IMG/VR virus record: IMGVR_UViG_3300030329_003021
Span: 1 to 47,485 of that record
Strand: one strand, 5' to 3'
Length of the DNA stretch: 47,485 bases
From: a virus
Lineage: Duplodnaviria; Caudoviricetes
The notes below the pieces were generated by a model. It saw only the letters and a list, made by a program, of their open reading frames with translations. It was not told the DNA's origin and searched no databases. The translations under genes and the position numbers were made by a program. This document shows positions 1 to 47,485 of this stretch, one piece after another; positions within the stretch are counted from its first letter, which is position 1, and each line of letters starts with the position of its first letter.

Positions 1-134
1 TTGGGATAAGCACGTTTACTATCTCCTTTAGCAGACTTACGTCCACAGGCTTGGTATTTACCTTTCTTTTTAGGAGCGCCTATATCAACCCAATCCCCTT
101 TTTTCCCTTTACCAAACCATTCCTTTAAAGACAT
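1..134 (-). CDS. Small basic phage protein, truncated at window start
   Basis: Manual translation from ATG 134: MSLKEWFGKGKKGDWVDIGAPKKKGKYQACGRK...; start overlaps the upstream stop; open to position 1. Confidence 0.7.
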   Translation of the reverse strand, partial: MSLKEWFGKGKKGDWVDIGAPKKKGKYQACGRKSAKGDSKRAYP

Positions 135-310
135 TATGCGTAGCCCCCTCCTCTTTTTTTATACTCACGAACTAAATGTGCGTTTGCGTATGCGGAAGGA
201 TAAACCTTAAACTTACGCTTTGTTTCTGCTTTTACACGAGCATATAAAGCTTTGTTAGTGGGCGTGGGGCTTGACTTCTTTTTGGTTGTTTTTTTCTTTT
301 TAACAGCCAT
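134..310 (-). CDS. Small basic phage protein, 58 aa (not in ORF track)
   Basis: MAVKKKKTTKKKSSPTPTNKALYARVKAETKRKFKVYPSAYANAHLVREYKKRGGGYA; TAATG stop/start overlap at both ends. Confidence 0.8.
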   Translation of the reverse strand: MAVKKKKTTKKKSSPTPTNKALYARVKAETKRKFKVYPSAYANAHLVREYKKRGGGYA

Positions 311-735
311 TACACCATCCTACCTTTTGTCTTACCTTTTTTAGCAATACCATCAGCTCTGGTTACTTTTGTACCACCACTAACGCCGCCTTTTGTACCA
401 CCTTTGGTTTCTTTAAGGCCCCCTGCTTTATAACCCTTTGCCATCATGCCGCCACCTGCCATTTTGACAGAACCACCTTTAGCCATTTTAACAGAACCAC
501 CTTTTGCTTTCATTACTGCGCCGCCTTTAGCCATCTTGACAGAACCACCTTTAGCCATTACTGCTCCGCCTTTAGCCATTCCTTTAGCCATCATGCCACC
601 ACCACGCATCTTAACGGGACCACCTTTTGCTTTCATTGTTTTTTCTCCTCTAAGCATTGCAAAATCTTGTCCGGTTATTTCACCGTCTTTATTAACATCT
701 AGTTTTTTTCTATTTCCTGTTAACTGTTTCTTCAT
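310..735 (-). CDS. K/G/M-rich repeat protein with EF-hand-like loop, probable virion protein
   Basis: GGAGG 6 nt before ATG 735; about ten MAKGG/MKAKGG units; DVNKDGEITGQDF loop. Confidence 0.75.
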   Translation of the reverse strand: MKKQLTGNRKKLDVNKDGEITGQDFAMLRGEKTMKAKGGPVKMRGGGMMAKGMAKGGAVMAKGGSVKMAKGGAVMKAKGGSVKMAKGGSVKMAGGGMMAKGYKAGGLKETKGGTKGGVSGGTKVTRADGIAKKGKTKGRMV

Positions 736-1405
736 CACCATCCTCCGCATATAAATTATCAAACGTTACTGTTGGATCCATATATGAATCATCTTGTTCT
801 GCACAATGTGTGTGTTGGCTAGGCCTAAAATCAGGTGCTCCTTCGCCAGTAACCCATAATGCAGGGCTTGTAACTCTCACTCTATTATTAGGAAGAGCTA
901 CCATATTACCTTTCCATTGTCCGTCTGTTAGCACCATAACATGACTCTGCTTATGTTGGGCTGGACAGTCTGCGATTTCGCTTTCGGTGTAGTCCACAGT
1001 GAAGAGATATCTCGCTGTGTGAAACTCTCCTGCGATTTTTGCAAGCCACGGGCTTGGTTTACATCTGTCAAACGATATGATTGAGTGGTAGTGCGATGGA
1101 CAGTCCCACGGTTGTGCAAGGTGTGTCTCCATTCTAGGTGGCATTTCGTCATCAATTGGGATGTCTCCACAAAGTGCTGTGAGCGGCATCCTTGCCCACA
1201 TTGCCCCACCATGTGGGTTACTCTCGCCTTCTTCCTCTTCACATCCTGTAAATATGATTTGGAAGCTGAGACATCGGTCTGGCATCGTTGTAACAGCCAC
1301 CGCCAATCCGTGTATAAACTCCCCGTGATATTTTTGATGTCCATGTGTAAACTCTTTCCTAATCCAAACCTTTGTATATGGAATGTTACTAATTAAATAC
1401 GCCAC
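710..1405 (-). CDS. Hypothetical phage protein, 231 aa
   Basis: AAAGGAGGT RBS before GTG; W/H/C-rich globular composition; lies in the late operon. Confidence 0.8.
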   Translation of the reverse strand: MAYLISNIPYTKVWIRKEFTHGHQKYHGEFIHGLAVAVTTMPDRCLSFQIIFTGCEEEEGESNPHGGAMWARMPLTALCGDIPIDDEMPPRMETHLAQPWDCPSHYHSIISFDRCKPSPWLAKIAGEFHTARYLFTVDYTESEIADCPAQHKQSHVMVLTDGQWKGNMVALPNNRVRVTSPALWVTGEGAPDFRPSQHTHCAEQDDSYMDPTVTFDNLYAEDGDEETVNRK

Positions 1406-1421
1406 CCTACACCTCCTTTGT

Positions 1422-1880
1422 TTAAATCATACGTCCTTTAGTTTTACCTTTTCTAGCTATACCATCACCTCTAAATTTTCTGGTTGTTTTTTTCTTAGCC
1501 TTTACTGACCCTCCGGCTTTCATGCCTTTTTTCTTCTTATCCATTGTGGTGGTTTTACCAATTTTCGGTGAAAATCTTGTGTCAATTCCAAACCTATTAG
1601 CATCTATTGTTGTAAAACCTGCATCTTCTGGGACTTTGGGATCTCTTATTTTTACGTAATCATCTCCCTGTACTTGGCCTTCTGGCCCTTTTTTCATTTT
1701 AAATCCCTTTATGCTTTCACCATAAGGTGAATAAGACTCTTCTGCTCTTCCATAAGCTGTGGTAACACGACTATCGCCCTTACCTTCTAACTGTTCCTGA
1801 AGTTTTCTTATCTTTCTTCTTATATTACGAGTATCTCTTTTGCCAGATTGTGTTCCTGTTTTACCTTTTGTTTGTGCCAT
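1422..1880 (-). CDS. Basic protein sharing its C-terminal tail with the 310-735 protein
   Basis: Ends MKAGGSVK...GDGIARKGKTKGRMI. Confidence 0.75.
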   Translation of the reverse strand: MAQTKGKTGTQSGKRDTRNIRRKIRKLQEQLEGKGDSRVTTAYGRAEESYSPYGESIKGFKMKKGPEGQVQGDDYVKIRDPKVPEDAGFTTIDANRFGIDTRFSPKIGKTTTMDKKKKGMKAGGSVKAKKKTTRKFRGDGIARKGKTKGRMI

Positions 1881-1881
1881 T

Positions 1882-2157
1882 TTACTTTCCCCAAAATATT
1901 TGTTGAATCATGATAATAAAAGCAGTTACAGCACTACCTGCACCTGCCGCCCACATCAATGTTTTCCAACCACCTTTAGCCTCTGATAACACTTTATGTA
2001 TCTCAGATATAGATTTTTTTATTTCTTCTATATCTTTTTTCATTTCATCCATGTCCTCTTGCATATGTTTTATCTCATTGCCTTGAACGGCAACTTCACT
2101 TTCAATTTTAGGAGAACGAGAATTTTTACGTTTAGCGGATGTTTTTAACACTTCCAC
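1882..2157 (-). CDS. Coiled-coil protein with C-terminal transmembrane helix (possible holin or lysis accessory)
   Basis: Heptad stretch followed by hydrophobic LMWAAGAGSAVTAFIIMIQQIFW. Confidence 0.6.
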   Translation of the reverse strand: MEVLKTSAKRKNSRSPKIESEVAVQGNEIKHMQEDMDEMKKDIEEIKKSISEIHKVLSEAKGGWKTLMWAAGAGSAVTAFIIMIQQIFWGK

Positions 2158-2447
2158 CTCCTTCTAGCTTGTCGTAAACGACTATTTGGGTTTTTAGCTG
2201 CTTTAGGAAATTGTTTCATTTGTCCAGCAGAACGAGCACAAAATGACTTGCGTCTTTTTGCATCTTTAGAACCTTTTTTAACTTTACCTGTAACAGCAGT
2301 TTTTAATTTAGAACCGGGATTAGCTCTGCGGTATGCAGCTACACCTTTTTTAGTCATGCCTGCACCCTGCTTAGTCGGGCGAAAATTACCCGACTTAACA
2401 GAAGTTTTTATGCCCATACCCTTAGATTTAGGTTTTTTAACGGCCAC
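2145..2447 (-). CDS. Small highly basic phage protein
   Basis: RRKSFCARS...NSRLRQARRRWKC motif, recalled from aquatic podophage late regions. Confidence 0.75.
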   Translation of the reverse strand: MAVKKPKSKGMGIKTSVKSGNFRPTKQGAGMTKKGVAAYRRANPGSKLKTAVTGKVKKGSKDAKRRKSFCARSAGQMKQFPKAAKNPNSRLRQARRRWKC

Positions 2448-2450
2448 GGT

Positions 2451-2783
2451 TTAGACCTCGCCGCCACCTACATAAAATACAGTAACGCTGGTGATGTCCG
2501 CAGTATTGCCATTAGTCATATAAATACCCTTATCAAACAATATACCATTGTCAGGAATAAATACATCTTCAGTACCAATAGCACTTGAGGTAGTTAACGT
2601 CAATCTATTAGTCGCTGATGCAGTTACATCAGTCCCATCAGTTGACATGTCCAAAAAAGATAAAGTAATTCCAGCACTTAATCCTCCGTGAACATACTGT
2701 ACACCTTGCAAGCGTGACCTACCGTTAATTTTATGCCCTGAGTCTTTAGTTGTAAAAGCTTTTACATCAGATGAGAAACTCAT
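2451..2783 (-). CDS. Putative virion structural protein
   Basis: Beta-rich, T/S/G-rich; downstream of capsid; GAGGTG RBS. Confidence 0.65.
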   Translation of the reverse strand: MSFSSDVKAFTTKDSGHKINGRSRLQGVQYVHGGLSAGITLSFLDMSTDGTDVTASATNRLTLTTSSAIGTEDVFIPDNGILFDKGIYMTNGNTADITSVTVFYVGGGEV

Positions 2784-2792
2784 AATTCACCT

Positions 2793-3254
2793 CTAAATAC
2801 TAAGATTAATATTTTGTAAATATTTAACAGTTACGTCACCAATTCCCTTTGTAGTAGCTGTTGCGGAAGCTGGAGCATAAGTTGCAAAAATTTCTAAATC
2901 TGCTGTACCAATATTAATAGAAGCTGTTCCCATAGCTGAAGAAGTTGTAACCCCAACTGCTTTAACGCTTGTTGAATCTAGTAAGGTAGCATCTCCTGTT
3001 GAAAAACCAACAGATAAAGTAGCTGCAGCAGAAGAATCACTTGCTTGAACTACATTTAAAACAACCTCAGTAATTTTTGAATTAGCTGGAACAACTCCCA
3101 CAGATGTGGTGGCAGAAACTCCTGCAATATCTACAACGGAAGATTGAGCCATTAAAACAAAACCTGTGTTAGCCACGTTTGTTCCAACACCTGAACCTGT
3201 TGTATCTCTAATAGTGCCCGCTTTTATAGGGCCAGAAAAGGTAGTAGTACCCAT
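2793..3254 (-). CDS. Putative capsid decoration/structural protein
   Basis: MGTTTFSGPIKAG N-terminus, A/S/T/V-rich, first gene after capsid; AAGGAGAT RBS. Confidence 0.7.
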   Translation of the reverse strand: MGTTTFSGPIKAGTIRDTTGSGVGTNVANTGFVLMAQSSVVDIAGVSATTSVGVVPANSKITEVVLNVVQASDSSAAATLSVGFSTGDATLLDSTSVKAVGVTTSSAMGTASINIGTADLEIFATYAPASATATTKGIGDVTVKYLQNINLSI

Positions 3255-3269
3255 TTAAATCTCCTTTGT

Positions 3270-3337
3270 GTATTAGCACATAGTTTACGCTTTCTCTAAT
3301 ACGTCTGCTAGGTCAGTAAGCGTAAAAATCACCCTAG
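3270..3337 (-). ncRNA. Candidate kissing-loop structured leader element
   Basis: Three interleaved complementary pairs: 3270-76/3296-3302, 3308-12/3333-37, 3284-92/3318-26. Confidence 0.5.
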
Positions 3338-3369
3338 AAAAATAAAGGGGGGGCTATAAGCCCCCTCTC
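3338..3369 (-). terminator. Intrinsic terminator after major capsid gene
   Basis: Minus strand GAGAGGGGGC-TTATA-GCCCCCCCT followed by TTATTTTT. Confidence 0.75.
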
Positions 3370-3370
3370 A

Positions 3371-4288
3371 TTATGAAGCTCCGGGAGACCCGAAAATTCC
3401 TAAAGGATCAGAAACGCCAAATGAATAACGCTCACGAGCCTTGTATCTAACATTACCTGTGTCAAAATCACCGTCCATTGATGTTGCCATCGGTGTACGG
3501 ACAAAATGCTTAAGACCATTAGGTACGTCAGTTGTTAAGAACCAAGCGTTTGTATCTGTTAGATAATGATTAACACTATAGCCCTCTGGAATAGTTCCAT
3601 TGGTGTTAATAGCATTAATATCATTATCCGCCGTTCCAGTTCTCTTCTCAGATTCAAGGATACGAGTAGCCACAAACATTAACGCTGGCGGGATAATTAA
3701 CTTACGTGGTTTAGATGCAATTAACAAACCTCGCTCGTCTGTCCAAGCTGCAATCTGAATTGTTGCATCTTCAAGAGATGTTTCATTCAAATCAGCACCT
3801 GTTGTAGGACGATTGCTGTTTGTTCCTCCGCCTACTAGTGGGTGATCTGTAGCAAAAAGTACTTTGCCATCACCGTAAGTAGGATTGCCTGTTCCAGTAA
3901 ATCCTTTGTTAAGAACAGTAGCTGCCTTAACTTGCTTTGTATACGCCATCGCACGGGCTAAAGCTTTTGTGTAACGAGCGCCAAGACTATCATAAAGATT
4001 ATCTTCAGATGCCTCTTCTGTTATCGCAAAACCCATAGCCACAGTTTCATGTGTATAACGAGCTGTGAAAGCTTCTTGTGCGTTATCGTACTCTATAGCA
4101 GCACCCTCAGTTTTTACTGGGGCTGCGCCAAAACCAGATAACTTTGTTTCTTCTTCAAAAGAACGCTCAGAAGTTTCAGACTCATAAACCTCCTTGTGCT
4201 CTTCACCATATTTAGCATACTCCAACCCAAACAAAGCATTTAAGCCGGGAAGGAGTTCTTTTAGTAGTTGTGCTCTTGAAATAGCCAT
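3371..4288 (-). CDS. Major capsid protein (HK97 fold)
   Basis: MAISRAQLLKELLPGLNALFG...PRKLIIPP...YLTDTNAWF...KARERYSFG pattern; position after scaffold; strong RBS; terminator follows. Confidence 0.92.
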   Translation of the reverse strand: MAISRAQLLKELLPGLNALFGLEYAKYGEEHKEVYESETSERSFEEETKLSGFGAAPVKTEGAAIEYDNAQEAFTARYTHETVAMGFAITEEASEDNLYDSLGARYTKALARAMAYTKQVKAATVLNKGFTGTGNPTYGDGKVLFATDHPLVGGGTNSNRPTTGADLNETSLEDATIQIAAWTDERGLLIASKPRKLIIPPALMFVATRILESEKRTGTADNDINAINTNGTIPEGYSVNHYLTDTNAWFLTTDVPNGLKHFVRTPMATSMDGDFDTGNVRYKARERYSFGVSDPLGIFGSPGAS

Positions 4289-4300
4289 TTAAAAATCTCC

Positions 4301-4963
4301 TTATACGCCTAATGAGTTGTCATACGCATGTACGCCAACATTAAATTTAACAATAAACTCAGGGAAGTCATCATTCTCGGTGCCAGCAACAACATCAACA
4401 ACCCTCATAGCAAGAGTTTCAGTTGCTGCTAAAGTACCACCGTTAGAATCAATTTTAAGACTTACGCCTGAATTGCCCGTTGTTGTGCTACCTGATGTAC
4501 TAAAATCTAAAGAACAGTTTTTACCAACTGCACCAGCAAAACCAGACCCGTCTGTGCCGCTGTTGAATGTTCCCAACGCAGCGTTAGCTTGAATCTTGTA
4601 TAACTGTCTTGGGTCATCATTAACCATTATTTTGATTTCTGTGAACCCAGCAGTTGTAGCATTAGCTGGAAGAAACTGTCTAAACTGCTGAACGCCATTA
4701 TCATCAATGTATCTAGCACCAACCAAAACTCCTACAATACCGGGTGTACCGTTAGCAGATGTAGCTGCTAATTCATTAGCATCAGGTGTGGAAGATACAG
4801 CAGATGGTAGACCAGCAGAACTTAACACAACCAGATCACCATTAAAAATTGCAGCGGAGTTATTAGCTTTTACATGATACTGTCTAATAGATCCGCCATT
4901 GTAAGGCTGACCACCAATCAAATTAGTAGGTCTTAGCCCAAAAGGGGAAGCAGTAGCTGCCAT
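4301..4963 (-). CDS. Putative capsid cement/decoration protein
   Basis: PFGLRP...IFNGDLV...GVLVG...VNDDP motifs; directly upstream of capsid. Confidence 0.7.
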   Translation of the reverse strand: MAATASPFGLRPTNLIGGQPYNGGSIRQYHVKANNSAAIFNGDLVVLSSAGLPSAVSSTPDANELAATSANGTPGIVGVLVGARYIDDNGVQQFRQFLPANATTAGFTEIKIMVNDDPRQLYKIQANAALGTFNSGTDGSGFAGAVGKNCSLDFSTSGSTTTGNSGVSLKIDSNGGTLAATETLAMRVVDVVAGTENDDFPEFIVKFNVGVHAYDNSLGV

Positions 4964-4983
4964 TTTATTAATCTCCTAAAAAA

Positions 4984-5433
4984 TTATTTACCTTTCCCAA
5001 AAGACACCGTTGACTTATGTTCTTTAAATAATGGTGCTCTTGAGTCACTTTGATTCATTAAATTATTATCTACAGACTGTTGTTGACTATTAGCCTTGTT
5101 CAAATAATAATCATTACGTTGTTCAATAAGTTCACTAGGAATTTTACAAAGCAAAAGCCCGCCTATTTCTATACAACCGGGGTATTTAGAATTAGAATCA
5201 GCCACTATTTGCATATGAGGTTGCTCACTTGCTTTAACAGGTTCATAACCTTCCCTAAGAGCCATAGACATATTTCTAGGATCAGGGTCATTTAAAGTCG
5301 CTGTTCTTTTCCAATGGTAGTTATATCCGGGTAACGGAACAACATCCGGTAACGTAGATGGGGGTGCCCAAGCTTTGGGACGTTCCTGTCTTGATCGTTT
5401 ACTCAACTCACGAGCTAATTTGTTTTCAGGCAT
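4984..5433 (-). CDS. Head-module hypothetical protein
   Basis: WAPPSTLP, REGYEPV and GGLLLCKIP motifs; between scaffold and capsid. Confidence 0.75.
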   Translation of the reverse strand: MPENKLARELSKRSRQERPKAWAPPSTLPDVVPLPGYNYHWKRTATLNDPDPRNMSMALREGYEPVKASEQPHMQIVADSNSKYPGCIEIGGLLLCKIPSELIEQRNDYYLNKANSQQQSVDNNLMNQSDSRAPLFKEHKSTVSFGKGK

Positions 5434-6400
5434 TTTTATTCTCCAATCTAATCATTTCTTTAGCATACTGCTCTGGTGTCAATCCCAACTTCTTCGCTAA
5501 ATTAACTTGCGAAGTGCTTAGTCGTATTTTTTTTGAAGAAGTCGTTCGTGTAACCGGAGCAACAACTGTAGAAGGCTTAGTGGTTTTTTCTTCTTTTTCT
5601 AAACCATCTTTAGTATCAAAATACTCTGGAAACCTTTTTCTCATGGTTTCGTTAATTCGTGTGTAATACTCATCCGTGGTGGCGTAGGTAGAACCGTGTT
5701 GCTTTACCAACTTTTCATGTAATCCTAACGCTAGGCTGGTCATTTCTTCGTCTTGCCCAAACCATGTGTTATCATTCTGCCATTTTATAGCCTTTGCGTC
5801 AGGCGGTAAAGCAGTCGGATTAGCTTTTAATTCTTGTTGTACACTATTTTCTTTATTTTGTAAAGGGGTTATATAACTATTAGCTTTCTCTTTTTTAATA
5901 GTTGCTTCACTTAACATCTGTTGAGCTTCTACAATCTTCTCAGGGTCGCCATCATCATAAGCAGTTTTGTAGGCTTTTTTAGCGGCATCAATCTCAAGAT
6001 CAGCATTACTTAATAAAGCTTTTTTATAAACTTCCTGATCGGCACCATAACGCTCTTTAAGTTTTTTATTCTCTTCTATTAGCTTTTGAGTAGTTCTTAT
6101 AGCCTCTTCATTTTCCCTTTGCACCCGCTCTTTTTCACGTCTTTCATCATGCCAAACTTTTTTGAGTTGGTATATTTTATCTTTTACTTCGGCATCATAA
6201 TCCGTTAATTCATCAGACTCTAAACGGTTCACCAACTCTTTAGGAAGATTCTTTCTGTTTTGATCTTCAACAGGTGTATCATCAGAAACTTCTATTTCAA
6301 GTTTATCTGACGCTTCTTCTGTTTCTGGTTCTAAAACCTTTTCTTCCACTTTTGGTGCTTTTACCTCTTCTTCTTTTACTAATTCTTGTTCTTCAGCCAT
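5426..6400 (-). CDS. Probable capsid scaffolding protein
   Basis: Acidic N-terminus, long coiled coil, C-terminal AKKLGLTPEQYAK; between portal and capsid. Confidence 0.75.
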   Translation of the reverse strand: MAEEQELVKEEEVKAPKVEEKVLEPETEEASDKLEIEVSDDTPVEDQNRKNLPKELVNRLESDELTDYDAEVKDKIYQLKKVWHDERREKERVQRENEEAIRTTQKLIEENKKLKERYGADQEVYKKALLSNADLEIDAAKKAYKTAYDDGDPEKIVEAQQMLSEATIKKEKANSYITPLQNKENSVQQELKANPTALPPDAKAIKWQNDNTWFGQDEEMTSLALGLHEKLVKQHGSTYATTDEYYTRINETMRKRFPEYFDTKDGLEKEEKTTKPSTVVAPVTRTTSSKKIRLSTSQVNLAKKLGLTPEQYAKEMIRLENKNA

Positions 6401-6409
6401 TTTTATCTC

Positions 6410-6898
6410 CTATGCTCGTGAAATTCCTCGTGGATCCTGCACTACAGCTTCCACACTGTCATCATTTATTAACCTAAATTCCTTACCAAATATTTTTAAT
6501 CTGGTGCCAGAGTTAGGTCTTGCTAATATAAAGTCTCCCTTTTTACACCAAGGGCCACTAGGAAACCTAACTTTATCTTTATAACAATCAGGTCCAAGCG
6601 CTAATACAAAAAACACAGTAGATAAAACTTCCTCAAAATGTTTTGTAGTATCTGCTTTAATCAACCCACTTTCATACTTATCCTCTACATTAGGAATTGC
6701 ACATAAAATGTGATATCCCGAAGGTTGTGGTAGCTGTCCAGCTTTTTCCTTAGATTCTTTCGGTTTTTCCAAATTAGGAGGTACCTGTTCAGCTTTCTTC
6801 TTAAGGTTTTTTGGTTTTTCTAAATCAGGAAACAGCTCTAATTGCTCAGTAGGCATGTTAATCGTCATCTTCGTAATCTTCCTCCGTCTGTCGTTCAA
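6410..6898 (-). CDS. groES: GroES/Cpn10-like co-chaperonin (start uncertain, possibly 6856)
   Basis: PSGYHIL...SGLI...VLALGPD...KKGDFIL...GTRLKIFGKEFRLINDDSVEAVV matches the Cpn10 pattern. Confidence 0.8.
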   Translation of the reverse strand: MNDRRRKITKMTINMPTEQLELFPDLEKPKNLKKKAEQVPPNLEKPKESKEKAGQLPQPSGYHILCAIPNVEDKYESGLIKADTTKHFEEVLSTVFFVLALGPDCYKDKVRFPSGPWCKKGDFILARPNSGTRLKIFGKEFRLINDDSVEAVVQDPRGISRA

Positions 6899-7055
6899 GG
6901 TCTTCTATAAAAATTTTTGCAGTGTAAAGACCTTTTATTACACCACAAAACTTCTGGTACTCGTCATAATTTTTAGCAGAGCCGTTTGCTAAATCATCAG
7001 TTATATTAACAACCTGCTCATCAATTTTATTTCTTAACACTTCAAAAACCGTCAT
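6858..7055 (-). CDS. Small helical hypothetical protein, 65 aa
   Basis: GGAGG RBS; LANGSAKNYDEYQKFCGVIKGL. Confidence 0.75.
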   Translation of the reverse strand: MTVFEVLRNKIDEQVVNITDDLANGSAKNYDEYQKFCGVIKGLYTAKIFIEDLERQTEEDYEDDD

Positions 7056-7225
7056 TGAGTTAAACCTCCATCATCTTCTTCTTTTTCTTTCGGGTAATAA
7101 ACCTCTACATAAGACTCGCAGGTTGGACACGATAAATTAGAAACCACAGAAAACTCCTCGTTCTCATCTCCTATATCATGATCTCCACCCCAAATCAACA
7201 TAGTTCCACAGTGCCAACAGTTCAT
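7052..7225 (-). CDS. Small zinc-ribbon protein, 57 aa (not in ORF track)
   Basis: MNCWHCGTMLIWGGDHD...NLSCPTCESYVEVYYP; two CxxC; overlaps both neighbours at stop/start. Confidence 0.8.
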   Translation of the reverse strand: MNCWHCGTMLIWGGDHDIGDENEEFSVVSNLSCPTCESYVEVYYPKEKEEDDGGLTQ

Positions 7226-9771
7226 CATTTAATAGTCTCCTCTGGAGGTGTTGGTGTTTCTGGAGTCATAGGAGGTGTTGGTTCTTTTGGTTGACTCATC
7301 GCTTGTTGTAATATCGTTCGAGCTATCGCATCATCTGCTTGATTTTCTGCTTTTTGCTCGTCTACTAAAGCTTTTACTACTTGACTAGACTGTTTTTCTT
7401 CCAACTTAGCATCCTCTGTAGCCGCTTTAGCCAAGGTTTGCATTTGGGCTTGTCTTTCTTGCGAAGCAATTCGTTCTTGTTCAACAGCAATCTGAGCTTG
7501 TTTAAGTGCCACATCAGCCTGATCTTTTTGTGCTTTACGTTGAGCATCTTGTGCCTTAAGCGCTAACTCTTGTTGTTGCATCTGTATAATTGGATCTTGT
7601 GCTTTTTGCTGTGCTTTTTGCTGTGCTATCTGCGCCATATTGTTTTGTGACAACTGTGTAGAAGCCTGTGCAATTAAACGAGAAACTTCAAGCTCCATAT
7701 CTTCTGGTAACTCTGCATTAGGTTTAGGTAACGGAGCACCAACTCGTTTTTCAATATCTAATCTATACTTAAATCCTAAATGTTCTGCTACATGTGATTG
7801 TAAAGCTGTTGCAATTAATTTAGCTTTTGGGTTCTGAGCAAGAAGTTGTCCTACAATTGGATCGTTTAAAAAATTCATATGCGCTAATATATGTGCATCA
7901 TGATCTTGATAAATAAATGCTTTCATTGGTTTTACCTTTAAAGCGTCCATATTCTCACTTAATGGGTCTTTAGGTTTAGCATCATCTTCCAAAGGTACAA
8001 GTTTAGCTGCATCTTTTATCCCTAAAACATCTAACATCTGTCTATGCAACTGAGGCATGTTATATATCTGAGGAGCAGCTTGTGCCATCTGCATAACTGC
8101 TTGATATTGCACAACTTTCTGAGCCATTGTAGAAGAGTTAGGGTCAGATACAGGTAACACCTCCACCATGTCATAGTCTGATCTTTTAACAAACGGAGAA
8201 CCATTCTCAGGGTCATAGTTATATTTGTCCGGTGTATAGTCCCTAATAATATCTTTTAATAACTTAAATTCTTGCCGCATAGAGTAATGCACTCTAGCCT
8301 GCACGGCAGACATAACTTTTAATGATCTTTCTAAAATAGCTAAAGTTGTCCCCACAGGACTTTGTGCTGACATGTCTGATATTTTTAAATCTGCTGCACT
8401 TGCAAACCTTCTGCCTTCGTCTACAATAGTTCCTAATAACGTATATAAAACCTGACTAGGTTCCTTATAAGGTAACGTCATAATATTGTCTTTTATAGAA
8501 CCACTTGGCACATCTACATCCCTAAACTCTGCCGGACCAATCGGTGTGTCATCACCTTTTACTCGTAGTCCTTTAGTTTTAAATCCTCCCGGCAAATTAG
8601 ATAATGTTCCTGCGTCTACAAGTTGTCTTATTAAAGAAGTGCCTGATTTAGCAAACGCTCCTACTAAATGAATCAAACCAAAGTTATAAAAACCAAAACC
8701 CGGTACATAACCATAATGTACAAAATGATTACGTTTTTCTTTTAAATCATCATCTGGTTGATAATTTCTTCTAACAGCTAAAACAGTGCCTGTGCTTTTT
8801 TCCAATGTTACGATATAGGGTAGAGCAATCCCTGTTTCTTTCCCATTCTTATCTTTATCTTCATAGCCAGCAAGGTCTAAATTCACGTGCATTTCAAGAA
8901 TCTTATACCGATCATCATAAGAAGCAGAAAAACCCATCTTCTCTGCGATTTTTTTCTCTACATCATCTAAATATCCAGACTCACTATCTCCTAAATCAAC
9001 GTCTCGATAAAACCCAGAGACCTGTAATTTTTTTAAATCATTCTCAGTCTTACGCATAACATGTGTTACACGCTCTGCTGTTTCTAAATCAGATGCACCG
9101 TAAGGAACAACCATATCTTCAGCAGGTACAAATATAGATACCTGTCTTTCTAAGTTAGGGTCGTAGTACACTTTTTTAAACGCATTGCCAGATAACCCAA
9201 GTCCCCATAACATTCTTTCATGCTCTGGTCGAAACTCAACCATCTTCTCAGTTAACTGATAGTTCATATCAGCCTTTACACGATTGGCTGCTTCTTTCTT
9301 TTCTCTTGTATCTTCTCCAATAATCTGTGTTTTAACCGGGCCTCTGGCTGGGAAAGTCTCCATAATTGTTTCAGACTGAAACTTCACAAGTGCTTCTGTT
9401 AAAAGAGGGTGGTGTACACCACAAGCTCCGGGCCAAGGCTCAGTTCTTTCTTCTAACTTTAAACCCAGTAAGTCAAGGCCATCTACATAAGTCTGCATCC
9501 AATCTTTGCGACTAGCGATATCATCATTGAAATCACTTAATAAATCATCAGCGATTAAAGATAACTCTTCATCGCTCATTTCTTCAGCTAAGTTTGCATT
9601 AAACTCATCAGAACCTTCTGCGTCTGGATCAATTACTATCTCCATATCACCGATCCCAACTGTAACCTTTTCAGGGTCTTCAATCTCTATCTCAATATCA
9701 GGCTCTCCTAACATATTTGTCATGTCAGTAGGCTCCATTGGTTTTTCTATACTATTTTTTGCAATTGCCAT
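7225..9771 (-). CDS. Portal protein with long Q/A-rich C-terminal helix
   Basis: 848 aa, follows terminase; GNAFKKVYYD and GFYNFGLIHL motifs. Confidence 0.9.
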   Translation of the reverse strand: MAIAKNSIEKPMEPTDMTNMLGEPDIEIEIEDPEKVTVGIGDMEIVIDPDAEGSDEFNANLAEEMSDEELSLIADDLLSDFNDDIASRKDWMQTYVDGLDLLGLKLEERTEPWPGACGVHHPLLTEALVKFQSETIMETFPARGPVKTQIIGEDTREKKEAANRVKADMNYQLTEKMVEFRPEHERMLWGLGLSGNAFKKVYYDPNLERQVSIFVPAEDMVVPYGASDLETAERVTHVMRKTENDLKKLQVSGFYRDVDLGDSESGYLDDVEKKIAEKMGFSASYDDRYKILEMHVNLDLAGYEDKDKNGKETGIALPYIVTLEKSTGTVLAVRRNYQPDDDLKEKRNHFVHYGYVPGFGFYNFGLIHLVGAFAKSGTSLIRQLVDAGTLSNLPGGFKTKGLRVKGDDTPIGPAEFRDVDVPSGSIKDNIMTLPYKEPSQVLYTLLGTIVDEGRRFASAADLKISDMSAQSPVGTTLAILERSLKVMSAVQARVHYSMRQEFKLLKDIIRDYTPDKYNYDPENGSPFVKRSDYDMVEVLPVSDPNSSTMAQKVVQYQAVMQMAQAAPQIYNMPQLHRQMLDVLGIKDAAKLVPLEDDAKPKDPLSENMDALKVKPMKAFIYQDHDAHILAHMNFLNDPIVGQLLAQNPKAKLIATALQSHVAEHLGFKYRLDIEKRVGAPLPKPNAELPEDMELEVSRLIAQASTQLSQNNMAQIAQQKAQQKAQDPIIQMQQQELALKAQDAQRKAQKDQADVALKQAQIAVEQERIASQERQAQMQTLAKAATEDAKLEEKQSSQVVKALVDEQKAENQADDAIARTILQQAMSQPKEPTPPMTPETPTPPEETIK

Positions 9772-9780
9772 GCTTTATCC

Positions 9781-11307
9781 TTAATAATATGGTTCCCTAC
9801 GCCCTCTATAAAATGGTCTTTCGTCTTCTTCATCAAGAAGTGTTCTAATGAAGCCACCTTTTCTAAATCTCATTAACGCCAGAGAAGTTGAATCCACGTA
9901 ATCATCATGCTCACCTGCAGGGAAACTCGCAACCTCATCTACAACTTCTTCTGCCCAGTTCGTATTAGGTATCCAAACTCTACCAGAGGCAAATATATCA
10001 GAAACTGCGTTTAATCTTGATATCTTGTCATTCCCCTTACTTGGTGTAAACTCCTGTACAGGAACACCCATTGCTCTCATCTCGTAAATTAACGGGGCAC
10101 CCGATGCTTTTTTCTCTATAATGATAGAATCAGGGTCCCAATCATTATATTCCTCTAAAGCAACCTTTTTTAACTCAGGAAACTCCATTCTCCTACGAAA
10201 AGCGTTTAATAAAATAATCCGTGCTTGTTTTAATCCCGTTTCATCCTCACTATAAAACACCCCCCATGTCGTACAAGCGGAATAATCTGCCCGATTATTC
10301 TTTTCAAACGCTGTATCCCATGATTGTAATATAAATTCACAATATGGGGGTTCTTCTTTTTCCCAAATCTGCCACCATTCACGTTTTACTATGGCTGCAG
10401 ACTCAGATGTGGGGTTTTGTTGGTACTGAGCCATCCATTTTGAGTGTGGAAGCTCCTCTTTAAGCGCATCTAACTCAATTAAAGGCCAAAATTCAGGCCA
10501 TAACGGATTCCCACTAGGTAAAATTGCAGGAAACTCAATAACTTCCCAGTCTTCACCACCTCTTTGAGTGGCTGCTCGCATTACCTGCCCTGTCAAATCC
10601 CTTTTTGACCACCTTGTCATCACAATAATGATCGCTCCACCCGGTTGTAAACGCTGTCTTGGTCCAGATGTGTACCATTCATACGTTTTATCATAGATTT
10701 CAGGGTTTACTTCTGCTTGGGAGGCTTCTTGCTCCGAATGAGGGTCGTCAATAATGAGGATATCCGCACCTTTACCCGTAACAGCACCTCCAACACCGAT
10801 AGCAAAGTAGTCCCCTCCTTGGTTGGTAGCCCAACGCCCAGCCGCTTTTGAGTCAGCTTGGAGTCCAACGTTTGAAAATATGTTTTTATACGTTTCAGAA
10901 TCAACAAGATTTCGTACCTTTCTACCAAACCCCACCGCAAGTTCTGCAGTGTGGGATGTTTGAATTACTTTTTTATTCGGATACTTACCTAAAAACCACG
11001 CTGGTAACAAATAAGATGCAAATTCACTTTTTGTATGTCGTGGCGGCATGTTTACAATTAATCTTTTACATTGTCCATGAGCTACCTTTTCAAAGGCAGA
11101 TGCCATTCGATGATGATGAGCACCATTTATAAAAGAAGGCCACACCTGTTGCACAAAACTCATAAAAGACTGTTTAGCTTTATCAGCTTGTTCCCTACTC
11201 GCAAGTTCTTCTAGTCCATCGACTATCTCTGCCTTAACTTCAGGCGGTAACTTACTCAGTAGGTGTGGCTTCTTTTTTATCAGATCTAGCGGTGTCGGCT
11301 GCATCAC
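9781..11307 (-). CDS. terL: Terminase large subunit
   Basis: Walker A-like MPPRHTKSE, Walker B LIIDDP, VMTRW coupling motif, nuclease motifs SWDTA, IEKKASG, HDDYVD. Confidence 0.95.
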   Translation of the reverse strand: MMQPTPLDLIKKKPHLLSKLPPEVKAEIVDGLEELASREQADKAKQSFMSFVQQVWPSFINGAHHHRMASAFEKVAHGQCKRLIVNMPPRHTKSEFASYLLPAWFLGKYPNKKVIQTSHTAELAVGFGRKVRNLVDSETYKNIFSNVGLQADSKAAGRWATNQGGDYFAIGVGGAVTGKGADILIIDDPHSEQEASQAEVNPEIYDKTYEWYTSGPRQRLQPGGAIIIVMTRWSKRDLTGQVMRAATQRGGEDWEVIEFPAILPSGNPLWPEFWPLIELDALKEELPHSKWMAQYQQNPTSESAAIVKREWWQIWEKEEPPYCEFILQSWDTAFEKNNRADYSACTTWGVFYSEDETGLKQARIILLNAFRRRMEFPELKKVALEEYNDWDPDSIIIEKKASGAPLIYEMRAMGVPVQEFTPSKGNDKISRLNAVSDIFASGRVWIPNTNWAEEVVDEVASFPAGEHDDYVDSTSLALMRFRKGGFIRTLLDEEDERPFYRGRREPYY

Positions 11308-11851
11308 TTTGGTCTTCTAATTTTTCTGGTTCTCCATCTATAACTTCTACTGTTTCAACATCACCTATATATTTACTCAATATACCGTTAAGCCTTGTCT
11401 CTATCTCTTCAGTAGGTTTTTGCCTTATTGTGACATCATATTGTTCTGAAAACAAATTTACACCCCTTCGTTTTCCTAGCAACTCTAATGCTTTTAGTCT
11501 TTTACCTGCATCCTCATTCTCTGTCTCTTCCAAAAGTCTGTTGGTCACATAATTTGCCAACCTAGTATTAGCATTTAAAAACTCATGGTCATATTCATTT
11601 AACAAAGCTTCTAACTTCATCACAACGGCTGGTGGAGTCTTTGCAACCTTTATAGGTTTCTCTCGTACAAATAAGTCATGCGCTATAGTTGAAGTTCCTT
11701 CGTCCATCTCTGGAATAGGAGCGCCGGCATCTATTAAACTTTTTACAGTGTTAAAGGCGGCTTTTGCTCGCTCCCTAAATTCTTTAACTTCTTCAGGGGT
11801 TACATCAAATGGAAGGGGTATGCCAACTTCGGGCGTAATAGTTAGAGGCAT
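11252..11851 (-). CDS. Probable terminase small subunit
   Basis: Directly upstream of TerL; helical, RLKALELLGK motif. Confidence 0.6.
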   Translation of the reverse strand: MPLTITPEVGIPLPFDVTPEEVKEFRERAKAAFNTVKSLIDAGAPIPEMDEGTSTIAHDLFVREKPIKVAKTPPAVVMKLEALLNEYDHEFLNANTRLANYVTNRLLEETENEDAGKRLKALELLGKRRGVNLFSEQYDVTIRQKPTEEIETRLNGILSKYIGDVETVEVIDGEPEKLEDQSDAADTARSDKKEATPTE

Positions 11852-12047
11852 TGAGGAAACGGGACTCCTTTTTTCGTTAGGGGGTGTATATCAGATTTTG
11901 AACCTAACATAAAGTTCCAAAAAAAGCAATGGGGGGTGGGGTAATTTGAAAAATTTAAAATCTAACGAGCAAAACACACAGTACAGACAGCCGGGTCCCA
12001 TCTGACACACACAGGGGGGTGGGGGGTCAAATAAACTATCATATAAA

Positions 12048-12070
12048 GCGTATATACCTAGTATATACGC
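12048..12070 (+). repeat. 23-bp palindrome, copy 1
   Basis: GCGTATATAC-CTA-GTATATACGC, perfect 10-bp arms. Confidence 0.95.
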
Positions 12071-12089
12071 TAAATAGTCCCGTTATCTA

Positions 12090-12118
12090 TTGAACCTATG
12101 CTAGCTATATGAGACTAT
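12090..12118 (+). promoter_or_regulatory. Possible sigma70 promoter for the 12189 gene
   Basis: TTGAAC-17 nt-GACTAT with TGn before the -10; weak match. Confidence 0.35.
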
Positions 12119-12188
12119 TAAGACATGGAAGACGTTCCATAACTTATATTAATGGCGTTAACGTGACGCTACTTATTTGGAGTCTATT

Positions 12189-13055
12189 ATGACGCTAAAG
12201 AAAAATGGTAAGTCTACCAAAAAAGACAATAGCCCATCATTATCTAATGATGAATTGACAATCGCTTTATCCAAGATTGGGATTGGTGTAAGCACTGGTA
12301 CTGCCACTAAAAAAGTTGCAGTCGCTCAACAATCCGTAGTAAATCAGAATGAGGATATTGTTAAAGAGAGAGCGATTCAGGTTACAGAAGGGAAAAATAA
12401 TCTCATTAAAGAGGGTATTACCTTTCGCAAACCTAATAGCCGATCAACGGGTTTATTTACGTTTAAGGCAGTATCTGATCCTACTGTATCTTTAGGTAAG
12501 TTATCACCAGAAGATAAAAAAAGGGTAGATTCTTTTATTAGCAAGAATCAGGACTCTACTTGGGCTAAATGTCCTGCAGTGGGTTTAACGTTGAGTATGA
12601 TTGATATAGAAAAATCATGCCCTAATGCCTATAGGATGTTAGCGTCGATGCTCCAACCTGTAACTGTTAATGTTTGGGAAATTAACAGCAAAACCGGTAA
12701 ATCTGAATTAGTGGAGCATCAAGAAACGATGGCTTTTTCTTATGCTAAACAAGTTGTTAGTAGAATCGCTTTTATGGTGAATACGAAGGATAAAGCAAAG
12801 TTTTCCTTCAAAATTCCGGAGAAATCTAGTGCTAAAGCTAAATCTGGCGCTAAAGAGATCTTTACCATGGTTAAAGTATCTGAAGAGGATATTATTAACG
12901 CTGGTAAGAAGGGTATCGGGCAACTACTGGACGATATAGGCTTAGAAATTCTTGAGAAAATGCTTAAGAAAAAAGGGCTAAAGAAGGAATGTAGGGCAGT
13001 TAGTGAGCACGGAATAAAAATACTCACTAAGGTTTTACCTGCTCCATCAATTTAA
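12189..13055 (+). CDS. Hypothetical basic protein, first plus-strand gene
   Basis: Long ORF; GGAG before ATG 12189; no motif recognised. Confidence 0.8.
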   Translation: MTLKKNGKSTKKDNSPSLSNDELTIALSKIGIGVSTGTATKKVAVAQQSVVNQNEDIVKERAIQVTEGKNNLIKEGITFRKPNSRSTGLFTFKAVSDPTVSLGKLSPEDKKRVDSFISKNQDSTWAKCPAVGLTLSMIDIEKSCPNAYRMLASMLQPVTVNVWEINSKTGKSELVEHQETMAFSYAKQVVSRIAFMVNTKDKAKFSFKIPEKSSAKAKSGAKEIFTMVKVSEEDIINAGKKGIGQLLDDIGLEILEKMLKKKGLKKECRAVSEHGIKILTKVLPAPSI

Positions 13056-13066
13056 TTGCCTTTCTC

Positions 13067-13103
13067 GGTGCGTATATACCTAGTATATACGCACCATTTT
13101 TTT
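13067..13103 (+). repeat. Palindrome copy 2, stem extended to 13 bp and followed by a T-tract (terminator-like)
   Basis: GGTGCGTATATAC-CTA-GTATATACGCACC-ATTTTTTT. Confidence 0.85.
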
Positions 13104-13122
13104 AACAAACTAGGGAGTAGAT

Positions 13123-13467
13123 ATGTATTTTAAAGGACAACTTTTTGGCAACATGGAATCTAAAATCGACAGTTATGTAAAAAATTGGTCGTTTGAAAAC
13201 CTTGCTAGTAGATATATTAGACTATGCAATGAAGAAGGTTACGAAGGAAGAAACGTGAAAGCAATTTCAAAACGGAGTCTCGCAATTTCTTTAGTTGATA
13301 TAGAACGCATACGTTACGAGCGATTAGAAGAAGAAGAAGAACAAAGGGTAATTGAAACTTACAGAAAAATTAAAAGAAAAATAAATTCTTTTAAAAGTAA
13401 TTTTGGGATTCTTATTTTTCCGATAACTTTAATTATCGCTTTTTTTCTAAGTCTATTAACGCTTTAA
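13123..13467 (+). CDS. Hypothetical protein with C-terminal membrane anchor
   Basis: GGGAG RBS; ends FGILIFPITLIIAFFLSLLTL. Confidence 0.75.
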   Translation: MYFKGQLFGNMESKIDSYVKNWSFENLASRYIRLCNEEGYEGRNVKAISKRSLAISLVDIERIRYERLEEEEEQRVIETYRKIKRKINSFKSNFGILIFPITLIIAFFLSLLTL

Positions 13468-13470
13468 TTT

Positions 13471-13547
13471 AGACCGGCATAGCCGGTCTTTTTTTTGCCC
13501 AGAGAAATCTGGGCTTTTTTTTGCCCAGAGAAATCTGGGCTTTTTTT
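13471..13547 (+). terminator. Three tandem intrinsic terminators
   Basis: AGACCGGC-ATA-GCCGGTCT plus T-run, then two copies of GCCCAGA-GAAA-TCTGGGC each with T7-8. Confidence 0.9.
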
Positions 13548-13656
13548 GAGAACTGGTGTCAAAAGGGAGGGCGAGGCTTCGCTCGTGTGATGCTTCGCAT
13601 TTTACCACACTCGCTCAGAACTGGTTTCAGGAGGTCGGCAGGTCGGCAACGAGTAG

Positions 13657-13679
13657 GCGTATATACTAGGTATATACGG
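13657..13679 (-). repeat. Palindrome copy 3, reverse orientation
   Basis: GCGTATATAC-TAG-GTATATACGG. Confidence 0.9.
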
Positions 13680-13715
13680 AATTGTTTGTATAGCATATAT
13701 TAAATTTAAAAAGGA

Positions 13716-13755
13716 GGACGGGTGGACGGGTGGACGGGTGGACGGGTGGACGGGT
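13716..13755 (+). repeat. Tandem octamer (GGACGGGT) x5
   Basis: Five exact copies. Confidence 0.95.
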
Positions 13756-13767
13756 CGGCAACAAAAA

Positions 13768-13790
13768 GCGTATATACTAGGTATATACGA
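13768..13790 (-). repeat. Palindrome copy 4, reverse orientation
   Basis: GCGTATATAC-TAG-GTATATACGA. Confidence 0.9.
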
Positions 13791-13811
13791 TATCATATAT
13801 ACATTACACAC

Positions 13812-14171
13812 TTGTTCCAGCCGTTCCACAATGTTCCAGAAGGTGGAACGCTCTAAGTACTTGATCTGGTTGACAATTTTACGTTGCGTTCCAGAAGGTG
13901 GAACGGACTTTTTCGCACCTAAGTTTTTGATTTTAAAGGGGTTTCTTTCTATTATTATTATTATTATTGTAAAAGTTATAAAATATATACAAAGGGTCTG
14001 GGAAATTATAATTTATAGAGAGGTGGGAGGTGATCTTCTTTTGAACCTCTGGGCAGGTTTGTATTATTGTGGAACGCTGGAACAAGATGTCATTACCACG
14101 TTTAAGCCCTTGATCTAATTAGATTTTCATACGTTCCCCAAGGTGGAACAAATGTGGAACGCTTGGAACAA
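13812..14171. repeat. GTTCC/GGAAC iteron-like repeats around an AT-rich core (candidate replication origin)
   Basis: GTTCCAGAAGGTGGAACG at 13833 and 13888; TTGTTCCAGCCGTTCCACAAT (13812) inverted against ATTGTGGAACGCTGGAACAA (14066); AT-rich 13942-13993. Confidence 0.65.
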
Positions 14172-14285
14172 ATATGGACAAAACACCATTCATATCATAT
14201 AAAATAACACCCCAAAACAAAAACCACAAAAAAAATCATCAAAACATATCATATATAAATTATACGTTTCTCGGTCTTAGCTCAC

Positions 14286-14314
14286 TTGACATTATCATGT
14301 ATATATGATATAAT
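14286..14314 (+). promoter_or_regulatory. Perfect consensus sigma70 promoter
   Basis: TTGACA-17 nt-TATAAT with extended -10 TG; G-free A-tract region upstream (14178-14265). Confidence 0.9.
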
Positions 14315-14344
14315 ACGAAGTATTATTTGGTAAAGTAGTTTTTA

Positions 14345-14367
14345 GCGTATATACCTAGTATATACGC
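14345..14367 (+). repeat. Palindrome copy 5
   Basis: Exact GCGTATATACCTAGTATATACGC. Confidence 0.95.
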
Positions 14368-14399
14368 TGTTCGTTCTTTAAAAATTTGGAAACGCCTTG

Positions 14400-14422
14400 G
14401 CGTATATACCTAGTATATACGC
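14400..14422 (+). repeat. Palindrome copy 6
   Basis: Exact copy, 55 bp after copy 5. Confidence 0.95.
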
Positions 14423-14806
14423 TAGGTACGGAGTAGGGGCAACGTTCCTGTATTCATACAGGCACGGTTCTGATGCTTAATCACACATGTGGATTCTGGT
14501 AGATACCCACTCACTCTTTGTAATCTTTCTTAATAACTTAGGTTCTTTAGTCTCTGGAGCGTTTGTTTGCTGGTTTGGTTCTGGGTGTAGGATTTTGCAG
14601 TGCTGTATCGGAACTCCTCCCTTTGTTTGTAGTGCGTTGTGAGTACCTCCGTATGTCTTTATGTTGTAGCACGATTTGTTTTGGTGAGTGTGTCGTGTTG
14701 GCACTACAGCATCTTGACGTCTTTTGTTCCTAACCTCAAAACCATGAACTGCGAGAAAATAGCAGAGGAACTAGCCATTTTGAAAACAGGGTGGCGATAA
14801 GCATTT

Positions 14807-14829
14807 GTGTGTATACCTAGTATATACGT
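14807..14829 (+). repeat. Palindrome copy 7 (variant), capping a longer hairpin at 14785-14855
   Basis: GTGTGTATAC-CTA-GTATATACGT. Confidence 0.85.
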
Positions 14830-14893
14830 TATCAAGTGTTTATCGACACCCTGTTGGTGTCAATTTGTTTATTTTAACTTTAAGGAGAGTCAT

Positions 14894-15118
14894 ATGTGTT
14901 TACGAGATTTATTGTCAAACGAACAGGTTGCTGAATTAAAAGCACTTGCGAAACAAACCATTCCTAAACGTCCTGTTGTAGTAACTAGAAAACGTGGTAC
15001 GACAACGCATGATGGCAACGTGCCGTTTATCAAGTCCAGACGTGTGGTGTTAATACCAGATGTAAATTTTCCACATGAGATGAACAAGATTGGTGTTGTC
15101 AGAATATCTCATGCGTAG
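14894..15118 (+). CDS. Small hypothetical protein
   Basis: AAGGAGAGT RBS before ATG 14894; the track start at 14807 lies inside the palindrome. Confidence 0.7.
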   Translation: MCLRDLLSNEQVAELKALAKQTIPKRPVVVTRKRGTTTHDGNVPFIKSRRVVLIPDVNFPHEMNKIGVVRISHA

Positions 15119-15284
15119 GTGTGGGTGTGGTAGACATATCACAAAACGTAGGTGGAACGCAGGGCATCATTATTGCCCTGCATGTTTTGTACCTCCTACC
15201 CGTACGGTTGCGTGTGCTTACAACAAGGGAGCGCCACAACTTATCACAAATGTTAATGATTTAAAAACTGTTCATAAAAAATAA
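15111..15284 (+). CDS. Small zinc-finger-like protein
   Basis: CGCG...YCPAC...AYNKGAPQ. Confidence 0.65.
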   Translation: MRRCGCGRHITKRRWNAGHHYCPACFVPPTRTVACAYNKGAPQLITNVNDLKTVHKK

Positions 15285-15294
15285 GGAGAGCGTA

Positions 15295-15423
15295 ATGGAG
15301 AATGATTACTTTGATTTTAATTTTGATTTTGGTATCACATGCCAACAATCATGGGGGCAACTTAGCATCATGGAACAAGCTGGGTTGTATGATAGTTACT
15401 TTCAAACCATTGGGGAGAAATAA
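15295..15423 (+). CDS. Small hypothetical protein, 42 aa (not in track)
   Basis: AAGGAGAG RBS; MENDYFDFNFDFG...; stop abuts the next ATG. Confidence 0.6.
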   Translation: MENDYFDFNFDFGITCQQSWGQLSIMEQAGLYDSYFQTIGEK

Positions 15424-15876
15424 ATGAAGTTAAAGCCGAACGAGTACAAGCAAAATTACATTCGTTACATTCTCGGATGTGTTGAAGTTGATAGAGATAA
15501 AAAACCTATCACAAACGAAACCGATAAAGTCAATTACATTGTAAGTAGGTTTTATGATGAATATGGTTTTATGATTGAGAGAGTCGGTAAGCAAAAGGCA
15601 ATCGCTGAATGGTTGTCTGGACTTAATTTAAATCTTCCTTATTATGATGACGACATGGTAAATCTTGCTGTTGAAATGGGTAGTATCGACCCGAACCCTA
15701 GTAAAAAATTACGAGAAAGAGTAATAGATAAATACTGGGATTTCATGGCTAACATTATTATGTTGATGGAAAAGAAATGGAAAGTAGAGAAGGTTTATTA
15801 TTTTGATGAGGTGTATTTCCCTACTGAAGAGGAGAGAGCTATGTATAAACAGAAATATAGAGGAGAACGACAATGA
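15424..15876 (+). CDS. Hypothetical protein, 150 aa
   Basis: GGGGAG RBS; contiguous in operon. Confidence 0.8.
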   Translation: MKLKPNEYKQNYIRYILGCVEVDRDKKPITNETDKVNYIVSRFYDEYGFMIERVGKQKAIAEWLSGLNLNLPYYDDDMVNLAVEMGSIDPNPSKKLRERVIDKYWDFMANIIMLMEKKWKVEKVYYFDEVYFPTEEERAMYKQKYRGERQ

Positions 15877-16046
15877 GTAACTCTTACAAGCGTAAGAAAA
15901 AGACGCTCAATAAAATACGATCTCTCATACGTCAAGGACTTGGGGTTATCTTCCATGATGGACAAGTTGTACCATATTGCAAGAAATGGGGAGAACGCAC
16001 GACAAAGGAGAGCGATAAGCAACTACGGAAATGGGGGTTCAAATGA
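15873..16046 (+). CDS. Small basic hypothetical protein, 57 aa (not in track)
   Basis: AGGAG RBS; ATGA overlaps at both ends. Confidence 0.7.
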   Translation: MSNSYKRKKKTLNKIRSLIRQGLGVIFHDGQVVPYCKKWGERTTKESDKQLRKWGFK

Positions 16047-16561
16047 AAATAGAGAAACCAGAAGTAGTCCTTTGTGATATTGACGGCACAATAGCCGACT
16101 GTGAACACAGGCGACATCATGTTACAGGTAAGAAAAAAGATTTCAAGTCTTTCTATGCCGAGCAATACAAGGATGACGCTATTAAAACAACTGTGGCTGT
16201 GTTGGAAGCACTTACAAGAGCTACGTATGGTTTGATTTTTGTATCTGCTAGACCAGAAAAGTACAGAAAAGATACCGAGGAGTGGTTAGCTTCGTGGGTT
16301 TATCTTTTAGTTAAAAATTCTGTGTTAGATGAACAACGCATAAAATACGTGAAAGATATACAAGACTGGGAGTGCCTAGGTTTATTGATGCGACCAGAGG
16401 GAGATTATCGAGCCGACCACATTGTTAAAGAGGAGATTTATTTAAACCGAATCAAACCTCACTACAACGTGTTTATGGTTCTTGATGATCGTCAAAAAGT
16501 TGTAGACATGTGGCGTAAGCATGGGTTGATATGCCACCAAGTAGCTGATGGGAATTTTTAA
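16043..16561 (+). CDS. HAD phosphatase resembling the 3'-phosphatase domain of T4 PseT/PNKP
   Basis: CDIDGT, FVSARPE, LMRPEGDYRAD..VK, VLDDRQKVVDMWR. Confidence 0.9.
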   Translation: MKIEKPEVVLCDIDGTIADCEHRRHHVTGKKKDFKSFYAEQYKDDAIKTTVAVLEALTRATYGLIFVSARPEKYRKDTEEWLASWVYLLVKNSVLDEQRIKYVKDIQDWECLGLLMRPEGDYRADHIVKEEIYLNRIKPHYNVFMVLDDRQKVVDMWRKHGLICHQVADGNF

Positions 16562-16579
16562 TTAAATAAGGAGATTGAA

Positions 16580-16885
16580 ATGAGCGATAAAAAAATTACA
16601 CTCGTCATGAGCAGAAGTGCTTTCGTTAGTAACAATCGAGATCACATGGACGTTGAGCAATTATTAGTAGATCAGGGGTATGTTGATTTAACAGAAGTTG
16701 CCGAAAACTATAACTACCTTACTGATTCCGACATTGTTAACTGGGATCAAATCAAGCACACAATCGATAAAGATTGTATTGACCCTTGTGGTGTAGGAGA
16801 TGGGGAAATGAGTGTCGATGATGGCTTTGGTGGTTGTGAAGTTGCTTTCGATTGGAGTAAATACGAAATTAAATGGGAGGAGTGA
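16580..16885 (+). CDS. Acidic hypothetical protein, paralog A
   Basis: AAGGAG RBS; similar to 18625-18915. Confidence 0.8.
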   Translation: MSDKKITLVMSRSAFVSNNRDHMDVEQLLVDQGYVDLTEVAENYNYLTDSDIVNWDQIKHTIDKDCIDPCGVGDGEMSVDDGFGGCEVAFDWSKYEIKWEE

Positions 16886-16887
16886 AA

Positions 16888-17082
16888 ATGAGTGATGATT
16901 TTAGATTATGGGAATTTTTTATTAAATATTGTGGGTATATAGATCAAGGTGTTGGTAAACAACATTTAGCGTGGCTTCTTGAACATGAACGCAAACACCG
17001 AGAGATGAAAGCGAGCAATCTTGCTACGGACTTTGTTATCAATCTTGAGATAAATAAGGAGAAAAATAATGAGCGAAGATAA
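16888..17082 (+). CDS. Small hypothetical protein
   Basis: GGAGGAG-TGA-AA-ATG junction. Confidence 0.7.
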   Translation: MSDDFRLWEFFIKYCGYIDQGVGKQHLAWLLEHERKHREMKASNLATDFVINLEINKEKNNERR

Positions 17083-17314
17083 TAAAGCAATACACGTTAG
17101 CTATGAAACAGGCTATGACAAAGAAGCAAGTTTAGATTATTTTCATGATGGCACAGACCATAAATTTGTAGATGAAAGTAATTTCAGAATTGTTTCAACT
17201 AGACATAAAGAGATTACTGATAACGAAGATAAAGCTAAAGGTCTTCAAGATTGGGAATGGAAAGTAGAAGTTTTTACGAAGACTGATAAGAAAAAGGAGA
17301 ACGACAATGAGTGA
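17069..17314 (+). CDS. Small acidic hypothetical protein
   Basis: AAGGAG RBS. Confidence 0.7.
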   Translation: MSEDNKAIHVSYETGYDKEASLDYFHDGTDHKFVDESNFRIVSTRHKEITDNEDKAKGLQDWEWKVEVFTKTDKKKENDNE

Positions 17315-17801
17315 GCAAGGTTTGTGTAGGAGTCAGACTCCTACGTCATCAATGGATGCAGAGTTTATCGAATTTGTAAATTATGTTTATGATTTTTATG
17401 GGGAAGATGGTATTTACCCAGAAAACAACCGTACCAAACCCCAGATCAGAGTAGCAACTCTCATTTATTTAAAATCAATTAATGAACTCAATTCAGATCA
17501 TTTCACTTGGGGTGGTGGAGATTCTGTTGATAGGGAGAGAGTGAGAGATATTATGGACTCTCCGACATTTGCTGAAGAATCTAAGGACTGGTGGAAAGTG
17601 TTAGAGGATCAGTTTTTAGATGAAATGAGGAGGAGTGACATGAAAACCTTTATTTGCGAGGTAAGGCTAACTTTTGTTGGCAACAATCATAAAGCTAAAA
17701 ATGTTGAGGAATATAAACAAAAAGTCATTGAACAGTTTAATGATGAGTACCCCAACATCAATGTAACAGAAGACGAGATACATAACATTGAGGAGGAGTG
17801 A
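17307..17801 (+). CDS. Hypothetical protein, probably two fused modules (internal start 17640)
   Basis: In-frame GAGGAGGAGTGAC-ATG internal RBS and start. Confidence 0.7.
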   Translation: MSEQGLCRSQTPTSSMDAEFIEFVNYVYDFYGEDGIYPENNRTKPQIRVATLIYLKSINELNSDHFTWGGGDSVDRERVRDIMDSPTFAEESKDWWKVLEDQFLDEMRRSDMKTFICEVRLTFVGNNHKAKNVEEYKQKVIEQFNDEYPNINVTEDEIHNIEEE

Positions 17802-17804
17802 AAA

Positions 17805-18389
17805 ATGACTAAGAAAAATTTACCATGTGCCTGTGAAGGGCAGACTATCGAGGGACAATTCTTAGTAAATGAGAATTGTCCTAACCCATACGTTATTCGA
17901 GTAGTGAGTGGTTTAGTAGCCATGCGAGAAACTGCTGATGTCGTTGATGATAATGGCAACGACCTATTTGTAATGATTAAGACTAATGATGTTATATCAA
18001 CAGACAAGCCAATGGGTTTGTATGGTTGGGAGTTGTATGACAAGAATGGGTATCAGGTTCGCACTATGCTTGCTGAACAAAAAACAAACTTTGACGGCAC
18101 TCGTATGCACACACCTGATGATACAGAAGAAGTGCCGTTCAACACGATTGATGATACTAAGGAAGATGCCTTGGATTATCTTCAGTTTCTGATTGAGTTC
18201 CACAACGAGCAACATAGTTTCTATAACAGGCTTAGTGGTTGGGGCGAAGATGATGAATGGGTATGGTCGTCATTCGACCAAGCTGATGTTGTGTGGGCAG
18301 AAAAAATCAGAGAGAACTACGATCATGATTTCACAGATGATATCGACTTGGAAGATATTAGGCATGATAGGGAATTAGCAAATGGGTGA
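17805..18389 (+). CDS. Acidic hypothetical protein, 194 aa
   Basis: GAGGAG RBS. Confidence 0.75.
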   Translation: MTKKNLPCACEGQTIEGQFLVNENCPNPYVIRVVSGLVAMRETADVVDDNGNDLFVMIKTNDVISTDKPMGLYGWELYDKNGYQVRTMLAEQKTNFDGTRMHTPDDTEEVPFNTIDDTKEDALDYLQFLIEFHNEQHSFYNRLSGWGEDDEWVWSSFDQADVVWAEKIRENYDHDFTDDIDLEDIRHDRELANG

Positions 18390-18400
18390 GGAGAACGACA

Positions 18401-18622
18401 ATGAAGAGTAAGACCAGAGTATTAGAGGAAAAAGTCACAGAGTTAGAGATGGCATTGTGCCATGCGAATGGTAAGTTAAATGCAATACAAGATGCTTGTG
18501 AACAGGCAATAGCTGATTCTGAGGAAGCTACGGAAGAAGTTACCGATGGTTCAGAAGCTATCTACGAGGGTCGGGCAGAGTTTGCCAAGCAGATATCAGA
18601 TTATTTAAATGAGGAGGAGTGA
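18401..18622 (+). CDS. Small coiled-coil protein
   Basis: AGGAG RBS before ATG 18401. Confidence 0.7.
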   Translation: MKSKTRVLEEKVTELEMALCHANGKLNAIQDACEQAIADSEEATEEVTDGSEAIYEGRAEFAKQISDYLNEEE

Positions 18623-18624
18623 TA

Positions 18625-18915
18625 ATGAACGATGAAAAAATTACACTAGTTATGAGCCGAAGTAAATTTGTTAAAAAGAATTATCAATTTATAGACATAA
18701 CAAGTCCTACACAACTAGACACTTTAAGTAAGAAAGGTGTAATTTATTTAGATGATATTGCAAAAGGACTTAATTACTTGTACCACAGAGATATTTTAAA
18801 TTGGAATGAAATTAAAGATACTGTAGATGCTGATTGTATAGATGATACCTTTAACGTAAACAATTTAGAAGTTGGGTTTGACTGGAACAAATACGAAATT
18901 AAATGGGAGAAGTGA
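18625..18915 (+). CDS. Hypothetical protein, paralog B
   Basis: KITLVMSRS...EVGFDWNKYEIKWE. Confidence 0.8.
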   Translation: MNDEKITLVMSRSKFVKKNYQFIDITSPTQLDTLSKKGVIYLDDIAKGLNYLYHRDILNWNEIKDTVDADCIDDTFNVNNLEVGFDWNKYEIKWEK

Positions 18916-18916
18916 A

Positions 18917-19015
18917 ATGACCAAGTTAATTATCTACACCACATTAGCGTGTATATGGTTGGACTACGTCTATTGGTGTCATGGTTTGAATTTAAATTAC
19001 TTTGATAGATTTTAG
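18917..19015 (+). CDS. Tiny hydrophobic ORF, 32 aa
   Basis: Coupled to upstream stop; MTKLIIYTTLACIWLDYVYW... Confidence 0.45.
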   Translation: MTKLIIYTTLACIWLDYVYWCHGLNLNYFDRF

Positions 19016-19029
19016 GAGAGGAGGTGTAA

Positions 19030-19173
19030 GTGAAAGAAAAAAACTGGAAAGAAACCTTTAAAGATACGGTAAAAAGTTGTGACGCAAAACATACCATGAA
19101 TTGGGTTAACCTAAAATTGAGATGGTCCAACACTTATTGGGCTAAAAAATTAAAAAACAGAAAGGAGGTGTGA
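19030..19173 (+). CDS. Small basic ORF, 47 aa, GTG start
   Basis: GGAGGT RBS. Confidence 0.55.
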   Translation: MKEKNWKETFKDTVKSCDAKHTMNWVNLKLRWSNTYWAKKLKNRKEV

Positions 19174-19177
19174 GAAG

Positions 19178-19206
19178 TTGACAATGTAAAAATATATACA
19201 TATTAT
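19178..19206 (+). promoter_or_regulatory. Sigma70 promoter
   Basis: TTGACA-17 nt-TATTAT. Confidence 0.85.
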
Positions 19207-19226
19207 GTATGTATAACAAGTTGTTG

Positions 19227-19249
19227 TCGTGTATACCTAGTATATACGT
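19227..19249 (+). repeat. Palindrome copy 8 (variant)
   Basis: TCGTGTATAC-CTA-GTATATACGT, between promoter and RBS. Confidence 0.85.
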
Positions 19250-19275
19250 TATTTTAATTTTAAAAGGAGAGTATT

Positions 19276-20412
19276 ATGTCGACAGACAATTACGCAGGAG
19301 ATATGGGAGATATGTCAGTAAATGATTTTGCTGATGCTATCTTAACTTATGGTTCAGATATGACTATTTTGGGTATTGGAGAACCCGGAATTGGTAAGAC
19401 GGCAGTTATGAACATACTTAAAAAGGTTCTTGGCACTGCTGATTACCACTATCACATCTTTGACATGGGACGTATGGACGTTGGCGATCTTGCATTGCCA
19501 AGTGTGACTGAGATCAATGGTGTTACAGTAAGTAGGTTTGTACCTAATGCTGACTTTGGTACACAGTTCAAGGGTAAAAAACTTGTTGCTATGTTTGATG
19601 AGATATACAAATCATCTAAACCTGTGCTCAATGGAGTTGCATCATTTCTTCAAGAGAAAAGGCTTAATGATTGGATAGCACCAGAGGGTTCTATATTATT
19701 TTGTGCATCTAACCTTGAGACTGATGGGTGTGGAGATAAACCTCAACCGTTTATCAAAAGACGTACAGTTAGGGTGCATGTTAAAAAACCTACTGCTGGA
19801 ATTTCACCTACTGGTGATATTGAGCCAGATGGTTGGATAGCTTGGGCGATTGATAATGACATTGCTCCAGAAATTATTTTGCTTATCAAAGAGAATCCTC
19901 ATTTCTTGGATTCATACACATCTGGTAGTGACAATCGAGCAATCTTTAATCCAGCACGAGAGCCAAGTGTGGAAGCATTTGTATGTCCATTCACACTAGA
20001 ACTTGCGAGTAAGATCGTCAAGAAAAGAGAGCGAGTGAAAGAACATGTGCTTAAGAGTATGCTTAAGGGTGCTTTTGGTTCGTATGCTACAGAATCTTTG
20101 ATGGCAATATTAAAGTTCTCTAACAAGATGCCTTCGTGGAAAGAGGTGATAACCAATCCTGATACAGCGCCTTTACCTACAAATGATGCAGATGGTGTGA
20201 TGGTTAAGTTTATGTTGGTGTCAAAGGCATTAACACTAATGAGTGATGACAACATAGATAGTCTAGTCACATACTTTGAACGTCTTGGTAGTGAGTTCGA
20301 GGGTGTTTGGTACAGATCAGTTCTTCGTAGCTCTAAGGAGAGAAGGATGGTTGGTCAAGATTGTAAGAGATGGATGGAACGTGCAGCAAAAATGAAGTGG
20401 ATGTTTGCTTAA
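19276..20412 (+). CDS. AAA+ ATPase, MoxR-like
   Basis: Walker A GEPGIGKT, Walker B AMFDE, sensor CASN, DLALP motif. Confidence 0.85.
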   Translation: MSTDNYAGDMGDMSVNDFADAILTYGSDMTILGIGEPGIGKTAVMNILKKVLGTADYHYHIFDMGRMDVGDLALPSVTEINGVTVSRFVPNADFGTQFKGKKLVAMFDEIYKSSKPVLNGVASFLQEKRLNDWIAPEGSILFCASNLETDGCGDKPQPFIKRRTVRVHVKKPTAGISPTGDIEPDGWIAWAIDNDIAPEIILLIKENPHFLDSYTSGSDNRAIFNPAREPSVEAFVCPFTLELASKIVKKRERVKEHVLKSMLKGAFGSYATESLMAILKFSNKMPSWKEVITNPDTAPLPTNDADGVMVKFMLVSKALTLMSDDNIDSLVTYFERLGSEFEGVWYRSVLRSSKERRMVGQDCKRWMERAAKMKWMFA

Positions 20413-20443
20413 GAAGTATTTTACATTTTAAAAGGAGAGAAAG

Positions 20444-21364
20444 ATGGAACTATCTAAAAGTAAAATTGCTAATTCAGTAACTAATTTGTTTAGGCGTTGT
20501 GTTATTGTGCGCTTTGGTATATCTAAGTGGGATGGTAAGAAGTCTTGTGATAGGGAGAAAAATAAAATCACTTCGGCTGATGGCTTTCTGATGAAGGCTA
20601 ATTTGTTTGTCAATGATGCGAACTTCAAAGCGATTACGAGAGTTGATAGTGATGCTCGATCATTTGTAAATAAGCATACTAACTATTGGGGTCATGGACA
20701 ACGTTTACTTACCATGAATAAGTTTGACTCTTTTATGTCGGAGATGAACAGTCTTGAGGAGAAGTTTAGTCGTACAGTTGACATGTTTCTTGATCCACAT
20801 AACTATGTTGCTTCGATTCATGCGTCTATGGACTATTGGAGACGACATTCAAAAGGAGAATGGGTAGATATGATTACAGAAGATGACTATCCAAATAGCG
20901 TTGGTTTGCGAGATAGATTTTATTTTCGTAATGATATCCTTCAAGTGCCTGATGGTGATTTCAAAGTTACCGTTGCTGATGAAGTGCTTAGAGATATACA
21001 GGCTAAACAAAACAAAGTGTTAGAGGATCAGTTGTATGATTCCATGACAAGGTTTTGTGACAAGATCAAAGATGCCTTGAGTAAAGCTAGTGAGAGGTTT
21101 GAGGATTTAGATTCTCCTAAAATCACCAAGACTGATGTTAAATACCACAAGGATTTTAACTCAACTATCATCACTAATATCACGGATCTTTGTGATACAG
21201 GGCATGACTTGAATATCATTGATGACCCACGCATTACTGAGTTACTTAATGATACACGGAAAGCTGTATCTAACTTTGACGCACAACAGTTGAAGGAAGA
21301 TGACCACTCAAGACGTGCTGTAAAGAAAAATATTGATGACGTTTTAAATAAATTTAATCTTTAA
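20444..21364 (+). CDS. Helical protein, tentatively DUF3150-like
   Basis: Between AAA+ and vWA genes; W..GQRLL, YP....LRDRF and LNIIDDPRI motifs. Confidence 0.55.
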   Translation: MELSKSKIANSVTNLFRRCVIVRFGISKWDGKKSCDREKNKITSADGFLMKANLFVNDANFKAITRVDSDARSFVNKHTNYWGHGQRLLTMNKFDSFMSEMNSLEEKFSRTVDMFLDPHNYVASIHASMDYWRRHSKGEWVDMITEDDYPNSVGLRDRFYFRNDILQVPDGDFKVTVADEVLRDIQAKQNKVLEDQLYDSMTRFCDKIKDALSKASERFEDLDSPKITKTDVKYHKDFNSTIITNITDLCDTGHDLNIIDDPRITELLNDTRKAVSNFDAQQLKEDDHSRRAVKKNIDDVLNKFNL

Positions 21365-21376
21365 TAAGGAGAGAAT

Positions 21377-22624
21377 ATGCGAACGTTAAACACAAAAGAA
21401 AAGTTAGTACGAGATAAGATGGCATTGTGTGGTCATAAGACTACGAGTAGTTTTTCAGTGCTGATTCATACGATACCGTTCTATCTAACTAACGATCTAA
21501 CACCAACAGGTTGTACGGATGGTTACAACGTTTGGATAAATGAAGGTTATTACGAAAGTCTTATCGAAGGACAACGTAGATTCCTTATTGTGCATGAGCT
21601 TATGCACATCATACCAAACCATCTTGTTGTGTGGCAGTCATTACGTAAGAAACATCCCCTGTGTGCAAATAAGGCAATGGATCATTGGAATAATCTTACG
21701 ATTAAGTATGAGATTGATCCCACTCAAACCTTTCTTGTACCAATCAAAGGAGCTTTATGTGACGACAAGTATAGGGTTAATGGGGTTATTCTAGATACCA
21801 AGTCAATATTTGATGATTTATATAAACAGGTAGATAAAGGAAAGGAGAATGGTAATGGACAAACCTCTGGTGATAACTCTAAACAAAAAGTGCAACAAGA
21901 GGGAGATAGCAATGAGGGGCAGACACTTGATGAGCACATGTGGGACAAAGCGCAAGAGATGGCGAAAGATGAAACCAAGTCAAAAAAGATGAGGGAGCAA
22001 ATTAGAACATCTTTACGTCAAGGTAAGATGTATTCAAAACGTACGGGTGGTAACACATTAACTAGTATAGATAAGATATTAGAGTCTAAGATAGATTGGA
22101 AAGAATTGTTACGATCTTTTCTTACTAATACTAACTCTGATAGAGAAGTATCTTCATGGCGCAGACCAAACCGTAGGTGGATACATCAAGACATTTACCT
22201 ACCGTCAATAGTTAGTGAGTCAGCCGGGGACTTAGTTCTTGCCATAGATAGGTCTGGTTCTATTGGGACTCAAGAAACACAGGCTATGCTTGGGACATTA
22301 GCTAAGATTTGTAAAGATACAAAACCAAGTAAGGTTTATATTGCTTATTGGGATACTGTTGTTAATGACCCTGTTGAGGTGTATGAACAGCATGAGCTAG
22401 AGAATATTATTTCCTCTACTAAACCACGAGGTGGTGGTGGCACGGACCCAAGGTGTATTCCTGCGTTTCTTAAAGAGAAAAAGATCAACCCAGAAGCTGT
22501 TGTGGTGTTGACTGATGGTGCTGTAGGGAGTTGGGGTAAATGGGATTGTCCTGTGTTTTGGGGTATCACACAAAAGGGTATCACTGCAAACGTAGGTACA
22601 AGTGTTCATGTAGACGTTAACTAG
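21377..22624 (+). CDS. HExxH metallopeptidase-like plus vWA domain protein (DUF2201 type)
   Basis: TGCTDG, HELMH, SWRRPNRR, MIDAS DRSGS, GGGTD, LTDG. Confidence 0.88.
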   Translation: MRTLNTKEKLVRDKMALCGHKTTSSFSVLIHTIPFYLTNDLTPTGCTDGYNVWINEGYYESLIEGQRRFLIVHELMHIIPNHLVVWQSLRKKHPLCANKAMDHWNNLTIKYEIDPTQTFLVPIKGALCDDKYRVNGVILDTKSIFDDLYKQVDKGKENGNGQTSGDNSKQKVQQEGDSNEGQTLDEHMWDKAQEMAKDETKSKKMREQIRTSLRQGKMYSKRTGGNTLTSIDKILESKIDWKELLRSFLTNTNSDREVSSWRRPNRRWIHQDIYLPSIVSESAGDLVLAIDRSGSIGTQETQAMLGTLAKICKDTKPSKVYIAYWDTVVNDPVEVYEQHELENIISSTKPRGGGGTDPRCIPAFLKEKKINPEAVVVLTDGAVGSWGKWDCPVFWGITQKGITANVGTSVHVDVN

Positions 22625-22681
22625 GAGAAACAATGAGAGGACTAATGAAAACAAACCTACAAGCAGAGGAGGAGTAAACAA

Positions 22682-23020
22682 ATGAAAGTAAGAACTGAAG
22701 CTGCAATAGTACTTGTAGATGGAGCACGTTTGAATGTAGACGTGGGAGTACATCCTGATAACAAGGAACTAGGACATTGGTTTTTTGATGAGCATGCAGT
22801 ATTAGATAGTAAATTGTTCTACTGGTTTACCGAAAGCGAGTTTGCAGATGTTACAAAGCAGTTGGATTCTGGTAAGTCATTTAAGTTAGAGGACAGTATA
22901 TACATCCTTACCATGTCAAACAATAATGAACCGTTTGTAGTTAGCGAAGAAAATAAGGACGACTACGACTATCAAGAAATACATAACCAAAGACTAAGAG
23001 AAATAGAAAGGGGGCAATGA
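22682..23020 (+). CDS. Hypothetical protein
   Basis: GGAGGAG RBS. Confidence 0.7.
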   Translation: MKVRTEAAIVLVDGARLNVDVGVHPDNKELGHWFFDEHAVLDSKLFYWFTESEFADVTKQLDSGKSFKLEDSIYILTMSNNNEPFVVSEENKDDYDYQEIHNQRLREIERGQ

Positions 23021-23247
23021 TGAGTGATTTTAACGAAATGAGGAGAACGCTAATGAGTAATGAAGCTAACGTGGTTTTAAAAGAGAGATGTTATGCCGAA
23101 GCAATCGAGGAAGTTGATAACATGACGCTAAAGCAACTTAAGTCTGTTATTGAAATTCACCCAGATACCCAACAACATATTGATGGGTACATTATAGCAA
23201 AGGCAGAACAGAAGTTTGATAATTTACCTGACGTGGGAGGAGAGTGA
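23020..23247 (+). CDS. Small hypothetical protein (alternative start 23053)
   Basis: Coupled start; internal AGGAG RBS at 23041. Confidence 0.65.
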   Translation: MSDFNEMRRTLMSNEANVVLKERCYAEAIEEVDNMTLKQLKSVIEIHPDTQQHIDGYIIAKAEQKFDNLPDVGGE

Positions 23248-23489
23248 TGAGTGAAAATAAATCTAATTTTTGTTGTGCAAAAGAAAAACTCTTTACTAGT
23301 GGAACAGTTCAGGATTTGATAGATGTCTTGGAGTTGATAGATGACAAGTCATTGCCTATCAGGGTCATTGAACAAGGTAGGGAAGACGAGGGCATTGACA
23401 ATTTCTGGCTGTGCGACATTGAAGTTTCTAGCACAGGTGCTAGTGGCTATGAGCAATCTGGAGAAGTTCGTTTGATAGGGGGAGAGTGA
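23247..23489 (+). CDS. Small hypothetical protein
   Basis: GGAGAG-TGATG junction; TVQDLIDVLE..D motif. Confidence 0.7.
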   Translation: MSENKSNFCCAKEKLFTSGTVQDLIDVLELIDDKSLPIRVIEQGREDEGIDNFWLCDIEVSSTGASGYEQSGEVRLIGGE

Positions 23490-23632
23490 TGAGTGAAGTA
23501 GACGTTGAAAAACTTGTTCGGTTGTTAAAGGAAATTAATGTTTCAAAGTATTCACAAGCTGAATACAGAGAAGTTGTTGATTTAATTTATACGGTGGTTA
23601 AAACACAAACTAAAGGAGAAACAAATGGATAA
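23489..23632 (+). CDS. Small hypothetical protein, 47 aa (not in track)
   Basis: GGAGAG-TGATG junction; MSEVDVEKLVRLLKEI... Confidence 0.65.
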   Translation: MSEVDVEKLVRLLKEINVSKYSQAEYREVVDLIYTVVKTQTKGETNG

Positions 23633-23780
23633 AAAATATAAAGCACTTTTAATTAGAAAAGAAGTAAGAGATTTAATTGATGAAAAGAAACTTATTGTAG
23701 AAAAGTTGTTGGGGTTAGATTTAAATTATAGTCAGTTCATAACGTACTTATGCAACACGATTAAAAAGAAAGAAAGATAA
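23625..23780 (+). CDS. Small basic protein, possibly ribbon-helix-helix (51 aa, not in track)
   Basis: AAGGAG RBS; YKALLIRKEVRDLIDE...LNYSQFITYL strand-helix-helix pattern. Confidence 0.55.
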   Translation: MDKKYKALLIRKEVRDLIDEKKLIVEKLLGLDLNYSQFITYLCNTIKKKER

Positions 23781-23798
23781 CTAAAAAAGGAGAGTAAA

Positions 23799-25037
23799 AT
23801 GAGAACGAAACTTTGTACAACTAAATATGATTTATATAATTATAATTTCTTTGATGACAACAACCTTGTAAAATACCCTGCTGAATCTAGGGAGTGTGAC
23901 TGTTTTAGTAAGTGGTTATCAGATCTACAGGTAGCGATAGATAAAGCTTCTCATGGTACTTGTGAATTACATATAAAAATTGGAGGAAATAATTGGAAGC
24001 CGGGAGCACCACTAGATTCTTTTACTAACAGCGAAAACGTGCATATAACCTTATCGAGTAAAATAAATTCAGTAAGTAAAGATGTTTTAGATATTCTAGG
24101 CTCTCGATATGATCCTATTCCCTACCAAATGTTTGTAATAAAATTAACACATAACATCGTAGACTTTTACGATCCCTTGTTGGTTAAATCTGGTGGAGTT
24201 CGTAAGGTCCCTCATTGGACTATAGAAGAAACAGATGTTTACAATTTAGATACCTATTGGGTGAGGCAATTTAAAGATAGTCTGAGTAGTCAGAAAAAAC
24301 CTAGAGATGTAGTGATGTCGACAACACTAAGGGATAAAGTGATTAAAAAAGCTGTTGAGTTTATAAAATTTATTGGCGATCAAAACTACTCAAGGATAGC
24401 TAGTAAGTTTGCTGCACATTGTGAGGAGAGGGCAAGGTATTCTCTTTCTGAATATCAAAGAACTTTAACAGACAGTTTTGAATGTTCTGCAGTGTCTGTT
24501 AAAAATACAATGGTTTTATGTGAGGCAGTTCTTGATATCAAAGATAAACTTGGTTTAGGGAAAAATGATTCTTGTAATTTTACATCGTCTTTACTCCAAG
24601 AGGTTGAAACTAAGTCTTTACCAAAATATGCAAAATATAAAAAACAGTCAAATTGTTTAGTTAATATACATCTTATTTTTAAAGTGCCTGAAGTTGTAGG
24701 ATACCCTGATGGTGCGTATGCGCTTATTAGTAAGATGGGATTAAATTGGAGCGCAACTAGCAAAAAGATAGACGATAAGTATATTACTTTTCTAACAGAC
24801 GTTTTTTGTCCCGGTCTTCAGGGTAAGTTTAGTTCAGAAGATTCTGAAATTATAAACGCCCACGAGTCCGTGCTTTTTTACTCAGATATTGATTCTATGA
24901 GCACGAACGTCAACTCTTTAGTATCTTTATTAGCTATGACACGTCCAGAATCAGATCACGTAGTAATGATGGAGGGGGTTGGATTTTGGCATCCTTCTAG
25001 CGATACGTATTTGTTGACAGAAAGAGTTGTCAGATGA
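23799..25037 (+). CDS. Hypothetical protein, 412 aa
   Basis: AAGGAGAGT RBS; long ORF, no motif recognised. Confidence 0.8.
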   Translation: MRTKLCTTKYDLYNYNFFDDNNLVKYPAESRECDCFSKWLSDLQVAIDKASHGTCELHIKIGGNNWKPGAPLDSFTNSENVHITLSSKINSVSKDVLDILGSRYDPIPYQMFVIKLTHNIVDFYDPLLVKSGGVRKVPHWTIEETDVYNLDTYWVRQFKDSLSSQKKPRDVVMSTTLRDKVIKKAVEFIKFIGDQNYSRIASKFAAHCEERARYSLSEYQRTLTDSFECSAVSVKNTMVLCEAVLDIKDKLGLGKNDSCNFTSSLLQEVETKSLPKYAKYKKQSNCLVNIHLIFKVPEVVGYPDGAYALISKMGLNWSATSKKIDDKYITFLTDVFCPGLQGKFSSEDSEIINAHESVLFYSDIDSMSTNVNSLVSLLAMTRPESDHVVMMEGVGFWHPSSDTYLLTERVVR

Positions 25038-25049
25038 TAGGATTTATTT

Positions 25050-25574
25050 ATGAAAAATAATAGTAAATTTTACTACAAATTTAGGTTTGAATATTTAGAT
25101 GATTTTTTTAGTAAGGGTATTTTTTATTCTTTACAACACTCGCTTTCTTTGTCCACTCCTCCTACTCCTACTCTCTTAGAAGAAAAATTAAGTTTATTGT
25201 GTATGTGGAATAGTAACAAAGAGTTATATGGTGTTGGTAGAAGACTAACTAAAAATATTTTTCATGTACACATATCACCAAGTGAGGCTAAGATTATGCA
25301 GAAAGAAAAGAAGAAATTAAGCACTAAAGATAAGATAGCTGATTTTTTTGAAGAACACCCTAATGAATACTATGACGCACCTCAAGTTGCTGACAGTATT
25401 AAAAGTGATTCATCTTATGTTAGAGAATTATTATGTAGTCTACACAGGGAGGGGTTCTTAGATAAAGAGTCTCATATTAACGAAAAAAGGTACAGAGTTT
25501 ATAAGTACCGTTTGACACCCCCACTTCCCGATATAGACCCTTCAATATTATCAAGGAAAAGAAACAATGGATAA
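25050..25574 (+). CDS. Protein with C-terminal winged helix-turn-helix
   Basis: KDKIADFFEEHPNEYYDAPQVADSIKSDSSYVRELLCSLHREGFL. Confidence 0.65.
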   Translation: MKNNSKFYYKFRFEYLDDFFSKGIFYSLQHSLSLSTPPTPTLLEEKLSLLCMWNSNKELYGVGRRLTKNIFHVHISPSEAKIMQKEKKKLSTKDKIADFFEEHPNEYYDAPQVADSIKSDSSYVRELLCSLHREGFLDKESHINEKRYRVYKYRLTPPLPDIDPSILSRKRNNG

Positions 25575-25794
25575 AATTTTAGCTTTTTGTTTAGGTATAC
25601 TTTTATACTGGTTCATTACTGGATTCACTCAAGAAGAACTAGCAGAACGTATGAAAAGTGTTTGGAAAGATGCCTATATGATTGGGAAAGAAGATGGGTA
25701 TATTCAAGGTAAAAGTGAATACGCCTATATGCAAACCCGTGAGTGGTTATCTGCTAAGTGTATGCTTTTTAATTGGGATGAGGAGGCAAAGTAA
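25567..25794 (+). CDS. Small protein with N-terminal membrane anchor
   Basis: ILAFCLGILLYWFITG. Confidence 0.65.
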   Translation: MDKILAFCLGILLYWFITGFTQEELAERMKSVWKDAYMIGKEDGYIQGKSEYAYMQTREWLSAKCMLFNWDEEAK

Positions 25795-25795
25795 T

Positions 25796-26617
25796 ATGAA
25801 AGATTTAGAGCTTAAAAATTTAAAAACATTTAATATTGAAGAGGGTAGTTCACACTTAAATATATCAAGCCCTAAATCACTTCCTTCTGTGCTGATAGCT
25901 ACACCCATGTATAGTGGACAGTGCACAGGTCAATATACAATATCTATTATTAATACGATTAATAACCTAAGTGTTAACAATTGTGAAACTTACTTAGCGA
26001 ACATCACGAATGAGTCATTAATCACTAGAGCAAGAAACGAACTTGTACGTATGTTTTTAGAAGATTCAAAATGCACACACATTATGTTCATAGATGCAGA
26101 TATGCAGTTTTCTGCAGAAGCAGTATACAAATTAGTAGAGCATGATGAGGATGTTGTAGGTGGTCTGTATCCTAAGAAAGTTATAAATTGGAACGCACTA
26201 CAAACTGCAGCTAATAGAGGTATTAAAAATATAAAAAGCTTTGCAGGAGACTATGTAATTAACTTTCCTCATGGTGTTAACACTATTAAAAAGAACAGTA
26301 AAGGTCTAGTAAAAGTTCGGCATGCAGGCACTGGGTTTATGTTAGTGAAAAGAAAAGTGTTTGAGAGGCTTTCTAATCATGTACCCACTTACCGTACATG
26401 CACTAAAAAAGATAGTAGAGGAGACTTTTTAAAACCATTGACTAAACAGTTCTTTGACACAAGTATTGATGAGACAGGGGCATTGTTGTCTGAAGACTAT
26501 CATTTTTGTGATCTCTGGAACAAACATGGTGGAGAAGTTTTTGTTGATTTAGATGTTGAATTGAAACATGTTGGTACACACGTATTTGAAGGTAATATAG
26601 CAGACTTTAATTTTTAG
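25796..26617 (+). CDS. GT-A fold glycosyltransferase-like protein
   Basis: IATPMY, ESLITRARN, DxD motif FIDAD, GTGFML, LSEDYHFC, HVG; GGAGG before ATG 25796. Confidence 0.8.
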   Translation: MKDLELKNLKTFNIEEGSSHLNISSPKSLPSVLIATPMYSGQCTGQYTISIINTINNLSVNNCETYLANITNESLITRARNELVRMFLEDSKCTHIMFIDADMQFSAEAVYKLVEHDEDVVGGLYPKKVINWNALQTAANRGIKNIKSFAGDYVINFPHGVNTIKKNSKGLVKVRHAGTGFMLVKRKVFERLSNHVPTYRTCTKKDSRGDFLKPLTKQFFDTSIDETGALLSEDYHFCDLWNKHGGEVFVDLDVELKHVGTHVFEGNIADFNF

Positions 26618-26625
26618 GAGGGAAA

Positions 26626-26880
26626 ATGATTTTTAAAAAAGATTCTGGTGCAAAAGAGGTACAGATTGGTGGGACTCATTACAAAGATATGGGCGCAGAA
26701 CCTTGGGAAGTTTTAGAGAAATGGTTGTCACCCACTCAATTTAAAGGGTTTTTGTTAGGCACTTCAATTAAATATTTGGCAAGGGTGAATGTTAAAGATG
26801 TAGAGGGTAAGGGTGGACTACAAGATATTAAAAAAGCACACCACACGTTGTCGTACTTGATTGAACACTTAGAAAAATAG
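26626..26880 (+). CDS. DUF3310 family protein (SaV / T7 gp1.7 nucleotide kinase-like)
   Basis: QIGGTHYK...GFLLG..IKYLAR...QDIKKA. Confidence 0.8.
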   Translation: MIFKKDSGAKEVQIGGTHYKDMGAEPWEVLEKWLSPTQFKGFLLGTSIKYLARVNVKDVEGKGGLQDIKKAHHTLSYLIEHLEK

Positions 26881-26883
26881 GGG

Positions 26884-27522
26884 GTGGTTATGGCTATGGG
26901 TAAAAAAAAGAAATTACGAGAGAAAATTTACAAAGAATCGAATAGACCTGTAGGTCATTATCTGATGCCAATAGATAGTTTAGGTTTATCAAATAGAATA
27001 AACAATTCGTTAAAAGCATATGGTATTTTTTACATCGCAGACTTAGTGCAATTTACATCAAAGCAACTATTAGAGTGTGTACCAAATATTAACAAAATAT
27101 CTATCGAAGAAATTGAAAAAGTTATCTTTAAGCATAGATTTACTTTTGAAACTAAAATTTTAATAGACCCTTTGCTTAATGAAATTATTGATAATTTCCA
27201 TACACATATAGTAGATAGCATGAAACAACGAAGAGAATCAACTTTAAAATACGATCCTGTGCTTTCAAGACCAATAGCTGATACATTTATGCGAGACGCT
27301 AACATAGACACTTTACACGGAGAGGGTATTTATACAATTCTTGATTTAGTCCAACGCACTGAAAATGAAATATTACATATACCGTCGATAGGGAAGAAGT
27401 CTTTAGATGACATAAAAACAATTTTAAAACAAAGAGGTTTATCTCTTGGTATGTCAATAACTCAATTAGTTAAGATGAAAGACGAAGAACGAAAAGACAT
27501 CATAAGAAAAGGGTCATGGTAA
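26884..27522 (+). CDS. Protein with two tandem RNA polymerase alpha-subunit C-terminal domains
   Basis: PIDSLGLSNRINNSLKAYGIFYIADLV and DPVLSRPI...DLVQRTENEILHIPSIGKKSLDDIKTILKQRGLSLGM align with RpoA CTD; no alpha-NTD. Confidence 0.88.
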   Translation: MVMAMGKKKKLREKIYKESNRPVGHYLMPIDSLGLSNRINNSLKAYGIFYIADLVQFTSKQLLECVPNINKISIEEIEKVIFKHRFTFETKILIDPLLNEIIDNFHTHIVDSMKQRRESTLKYDPVLSRPIADTFMRDANIDTLHGEGIYTILDLVQRTENEILHIPSIGKKSLDDIKTILKQRGLSLGMSITQLVKMKDEERKDIIRKGSW

Positions 27523-27830
27523 TGACACCTGAGAAGAAAGTTAAAAACAAAGTCGTAGAGATTTTAAAACGACACAAAGCATACTACTTTTATCCTATGA
27601 CAGGTGGTTATGGTAGAAGTGGTGTGCCTGATATTGTTGGGTGTTATAAAGGGCAGTTTTTTGGTATCGAGTGTAAAGCCGGAAATAATAAACCAACTGC
27701 ACTCCAAGAAAAAAATCTTAGGGAAATTAACAGAAATAATGGACTTACTCTAATTATTAATGAAAAAAATATAGATATGGTTGAGACGATGTTAACAACT
27801 TGTCAAATTTTAGGGGGGCGTTCGCTTTGA
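27522..27830 (+). CDS. VRR-NUC (PD-(D/E)XK) nuclease, Holliday resolvase-like
   Basis: PEKKVK...GVPDIV...GIECKA....TALQ. Confidence 0.88.
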   Translation: MTPEKKVKNKVVEILKRHKAYYFYPMTGGYGRSGVPDIVGCYKGQFFGIECKAGNNKPTALQEKNLREINRNNGLTLIINEKNIDMVETMLTTCQILGGRSL

Positions 27831-28063
27831 GAAGAAAACATACTTGTAGACAAGTACAACTTTATAGATGTTTAGAAAGAAATTATGTTTTATCTGTAAA
27901 GCAATTATCTAGTCGGCTAAAACTTAGCATAAGAAGTATACGGAGATACTTACCTATACTTTTGGAACATAAATTGATTGAGGTAAGGTTTACGGAAATA
28001 AGAGGTAATTCAAAAAAACCAACTTATTTTTATTCTGTAATTAGAGACGAGAGTTCTTCATGA
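27800..28063 (+). CDS. Winged HTH DNA-binding protein (start may be TTG 27827)
   Basis: LSVKQLSSRLKLSIRSIRRYLPILLEHKLI. Confidence 0.7.
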   Translation: MSNFRGAFALRRKHTCRQVQLYRCLERNYVLSVKQLSSRLKLSIRSIRRYLPILLEHKLIEVRFTEIRGNSKKPTYFYSVIRDESSS

Positions 28064-28377
28064 TGAAACAAGACATTCAGTTTGACAAATTATTGACATT
28101 AACTAAAAAATACAAACTAAATTTAGTTGATTTAAAACTTATCTCGTATGCAAATACTTGTTGGAATAATGGGGATTCTATTAGGGTAACGGATTTAATG
28201 AAACAACACGAGATCGCTTCACCTAGCACAATTCACAGTAGAGTCACTGAACATTTAATTGGTAAAGATTTATTTGTGATAACTAAGAATCCACAAGATG
28301 CTAGAGAAAAATTTATAGTTAAGGGCCAGATGTTTAAAACATTATTAGACGAAATAAGTAATGTTGATAACGATTGA
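28060..28377 (+). CDS. MarR-like winged HTH protein
   Basis: VTDLM...ASPSTIHSRV..HL..K......PQDAREK. Confidence 0.65.
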   Translation: MMKQDIQFDKLLTLTKKYKLNLVDLKLISYANTCWNNGDSIRVTDLMKQHEIASPSTIHSRVTEHLIGKDLFVITKNPQDAREKFIVKGQMFKTLLDEISNVDND

Positions 28378-30208
28378 TTTTGAAACTTATTATGACAAGA
28401 AGTTTAGTTTATCTAAGTTAACTACAGAAGAATATATACGTGACGATAGATTTGAAGTTATCGGCGTTGCATTAAAAGTTAACGAAGAAGATTCTCAATG
28501 GTTCTCTGGTACTAAACAAGAAACAAAAGATTGGCTATCTCAATTTAATTGGGGTAATGCTTTGGTGTTGGCACATAACACCATGTTTGATGGAGCTATA
28601 CTGTCTTGGTATTTTAATATACACCCTTATAAATTAGCAGATACGTTATGTATGGCAAGAGCAGTTAATGGTGTATTTGAATCTGTTAGCCTTGCGAATT
28701 TATCTAAGAAATATAATCTTGGAGAAAAAGGTTTAGAAGTACAAGACGCTTTGGGTAAGCGTAGATTAGACTTTACCTCATCTGAATTAGAGCAATATGC
28801 AAAGTACTGTCGCAATGACGTACAACTTACATATGATTTATTTGAAAAATTGCTTATTGATTTCCCCACAAAAGAGTTAAAAATTATAGATATAACATTA
28901 AAGATGTTTACCGAGCCGGGTCTTCAGTTAGATGTTCCTCTTCTGACAAGTCATTTACAGGAGACTATAGAAAGGAAACAACAGCTATTAAAAAAAGCAA
29001 ATGTCTGTAAAGAAGATCTAATGAGTAACGATAAGTTTGCTGAGTTACTGAAAGTTGAAGCTATAGACCCCCCAACAAAAATATCCTTACGCACAGGCAA
29101 TGAAGCTTGGGCGTTTGCAAAAACTGATGAGGACTTTAGAAAATTAGCTAAACATGAAAACGAGAGAATACGAGATTTGGTCGCTGCACGTTTAGGTAAC
29201 AAAACTACTTTAGAAGAAACAAGAACCCAACGGTTTATTGATATAGCTAACCGTGGATTGATGCCAGTTCCCTTGAGATATTATGCAGCGCATACAGGGA
29301 GATGGGGAGGAGATGACAAAGTTAATTTACAAAATTTACCTTCTCGTGGTTTAGATGGAAATAAACTAAAGCAATCAATTAAACCTATTGATGGTTATGT
29401 AATTATAGACGCAGACTCTTCACAAATTGAAGCAAGAGTTCTAGCTTGGTTATCTGAACAACATGATTTAGTTGAAGCGTTCGCAAAAGGAGAAGATGTT
29501 TACAAGATCATGGCAAGTGCTATATATAAAAAAGAAATAGAAGATATTACTAAGCAGGAAAGGTTTGTGGGAAAGACTACAATTTTGGGCTGTGGGTATG
29601 GTATGGGAGCAATTAGATTTCAAGATCAGTTAAGGACATTCGGAGTGGAGGTATCCGAAGAAGAATCTAAACACATTGTTAAAACTTATAGAAACACGTA
29701 TACGCAAATAGAAAATTTATGGAAGCAAGCTGATAGATGTTTAGAAAGTATATTAAATAAGACAGGTAATACTTTGGGTAAGAAAGGCGTATTATTTTTT
29801 AATCCAATCGAAGAAGGATTTCAATTACCAAATGGTTTATGGCAAAGGTATAAAAATCTTTCCGTGTTTGAACGTTATTTATTTGGCGATAACGAGGGTG
29901 GTGGTATTTATAAACGTCAATACTCTTACAAGACCAGAGACACTACTACAATTTATGGTGGTAAACTTATAGAGAATATATGTCAGGCTTTAGCTAGATG
30001 TATCATTGCTGAACAAATGGCACGAATATCAAATAGATATAAAGTTGTATTAACGGTTCATGATGCTGTTGCTTGTATAGTCAAGGAAACAGAAGCAGAA
30101 GAAGGAGTAAAATTTATTGAAACCTGTATGAAATGGAGACCTAGTTGGTGCAAAGACCTGCCTTTAGATTGTGAGTCAGGTGTAGGTAAAAATTATGGGG
30201 ACACTTAA
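28361..30208 (+). CDS. Family A DNA polymerase with 3'-5' exonuclease
   Basis: ExoI IDFET, ExoII AHNTMFD, ExoIII YCRND; HTGRW, NLQNLP, motif A DSSQIEAR, motif B RFVGKTTILGCGYG, motif C VHD. Confidence 0.95.
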   Translation: MLITIDFETYYDKKFSLSKLTTEEYIRDDRFEVIGVALKVNEEDSQWFSGTKQETKDWLSQFNWGNALVLAHNTMFDGAILSWYFNIHPYKLADTLCMARAVNGVFESVSLANLSKKYNLGEKGLEVQDALGKRRLDFTSSELEQYAKYCRNDVQLTYDLFEKLLIDFPTKELKIIDITLKMFTEPGLQLDVPLLTSHLQETIERKQQLLKKANVCKEDLMSNDKFAELLKVEAIDPPTKISLRTGNEAWAFAKTDEDFRKLAKHENERIRDLVAARLGNKTTLEETRTQRFIDIANRGLMPVPLRYYAAHTGRWGGDDKVNLQNLPSRGLDGNKLKQSIKPIDGYVIIDADSSQIEARVLAWLSEQHDLVEAFAKGEDVYKIMASAIYKKEIEDITKQERFVGKTTILGCGYGMGAIRFQDQLRTFGVEVSEEESKHIVKTYRNTYTQIENLWKQADRCLESILNKTGNTLGKKGVLFFNPIEEGFQLPNGLWQRYKNLSVFERYLFGDNEGGGIYKRQYSYKTRDTTTIYGGKLIENICQALARCIIAEQMARISNRYKVVLTVHDAVACIVKETEAEEGVKFIETCMKWRPSWCKDLPLDCESGVGKNYGDT

Positions 30209-30872
30209 AAACTATACATGGTCTTATTCAGCGTTGAGTTTATTTAAACAATGCCCAAAAAAATATTACCATTTAAAAGTAGTAAAAGATGTTAAAGAGC
30301 CTATGAGCACGGCTTTAGTTTTTGGTAATAGAGTTCACGAAGCAGCCGAGGTTTACGTTAAGGATAATAAAAAATTACCAGAAGAGTTAACGTATATAGG
30401 AGGTATGTTAGATAAATTACGACATATAGACGGAGATAAGTTATGTGAGTACCGTATGGGATTGACTAAAGATTTAGACCCTTGTGGGTTTTTTGATGAC
30501 AACGTTTGGTGGAGAGGTATTGCTGACCTTATAATTTTAAGTGACAGTAAAGCTTATTTGGTGGACTACAAGACCGGTAAAAGTAGTAGATACGCAGATA
30601 TTAAACAATTGGAGATTTTATCTTTAGCTATGTTTAAGCATTTCCCTAAAATAAAAAAAGTTAAAGCCGGGTTATTATTTGTTATATCAAAAGACTTTAT
30701 CAAAGCAAACTACAAAAAAGAGGATCAAGAGATTAATTGGCAGTATTGGTTAGATAACACTAAATATTTAGAAGATTCTATAAAATCTAATGTCTGGAAC
30801 GCTAAACCAAATTTTACTTGTAAAAATTATTGTGCAGTGTTAAGTTGTCCTCATAATGGTAGAGGAGATTAA
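30195..30872 (+). CDS. PD-(D/E)XK exonuclease, RecB/Cas4-like
   Basis: WSYS...QCPKKY, GIADL..VDYKTG, C-terminal CKNYC....C. Confidence 0.88.
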   Translation: MGTLKNYTWSYSALSLFKQCPKKYYHLKVVKDVKEPMSTALVFGNRVHEAAEVYVKDNKKLPEELTYIGGMLDKLRHIDGDKLCEYRMGLTKDLDPCGFFDDNVWWRGIADLIILSDSKAYLVDYKTGKSSRYADIKQLEILSLAMFKHFPKIKKVKAGLLFVISKDFIKANYKKEDQEINWQYWLDNTKYLEDSIKSNVWNAKPNFTCKNYCAVLSCPHNGRGD

Positions 30873-30874
30873 AA

Positions 30875-31144
30875 ATGCCTTATGTAAATAAAAAACGACC
30901 CTACAAAAAAGAATATAAGCAACAAAAAGAACGTGGGGAGCATAAAAATAGAATGGAGCGGCAACGTGCCCGTAGAAAATTAGATAAAACAAAACCCGAT
31001 AAAAATAAAAACGGTAAAGCAGATGTTAGAGAAGGGAAAGATGTATCTCATAAAAAACCGTTGAGTAGAGGGGGTACTAACAAAGACGGATACACAATAG
31101 AATCAAAAAAGAAAAATAGAAGTAGAAATTATAAAAAAAAGTAG
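30875..31144 (+). CDS. Small HNH-like protein
   Basis: DVSHKKPLSRGGTN...NRSRN. Confidence 0.7.
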   Translation: MPYVNKKRPYKKEYKQQKERGEHKNRMERQRARRKLDKTKPDKNKNGKADVREGKDVSHKKPLSRGGTNKDGYTIESKKKNRSRNYKKK

Positions 31145-31228
31145 TAGAATAAAGACTGACTAAGTAAAAAATTTAAAACGTTACTTTGGTCTGTACGTGT
31201 ATTAAACGTGTTTTAAAAAGGAGAGTAT

Positions 31229-32776
31229 ATGCAAATTATCGAAGACAAAGCTTTACTGCTGAAGGTACGTCAGCCGGAAAAAATTACTACAGTAATACCC
31301 AAAAGTAAATCTGTCTCTTCCCATGAAGTTGTTGTTAACTGGGGTTTAGAAGAGGCTCAAGTTTTAAAAAACTTAAATATAAAGAACGTACCAAGTCCAA
31401 TATATTCTAAATACAAATGGGGTGGGAGATATAAACCATTTGAACATCAAAAAGAAACATCATCCTTTCTTACTTTAAATCGCCGAGCTTTTGTATTTAA
31501 CGAACAAGGCACAGGTAAAACTGCAAGTGTAATATGGGCAGCCGATTACTTAATGAAACTAGGACGTATAAAAAAGGTTCTGGTGCTATGTCCTTTATCT
31601 ATTATGCAGTCGGCTTGGCAAGCTGATTTATTTAAATTTGCCGTTCATAGAACAGTGGGTATAGCGCACAGTTATTCACGAGAAAAAAGAATTGACGTGG
31701 TTAATTCTGATGTTGAGTTTGTGATTTGTAATTATGATGGACTACAAATTATACGAGATGCAGTAAACGAAAACGAATTTGATCTAGTAGTTGTTGATGA
31801 AGCTAACGCTTATAAAACGGTTACTACTAAACGATGGAAGATACTAAATTCTATAATAAAACCTCATACATGGGTTTGGATGTTAACTGGCACACCTGCC
31901 TCACAATCACCTACAGACGCTTATGGTTTAGCTAAAATTATTAATCCTAGTGGTGTACCAAAATATTTTGGGTCATTTAAAGACATGGTGATGTATAAAG
32001 TTTCAGAATTTATATGGCTTCCTAAAGATAAAGCAGAAGACGTTGTACACAAAGCACTACAACCTGCTATTCGTTTTACAAAAGAGGAGTGTTTAGATTT
32101 ACCAGAAATGACATACACAACAAGACAAGTACCTCTTACAAAACAACAAAATACATTCTACGAAAAAATAAGAAAAGATATGTTAACCATTGCAGCCGGA
32201 GAAGAGATAACAACCGTTAACGCTGCGGCTAACCTAAATAAACTACTACAATTAAGTTGTGGTGCCGTCTACACAGATAACGGTGAAACAGTTGAATTTG
32301 ATGTATCTAACCGATTACGAGAATTAACACAAGTTATTGATGAAGCAAGCCATAAAGTTATCGTGTTTGCGCCTTACCGACACGCTATAAATCTTATTGA
32401 GGACTATTTACTTAAAAATAAATATACGTGTGATGTGATACACGGAGGGGTTTCTGTTCATGCAAGAACCGATATCTTTAATAGATTCCAAACAACAAAA
32501 GACCCACAAATTTTAGTCATACAACCTCAAGCTGCATCGCATGGAGTAACTCTTCATGCTGCTAATGTGGTGGTATACTGGTCAGCCGTTATGTCTGTAG
32601 AAACTTACTTACAGGCAAACGCAAGAGTGCATCGAGCCGGGCAGAAAAACCCTTGCACAGTAGTTCATTTACAAGGCTCAAACGTAGAGAAGAAAATGTA
32701 TAAAATGCTTCAATCTAAAATAGACGTTCATAATAAATTGATTGATTTATACAAAAATATTATTGACAATGTATAA
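31229..32776 (+). CDS. SNF2-like superfamily 2 helicase
   Basis: EQGTGKT, VVDEAN, LTGTP, HGVTL, QANARVHRAGQ. Confidence 0.92.
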   Translation: MQIIEDKALLLKVRQPEKITTVIPKSKSVSSHEVVVNWGLEEAQVLKNLNIKNVPSPIYSKYKWGGRYKPFEHQKETSSFLTLNRRAFVFNEQGTGKTASVIWAADYLMKLGRIKKVLVLCPLSIMQSAWQADLFKFAVHRTVGIAHSYSREKRIDVVNSDVEFVICNYDGLQIIRDAVNENEFDLVVVDEANAYKTVTTKRWKILNSIIKPHTWVWMLTGTPASQSPTDAYGLAKIINPSGVPKYFGSFKDMVMYKVSEFIWLPKDKAEDVVHKALQPAIRFTKEECLDLPEMTYTTRQVPLTKQQNTFYEKIRKDMLTIAAGEEITTVNAAANLNKLLQLSCGAVYTDNGETVEFDVSNRLRELTQVIDEASHKVIVFAPYRHAINLIEDYLLKNKYTCDVIHGGVSVHARTDIFNRFQTTKDPQILVIQPQAASHGVTLHAANVVVYWSAVMSVETYLQANARVHRAGQKNPCTVVHLQGSNVEKKMYKMLQSKIDVHNKLIDLYKNIIDNV

Positions 32777-32791
32777 TAAAGGTTATATTAT
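32763..32791 (+). promoter_or_regulatory. Sigma70 promoter
   Basis: TTGACA-17 nt-TATTAT; first 11 nt (TTGACAATGTA) identical to the 19178 promoter. Confidence 0.8.
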
Positions 32792-32838
32792 TTAGTATTA
32801 TTAATTATAAGTATTCTATTAATCGGAGGGAGAGAACG

Positions 32839-33225
32839 ATGAAAGTAGATAAATTGGTTAAAGTTTACGTAAAAATTCGTGACGAGCGAAAAAAGATTTT
32901 AAGCGATTACGAGAAGAGAGATTCTGAATTAAAAGAAAGTTTAGAGACTATCGAAGAGGCATTGCTAGAGGTTTGTAAAGATACAGGCGCAGATAGTTTA
33001 CGTACAGAATTTGGAACAATAACTAGACGGGTACAAAAACGTTATAGGACGGCTGACTTTGAGGCGTTTTCTTCGTTTGTTAAAGAAAATGATGCAATAG
33101 AATTACTTGAAAAGCGTATCTCTCAAAACAACATGTCTACGTTTCTCCAAGAAAACCCAGATAAAATACCTCCCGGATTAATTGTAGATAGTAAATATGC
33201 TATCTCTGTTCGTAGAAAGACCTAA
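32839..33225 (+). CDS. Replication-module coiled-coil protein
   Basis: KLVKVYVKIRDER...SLRTEFGT...LLEKRI...PPGL. Confidence 0.7.
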   Translation: MKVDKLVKVYVKIRDERKKILSDYEKRDSELKESLETIEEALLEVCKDTGADSLRTEFGTITRRVQKRYRTADFEAFSSFVKENDAIELLEKRISQNNMSTFLQENPDKIPPGLIVDSKYAISVRRKT

Positions 33226-33921
33226 ATGAAACGAATCAGTATTAAAAATAATCGGTGGCGATTAATGTCTGATGGGAAAGAGACTAATTGTTTAGAGGGG
33301 CATGGATTAAATGTAGTAATTGTTGGGGCTTCTAAACATATCTCACGAGTTTATTATGAAGGTGAGTATAAAGAAGATAAGTCAAGAACTCCAGACTGTT
33401 ACTCTATTGATGGTATCAAACCTAGTAAATTGTCTACTACCCCACAATCAAAGGTTTGTTATGACTGCGAACATAATGTGAAGGGTTCTGGCCCAAATAA
33501 CAGTAGAGCATGTAAATTCCAACAACGCATTGCTGTGGTATTAGAGACAGATATTGGTGGGGACGTTTACCAATTAAATATCCCTTCTAGGTCAATTTTT
33601 GGTAAGGGCACTTACAAGAAACTACCTCTTCAAGCGTACTGTAAAAAGATAGCTGAGAATAATGCCCCAATAACTTCTGTTGTTACAGAAATGTATTTAA
33701 ATTTAGATAACTATGGTGTTCGGATAACTTTTAGACCAATACGTATATTGGATAATTCTGAGTTTGATATAGCTTTAAAACAAACAGAATCATTAGCCGT
33801 GAGTAAAATAATTTCGGACGCTAATGATACCCATACAATTTCTTTAAAAAAGGAGGATATAGACTTACTTAATGAGAATAACTTTACAAATTTAGCTCAT
33901 GTAATGGGCATGATTAATTAA
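33226..33921 (+). CDS. Putative Cys-containing ssDNA-binding protein
   Basis: PDCYSIDG...CYDCEHN.KGSG...RACK..QRIAV; located in the replication module. Confidence 0.55.
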   Translation: MKRISIKNNRWRLMSDGKETNCLEGHGLNVVIVGASKHISRVYYEGEYKEDKSRTPDCYSIDGIKPSKLSTTPQSKVCYDCEHNVKGSGPNNSRACKFQQRIAVVLETDIGGDVYQLNIPSRSIFGKGTYKKLPLQAYCKKIAENNAPITSVVTEMYLNLDNYGVRITFRPIRILDNSEFDIALKQTESLAVSKIISDANDTHTISLKKEDIDLLNENNFTNLAHVMGMIN

Positions 33922-33944
33922 CAACAAAAAGGAGATTATTTATT

Positions 33945-34907
33945 ATGTCAAATATCACATTGAAAGATGATTACGACAGTCTTGCAGAAGCTTTAGGTAT
34001 GACTTCTGATAAGGTTTCAGAAAAGCAAAGTGGGTTACGCCTACCACGACTAAAGATTATTAAAGAAGGTGTTTTAGGTCAAACTGAAGTTAAGGGTGAA
34101 ACGAAATCCTATCAAGTAGTTGATCCGGGGTCTTTTGTCTTGGAGATATCTGAAAATGATTCGACTCGTAAAATTTACGGTAAAGAAGCTAAAATACGTA
34201 TGTTTATGCAAAGGTTTAAATTTGAGAGGTATGTGACCGATGATAAAAAGTACGTTAATTCTGTTATGAGCGCAGCTCAATTTACCGAAGATTTACCTGA
34301 TAGTAATGGCACCATAAACTGTGGTAGACCACACAGGGGATATGTGGACGAAAAGACTTATGAAAGTATGAGCAATAGCGATCAGCAGTTGCAAAAGTCT
34401 ACTAGAAGAGTACGAGTTATTTTAGGTCTAGTAACGTTTTCTACGGCATTTAATGAGGCAGGTGAAAAAATTGAATTAGATGAACCTACACCTTTTGTTT
34501 GGGATATTACAAATAATACTGCTTTTAAAGTAATGGGTGAAATCATAGGTGAAATGAACGCATCTAAAATTCTTTTACCGAGACGTGAACTTGTTTTTGG
34601 GTCTGAACAAAAAGGTGAGGGTGACTACAAAACCTATATTCCAAAAGTCACTAGCAAGGACAATAAAGACATAAAGTTTAAGGCTAAAGATCAGGAAAAC
34701 TTAAATATGTTTTTAGAGTGGATTAAACAGACAAACACATGGGTGACAAATCAGGGAGGTAGCACTGAGGAAAACTCAACGAAAACTATAGACGTAAAGC
34801 CTACAATAGAAGAGCCAAGAAAAGTTAGTACTAAAAAAGAAAGTGAACCTGCTGTAAAGGAAAAGGTTACTAAGGTCTTGGATGAATGGGATGACGATGA
34901 GGAGTAA
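33945..34907 (+). CDS. Putative ssDNA-binding protein with acidic tail
   Basis: LPRLKI, FMQRF, NCGR motifs; ends LDEWDDDEE. Confidence 0.65.
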   Translation: MSNITLKDDYDSLAEALGMTSDKVSEKQSGLRLPRLKIIKEGVLGQTEVKGETKSYQVVDPGSFVLEISENDSTRKIYGKEAKIRMFMQRFKFERYVTDDKKYVNSVMSAAQFTEDLPDSNGTINCGRPHRGYVDEKTYESMSNSDQQLQKSTRRVRVILGLVTFSTAFNEAGEKIELDEPTPFVWDITNNTAFKVMGEIIGEMNASKILLPRRELVFGSEQKGEGDYKTYIPKVTSKDNKDIKFKAKDQENLNMFLEWIKQTNTWVTNQGGSTEENSTKTIDVKPTIEEPRKVSTKKESEPAVKEKVTKVLDEWDDDEE

Positions 34908-34910
34908 CGC

Positions 34911-35144
34911 ATGGCGAAGGGATATTCTAGGGACTTTATAGAACTTATTCAAAATGCAGATGATAGTTTACTGGGGGTTAAGTTGGGTGGTATTTGTGTT
35001 CAAAATGACATCCCAGTAAACGATGTCGCTGAATTTTTAAAAGTTACTCGTATGACTATTTACAATTGGTTTACAGGTAAAACTAGAGTTCGGGGTCCAT
35101 ATTTAGAAGAAGTAAAAAAGTTAATAAAAAAATTAGAACAATAA
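34911..35144 (+). CDS. Cro/CI-type HTH protein
   Basis: VNDVAEFLKVTRMTIYNWFTG. Confidence 0.8.
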   Translation: MAKGYSRDFIELIQNADDSLLGVKLGGICVQNDIPVNDVAEFLKVTRMTIYNWFTGKTRVRGPYLEEVKKLIKKLEQ

Positions 35145-35160
35145 AATATGAGAAACTTTT

Positions 35161-38043
35161 ATGTTATCAAAAAAAGACTTTTTTTCTTTTGTTCTACCAA
35201 CAAATGGTTCGTATTGTTTATTTACTTTGAAAGATGTAGGACAGCCTGAGAAAGTAACCAAACAAATATTTGTAGATACAAAGGAAGAATTAGTATTAAA
35301 AACAGATGAATTAATTAAAGACAAATGGGATATTTATGTAGCTGTTGCAACTTTTAATGGTGATGGTCGCCGTACAAAAGAAAAAGCAAAAGCAATTAAA
35401 TGTTTTTTTGTAGATATAGATTGTGGAGAAAAGAAACCTTACAAGACCCAAGAGGAAGGAACATTAGCACTAAAGAAGTTTTGTAAGAAAACAAATCTTT
35501 GCAAACCATCTTTAATTATTAATTCAGGTAATGGGCTGCACGTTTACTGGGTCTTAGAGAATGAAATAGAAACTTCTAAGTGGGTAGGGATTGCTGAATC
35601 TTTAAAAAGTTCGTGTATTAGTGAGGGCTTCTTAGTTGATAATGCAGTAACAGCAAATGCTGCACAGATATTAAGAGTTCCAGAAACTTTAAATTTTAAA
35701 AATAACAATGATCCAAAGCCGGTAGAAGTCTTATTGCATGGAGCTAAATTAAATCTTTCCTCTATGCAGGATTGTTTAAATACAGATATATCTATCTTTG
35801 AAGAATTAAAGAACAGAGATTTTTCTAAACAAATAAATCCTACGTCTCTAACACTTCAAAAAAACTACAAAAATATATTTAAAACAATCTATAAGAAATC
35901 CATGCAGGGTGTGGGGTGCGCTCAAATAAAATATGCGTATGAGAATCAAGAAACTTTAGCAGAACCTTTGTGGCGAGCCATGTTGTCTATAGCAGAAAGA
36001 TGTGTAGATAAGGAAACAGCAATAAAAAAGATGTCTCAAAAGTATCCTAAATACAATATGGAGGAGGCACTTAATAAAGCAAGTTTAACAAAAGGCCCAT
36101 ATACTTGCGCTTGGTATAAAAAAGAAAACTCTAAAATATGTGAAGGATGTAAGTTAAAAATAACCTCCCCTATAATCATTGGTAAAGAGGTAATACAAGC
36201 ATCAGAAGAAGATAATGTCATAGACGTAATTGAGAACGGTACTGAAAACAAAAAGACTTACAATATACCTGAGTATCCTTTTCCATTTTATCGGGGAAAA
36301 GTTGGGGGTATATATAGAAGAGCAGATGTACCTAAAAATAGTGATGAAGTAGTTAGAGATGAATTAATCTACCCATATGACTTTTATGTTGTTAAAAGAA
36401 TCCATGACCCAGAAGATGGGGAAAGTATTTTATTACGGTTACATCTACCAAAAGATGGGGTAAGAGAGTTTATAATACCTTTGAGTTCTACACTAGCTAA
36501 AGATAAATTTTTATCTTCTATATCATTTCATGGCATAACCGTACTAGGAAAGAAACAGGATCATCTTATGCAATATATAAATAGATCAGTAGAGAAATTA
36601 CAAAGCGAAAAGAAAGCAGAGATTGCTAGACGACAATTTGGTTGGACAGAAGACGATGGTGTTTTTGTTTATGGTGATAAAGAAATTAAAGTTGGTGCAA
36701 AAGAACCTATGTATAGCCCTCCTACCACGGCTACTCTTATTCTTGTTCCAATGTTTCACGAAAAAGGGGATTTTCACACATGGAAAGATATTATAAACGC
36801 TTATGCACATGAAGATAGAATAGGTAAAGCTTTTGCATTTTTTATGGGTTTTGGTGGCCCTCTTATGAAGTTTGTAGGAGATGGTATGTTAGACGGGCTA
36901 TTATTTAATTTATTTTCTCCGGGTAGTGGGGTAGGTAAATCCTCTGTGCTTCATTTAATGAATAGCATTTATGGTAATCCAAAAGCTTTAATATTAAAGT
37001 CTAGTGACACACATAACTCTCGTATGCAAAGGTTAGGCACTATGCAAAACCTAACACCCACAATTGATGAAATAACAAACTTAGATCCAAGATTAATGAG
37101 TGATCTGGTATATGACATTACATCTGGACGAGGTAAAAATAGAATGGACGCAAGAGTAAATAGAGAAAGACTTAATAAAACTACTTGGTCTATACCTGTG
37201 GTATCAACATCTAACACAAGAATTAGAGATGCTCTTTTATCAATTAAAGCTTTTCCTGACGCTGAATTAATGCGTGTATTAGAAGATAAATTACCCGTTG
37301 ATAAGTTTGATGATCCTACTTGGTCTAAAGCACATTTTGGTAGGGTAAGTAAACACTATGGGCATGCTATAAAGCCATATATAGAATATTGTGTGAACAA
37401 TTTACCAGATGTAATTGCAAGACTTAATGAAATAAATGAAAAAATGGATAAAGCTGCTGAAATAAAAAACACAGAAAGGTTTTGGTCAGCAGGCACAGCC
37501 GTGGCACTAACAGGAGGTATTATAGCTAAAGAGTTAGGCTTGCACGACATACCTATACAACCTGTTTTTGATTATGCAGTTAGTCTTGTAAAAAGTAGTC
37601 GTAAGAGTAACAAAGATTCTTTAACTGAATATGGGGAAATATTGGGGGCTTTCTTAAACTCGCATCCTTTAGGTATTACAGTTGTTAATGTTAAAAAAGA
37701 TAAACGCACTGGGTTAGATATGGGCGCTATAAAAGAACCTAGAACTTCATGCGTGGCCAGAATAGAAAAAGATGAGAATAGACTATACGTATCTAAATCT
37801 ATGTATCAACAATATTGTAGTAAAAACTTTATAAGTTTTGAGGATTCTTTGTTGGATTATAAGAAAAACGGTTCTTACAGAGGTATAAAAAAGAAAAGAA
37901 TGTTAGCAGGTACATCCATTGCTAGTGCATCAAATAGTGTTCGATGCCTTGAGTTTGATACTAAAAAGTTAGATAGTTTTGATTTAGAGGTGTTTACAGA
38001 TGATAAAGATAATGGGTCTAGCAGTGAAGATATCTTGGATTGA
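35161..38043 (+). CDS. Primase-helicase fusion (RepB-like primase plus DUF927-type helicase)
   Basis: FVDIDC, NSGNGLHVYW, ILRVPET; Cys cluster; RQFGW; Walker A SGVGKS, Walker B TIDE. Confidence 0.88.
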   Translation: MLSKKDFFSFVLPTNGSYCLFTLKDVGQPEKVTKQIFVDTKEELVLKTDELIKDKWDIYVAVATFNGDGRRTKEKAKAIKCFFVDIDCGEKKPYKTQEEGTLALKKFCKKTNLCKPSLIINSGNGLHVYWVLENEIETSKWVGIAESLKSSCISEGFLVDNAVTANAAQILRVPETLNFKNNNDPKPVEVLLHGAKLNLSSMQDCLNTDISIFEELKNRDFSKQINPTSLTLQKNYKNIFKTIYKKSMQGVGCAQIKYAYENQETLAEPLWRAMLSIAERCVDKETAIKKMSQKYPKYNMEEALNKASLTKGPYTCAWYKKENSKICEGCKLKITSPIIIGKEVIQASEEDNVIDVIENGTENKKTYNIPEYPFPFYRGKVGGIYRRADVPKNSDEVVRDELIYPYDFYVVKRIHDPEDGESILLRLHLPKDGVREFIIPLSSTLAKDKFLSSISFHGITVLGKKQDHLMQYINRSVEKLQSEKKAEIARRQFGWTEDDGVFVYGDKEIKVGAKEPMYSPPTTATLILVPMFHEKGDFHTWKDIINAYAHEDRIGKAFAFFMGFGGPLMKFVGDGMLDGLLFNLFSPGSGVGKSSVLHLMNSIYGNPKALILKSSDTHNSRMQRLGTMQNLTPTIDEITNLDPRLMSDLVYDITSGRGKNRMDARVNRERLNKTTWSIPVVSTSNTRIRDALLSIKAFPDAELMRVLEDKLPVDKFDDPTWSKAHFGRVSKHYGHAIKPYIEYCVNNLPDVIARLNEINEKMDKAAEIKNTERFWSAGTAVALTGGIIAKELGLHDIPIQPVFDYAVSLVKSSRKSNKDSLTEYGEILGAFLNSHPLGITVVNVKKDKRTGLDMGAIKEPRTSCVARIEKDENRLYVSKSMYQQYCSKNFISFEDSLLDYKKNGSYRGIKKKRMLAGTSIASASNSVRCLEFDTKKLDSFDLEVFTDDKDNGSSSEDILD

Positions 38044-38200
38044 TTTTAAACCTGATACTTCCATTTTTATCCCCTGTTTAGATATAAACCCCGTAAAAGA
38101 ATATGTTTTAGCAGAAGCAAATAGGCGTAAATATGACGTAATATGCAAACAAGTGGTGGAGAAGAACAAATATGGGTTGCGATGTTGGAGAGTAAAATGA
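38000..38200 (+). CDS. Small hypothetical protein
   Basis: W..F....SIFIPC...GLRCWRV; last plus-strand gene. Confidence 0.7.
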   Translation: MIKIMGLAVKISWIDFKPDTSIFIPCLDINPVKEYVLAEANRRKYDVICKQVVEKNKYGLRCWRVK

Positions 38201-38207
38201 TAACATT

Positions 38208-38324
38208 GGGTGTAATTTACTCATTTTAAATTACCCTGACTTTTTTGTGGTTTGACTCTCCTTCCCAAATGATAAAAAAGTCTACTTGCCCTTGGTGGTT
38301 GGACATACCATCAAGGGCTTTTTT
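38208..38324 (+). ncRNA. Candidate small RNA or structured 3' element with anti-Shine-Dalgarno loop
   Basis: Three consecutive hairpins; middle loop ACTCTCCTTCC; possible TTGCGA-18-TAACAT promoter with extended -10 TG at 38177-38206. Confidence 0.5.
38288..38324 (+). terminator. Intrinsic terminator at the convergence point
   Basis: GCCCTTGGTGGT-TGGACAT-ACCATCAAGGGC-TTTTTT. Confidence 0.85.
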
Positions 38325-41300
38325 ATCTACCTAAGATATTTTTCTTTATATACGGTATATTTATAATCCGTATAATGTCGTTATCTAACTTATCTATCTC
38401 ATTCACTAACCTAGTTTTTTCTGCTGATGGTAAGGTACGATCTTCATTTATAATCCGTTTAAGCGCCCTAGTATCACTAAGTTGCGTTTGAACTGCTCGC
38501 ACTGATTCACCTAAAATATATAGTTTAAGGTTTTCATCTTCTTCTAAAAGCCTAATTAAACCTTCAAAATCTTGACGATTTATTAATAAGTTAACTGTGT
38601 CCGTAACTCTTGCCTGTTCATCTCTAAATTTATAGTATTCCGACTTATCACCAGACGGTATCTTGTCATACGAAAAAGTTTTAAATGCAGGTAATTCATA
38701 CAGGTTATATTCCTTACGCCCCATAACTTTAGAACTAATCACGTTAGTTAAATCTATTAAAGTGCCCCCTGCTATACCTGTCATTCCTCTAATAAGATAT
38801 TCTGTTTTTATAGGACTTAATCCAGTAAACCGACCAATAATTTTAGTTAATTCAGATGTTGAAGAAGTAAATTGTTCCTCCGAAGCCACATCTTCTAATC
38901 CTCTAGGAACTATGGGAGCATCTCTAAAGAATGAGTAATTTAAAAACACTTCAGCAGGGGCTTTAAAAGCTTGGGGTGTTAAGTTAGGACTAGAGAATGA
39001 ATCAAAAGCCGCACGTGTTAGGTTTTCTCTAAATGTTTGAGCATCTTCTGGTCTTGCTGTACCTTGACTAATAACATAATTAATAGATCTTTCAGGTATA
39101 ACTTTAAACAAAAACCCTATCTCTGGAGCAACAGGTATTTTACGGCCCGTACCGGGTATTATAAAGTTTTTATCTTTTACGTACTCATTTTGTTGTTGAT
39201 ACTCTTCGTCCTCTCCAACTAAGAACGTATAAATTGTACTAAGTGTCGCCAGTTTGAGGCCTGCTTTTAAGAATAATCTTTGTGCTATATATTTTTCCCT
39301 TTGGCTAACGCCCACACCTTGCATGGTTCTTAAATACACACTCATACCTTGAATATAAGCGTTCATAAACGGAACAATTTGTCTTAACACACTTACATAT
39401 CTATTTGCACCTTGACGTTTAAAATTAATAATTTCTTGCGCTGCAATACGTGCTGCTAATACATCACCATCAGGAAACTGTTCTGATTTTGTTTCTTCTA
39501 AAGTTTGCTCATACACAGCCCTTCTTAGGTTAGCATCCGATGCTATTGAAAAGTTTTCAAAAAAATCAAAAAATTTTCTAGTTCTACCTCTTTGTTTTAA
39601 GTTAAAAGCAGTAAGCACTTCATCTTTTTCTCTTCCCGGCATAAAATCATATGCGCCTACGATACCATACCGCTTTAATTGTTCCACTACTTCATTTGTA
39701 CCTAATCTAACTGAACCATAACTTAACGGATTTATAACTCTGGTTGCTGTTTTGAATGGGTTATCTGTTCCTGATAAAGTCATAGCTCTAAAACTATCTT
39801 GAAACAACTGACTAATAGCAAACTGTGGTGTTGCAGTAACACCTTTTCTTAATAAATTAGACAAACCTGTCATAGCTTTTATAATAGGTCCACTTATCAC
39901 TTCAAGACCTTTAAACGCATACACGTCTAAGATATCGTCAAATGCGTAGTATTCTGCCTTACCATTTCTATATACGGTTACTATATTATCTGCATCTTTA
40001 TCTACATTTTTATCCGGAATTTTTTCTATATTTAAATCATTTTTAATCCAAGTATCTACAATAGATAAAGCCGCATGGTTACGCATAGAACTTTTGACCA
40101 TCCAAAACGTAAGACCAACCATATTTTCTAAAACACTATTTATTTCGTCTTTACTACCCTTTAGTGGCCCCATTTCTCTAGTGCTAAGTGGTTTAAAAAA
40201 TTGTGCAGGAGTTTGTGAAAATATCTTTTCTTCATTTTCTTTTATTCTGTCCCAAGGCACATACCCTATAGCCTTTTTCCACTCTGTTGCCCTTTCTTTA
40301 GATAGTCTTCCAGCGTCAACCATATTATCAAGCAAGCCGTTTTTAAAAGAAGTAAATTCTTGATGAATTTCATTTATTATGTCGTATCTTTTTAGTATCT
40401 CTTCCCCTACTTTTATTTGCTCCTTAGTAGGTAATAACTCATCAGGGATTATACCTTTTCCTATTAAGTCTTTTGCTCTAATTATAATTAAACCATCATT
40501 AACTAATTTTTCTGCTTTTTTAATATCTCCTAGCTCTTCTCCTAACCTACCAACTTTCTCAAATACCCCTGTTAAAGAAGCATCTCCTTGAGTAGCTTCA
40601 AACCCAGATACCTTGTTAAAAACTAACCTACCCAACCTCATCACTGCGGTAGACAAAGAATCAGCATGTTCTGTTTGTAACATTAATATATCAGGTCTAA
40701 TATCGCCTATCGCATCTCTAGTTTTATTGTTGTATAATTTTCTTGCTTTTCTCTCAACAGAAGACCCTTTGTATGCTATTTGTGCTTCTAGTTTCCTTGC
40801 AACATTAGAAAGAAATCTAGGCGCTTCAAAAATAGCACTAGATATTGTGCTAAAAAAACCGGGTGTTGGGCCTTTAGAATTAGAAACATTCATATCTAAA
40901 AAGTTATTGACTAACATATCATCAGCCATGACTGAAGCATCTCTAAACATAAACCTCTCAGCACCTGTTTCTGTGCCTACGGTTTTTTTACGCTCTGCCT
41001 TTACTTTGTTATTTATCACATAATTAGCAGACTGAGCAATAATATCTTGTACTTCGATATTATTTAAAATAGGAAATCCTAAATCCTGCATGGCTCGTTT
41101 TATTGCTTTTAGAGACGCACGGAGTAGCTTTTGCAAAGCTGCCATAAACCCTTCTTGCCCTGCCTCAGGTCTTCTTCCGACAAATGTATTCTCCACTGCC
41201 ACTGCAATTAATTCTTCAACAGCTTCCTCTTTAGATAGTCCTTGTTCTTTCATTAGTTGGTTGGCAGCATATTGTATTTCTTTGTCGGTGTTATACAACC

Positions 41301-44300
41301 TATTCATAGTTTCTTTATAATCTTTACCAAGAATAGATCTAAGACCATAGTGTCCTATAGATTCGTGCAGAATAGTTTTTAATACATCTTTTTTGTTTGT
41401 GTTATTAGCTGCTATGACATAAACAGTGTTTGTATTACTGTCAAATATACCTTTTATGTTTCTCTGCTGTTCGGGTGATAACCTATTTAGTTTCTCAAGA
41501 CTATACATACCCTCCATAATTCTATCCACACCGCCTACAGCCATATCTTGTTCTGTGATTTTTATTAAATCAGGAAAGTTATTTACAACTTTAATTTCAG
41601 GTGCGTTTTTCCAACCTTTTGTTAGCTCTTTTACAAAACCCTCTATACGTCCAACAAATTCAGGAACTTCTATAATCTCAGGTTCTTTTCTTCTACCTCT
41701 TGGCGGTTTTTCAGCTTTTTCTCCTTTAAATTTAGGAGTTACACGAACATTTTCTACTTTCTCTATAAATTCAACTGCTTTTGCTTCGGTTGGTGAAACC
41801 TCTCTTACTTCTTTTTTAACTTCTTCATATATCCCTTGTAGTTCTTTTATATCATTTAGTAATAAATCTTTTTCGCCTTGCAGCTCTATATCATCAGGTT
41901 TTTCTTTTAATTCTTTATTTACATCTCTTAAATCTAATTCTGCTTTTATTAATTCTGCTCTTGCAGCGGCGAGTTTTCTAATTGGTCCTTTTATTAATAA
42001 ATCTTGTATTTCTTTTGCAGAATTATCTACATAGCTTTTTTGCGCTTTATTTAATTTGTTATAAACTTTTCTAGCGGCTCCTCTAGCTCTTTTTTGTGGT
42101 CTTAACAAATCTCCCGCTAGTAAACGTAATCTTCTTTTATTTAAACCGTCTTTCCCTTTACCGCCTTCAGCTACAAACTGTTCTACATATTTATTAAATA
42201 CTTTTTGTTCTGCAGTTTGTGACTCTTCATATTCTTCTCTAGTAGCAGCTTTTTGTTCCTCTGTGGCTCCTGCAGGTGAGCTTAGTCTTTCAACATAAGG
42301 TTGGTATAAATTTAAAGCAGGATTGTTTTCAAATATCGTATCTTTTGTTATTGTGTTAACATTTTTTTGTTCTAATTTAACTACTTTTTTCTCTTTATTA
42401 AACTCTTTTTGTATTTTTGGTACAATAGCTTGGTCACGAATTAAACTTGGGTCTTCTGCATAAGCTCTACTAAAGTCTTTCAATGTCATATTCGCACGAA
42501 CATTAGCCTCTGCGCCTCTTTCTTGTACAGAATCTCTATAGTCATCACCCTCTCTATCCGAGTAATATTCTTTTAGTAAAATATTTTTTTGTTCAGGTGT
42601 AGAATTTTCTATTGCTTCACGGAAAAAGTTTTGTTGGTCAGAAGTAAGAAACACTCCCGGTTTCCCTGCTTCTCTAGCAATATTAAGCGCTTGCTCAAAC
42701 GTGTTTTCAACAACTTTTTTCCTATTTTTATCAGATTTTTCTTTTATTCTTGGTAAAAATTCTTCAATCTTAGTTGCTACATTAGGATGTCCTTTAGCAT
42801 ACGTATCTAAAGCATCGTAAAAATCAGGATTCGTAATAGACTCACCCTTTAAATTAGGATTAGCTCTAAAAAAAGAACGTGCGGATTGAGATGGAAGATT
42901 AATCTTTTGTTTTAAAAAATCAGCAGTAATTTTATCCGTATTTTTTATTTTAGTGTCAACTTGATTTTTTCTTTTATTTATTCTGTTATTAGCATCCTTT
43001 GTTCTATTTTTAAAAGAAGGTACATTTACGTTTTTTTGTGCCTCATCTAAGTTACGGTTTTTATCTACTTCTCCTGATGTAACTTGGTTTGCGGTATCAG
43101 GAGTTATATCACCCTTTTCATCAAATAATCCTAATTGAGTATCTGGCACTGAAATTGGAGATACAAAACCTTTTTTTCTTTCAGCTTCTGGTAATAATTT
43201 TTTCTTTTTTTCAACCTTTCCTCTTAAATTTTTTATATAATTTTCTATTTTTTGTATTTGTGGTTCTATTTTTGCTCTATCTTGAGGGGCAGATATTTTT
43301 TGTTGTTCTATCAAATCTTTTTTGTTTCTTTCAAATCTAGTTAAATCTTGCTCCGCTTCTAATATATATTGTCTAGCTTCTTCTCTATCTTCTTCTTTTG
43401 TTATCGGTCCCTCAACTCTCTTTTCTGCCGCTTTTATTAATTCTGATTGCGCTTTATCTTCTTCTGTAGGTTGTGGTAATCCTGTTAATGCAAGTTGATC
43501 GCCTTTCTCAATGGGTCTTTCTTTTGGTTTGGCTGGTTCAATTTTTCTAGCTCTTGGTACGGCTAAGTCAAACAACCCTTGTGCTAACGCACCAACTGCG
43601 CCACCATATGCGGCTTCTTCTCCTATACCTTCTACAAGTTCTTGTTCAGGTTTATACCCACTTTTTGCAATCGCATTTTGTGCAAACCCTGCAGCGGCTT
43701 CTGTAGCTGCTTCTATCCCACCTGTCTCTAACGCTCTACCAACTCTTTGCACACCACTTTCAATAACACCTGCGTCTAATTTTTTTAATATCCTAGCAGG
43801 GGCAAAAAGTTCTAATAGACCTACAGGTGCACCATACGCTGTTGCTGTTGCTATTTGTTCTGGAGTAGCTTCTGCTTCTTCTGCACGTAACCTAGCTTCT
43901 CCTGCTCCTGCGCCCGTAGCTAATGCAGTAACTGCAGCTTTACCAACTATACCAAAAGGAGCAAACGCTAAAAATGGAATAAAAGAACCAAATGCTTCGC
44001 CAAACTTCCTACCAACAGTTTCTTCATATCCGGGAGTTGGCGCTGCAAATTCTTTAAATGGTTTTAATACATCTGTTGCTGTATCACGGATACCTTGCTC
44101 TGTTACAAGGCCCTCGTCATCTGCTAATGCAGAAGCACCAACAGCCGCAGTTTCAACTAACCCTGCCGCACCGGGAATAATACCTTTAAAAAATTCCTTT
44201 GTTTGGCCAGTTATGTCGCTAAAGTCAAGCTCGTCATCTGTTGCTTTTAGGGCTGTCGTTAACTGATCGTAATTTAAACCTTCAGACTGTAAATACATTT

Positions 44301-44382
44301 CTACTGTACCTTCAGGAGCTTCTGAATTTGCTATTTTTAAGACATTTCTAGCTATTGCTTCATATCTTTGTCTTGGAGTCAT
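38323..44382 (-). CDS. Large internal virion/polyvalent protein, 2019 aa, with metallopeptidase-like motif and LPD38-like C-terminus
   Basis: A/G-rich N-terminus; ILHESIGHYGL followed by EE; INFKRQG...PFMNAYIQG and EVFLNYSFFRDAPIVP. Confidence 0.75.
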   Translation of the reverse strand: MTPRQRYEAIARNVLKIANSEAPEGTVEMYLQSEGLNYDQLTTALKATDDELDFSDITGQTKEFFKGIIPGAAGLVETAAVGASALADDEGLVTEQGIRDTATDVLKPFKEFAAPTPGYEETVGRKFGEAFGSFIPFLAFAPFGIVGKAAVTALATGAGAGEARLRAEEAEATPEQIATATAYGAPVGLLELFAPARILKKLDAGVIESGVQRVGRALETGGIEAATEAAAGFAQNAIAKSGYKPEQELVEGIGEEAAYGGAVGALAQGLFDLAVPRARKIEPAKPKERPIEKGDQLALTGLPQPTEEDKAQSELIKAAEKRVEGPITKEEDREEARQYILEAEQDLTRFERNKKDLIEQQKISAPQDRAKIEPQIQKIENYIKNLRGKVEKKKKLLPEAERKKGFVSPISVPDTQLGLFDEKGDITPDTANQVTSGEVDKNRNLDEAQKNVNVPSFKNRTKDANNRINKRKNQVDTKIKNTDKITADFLKQKINLPSQSARSFFRANPNLKGESITNPDFYDALDTYAKGHPNVATKIEEFLPRIKEKSDKNRKKVVENTFEQALNIAREAGKPGVFLTSDQQNFFREAIENSTPEQKNILLKEYYSDREGDDYRDSVQERGAEANVRANMTLKDFSRAYAEDPSLIRDQAIVPKIQKEFNKEKKVVKLEQKNVNTITKDTIFENNPALNLYQPYVERLSSPAGATEEQKAATREEYEESQTAEQKVFNKYVEQFVAEGGKGKDGLNKRRLRLLAGDLLRPQKRARGAARKVYNKLNKAQKSYVDNSAKEIQDLLIKGPIRKLAAARAELIKAELDLRDVNKELKEKPDDIELQGEKDLLLNDIKELQGIYEEVKKEVREVSPTEAKAVEFIEKVENVRVTPKFKGEKAEKPPRGRRKEPEIIEVPEFVGRIEGFVKELTKGWKNAPEIKVVNNFPDLIKITEQDMAVGGVDRIMEGMYSLEKLNRLSPEQQRNIKGIFDSNTNTVYVIAANNTNKKDVLKTILHESIGHYGLRSILGKDYKETMNRLYNTDKEIQYAANQLMKEQGLSKEEAVEELIAVAVENTFVGRRPEAGQEGFMAALQKLLRASLKAIKRAMQDLGFPILNNIEVQDIIAQSANYVINNKVKAERKKTVGTETGAERFMFRDASVMADDMLVNNFLDMNVSNSKGPTPGFFSTISSAIFEAPRFLSNVARKLEAQIAYKGSSVERKARKLYNNKTRDAIGDIRPDILMLQTEHADSLSTAVMRLGRLVFNKVSGFEATQGDASLTGVFEKVGRLGEELGDIKKAEKLVNDGLIIIRAKDLIGKGIIPDELLPTKEQIKVGEEILKRYDIINEIHQEFTSFKNGLLDNMVDAGRLSKERATEWKKAIGYVPWDRIKENEEKIFSQTPAQFFKPLSTREMGPLKGSKDEINSVLENMVGLTFWMVKSSMRNHAALSIVDTWIKNDLNIEKIPDKNVDKDADNIVTVYRNGKAEYYAFDDILDVYAFKGLEVISGPIIKAMTGLSNLLRKGVTATPQFAISQLFQDSFRAMTLSGTDNPFKTATRVINPLSYGSVRLGTNEVVEQLKRYGIVGAYDFMPGREKDEVLTAFNLKQRGRTRKFFDFFENFSIASDANLRRAVYEQTLEETKSEQFPDGDVLAARIAAQEIINFKRQGANRYVSVLRQIVPFMNAYIQGMSVYLRTMQGVGVSQREKYIAQRLFLKAGLKLATLSTIYTFLVGEDEEYQQQNEYVKDKNFIIPGTGRKIPVAPEIGFLFKVIPERSINYVISQGTARPEDAQTFRENLTRAAFDSFSSPNLTPQAFKAPAEVFLNYSFFRDAPIVPRGLEDVASEEQFTSSTSELTKIIGRFTGLSPIKTEYLIRGMTGIAGGTLIDLTNVISSKVMGRKEYNLYELPAFKTFSYDKIPSGDKSEYYKFRDEQARVTDTVNLLINRQDFEGLIRLLEEDENLKLYILGESVRAVQTQLSDTRALKRIINEDRTLPSAEKTRLVNEIDKLDNDIIRIINIPYIKKNILGR

Positions 44383-44394
44383 GATATTTTACCT

Positions 44395-46074
44395 TTAAGT
44401 ATCCTCAAGTGTAAATCCGTAACTCTCTATTTGTTTTCTTATTTGTTCTTTCGGAATAGTATCACCTTTAGTGTTTGCTATAGTGCTCATAAATTGTTTA
44501 AGTATTTGTGAGCCAGTTTCTGGATAAGCTAACTTAATGGCTTCTGCAAGTATCTCTCTCTCACTTTCATCTGCATTAGCATACTTCATAGCTAAGTCTG
44601 ATCTACTTAAACTCTTAACACTAGCAGCAATTTGTTGAGCCTTCACTGTTGCTCCCGCTCTAACTTTAGCTACATCCATGGCTCTGTCATTGTTAAGTAT
44701 GCTAACAACTAAATTACCTTTTACTTGTTGGTAAGTTCTTTGTGCTGCCGCTGCGTTATTTTCTGCGTTCATTTGCATCTTCGCTGAAATATTCGCTATT
44801 CCTTCAGCTCTTCTATTTTTCAATTCTTCAAGTTTAAGTTCAGAATCAAGCACTTTACGTCTAGCATCTTTAGTAGCTTGTATACGTTTAGCAAGAGCAG
44901 GAGCAACTTGCATACCCGCTTTTCCTATGTTCACTATTGCATTTGGGTCTTTTCCTCCCATAATAGCAAAACCAAGTTCTAATAAACTCATATAAACAGC
45001 TTCTTTTTTATCACCTGCTAATGCTGCTTTTTCTGCTTGAATTGCAGCGGTAGCTGCTGAATCACTAAGATCTACACCTGCTTTTTTCAATATACTTTCA
45101 GCTTTTTGAGAAAAATCTACAGGTGCTTCTACCCCAGATCCAATTGCACCGTTTTGAGAAATATTTACAGGTTTTAATATCTTCTCAGCTTGTGCAAAAG
45201 CATCTTCAACAGATATAGGTTTCGTATCCACTCCTGCTTCTTCTATAGCAGCATCCGTTGCTGTTTCAGGTACTATTGGTCTTTTTTCTTCTACTTCTTT
45301 TTTTACTTCTGGTTCAAACACACGTTGATCTCTAAACGGATCACGAGAATCTTGTTCAGCTATTCTTCTGTCAAGTTCTTCTTTTGTTATCTCTTCTGTT
45401 TGATCTGTTTTACGAAGGTTGGTAATAGGGTTGGTAATAGGTTTACCTTCTTTATCTCTTTTTTCAGTAAAGAATTTACGAGCTGGGCCTTCAATCCCTT
45501 CCTCACCAGTATCAAGGGCACGAGTTATAGGGAAAAAAGGTTTTAAAATACCACTTTTAAGAGTATCTGTTACAACTCCAGAAATTGGATCAAGAATATA
45601 TCGTTCAAATCCTGTTCTACCCTCTTCACGTTCCCTCAAAGTATCTACAAAACCTTTATTTTGAAACGCAACAATACCACCACCCGCTCCTCTAAACATA
45701 TTTGGGTTTATTGGTAAACCTGCAATTGCTGTCTGTCTTGGATTTCGTTGTTGTTGTGGTTGTAGTTGAGGTGTTAATAATTCTCGTAAACCAGCAGTAG
45801 TAACAGTCTCTTGTTGTGGTATCTGTGCTCGATCTGCCTGTTGCTTTATTCTTCTAGCTGCATTAATAACAGCACCAAATTCATCAGAAGATTCACTAGA
45901 TAACTTACCGAGAAACCCTATTGGATCGGAAGAGGATAAAAACTCATTAGCTTTTGCCTCTATACCTCTCATTTTTTCAGTTGCTGCTTGTTTTACACCT
46001 GCAGCCATTTGTTTCAACCCTTTTTCTAAAGCTTTTTGTTTCGCATTTATCTGTTGTAACGCTTTTATACTCAC
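44395..46074 (-). CDS. Probable internal virion/DNA ejection protein
   Basis: Helical, A/Q/E/K-rich; AGGGIVAF motif; precedes the giant protein. Confidence 0.65.
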   Translation of the reverse strand: MSIKALQQINAKQKALEKGLKQMAAGVKQAATEKMRGIEAKANEFLSSSDPIGFLGKLSSESSDEFGAVINAARRIKQQADRAQIPQQETVTTAGLRELLTPQLQPQQQRNPRQTAIAGLPINPNMFRGAGGGIVAFQNKGFVDTLREREEGRTGFERYILDPISGVVTDTLKSGILKPFFPITRALDTGEEGIEGPARKFFTEKRDKEGKPITNPITNLRKTDQTEEITKEELDRRIAEQDSRDPFRDQRVFEPEVKKEVEEKRPIVPETATDAAIEEAGVDTKPISVEDAFAQAEKILKPVNISQNGAIGSGVEAPVDFSQKAESILKKAGVDLSDSAATAAIQAEKAALAGDKKEAVYMSLLELGFAIMGGKDPNAIVNIGKAGMQVAPALAKRIQATKDARRKVLDSELKLEELKNRRAEGIANISAKMQMNAENNAAAAQRTYQQVKGNLVVSILNNDRAMDVAKVRAGATVKAQQIAASVKSLSRSDLAMKYANADESEREILAEAIKLAYPETGSQILKQFMSTIANTKGDTIPKEQIRKQIESYGFTLEDT

Positions 46075-46076
46075 TT

Positions 46077-46997
46077 TTAGCCTCCTAGTAATTTAGCTAA
46101 ACTTAAACCTGTAATACCAAGACCTGTTAACTGTGAGGCAAAGCTTGGTGGAGGTGTAGCAGTTGTTTGTGTGGTATCAGTAGTTGGAACACCACGAAGA
46201 ATATTTGCTAAGTTACCTAACTGCTGCTGCCCAAACAAATCTCTCTGTCTTTGGTAAGCTGCTTCTGCTCCCAACCCTTCTTGCATAATACCTCTTTCTA
46301 AATCACCAAAGGCACCAAGTGTTTTGAGTCGGTCTAATTCTGCAGCTTGTTGTTGAACTCCTAATGCGCCTTGTTGTTGTCCTAATGTACCAAGACCTTG
46401 AGCCGCCGCCATTTGTGCAGCACGGTCTGCTCCAAACTGTTCTCTAGCACGATCAAAAGCAGATTGCAAACCTTTAGATTGAATATCGCCTAGTTGTTGA
46501 CGAAGCCCCGATTCTCTTTGCCCTTGTAAAAGAGCTTGTCTAGCCCCACCATACGTGCCTTGTCTAGCTGATGCTAAGTTAGTAGAAAGTTGTGCCTTTT
46601 TAGCAGCATCAATCGCTTTTCTTTGCTCTATATCTGTAACAGCTTGTTGGTAAGGAGACATGTATGCTTGTGCCGCCGCACTATCAAACCTACCCGGTGC
46701 AGCTAACAGACCACTAATACCTGCTTCTTGAGCTTGTTGTGCTGTAGTAAATGCGTCTGGAGCTGTTAATCCTGCTATCTGCCTACCAAGTTCTTGTTGT
46801 CCTGTAGACATTGGTGCAATACTACCAAGACCCATGTAAGCTCTTGCTCCGGGGGAATAAACGTCTTCAAACCCTTTTGAGAAAAGCTCAACGCCTTTTG
46901 GTATTATCCCTTCAAAATCTTCTGTTCCTGTATAAAAAGGTTCTAACGTTTCTGGTATGCTTGTATCTACTTGTTGTACAGATTGTACTTGTGCCAT
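46077..46997 (-). CDS. Probable DNA pilot/ejection protein
   Basis: Q/A/G-rich; YMSPYQQAV, GTYGGARQA; hydrophobic Gly-rich C-terminus. Confidence 0.7.
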   Translation of the reverse strand: MAQVQSVQQVDTSIPETLEPFYTGTEDFEGIIPKGVELFSKGFEDVYSPGARAYMGLGSIAPMSTGQQELGRQIAGLTAPDAFTTAQQAQEAGISGLLAAPGRFDSAAAQAYMSPYQQAVTDIEQRKAIDAAKKAQLSTNLASARQGTYGGARQALLQGQRESGLRQQLGDIQSKGLQSAFDRAREQFGADRAAQMAAAQGLGTLGQQQGALGVQQQAAELDRLKTLGAFGDLERGIMQEGLGAEAAYQRQRDLFGQQQLGNLANILRGVPTTDTTQTTATPPPSFASQLTGLGITGLSLAKLLGG

Positions 46998-47007
46998 ATC
47001 TTTTCCT

Positions 47008-47484
47008 CTACGCTGGTAATAGCCTGTTTACTTCAACTTCAGGCGGTTGTTTCGTTGTGCCATGACGTGCAGTTCTAACCCTGTCCATCATAGAATATAG
47101 TCTTTCAGCTCCTGCATTTGAGGAGCCGTTACCGATATCTGCCACTACATCAGCAGGAACTACAAATTCTCCATCAGCTAAACGGGCTTCTTGGCTTCCG
47201 TCTATATTAGCACGTATAGAATCACTCATCCCATCGCCTTCGCCATCTAAGTATCTAGGAGGAAGTGAGGATATACCCCCTTCGTTATAACCATATGGGA
47301 ACTGTTGCCCTAAACGTCTAGCTAAATCACGATATTTCTTTTTCTTTTCTTCTTGCGCTGCTAGAACTGCGCCTTGTTTCGCTCTAAATTTTTCTGCTTC
47401 ATCTAACCCCATTTCGGTAGTTTGTGCTAACCCTGCAACAGCCGCAGGTTTACCCAACCCTTGTAACCCAGAAAAGTCACCGCT
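47008..47484 (-). CDS. Internal virion protein, 5' end outside the window
   Basis: Frame open to window end; YNEGG then GEGDGMSDSIRA...LADGEFVVPADVV. Confidence 0.75.
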   Translation of the reverse strand, partial: SGDFSGLQGLGKPAAVAGLAQTTEMGLDEAEKFRAKQGAVLAAQEEKKKKYRDLARRLGQQFPYGYNEGGISSLPPRYLDGEGDGMSDSIRANIDGSQEARLADGEFVVPADVVADIGNGSSNAGAERLYSMMDRVRTARHGTTKQPPEVEVNRLLPA

Positions 47485-47485
47485 A

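Follow-up and report, generated by a model that had tools for sequence, protein, structure and literature searches.

The early shut-off that has been worked out at the mRNA level is carried out by a protein, RegB; to our knowledge, how early genes are shut off in lytic phages using host RNA polymerase and host-type promoters is largely open. According to the available part of the source on phage T4, RegB inactivates early mRNAs at an extended GGAG Shine-Dalgarno (SD) motif with the consensus GGAGRAYARAA, late GGAG transcripts are spared, and the decay of early mRNA involves polynucleotide kinase (PNK) at a step following RegB (PMC3014915). Several RNAs bear comparison, each as described in the accessible portions of its source: the antisense RNA c4 of phages P1 and P7, whose loops pair in trans at the RBS region and in which sequence differences set the specificity between related phages (PMC12197685); RsaE, in which an unpaired pyrimidine-rich motif pairs with the SDs of several mRNAs and prevents initiation (PMC2790875); and DapZ and MicL, which are Type I 3'-end-derived sRNAs with ORF-internal promoters (PMC7038943). 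The Hfq-binding sRNA module is described in the same limited way as a U-rich linker, a hairpin and a tail of 7 or more U (PMC5558911).

The locus compared with these systems lies in a 47,485-nt stretch of viral DNA (the window), which is a linear record, 75% complete, with a podovirus-like layout. Genes were classed as early or late by strand. The early or replication arm (about 12177-38200, plus strand) encodes an AAA ATPase, a DUF2201/VWA gene, DNA polymerase, exonuclease, an SNF2 helicase and a DUF927 primase-like gene, and the late arm (minus strand) encodes terminase, portal, GroES, capsid and internal virion proteins. The unit is located at the meeting point of the convergent arms, flanked by a 66-aa ORF (38000-38200, plus strand) and by the last late gene, which encodes 2019 aa with an LPD38 domain (38323-44382, minus strand) and whose stop codon overlaps the U-tract of the unit. 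At the sequence level the unit has promoter-like and terminator elements, an antisense orientation and a seed that co-varies with early starts and not with late starts. Judging from these features, it probably encodes a stand-alone small RNA whose seed pairs with a barcode in the SDs of early genes, likely blocking early translation and sparing late genes.

The predicted sigma-70-type promoter is held by the last codons of the 66-aa ORF (38177-38206, plus strand), with the -35 element TTGCGA at 38177-38182, a TGn extension at 38198-38200 and the -10 element TAACAT at 38201-38206, the TG (38198-38199) being part of the TGA stop codon of the ORF. The possible extended -10 promoter of the preliminary description gained comparative support from relatives, but was not called by a plain promoter scan of the window. 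The predicted RNA, of about 112 nt (38212-38324, plus strand), would start at 38211-38214 and has the same position and orientation in relatives. None of three RNA runs covered the unit, which speaks neither for nor against its transcription. Its fold includes the AU-rich hairpin 1 (38212-38234, plus strand), which is absent from the folds of relatives; hairpin 2 (38238-38282, plus strand), with an 11-nt loop ACTCTCCTTCC at 38255-38265 that is predicted to be unpaired; and a one-directional intrinsic terminator common to the early operon (38288-38324, plus strand), with a hairpin at 38288-38318 followed by T6. The hairpins seen at the first inspection are present, but number three with the terminator included, not three plus a terminator. 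The seed UGACUCUCCUUCC (38253-38265, plus strand) contains the loop and is complementary to extended early SD sequences.

Folding of the unit region gave z = -5.2, with 0 of 200 shuffles folding as well, and in an alignment of eight long-type RNAs 9 of the 23 predicted pairs (hairpin 2 and terminator taken jointly) had changed on both sides. An SD plus start codon was found inside none of the 77 distinct RNAs described below. Rfam 15, which includes C4 and RsaE, gave no gathering-score match in the window or at the unit in 12 relatives, and Rfam covariance models at 38100-38400 gave chance-level hits alone (E > 1). The 66-aa protein has a confident structure model without a solved match and a weak DUF7303 lead (score 0.85), and its predicted fold gave no functional clue.

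Relatives were gathered solely by protein similarity, some contigs being fetched twice. In the first set, 144 loci were scanned and the small ORF was found in 122, of which 7 were cut off and 115 analysable; the second set held 80 metagenome loci. The automatic rule asked for a TAnnnT hexamer 17-18 nt behind the codon supplying the -35, plus a terminator, the -35 itself not being part of the filter. It was passed by 103/115 loci in the first set and by 63/67 analysable loci in the second. Among the 12 failures of the first set, four (L055, L056, L132 and L139) still hold the unit by eye or by model, and it is missing from eight (L060-63, L065, L156, L157 and L165), so the unit is dispensable in some lineages. 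In the L156/L157 lineage the unit is gone and the late stop codon abuts the small ORF, while L153 keeps the unit; this absence is a natural loss. At the start of the DUF7307-like gene, L157 carries GGAGAGAGC and L153 carries GGAGAGUGC. The opposite arrangement is seen in L059, where, after the primase stop codon at 10448, the small ORF is lost and a consensus TTGACA-17-TATAGT promoter and the RNA are retained.

The neighbouring ORF's pattern is matched by an estimated 1400 or so stored viral stretches, so the family, one of aquatic phages, is common. No close cultured phage was present in the phage collection searched, where the best identities were 27% for the primase, up to 40% for the helicase and up to 73% for the capsid and where the window had no nucleotide relatives. 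Three hits in this collection (H16-H18), all 65,014 bp long and with the same capsid score, are each named after a different cyanobacterial host, and are possibly one phage isolated three times. The unit model had no full match in 38-50 kb of each of Rollin, RHph_TM3_14A, Pag-Yong1, DSL-LC04 and HTVC023P, the unit was absent by eye at three junctions of distant cultured phages, and the cultured phage CRP-804 has a weak small-ORF match in a different context. The sole host hint is the distant relative L208, a possibly mis-binned contig in a Sulfitobacter MAG with 31% primase identity. By eye, L208 has a unit at about 11860-11935, whose GUUGGUUCUCC matches its own helicase and g231 starts.

The first-set units comprise 77 distinct RNAs of 50-113 nt from 22 small-ORF clades. 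The commonest form in relatives is 50-73 nt long; it has GCACUCU at the 5' side, then a core of UUCUCC type, part of which lies in a weak hairpin, and after this a UU linker followed by the terminator. The form of 100-113 nt, in which the seed lies in a loop and the stems show compensatory changes, is limited to the window's clade and one neighbour clade. A covariance model built from 55 short RNAs, many of whose hits are its training sequences, found one strong copy of the unit per genome and misses both the window's long variant and L208. The Leu codon supplying the -35 is TTG or TTA in 72/72 cases, compared with 90/256 for Leu codons elsewhere in these ORFs. The TG extension is present in 33/34 units with an 18-nt spacer and in 9/43 with a 17-nt spacer; on these patterns the predicted ORF-internal promoter is under selection.

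The consensus seed is GCACUCUnCUUCUCC, and both UCCU and CUCC occur in the seed of 67/77 RNAs. A CU-rich single-stranded core in a short, terminator-bounded unit would also suit a decoy that mimics the 16S tail and absorbs a nuclease or an anti-SD-binding protein. A mimic of the invariant rRNA tail should itself be invariant, however, whereas the flanks of the core vary in step with early starts and 5/77 RNAs have neither UCCU nor CUCC, and we regard a decoy as highly improbable.

All the sequences quoted in the preliminary description lie at the coordinates it gave, and TGACTCTCCTT at 38253-38263 is, as it reported, the exact complement of 14882-14892. Its identification of that site as the first early RBS was mistaken, as the gene at 14894 is not the first on the plus strand and ORFs 12189 and 13123 come earlier. 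The window contains AAGGAGAGT four times on the plus strand, each time before a start codon, and once on the minus strand, within the unit itself. The complements of the loop reported at early RBSs are present, but AAGGAGAG also occurs within genes at 16005 and 20335.

Each of several genomes has its own barcode at early starts: AAGGAGAGU at 4 in the window, with ACUCUCCUU; AAGGAGAGC at 5 in G001, with GCUCUCCUU; GAGAGUGAA at 6 in G002; CUUGGAGAA at 4, 6 and 6 in G012-G014; AAGGAGCUA at 4 in G019; and AGGAGAAGA at 4 in G018. None of these barcodes occurs in the late starts of its own genome. Six genomes have a single exact 9-mer hit and G020 has none; counting the best own exact 9-mer, 52/621 early and 2/511 late starts are matched. 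Exact 9-mer matches at four or more early starts were obtained with 21/20000 shuffled loops, and with 596/20000 when the CTCCT core was kept. Because 3% of random loops keeping CTCCT match as well, the window alone, without its relatives, is only suggestive.

Gene starts were called with a custom program that applies a generic SD score, and energies were computed by a custom accessibility-corrected duplex script; a first duplex scan without the accessibility term was uninformative. The 13 best-pairing start regions in the window are all early, and -12 kcal/mol was reached there by 13/45 early and 0/21 late starts, two late starts with AAGGAGGU approaching this cut-off (-12.0, rounded, and -11.5). 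Across genomes, 110/576 early and 15/511 late starts reached -12 kcal/mol or better. RNAs of other clades likewise prefer early starts (49 against 18.5 hits), so the early/late gap is partly family-wide. The motif GGAGAG is present at 75/621 early and 3/511 late starts across genomes, and GGAGAU at 24/621 and 24/511. AGGAGAT, which had been put forward as the late-gene RBS, occurs at 3/45 early and 4/21 late starts of the window, and these counts together with those for GGAGAU contradict that assignment. The proposed discrimination between early and late RBSs is upheld in that early starts are preferred, but the discriminator is an extension of the SD found at early genes only, not a late GGAGAT.

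The presence of UCCU and CUCC in most seeds means that the RNA would pair with many host SDs. Host mRNAs might then be the main targets of a general anti-SD shut-off, the match to early starts having a common cause such as a host-specific SD preference. Late genes, however, share the ribosomes without having the barcodes, and the barcodes exceed the CCUCC anti-SD core, as that core is given in the available text of PMC10783764, and vary among phages. A generic anti-SD also fails to separate the arms in the window (early -8.8 against late -8.6, p = 0.31), although it does so in some relatives. Primary targeting of the host is accordingly judged very unlikely.

Of 105 predicted duplexes, at least 70% span positions -11 to -3 and about 30% extend as far as the start codon. 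Their pairs are 95% Watson-Crick and 5% G-U, and G-U content, tried as a discriminator between RNA and DNA, did not separate the two. Wobble pairing is thus little separate proof against a DNA-level site that is repeated at early starts and inverted once at the junction, or against the locus being merely the terminator region of the early operon. Against either, the antisense orientation is fixed behind a selected promoter, the seed is kept in a loop by stems that have undergone compensatory changes, and in G005 the seed ACUUUCCU faces AGGAGAGU, which needs G-U pairs, in 12 early starts and AGGAAAGU in none. There is, in our estimate, hardly any chance that the unit is not an RNA.

Co-variation was assessed by scoring each RNA against each start region (-22 to +8) as the sum of the duplex energy and the energy needed to open the RNA, with RNA and locus averages removed. 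A locus's own RNA was compared with the RNAs of other clades at loci with at least 7 starts, clades being 72% clusters of the small ORF, one of them large and chained, rather than branches of a tree. At early starts the own RNA was better in 62/63 loci and 19/19 clades (p 1.9e-6), and this holds against GC-matched RNAs; at late starts, by the same scoring, it was better in 7/13 clades. The same pattern was found in 18 long or complete genomes, where the own RNA was better at early starts in 17/18 genomes and 10/10 clades (p 0.001), at late starts in 9/14 genomes and 3/8 clades, and at SD-like words inside early genes in 13/18 genomes and 6/10 clades. The own RNA won in 25/31 disjoint pairs, and in only 11/16 of the closest ones, those with 70% identity or more in the small ORF (p = 0.11). 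In the second set, which is related to the first (RNA similarity 0.66-0.98), it was better in 19/20 loci and 8/9 clades. Co-variation failed at L104/G020 and L245 and was weak at L057. The check that loop and early RBSs co-vary across related phages, suggested at the outset, was therefore passed with late-gene and intragenic controls, and the seed appears to change in step with its own early starts and not with late starts.

The best predicted target, which was missing from the original target list, is the SD region (32825-32834, plus strand; -18.8 kcal/mol) of the 128-aa DUF7307-like gene 32839-33225, the first gene after the consensus promoter at 32763. This start is also the steadiest target, the own RNA being better in 19/20 clades and 21/23 second-set loci, and perfect duplexes of at least 9 bp are formed there in 29/70 loci, compared with 0/75 at the primase and 0/34 at the polymerase. 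Other predicted targets on the plus strand of the window are the SDs of the AAA ATPase gene 19276 (19264-19272), the first one downstream of the 19178 consensus promoter, of the 74-aa early ORF 14894 (14882-14892; a perfect 11-bp match) and of the 412-aa ORF 23799 (23787-23795), the start region of ORF 23247 (23234-23248; -16.4 kcal/mol), and, with 8 bp each, the SDs of ORF 20444 (20432-20439), the DUF2201/VWA-like gene 21377 (21366-21373) and the 42-aa ORF 15295 (15283-15290). The SD of the SNF2 helicase 31229-32776 (31218-31226, plus strand) is a predicted target with mixed results, the own RNA being better in 14/19 clades and 13/21 second-set loci. The gene behind the consensus promoter at 25014 is not among the predicted targets.

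The ATPase cluster and the first early ORFs are recurrent predicted targets in long genomes, and individual relatives have long pairings of 14 bp with the own helicase start (L128), 12 bp with the own DUF7307-like start (L055) and 11 bp across GUG (L053). The reach over early genes proposed at first therefore stands for several starts, but those of the polymerase, exonuclease and primase gave no co-variation signal with the seed, which seems to address only part of the early arm.

Several further features of the early arm were observed. A near-palindrome with the core TATATACCTAGTATATA is present in eight copies, in both orientations, at 12051, 13073, 13660, 13771, 14348, 14403, 14809 and 19229; these surround the start of the early arm and sit just after the consensus promoters 14286 and 19178, and are candidate operators or origin/packaging sites. 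Ahead of the early genes, non-coding DNA at 13497-13547 and 13718-13755 contains a duplicated short hairpin with a T-run and a tandem repeat of GGACGGGT. A gene at 26896-27522 (plus strand) encodes a pair of RNA polymerase alpha C-terminal domains (PF03118, E 2.5e-22), and its product may regulate transcription or act as a decoy. Two relatives carry an int-alpA RNA (RF02996, Rfam; L038:3126-3189 and L051:1997-2062) immediately before the primase start, where the window has just 16 nt.

The seed has diversified fast, with 77 distinct RNAs in 22 clades, and although the C-terminal part of the primase is 86% identical between the window and L002, the stems and seed flanks of the two differ. Such diversity would also be expected of an immunity or superinfection-exclusion RNA of the C4 type, which would silence the early genes of an incoming phage of the same type or hold a carrier state, the barcodes acting as immunity types. 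A precedent exists in the heteroimmunity of P1 and P7, where the loops of c4 act against the RBS region (PMC12197685, in its accessible part), and a host-type promoter would be continuously on. Tyrosine integrase was found in 0/10 and resolvase in 0/5 near-complete genomes, however, so lytic shut-off is favoured over prophage immunity; moreover, the predicted targets are many genes of the replication arm instead of one antirepressor, and neither C4 nor any other Rfam family matches the unit. An immunity role is consequently considered unlikely as the main explanation, and is in any case compatible with early shut-off by the RNA.

In the favoured reading, early shut-off, host RNA polymerase would make the RNA from the ORF-internal promoter, and the seed would pair around positions -11 to -3, in many cases as far as the start codon, and exclude the 30S subunit, possibly with the help of host Hfq. 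No phage-encoded Hfq was found in 5/5 genomes. Among the predicted targets, namely the DUF7307-like gene, the SNF2 helicase, the ATPase cluster and several first early ORFs, are genes that head promoter-driven units, so translation of coupled downstream genes would drop too. Repression would act on the translation of the early arm, and the gene that opens the RNA's own operon would be among those repressed. The gene for the RNA closes the early arm, and replication would raise its dosage, which would give a delayed negative feedback freeing ribosomes for late mRNAs. The unit lacks the palindromic repeat seen near some early promoters, and we infer late timing of the RNA from this, its last place in the early arm and replication dosage. 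The class of the promoter is uninformative on timing, because promoters upstream of the small terminase also look sigma-70-like in several genomes.

The junction has no intrinsic terminator for the late operon (38318-38325 in the window), a minus-strand U-tract being present in only 1/77 units. Because the minus-strand terminator is missing, late transcripts may continue antisense into the RNA and the early arm; Rho-dependent termination of these transcripts at the junction is possible. Because the terminator of the unit acts in a single direction, read-through from the late operon could titrate the RNA and neutralise it late. The same arrangement, together with the late stop codon overlapping the U-tract in the window and a promoter of host type, could be taken to mean that the RNA damps early and replication genes as soon as infection begins, and that antisense read-through of the late operon titrates it away afterwards. 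This reverse order is quite improbable, since it is not clear what a late release of early genes would gain, and early mRNA, too, would be met by antisense from this read-through.

With regard to known RNAs, the unit has the two features of Type I 3'-end-derived sRNAs that are found in DapZ and MicL, a same-strand promoter internal to an ORF, as indicated by sequence and codon selection, and a terminator shared with the mRNA. It differs from both in being phage-encoded and in having its own gene class as predicted targets, including the first gene of its own operon. Its 3' end resembles the Hfq module as far as the accessible text defines it, with a UU linker ahead of the terminator hairpin in 74/77 units and a U-tail, but the terminal run is 7 or longer in only 33/77 (6 in 27/77 and 4-5 in 17/77). 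The unit shares with RsaE an unpaired pyrimidine motif complementary, here by prediction, to several SDs; in the available description RsaE, from Firmicutes, has a conserved UCCC and metabolic targets, whereas the present seed is of UCUCCU type with variable flanks and lacks an Rfam match. Among phage RNAs c4 is the closest in the literature portions at hand; it acts on one antirepressor operon in temperate phages, whereas many early targets are predicted here, no integrase was detected and Rfam gave no match.

Functionally, the closest system is T4 RegB. In both, an extended GGAG motif marks early and not late starts (here GGAGAG, at the frequencies given above), but RegB is a protein nuclease with one consensus, while the reader here is a predicted RNA and the motif is phage-specific and co-varying. 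No RegB label was found among the 66 PHROGs-labelled or 20 Pfam-labelled ORFs of the window, which is 75% complete. A polynucleotide kinase-like gene was observed at 16031-16561 (plus strand). No phage sRNA addressing a class of its own phage's genes through a co-evolving early SD code was found in the literature, as covered mostly by open-access sources. The Fremin 2023 catalogue contains 10,006 viral candidate RNAs, and six motifs and six contig identifiers were not found in the searchable part of its supplements; the motif of the unit could be in that catalogue as a candidate without a function (PMC10690425).

The chances appear evenly divided for the broader proposal that SD barcodes private to each lineage, read by one RNA of 50-110 nt, form the early-to-late switch of an uncultured lytic phage family, an RNA-guided equivalent of RegB that co-evolution reprograms and that may also serve as an immunity code among relatives infecting the same cell. 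If true, early shut-off would have a new solution in one small RNA whose RBS code is specific to each lineage, and this would be a natural case of one sRNA co-evolving with many targets in some 20 clades. It would offer ready cognate and non-cognate pairs, testable in E. coli without phage culture, and possibly orthogonal translational repressors for synthetic biology. The pairing chemistry is known, and the logic of the system in RNA form appears to be new.
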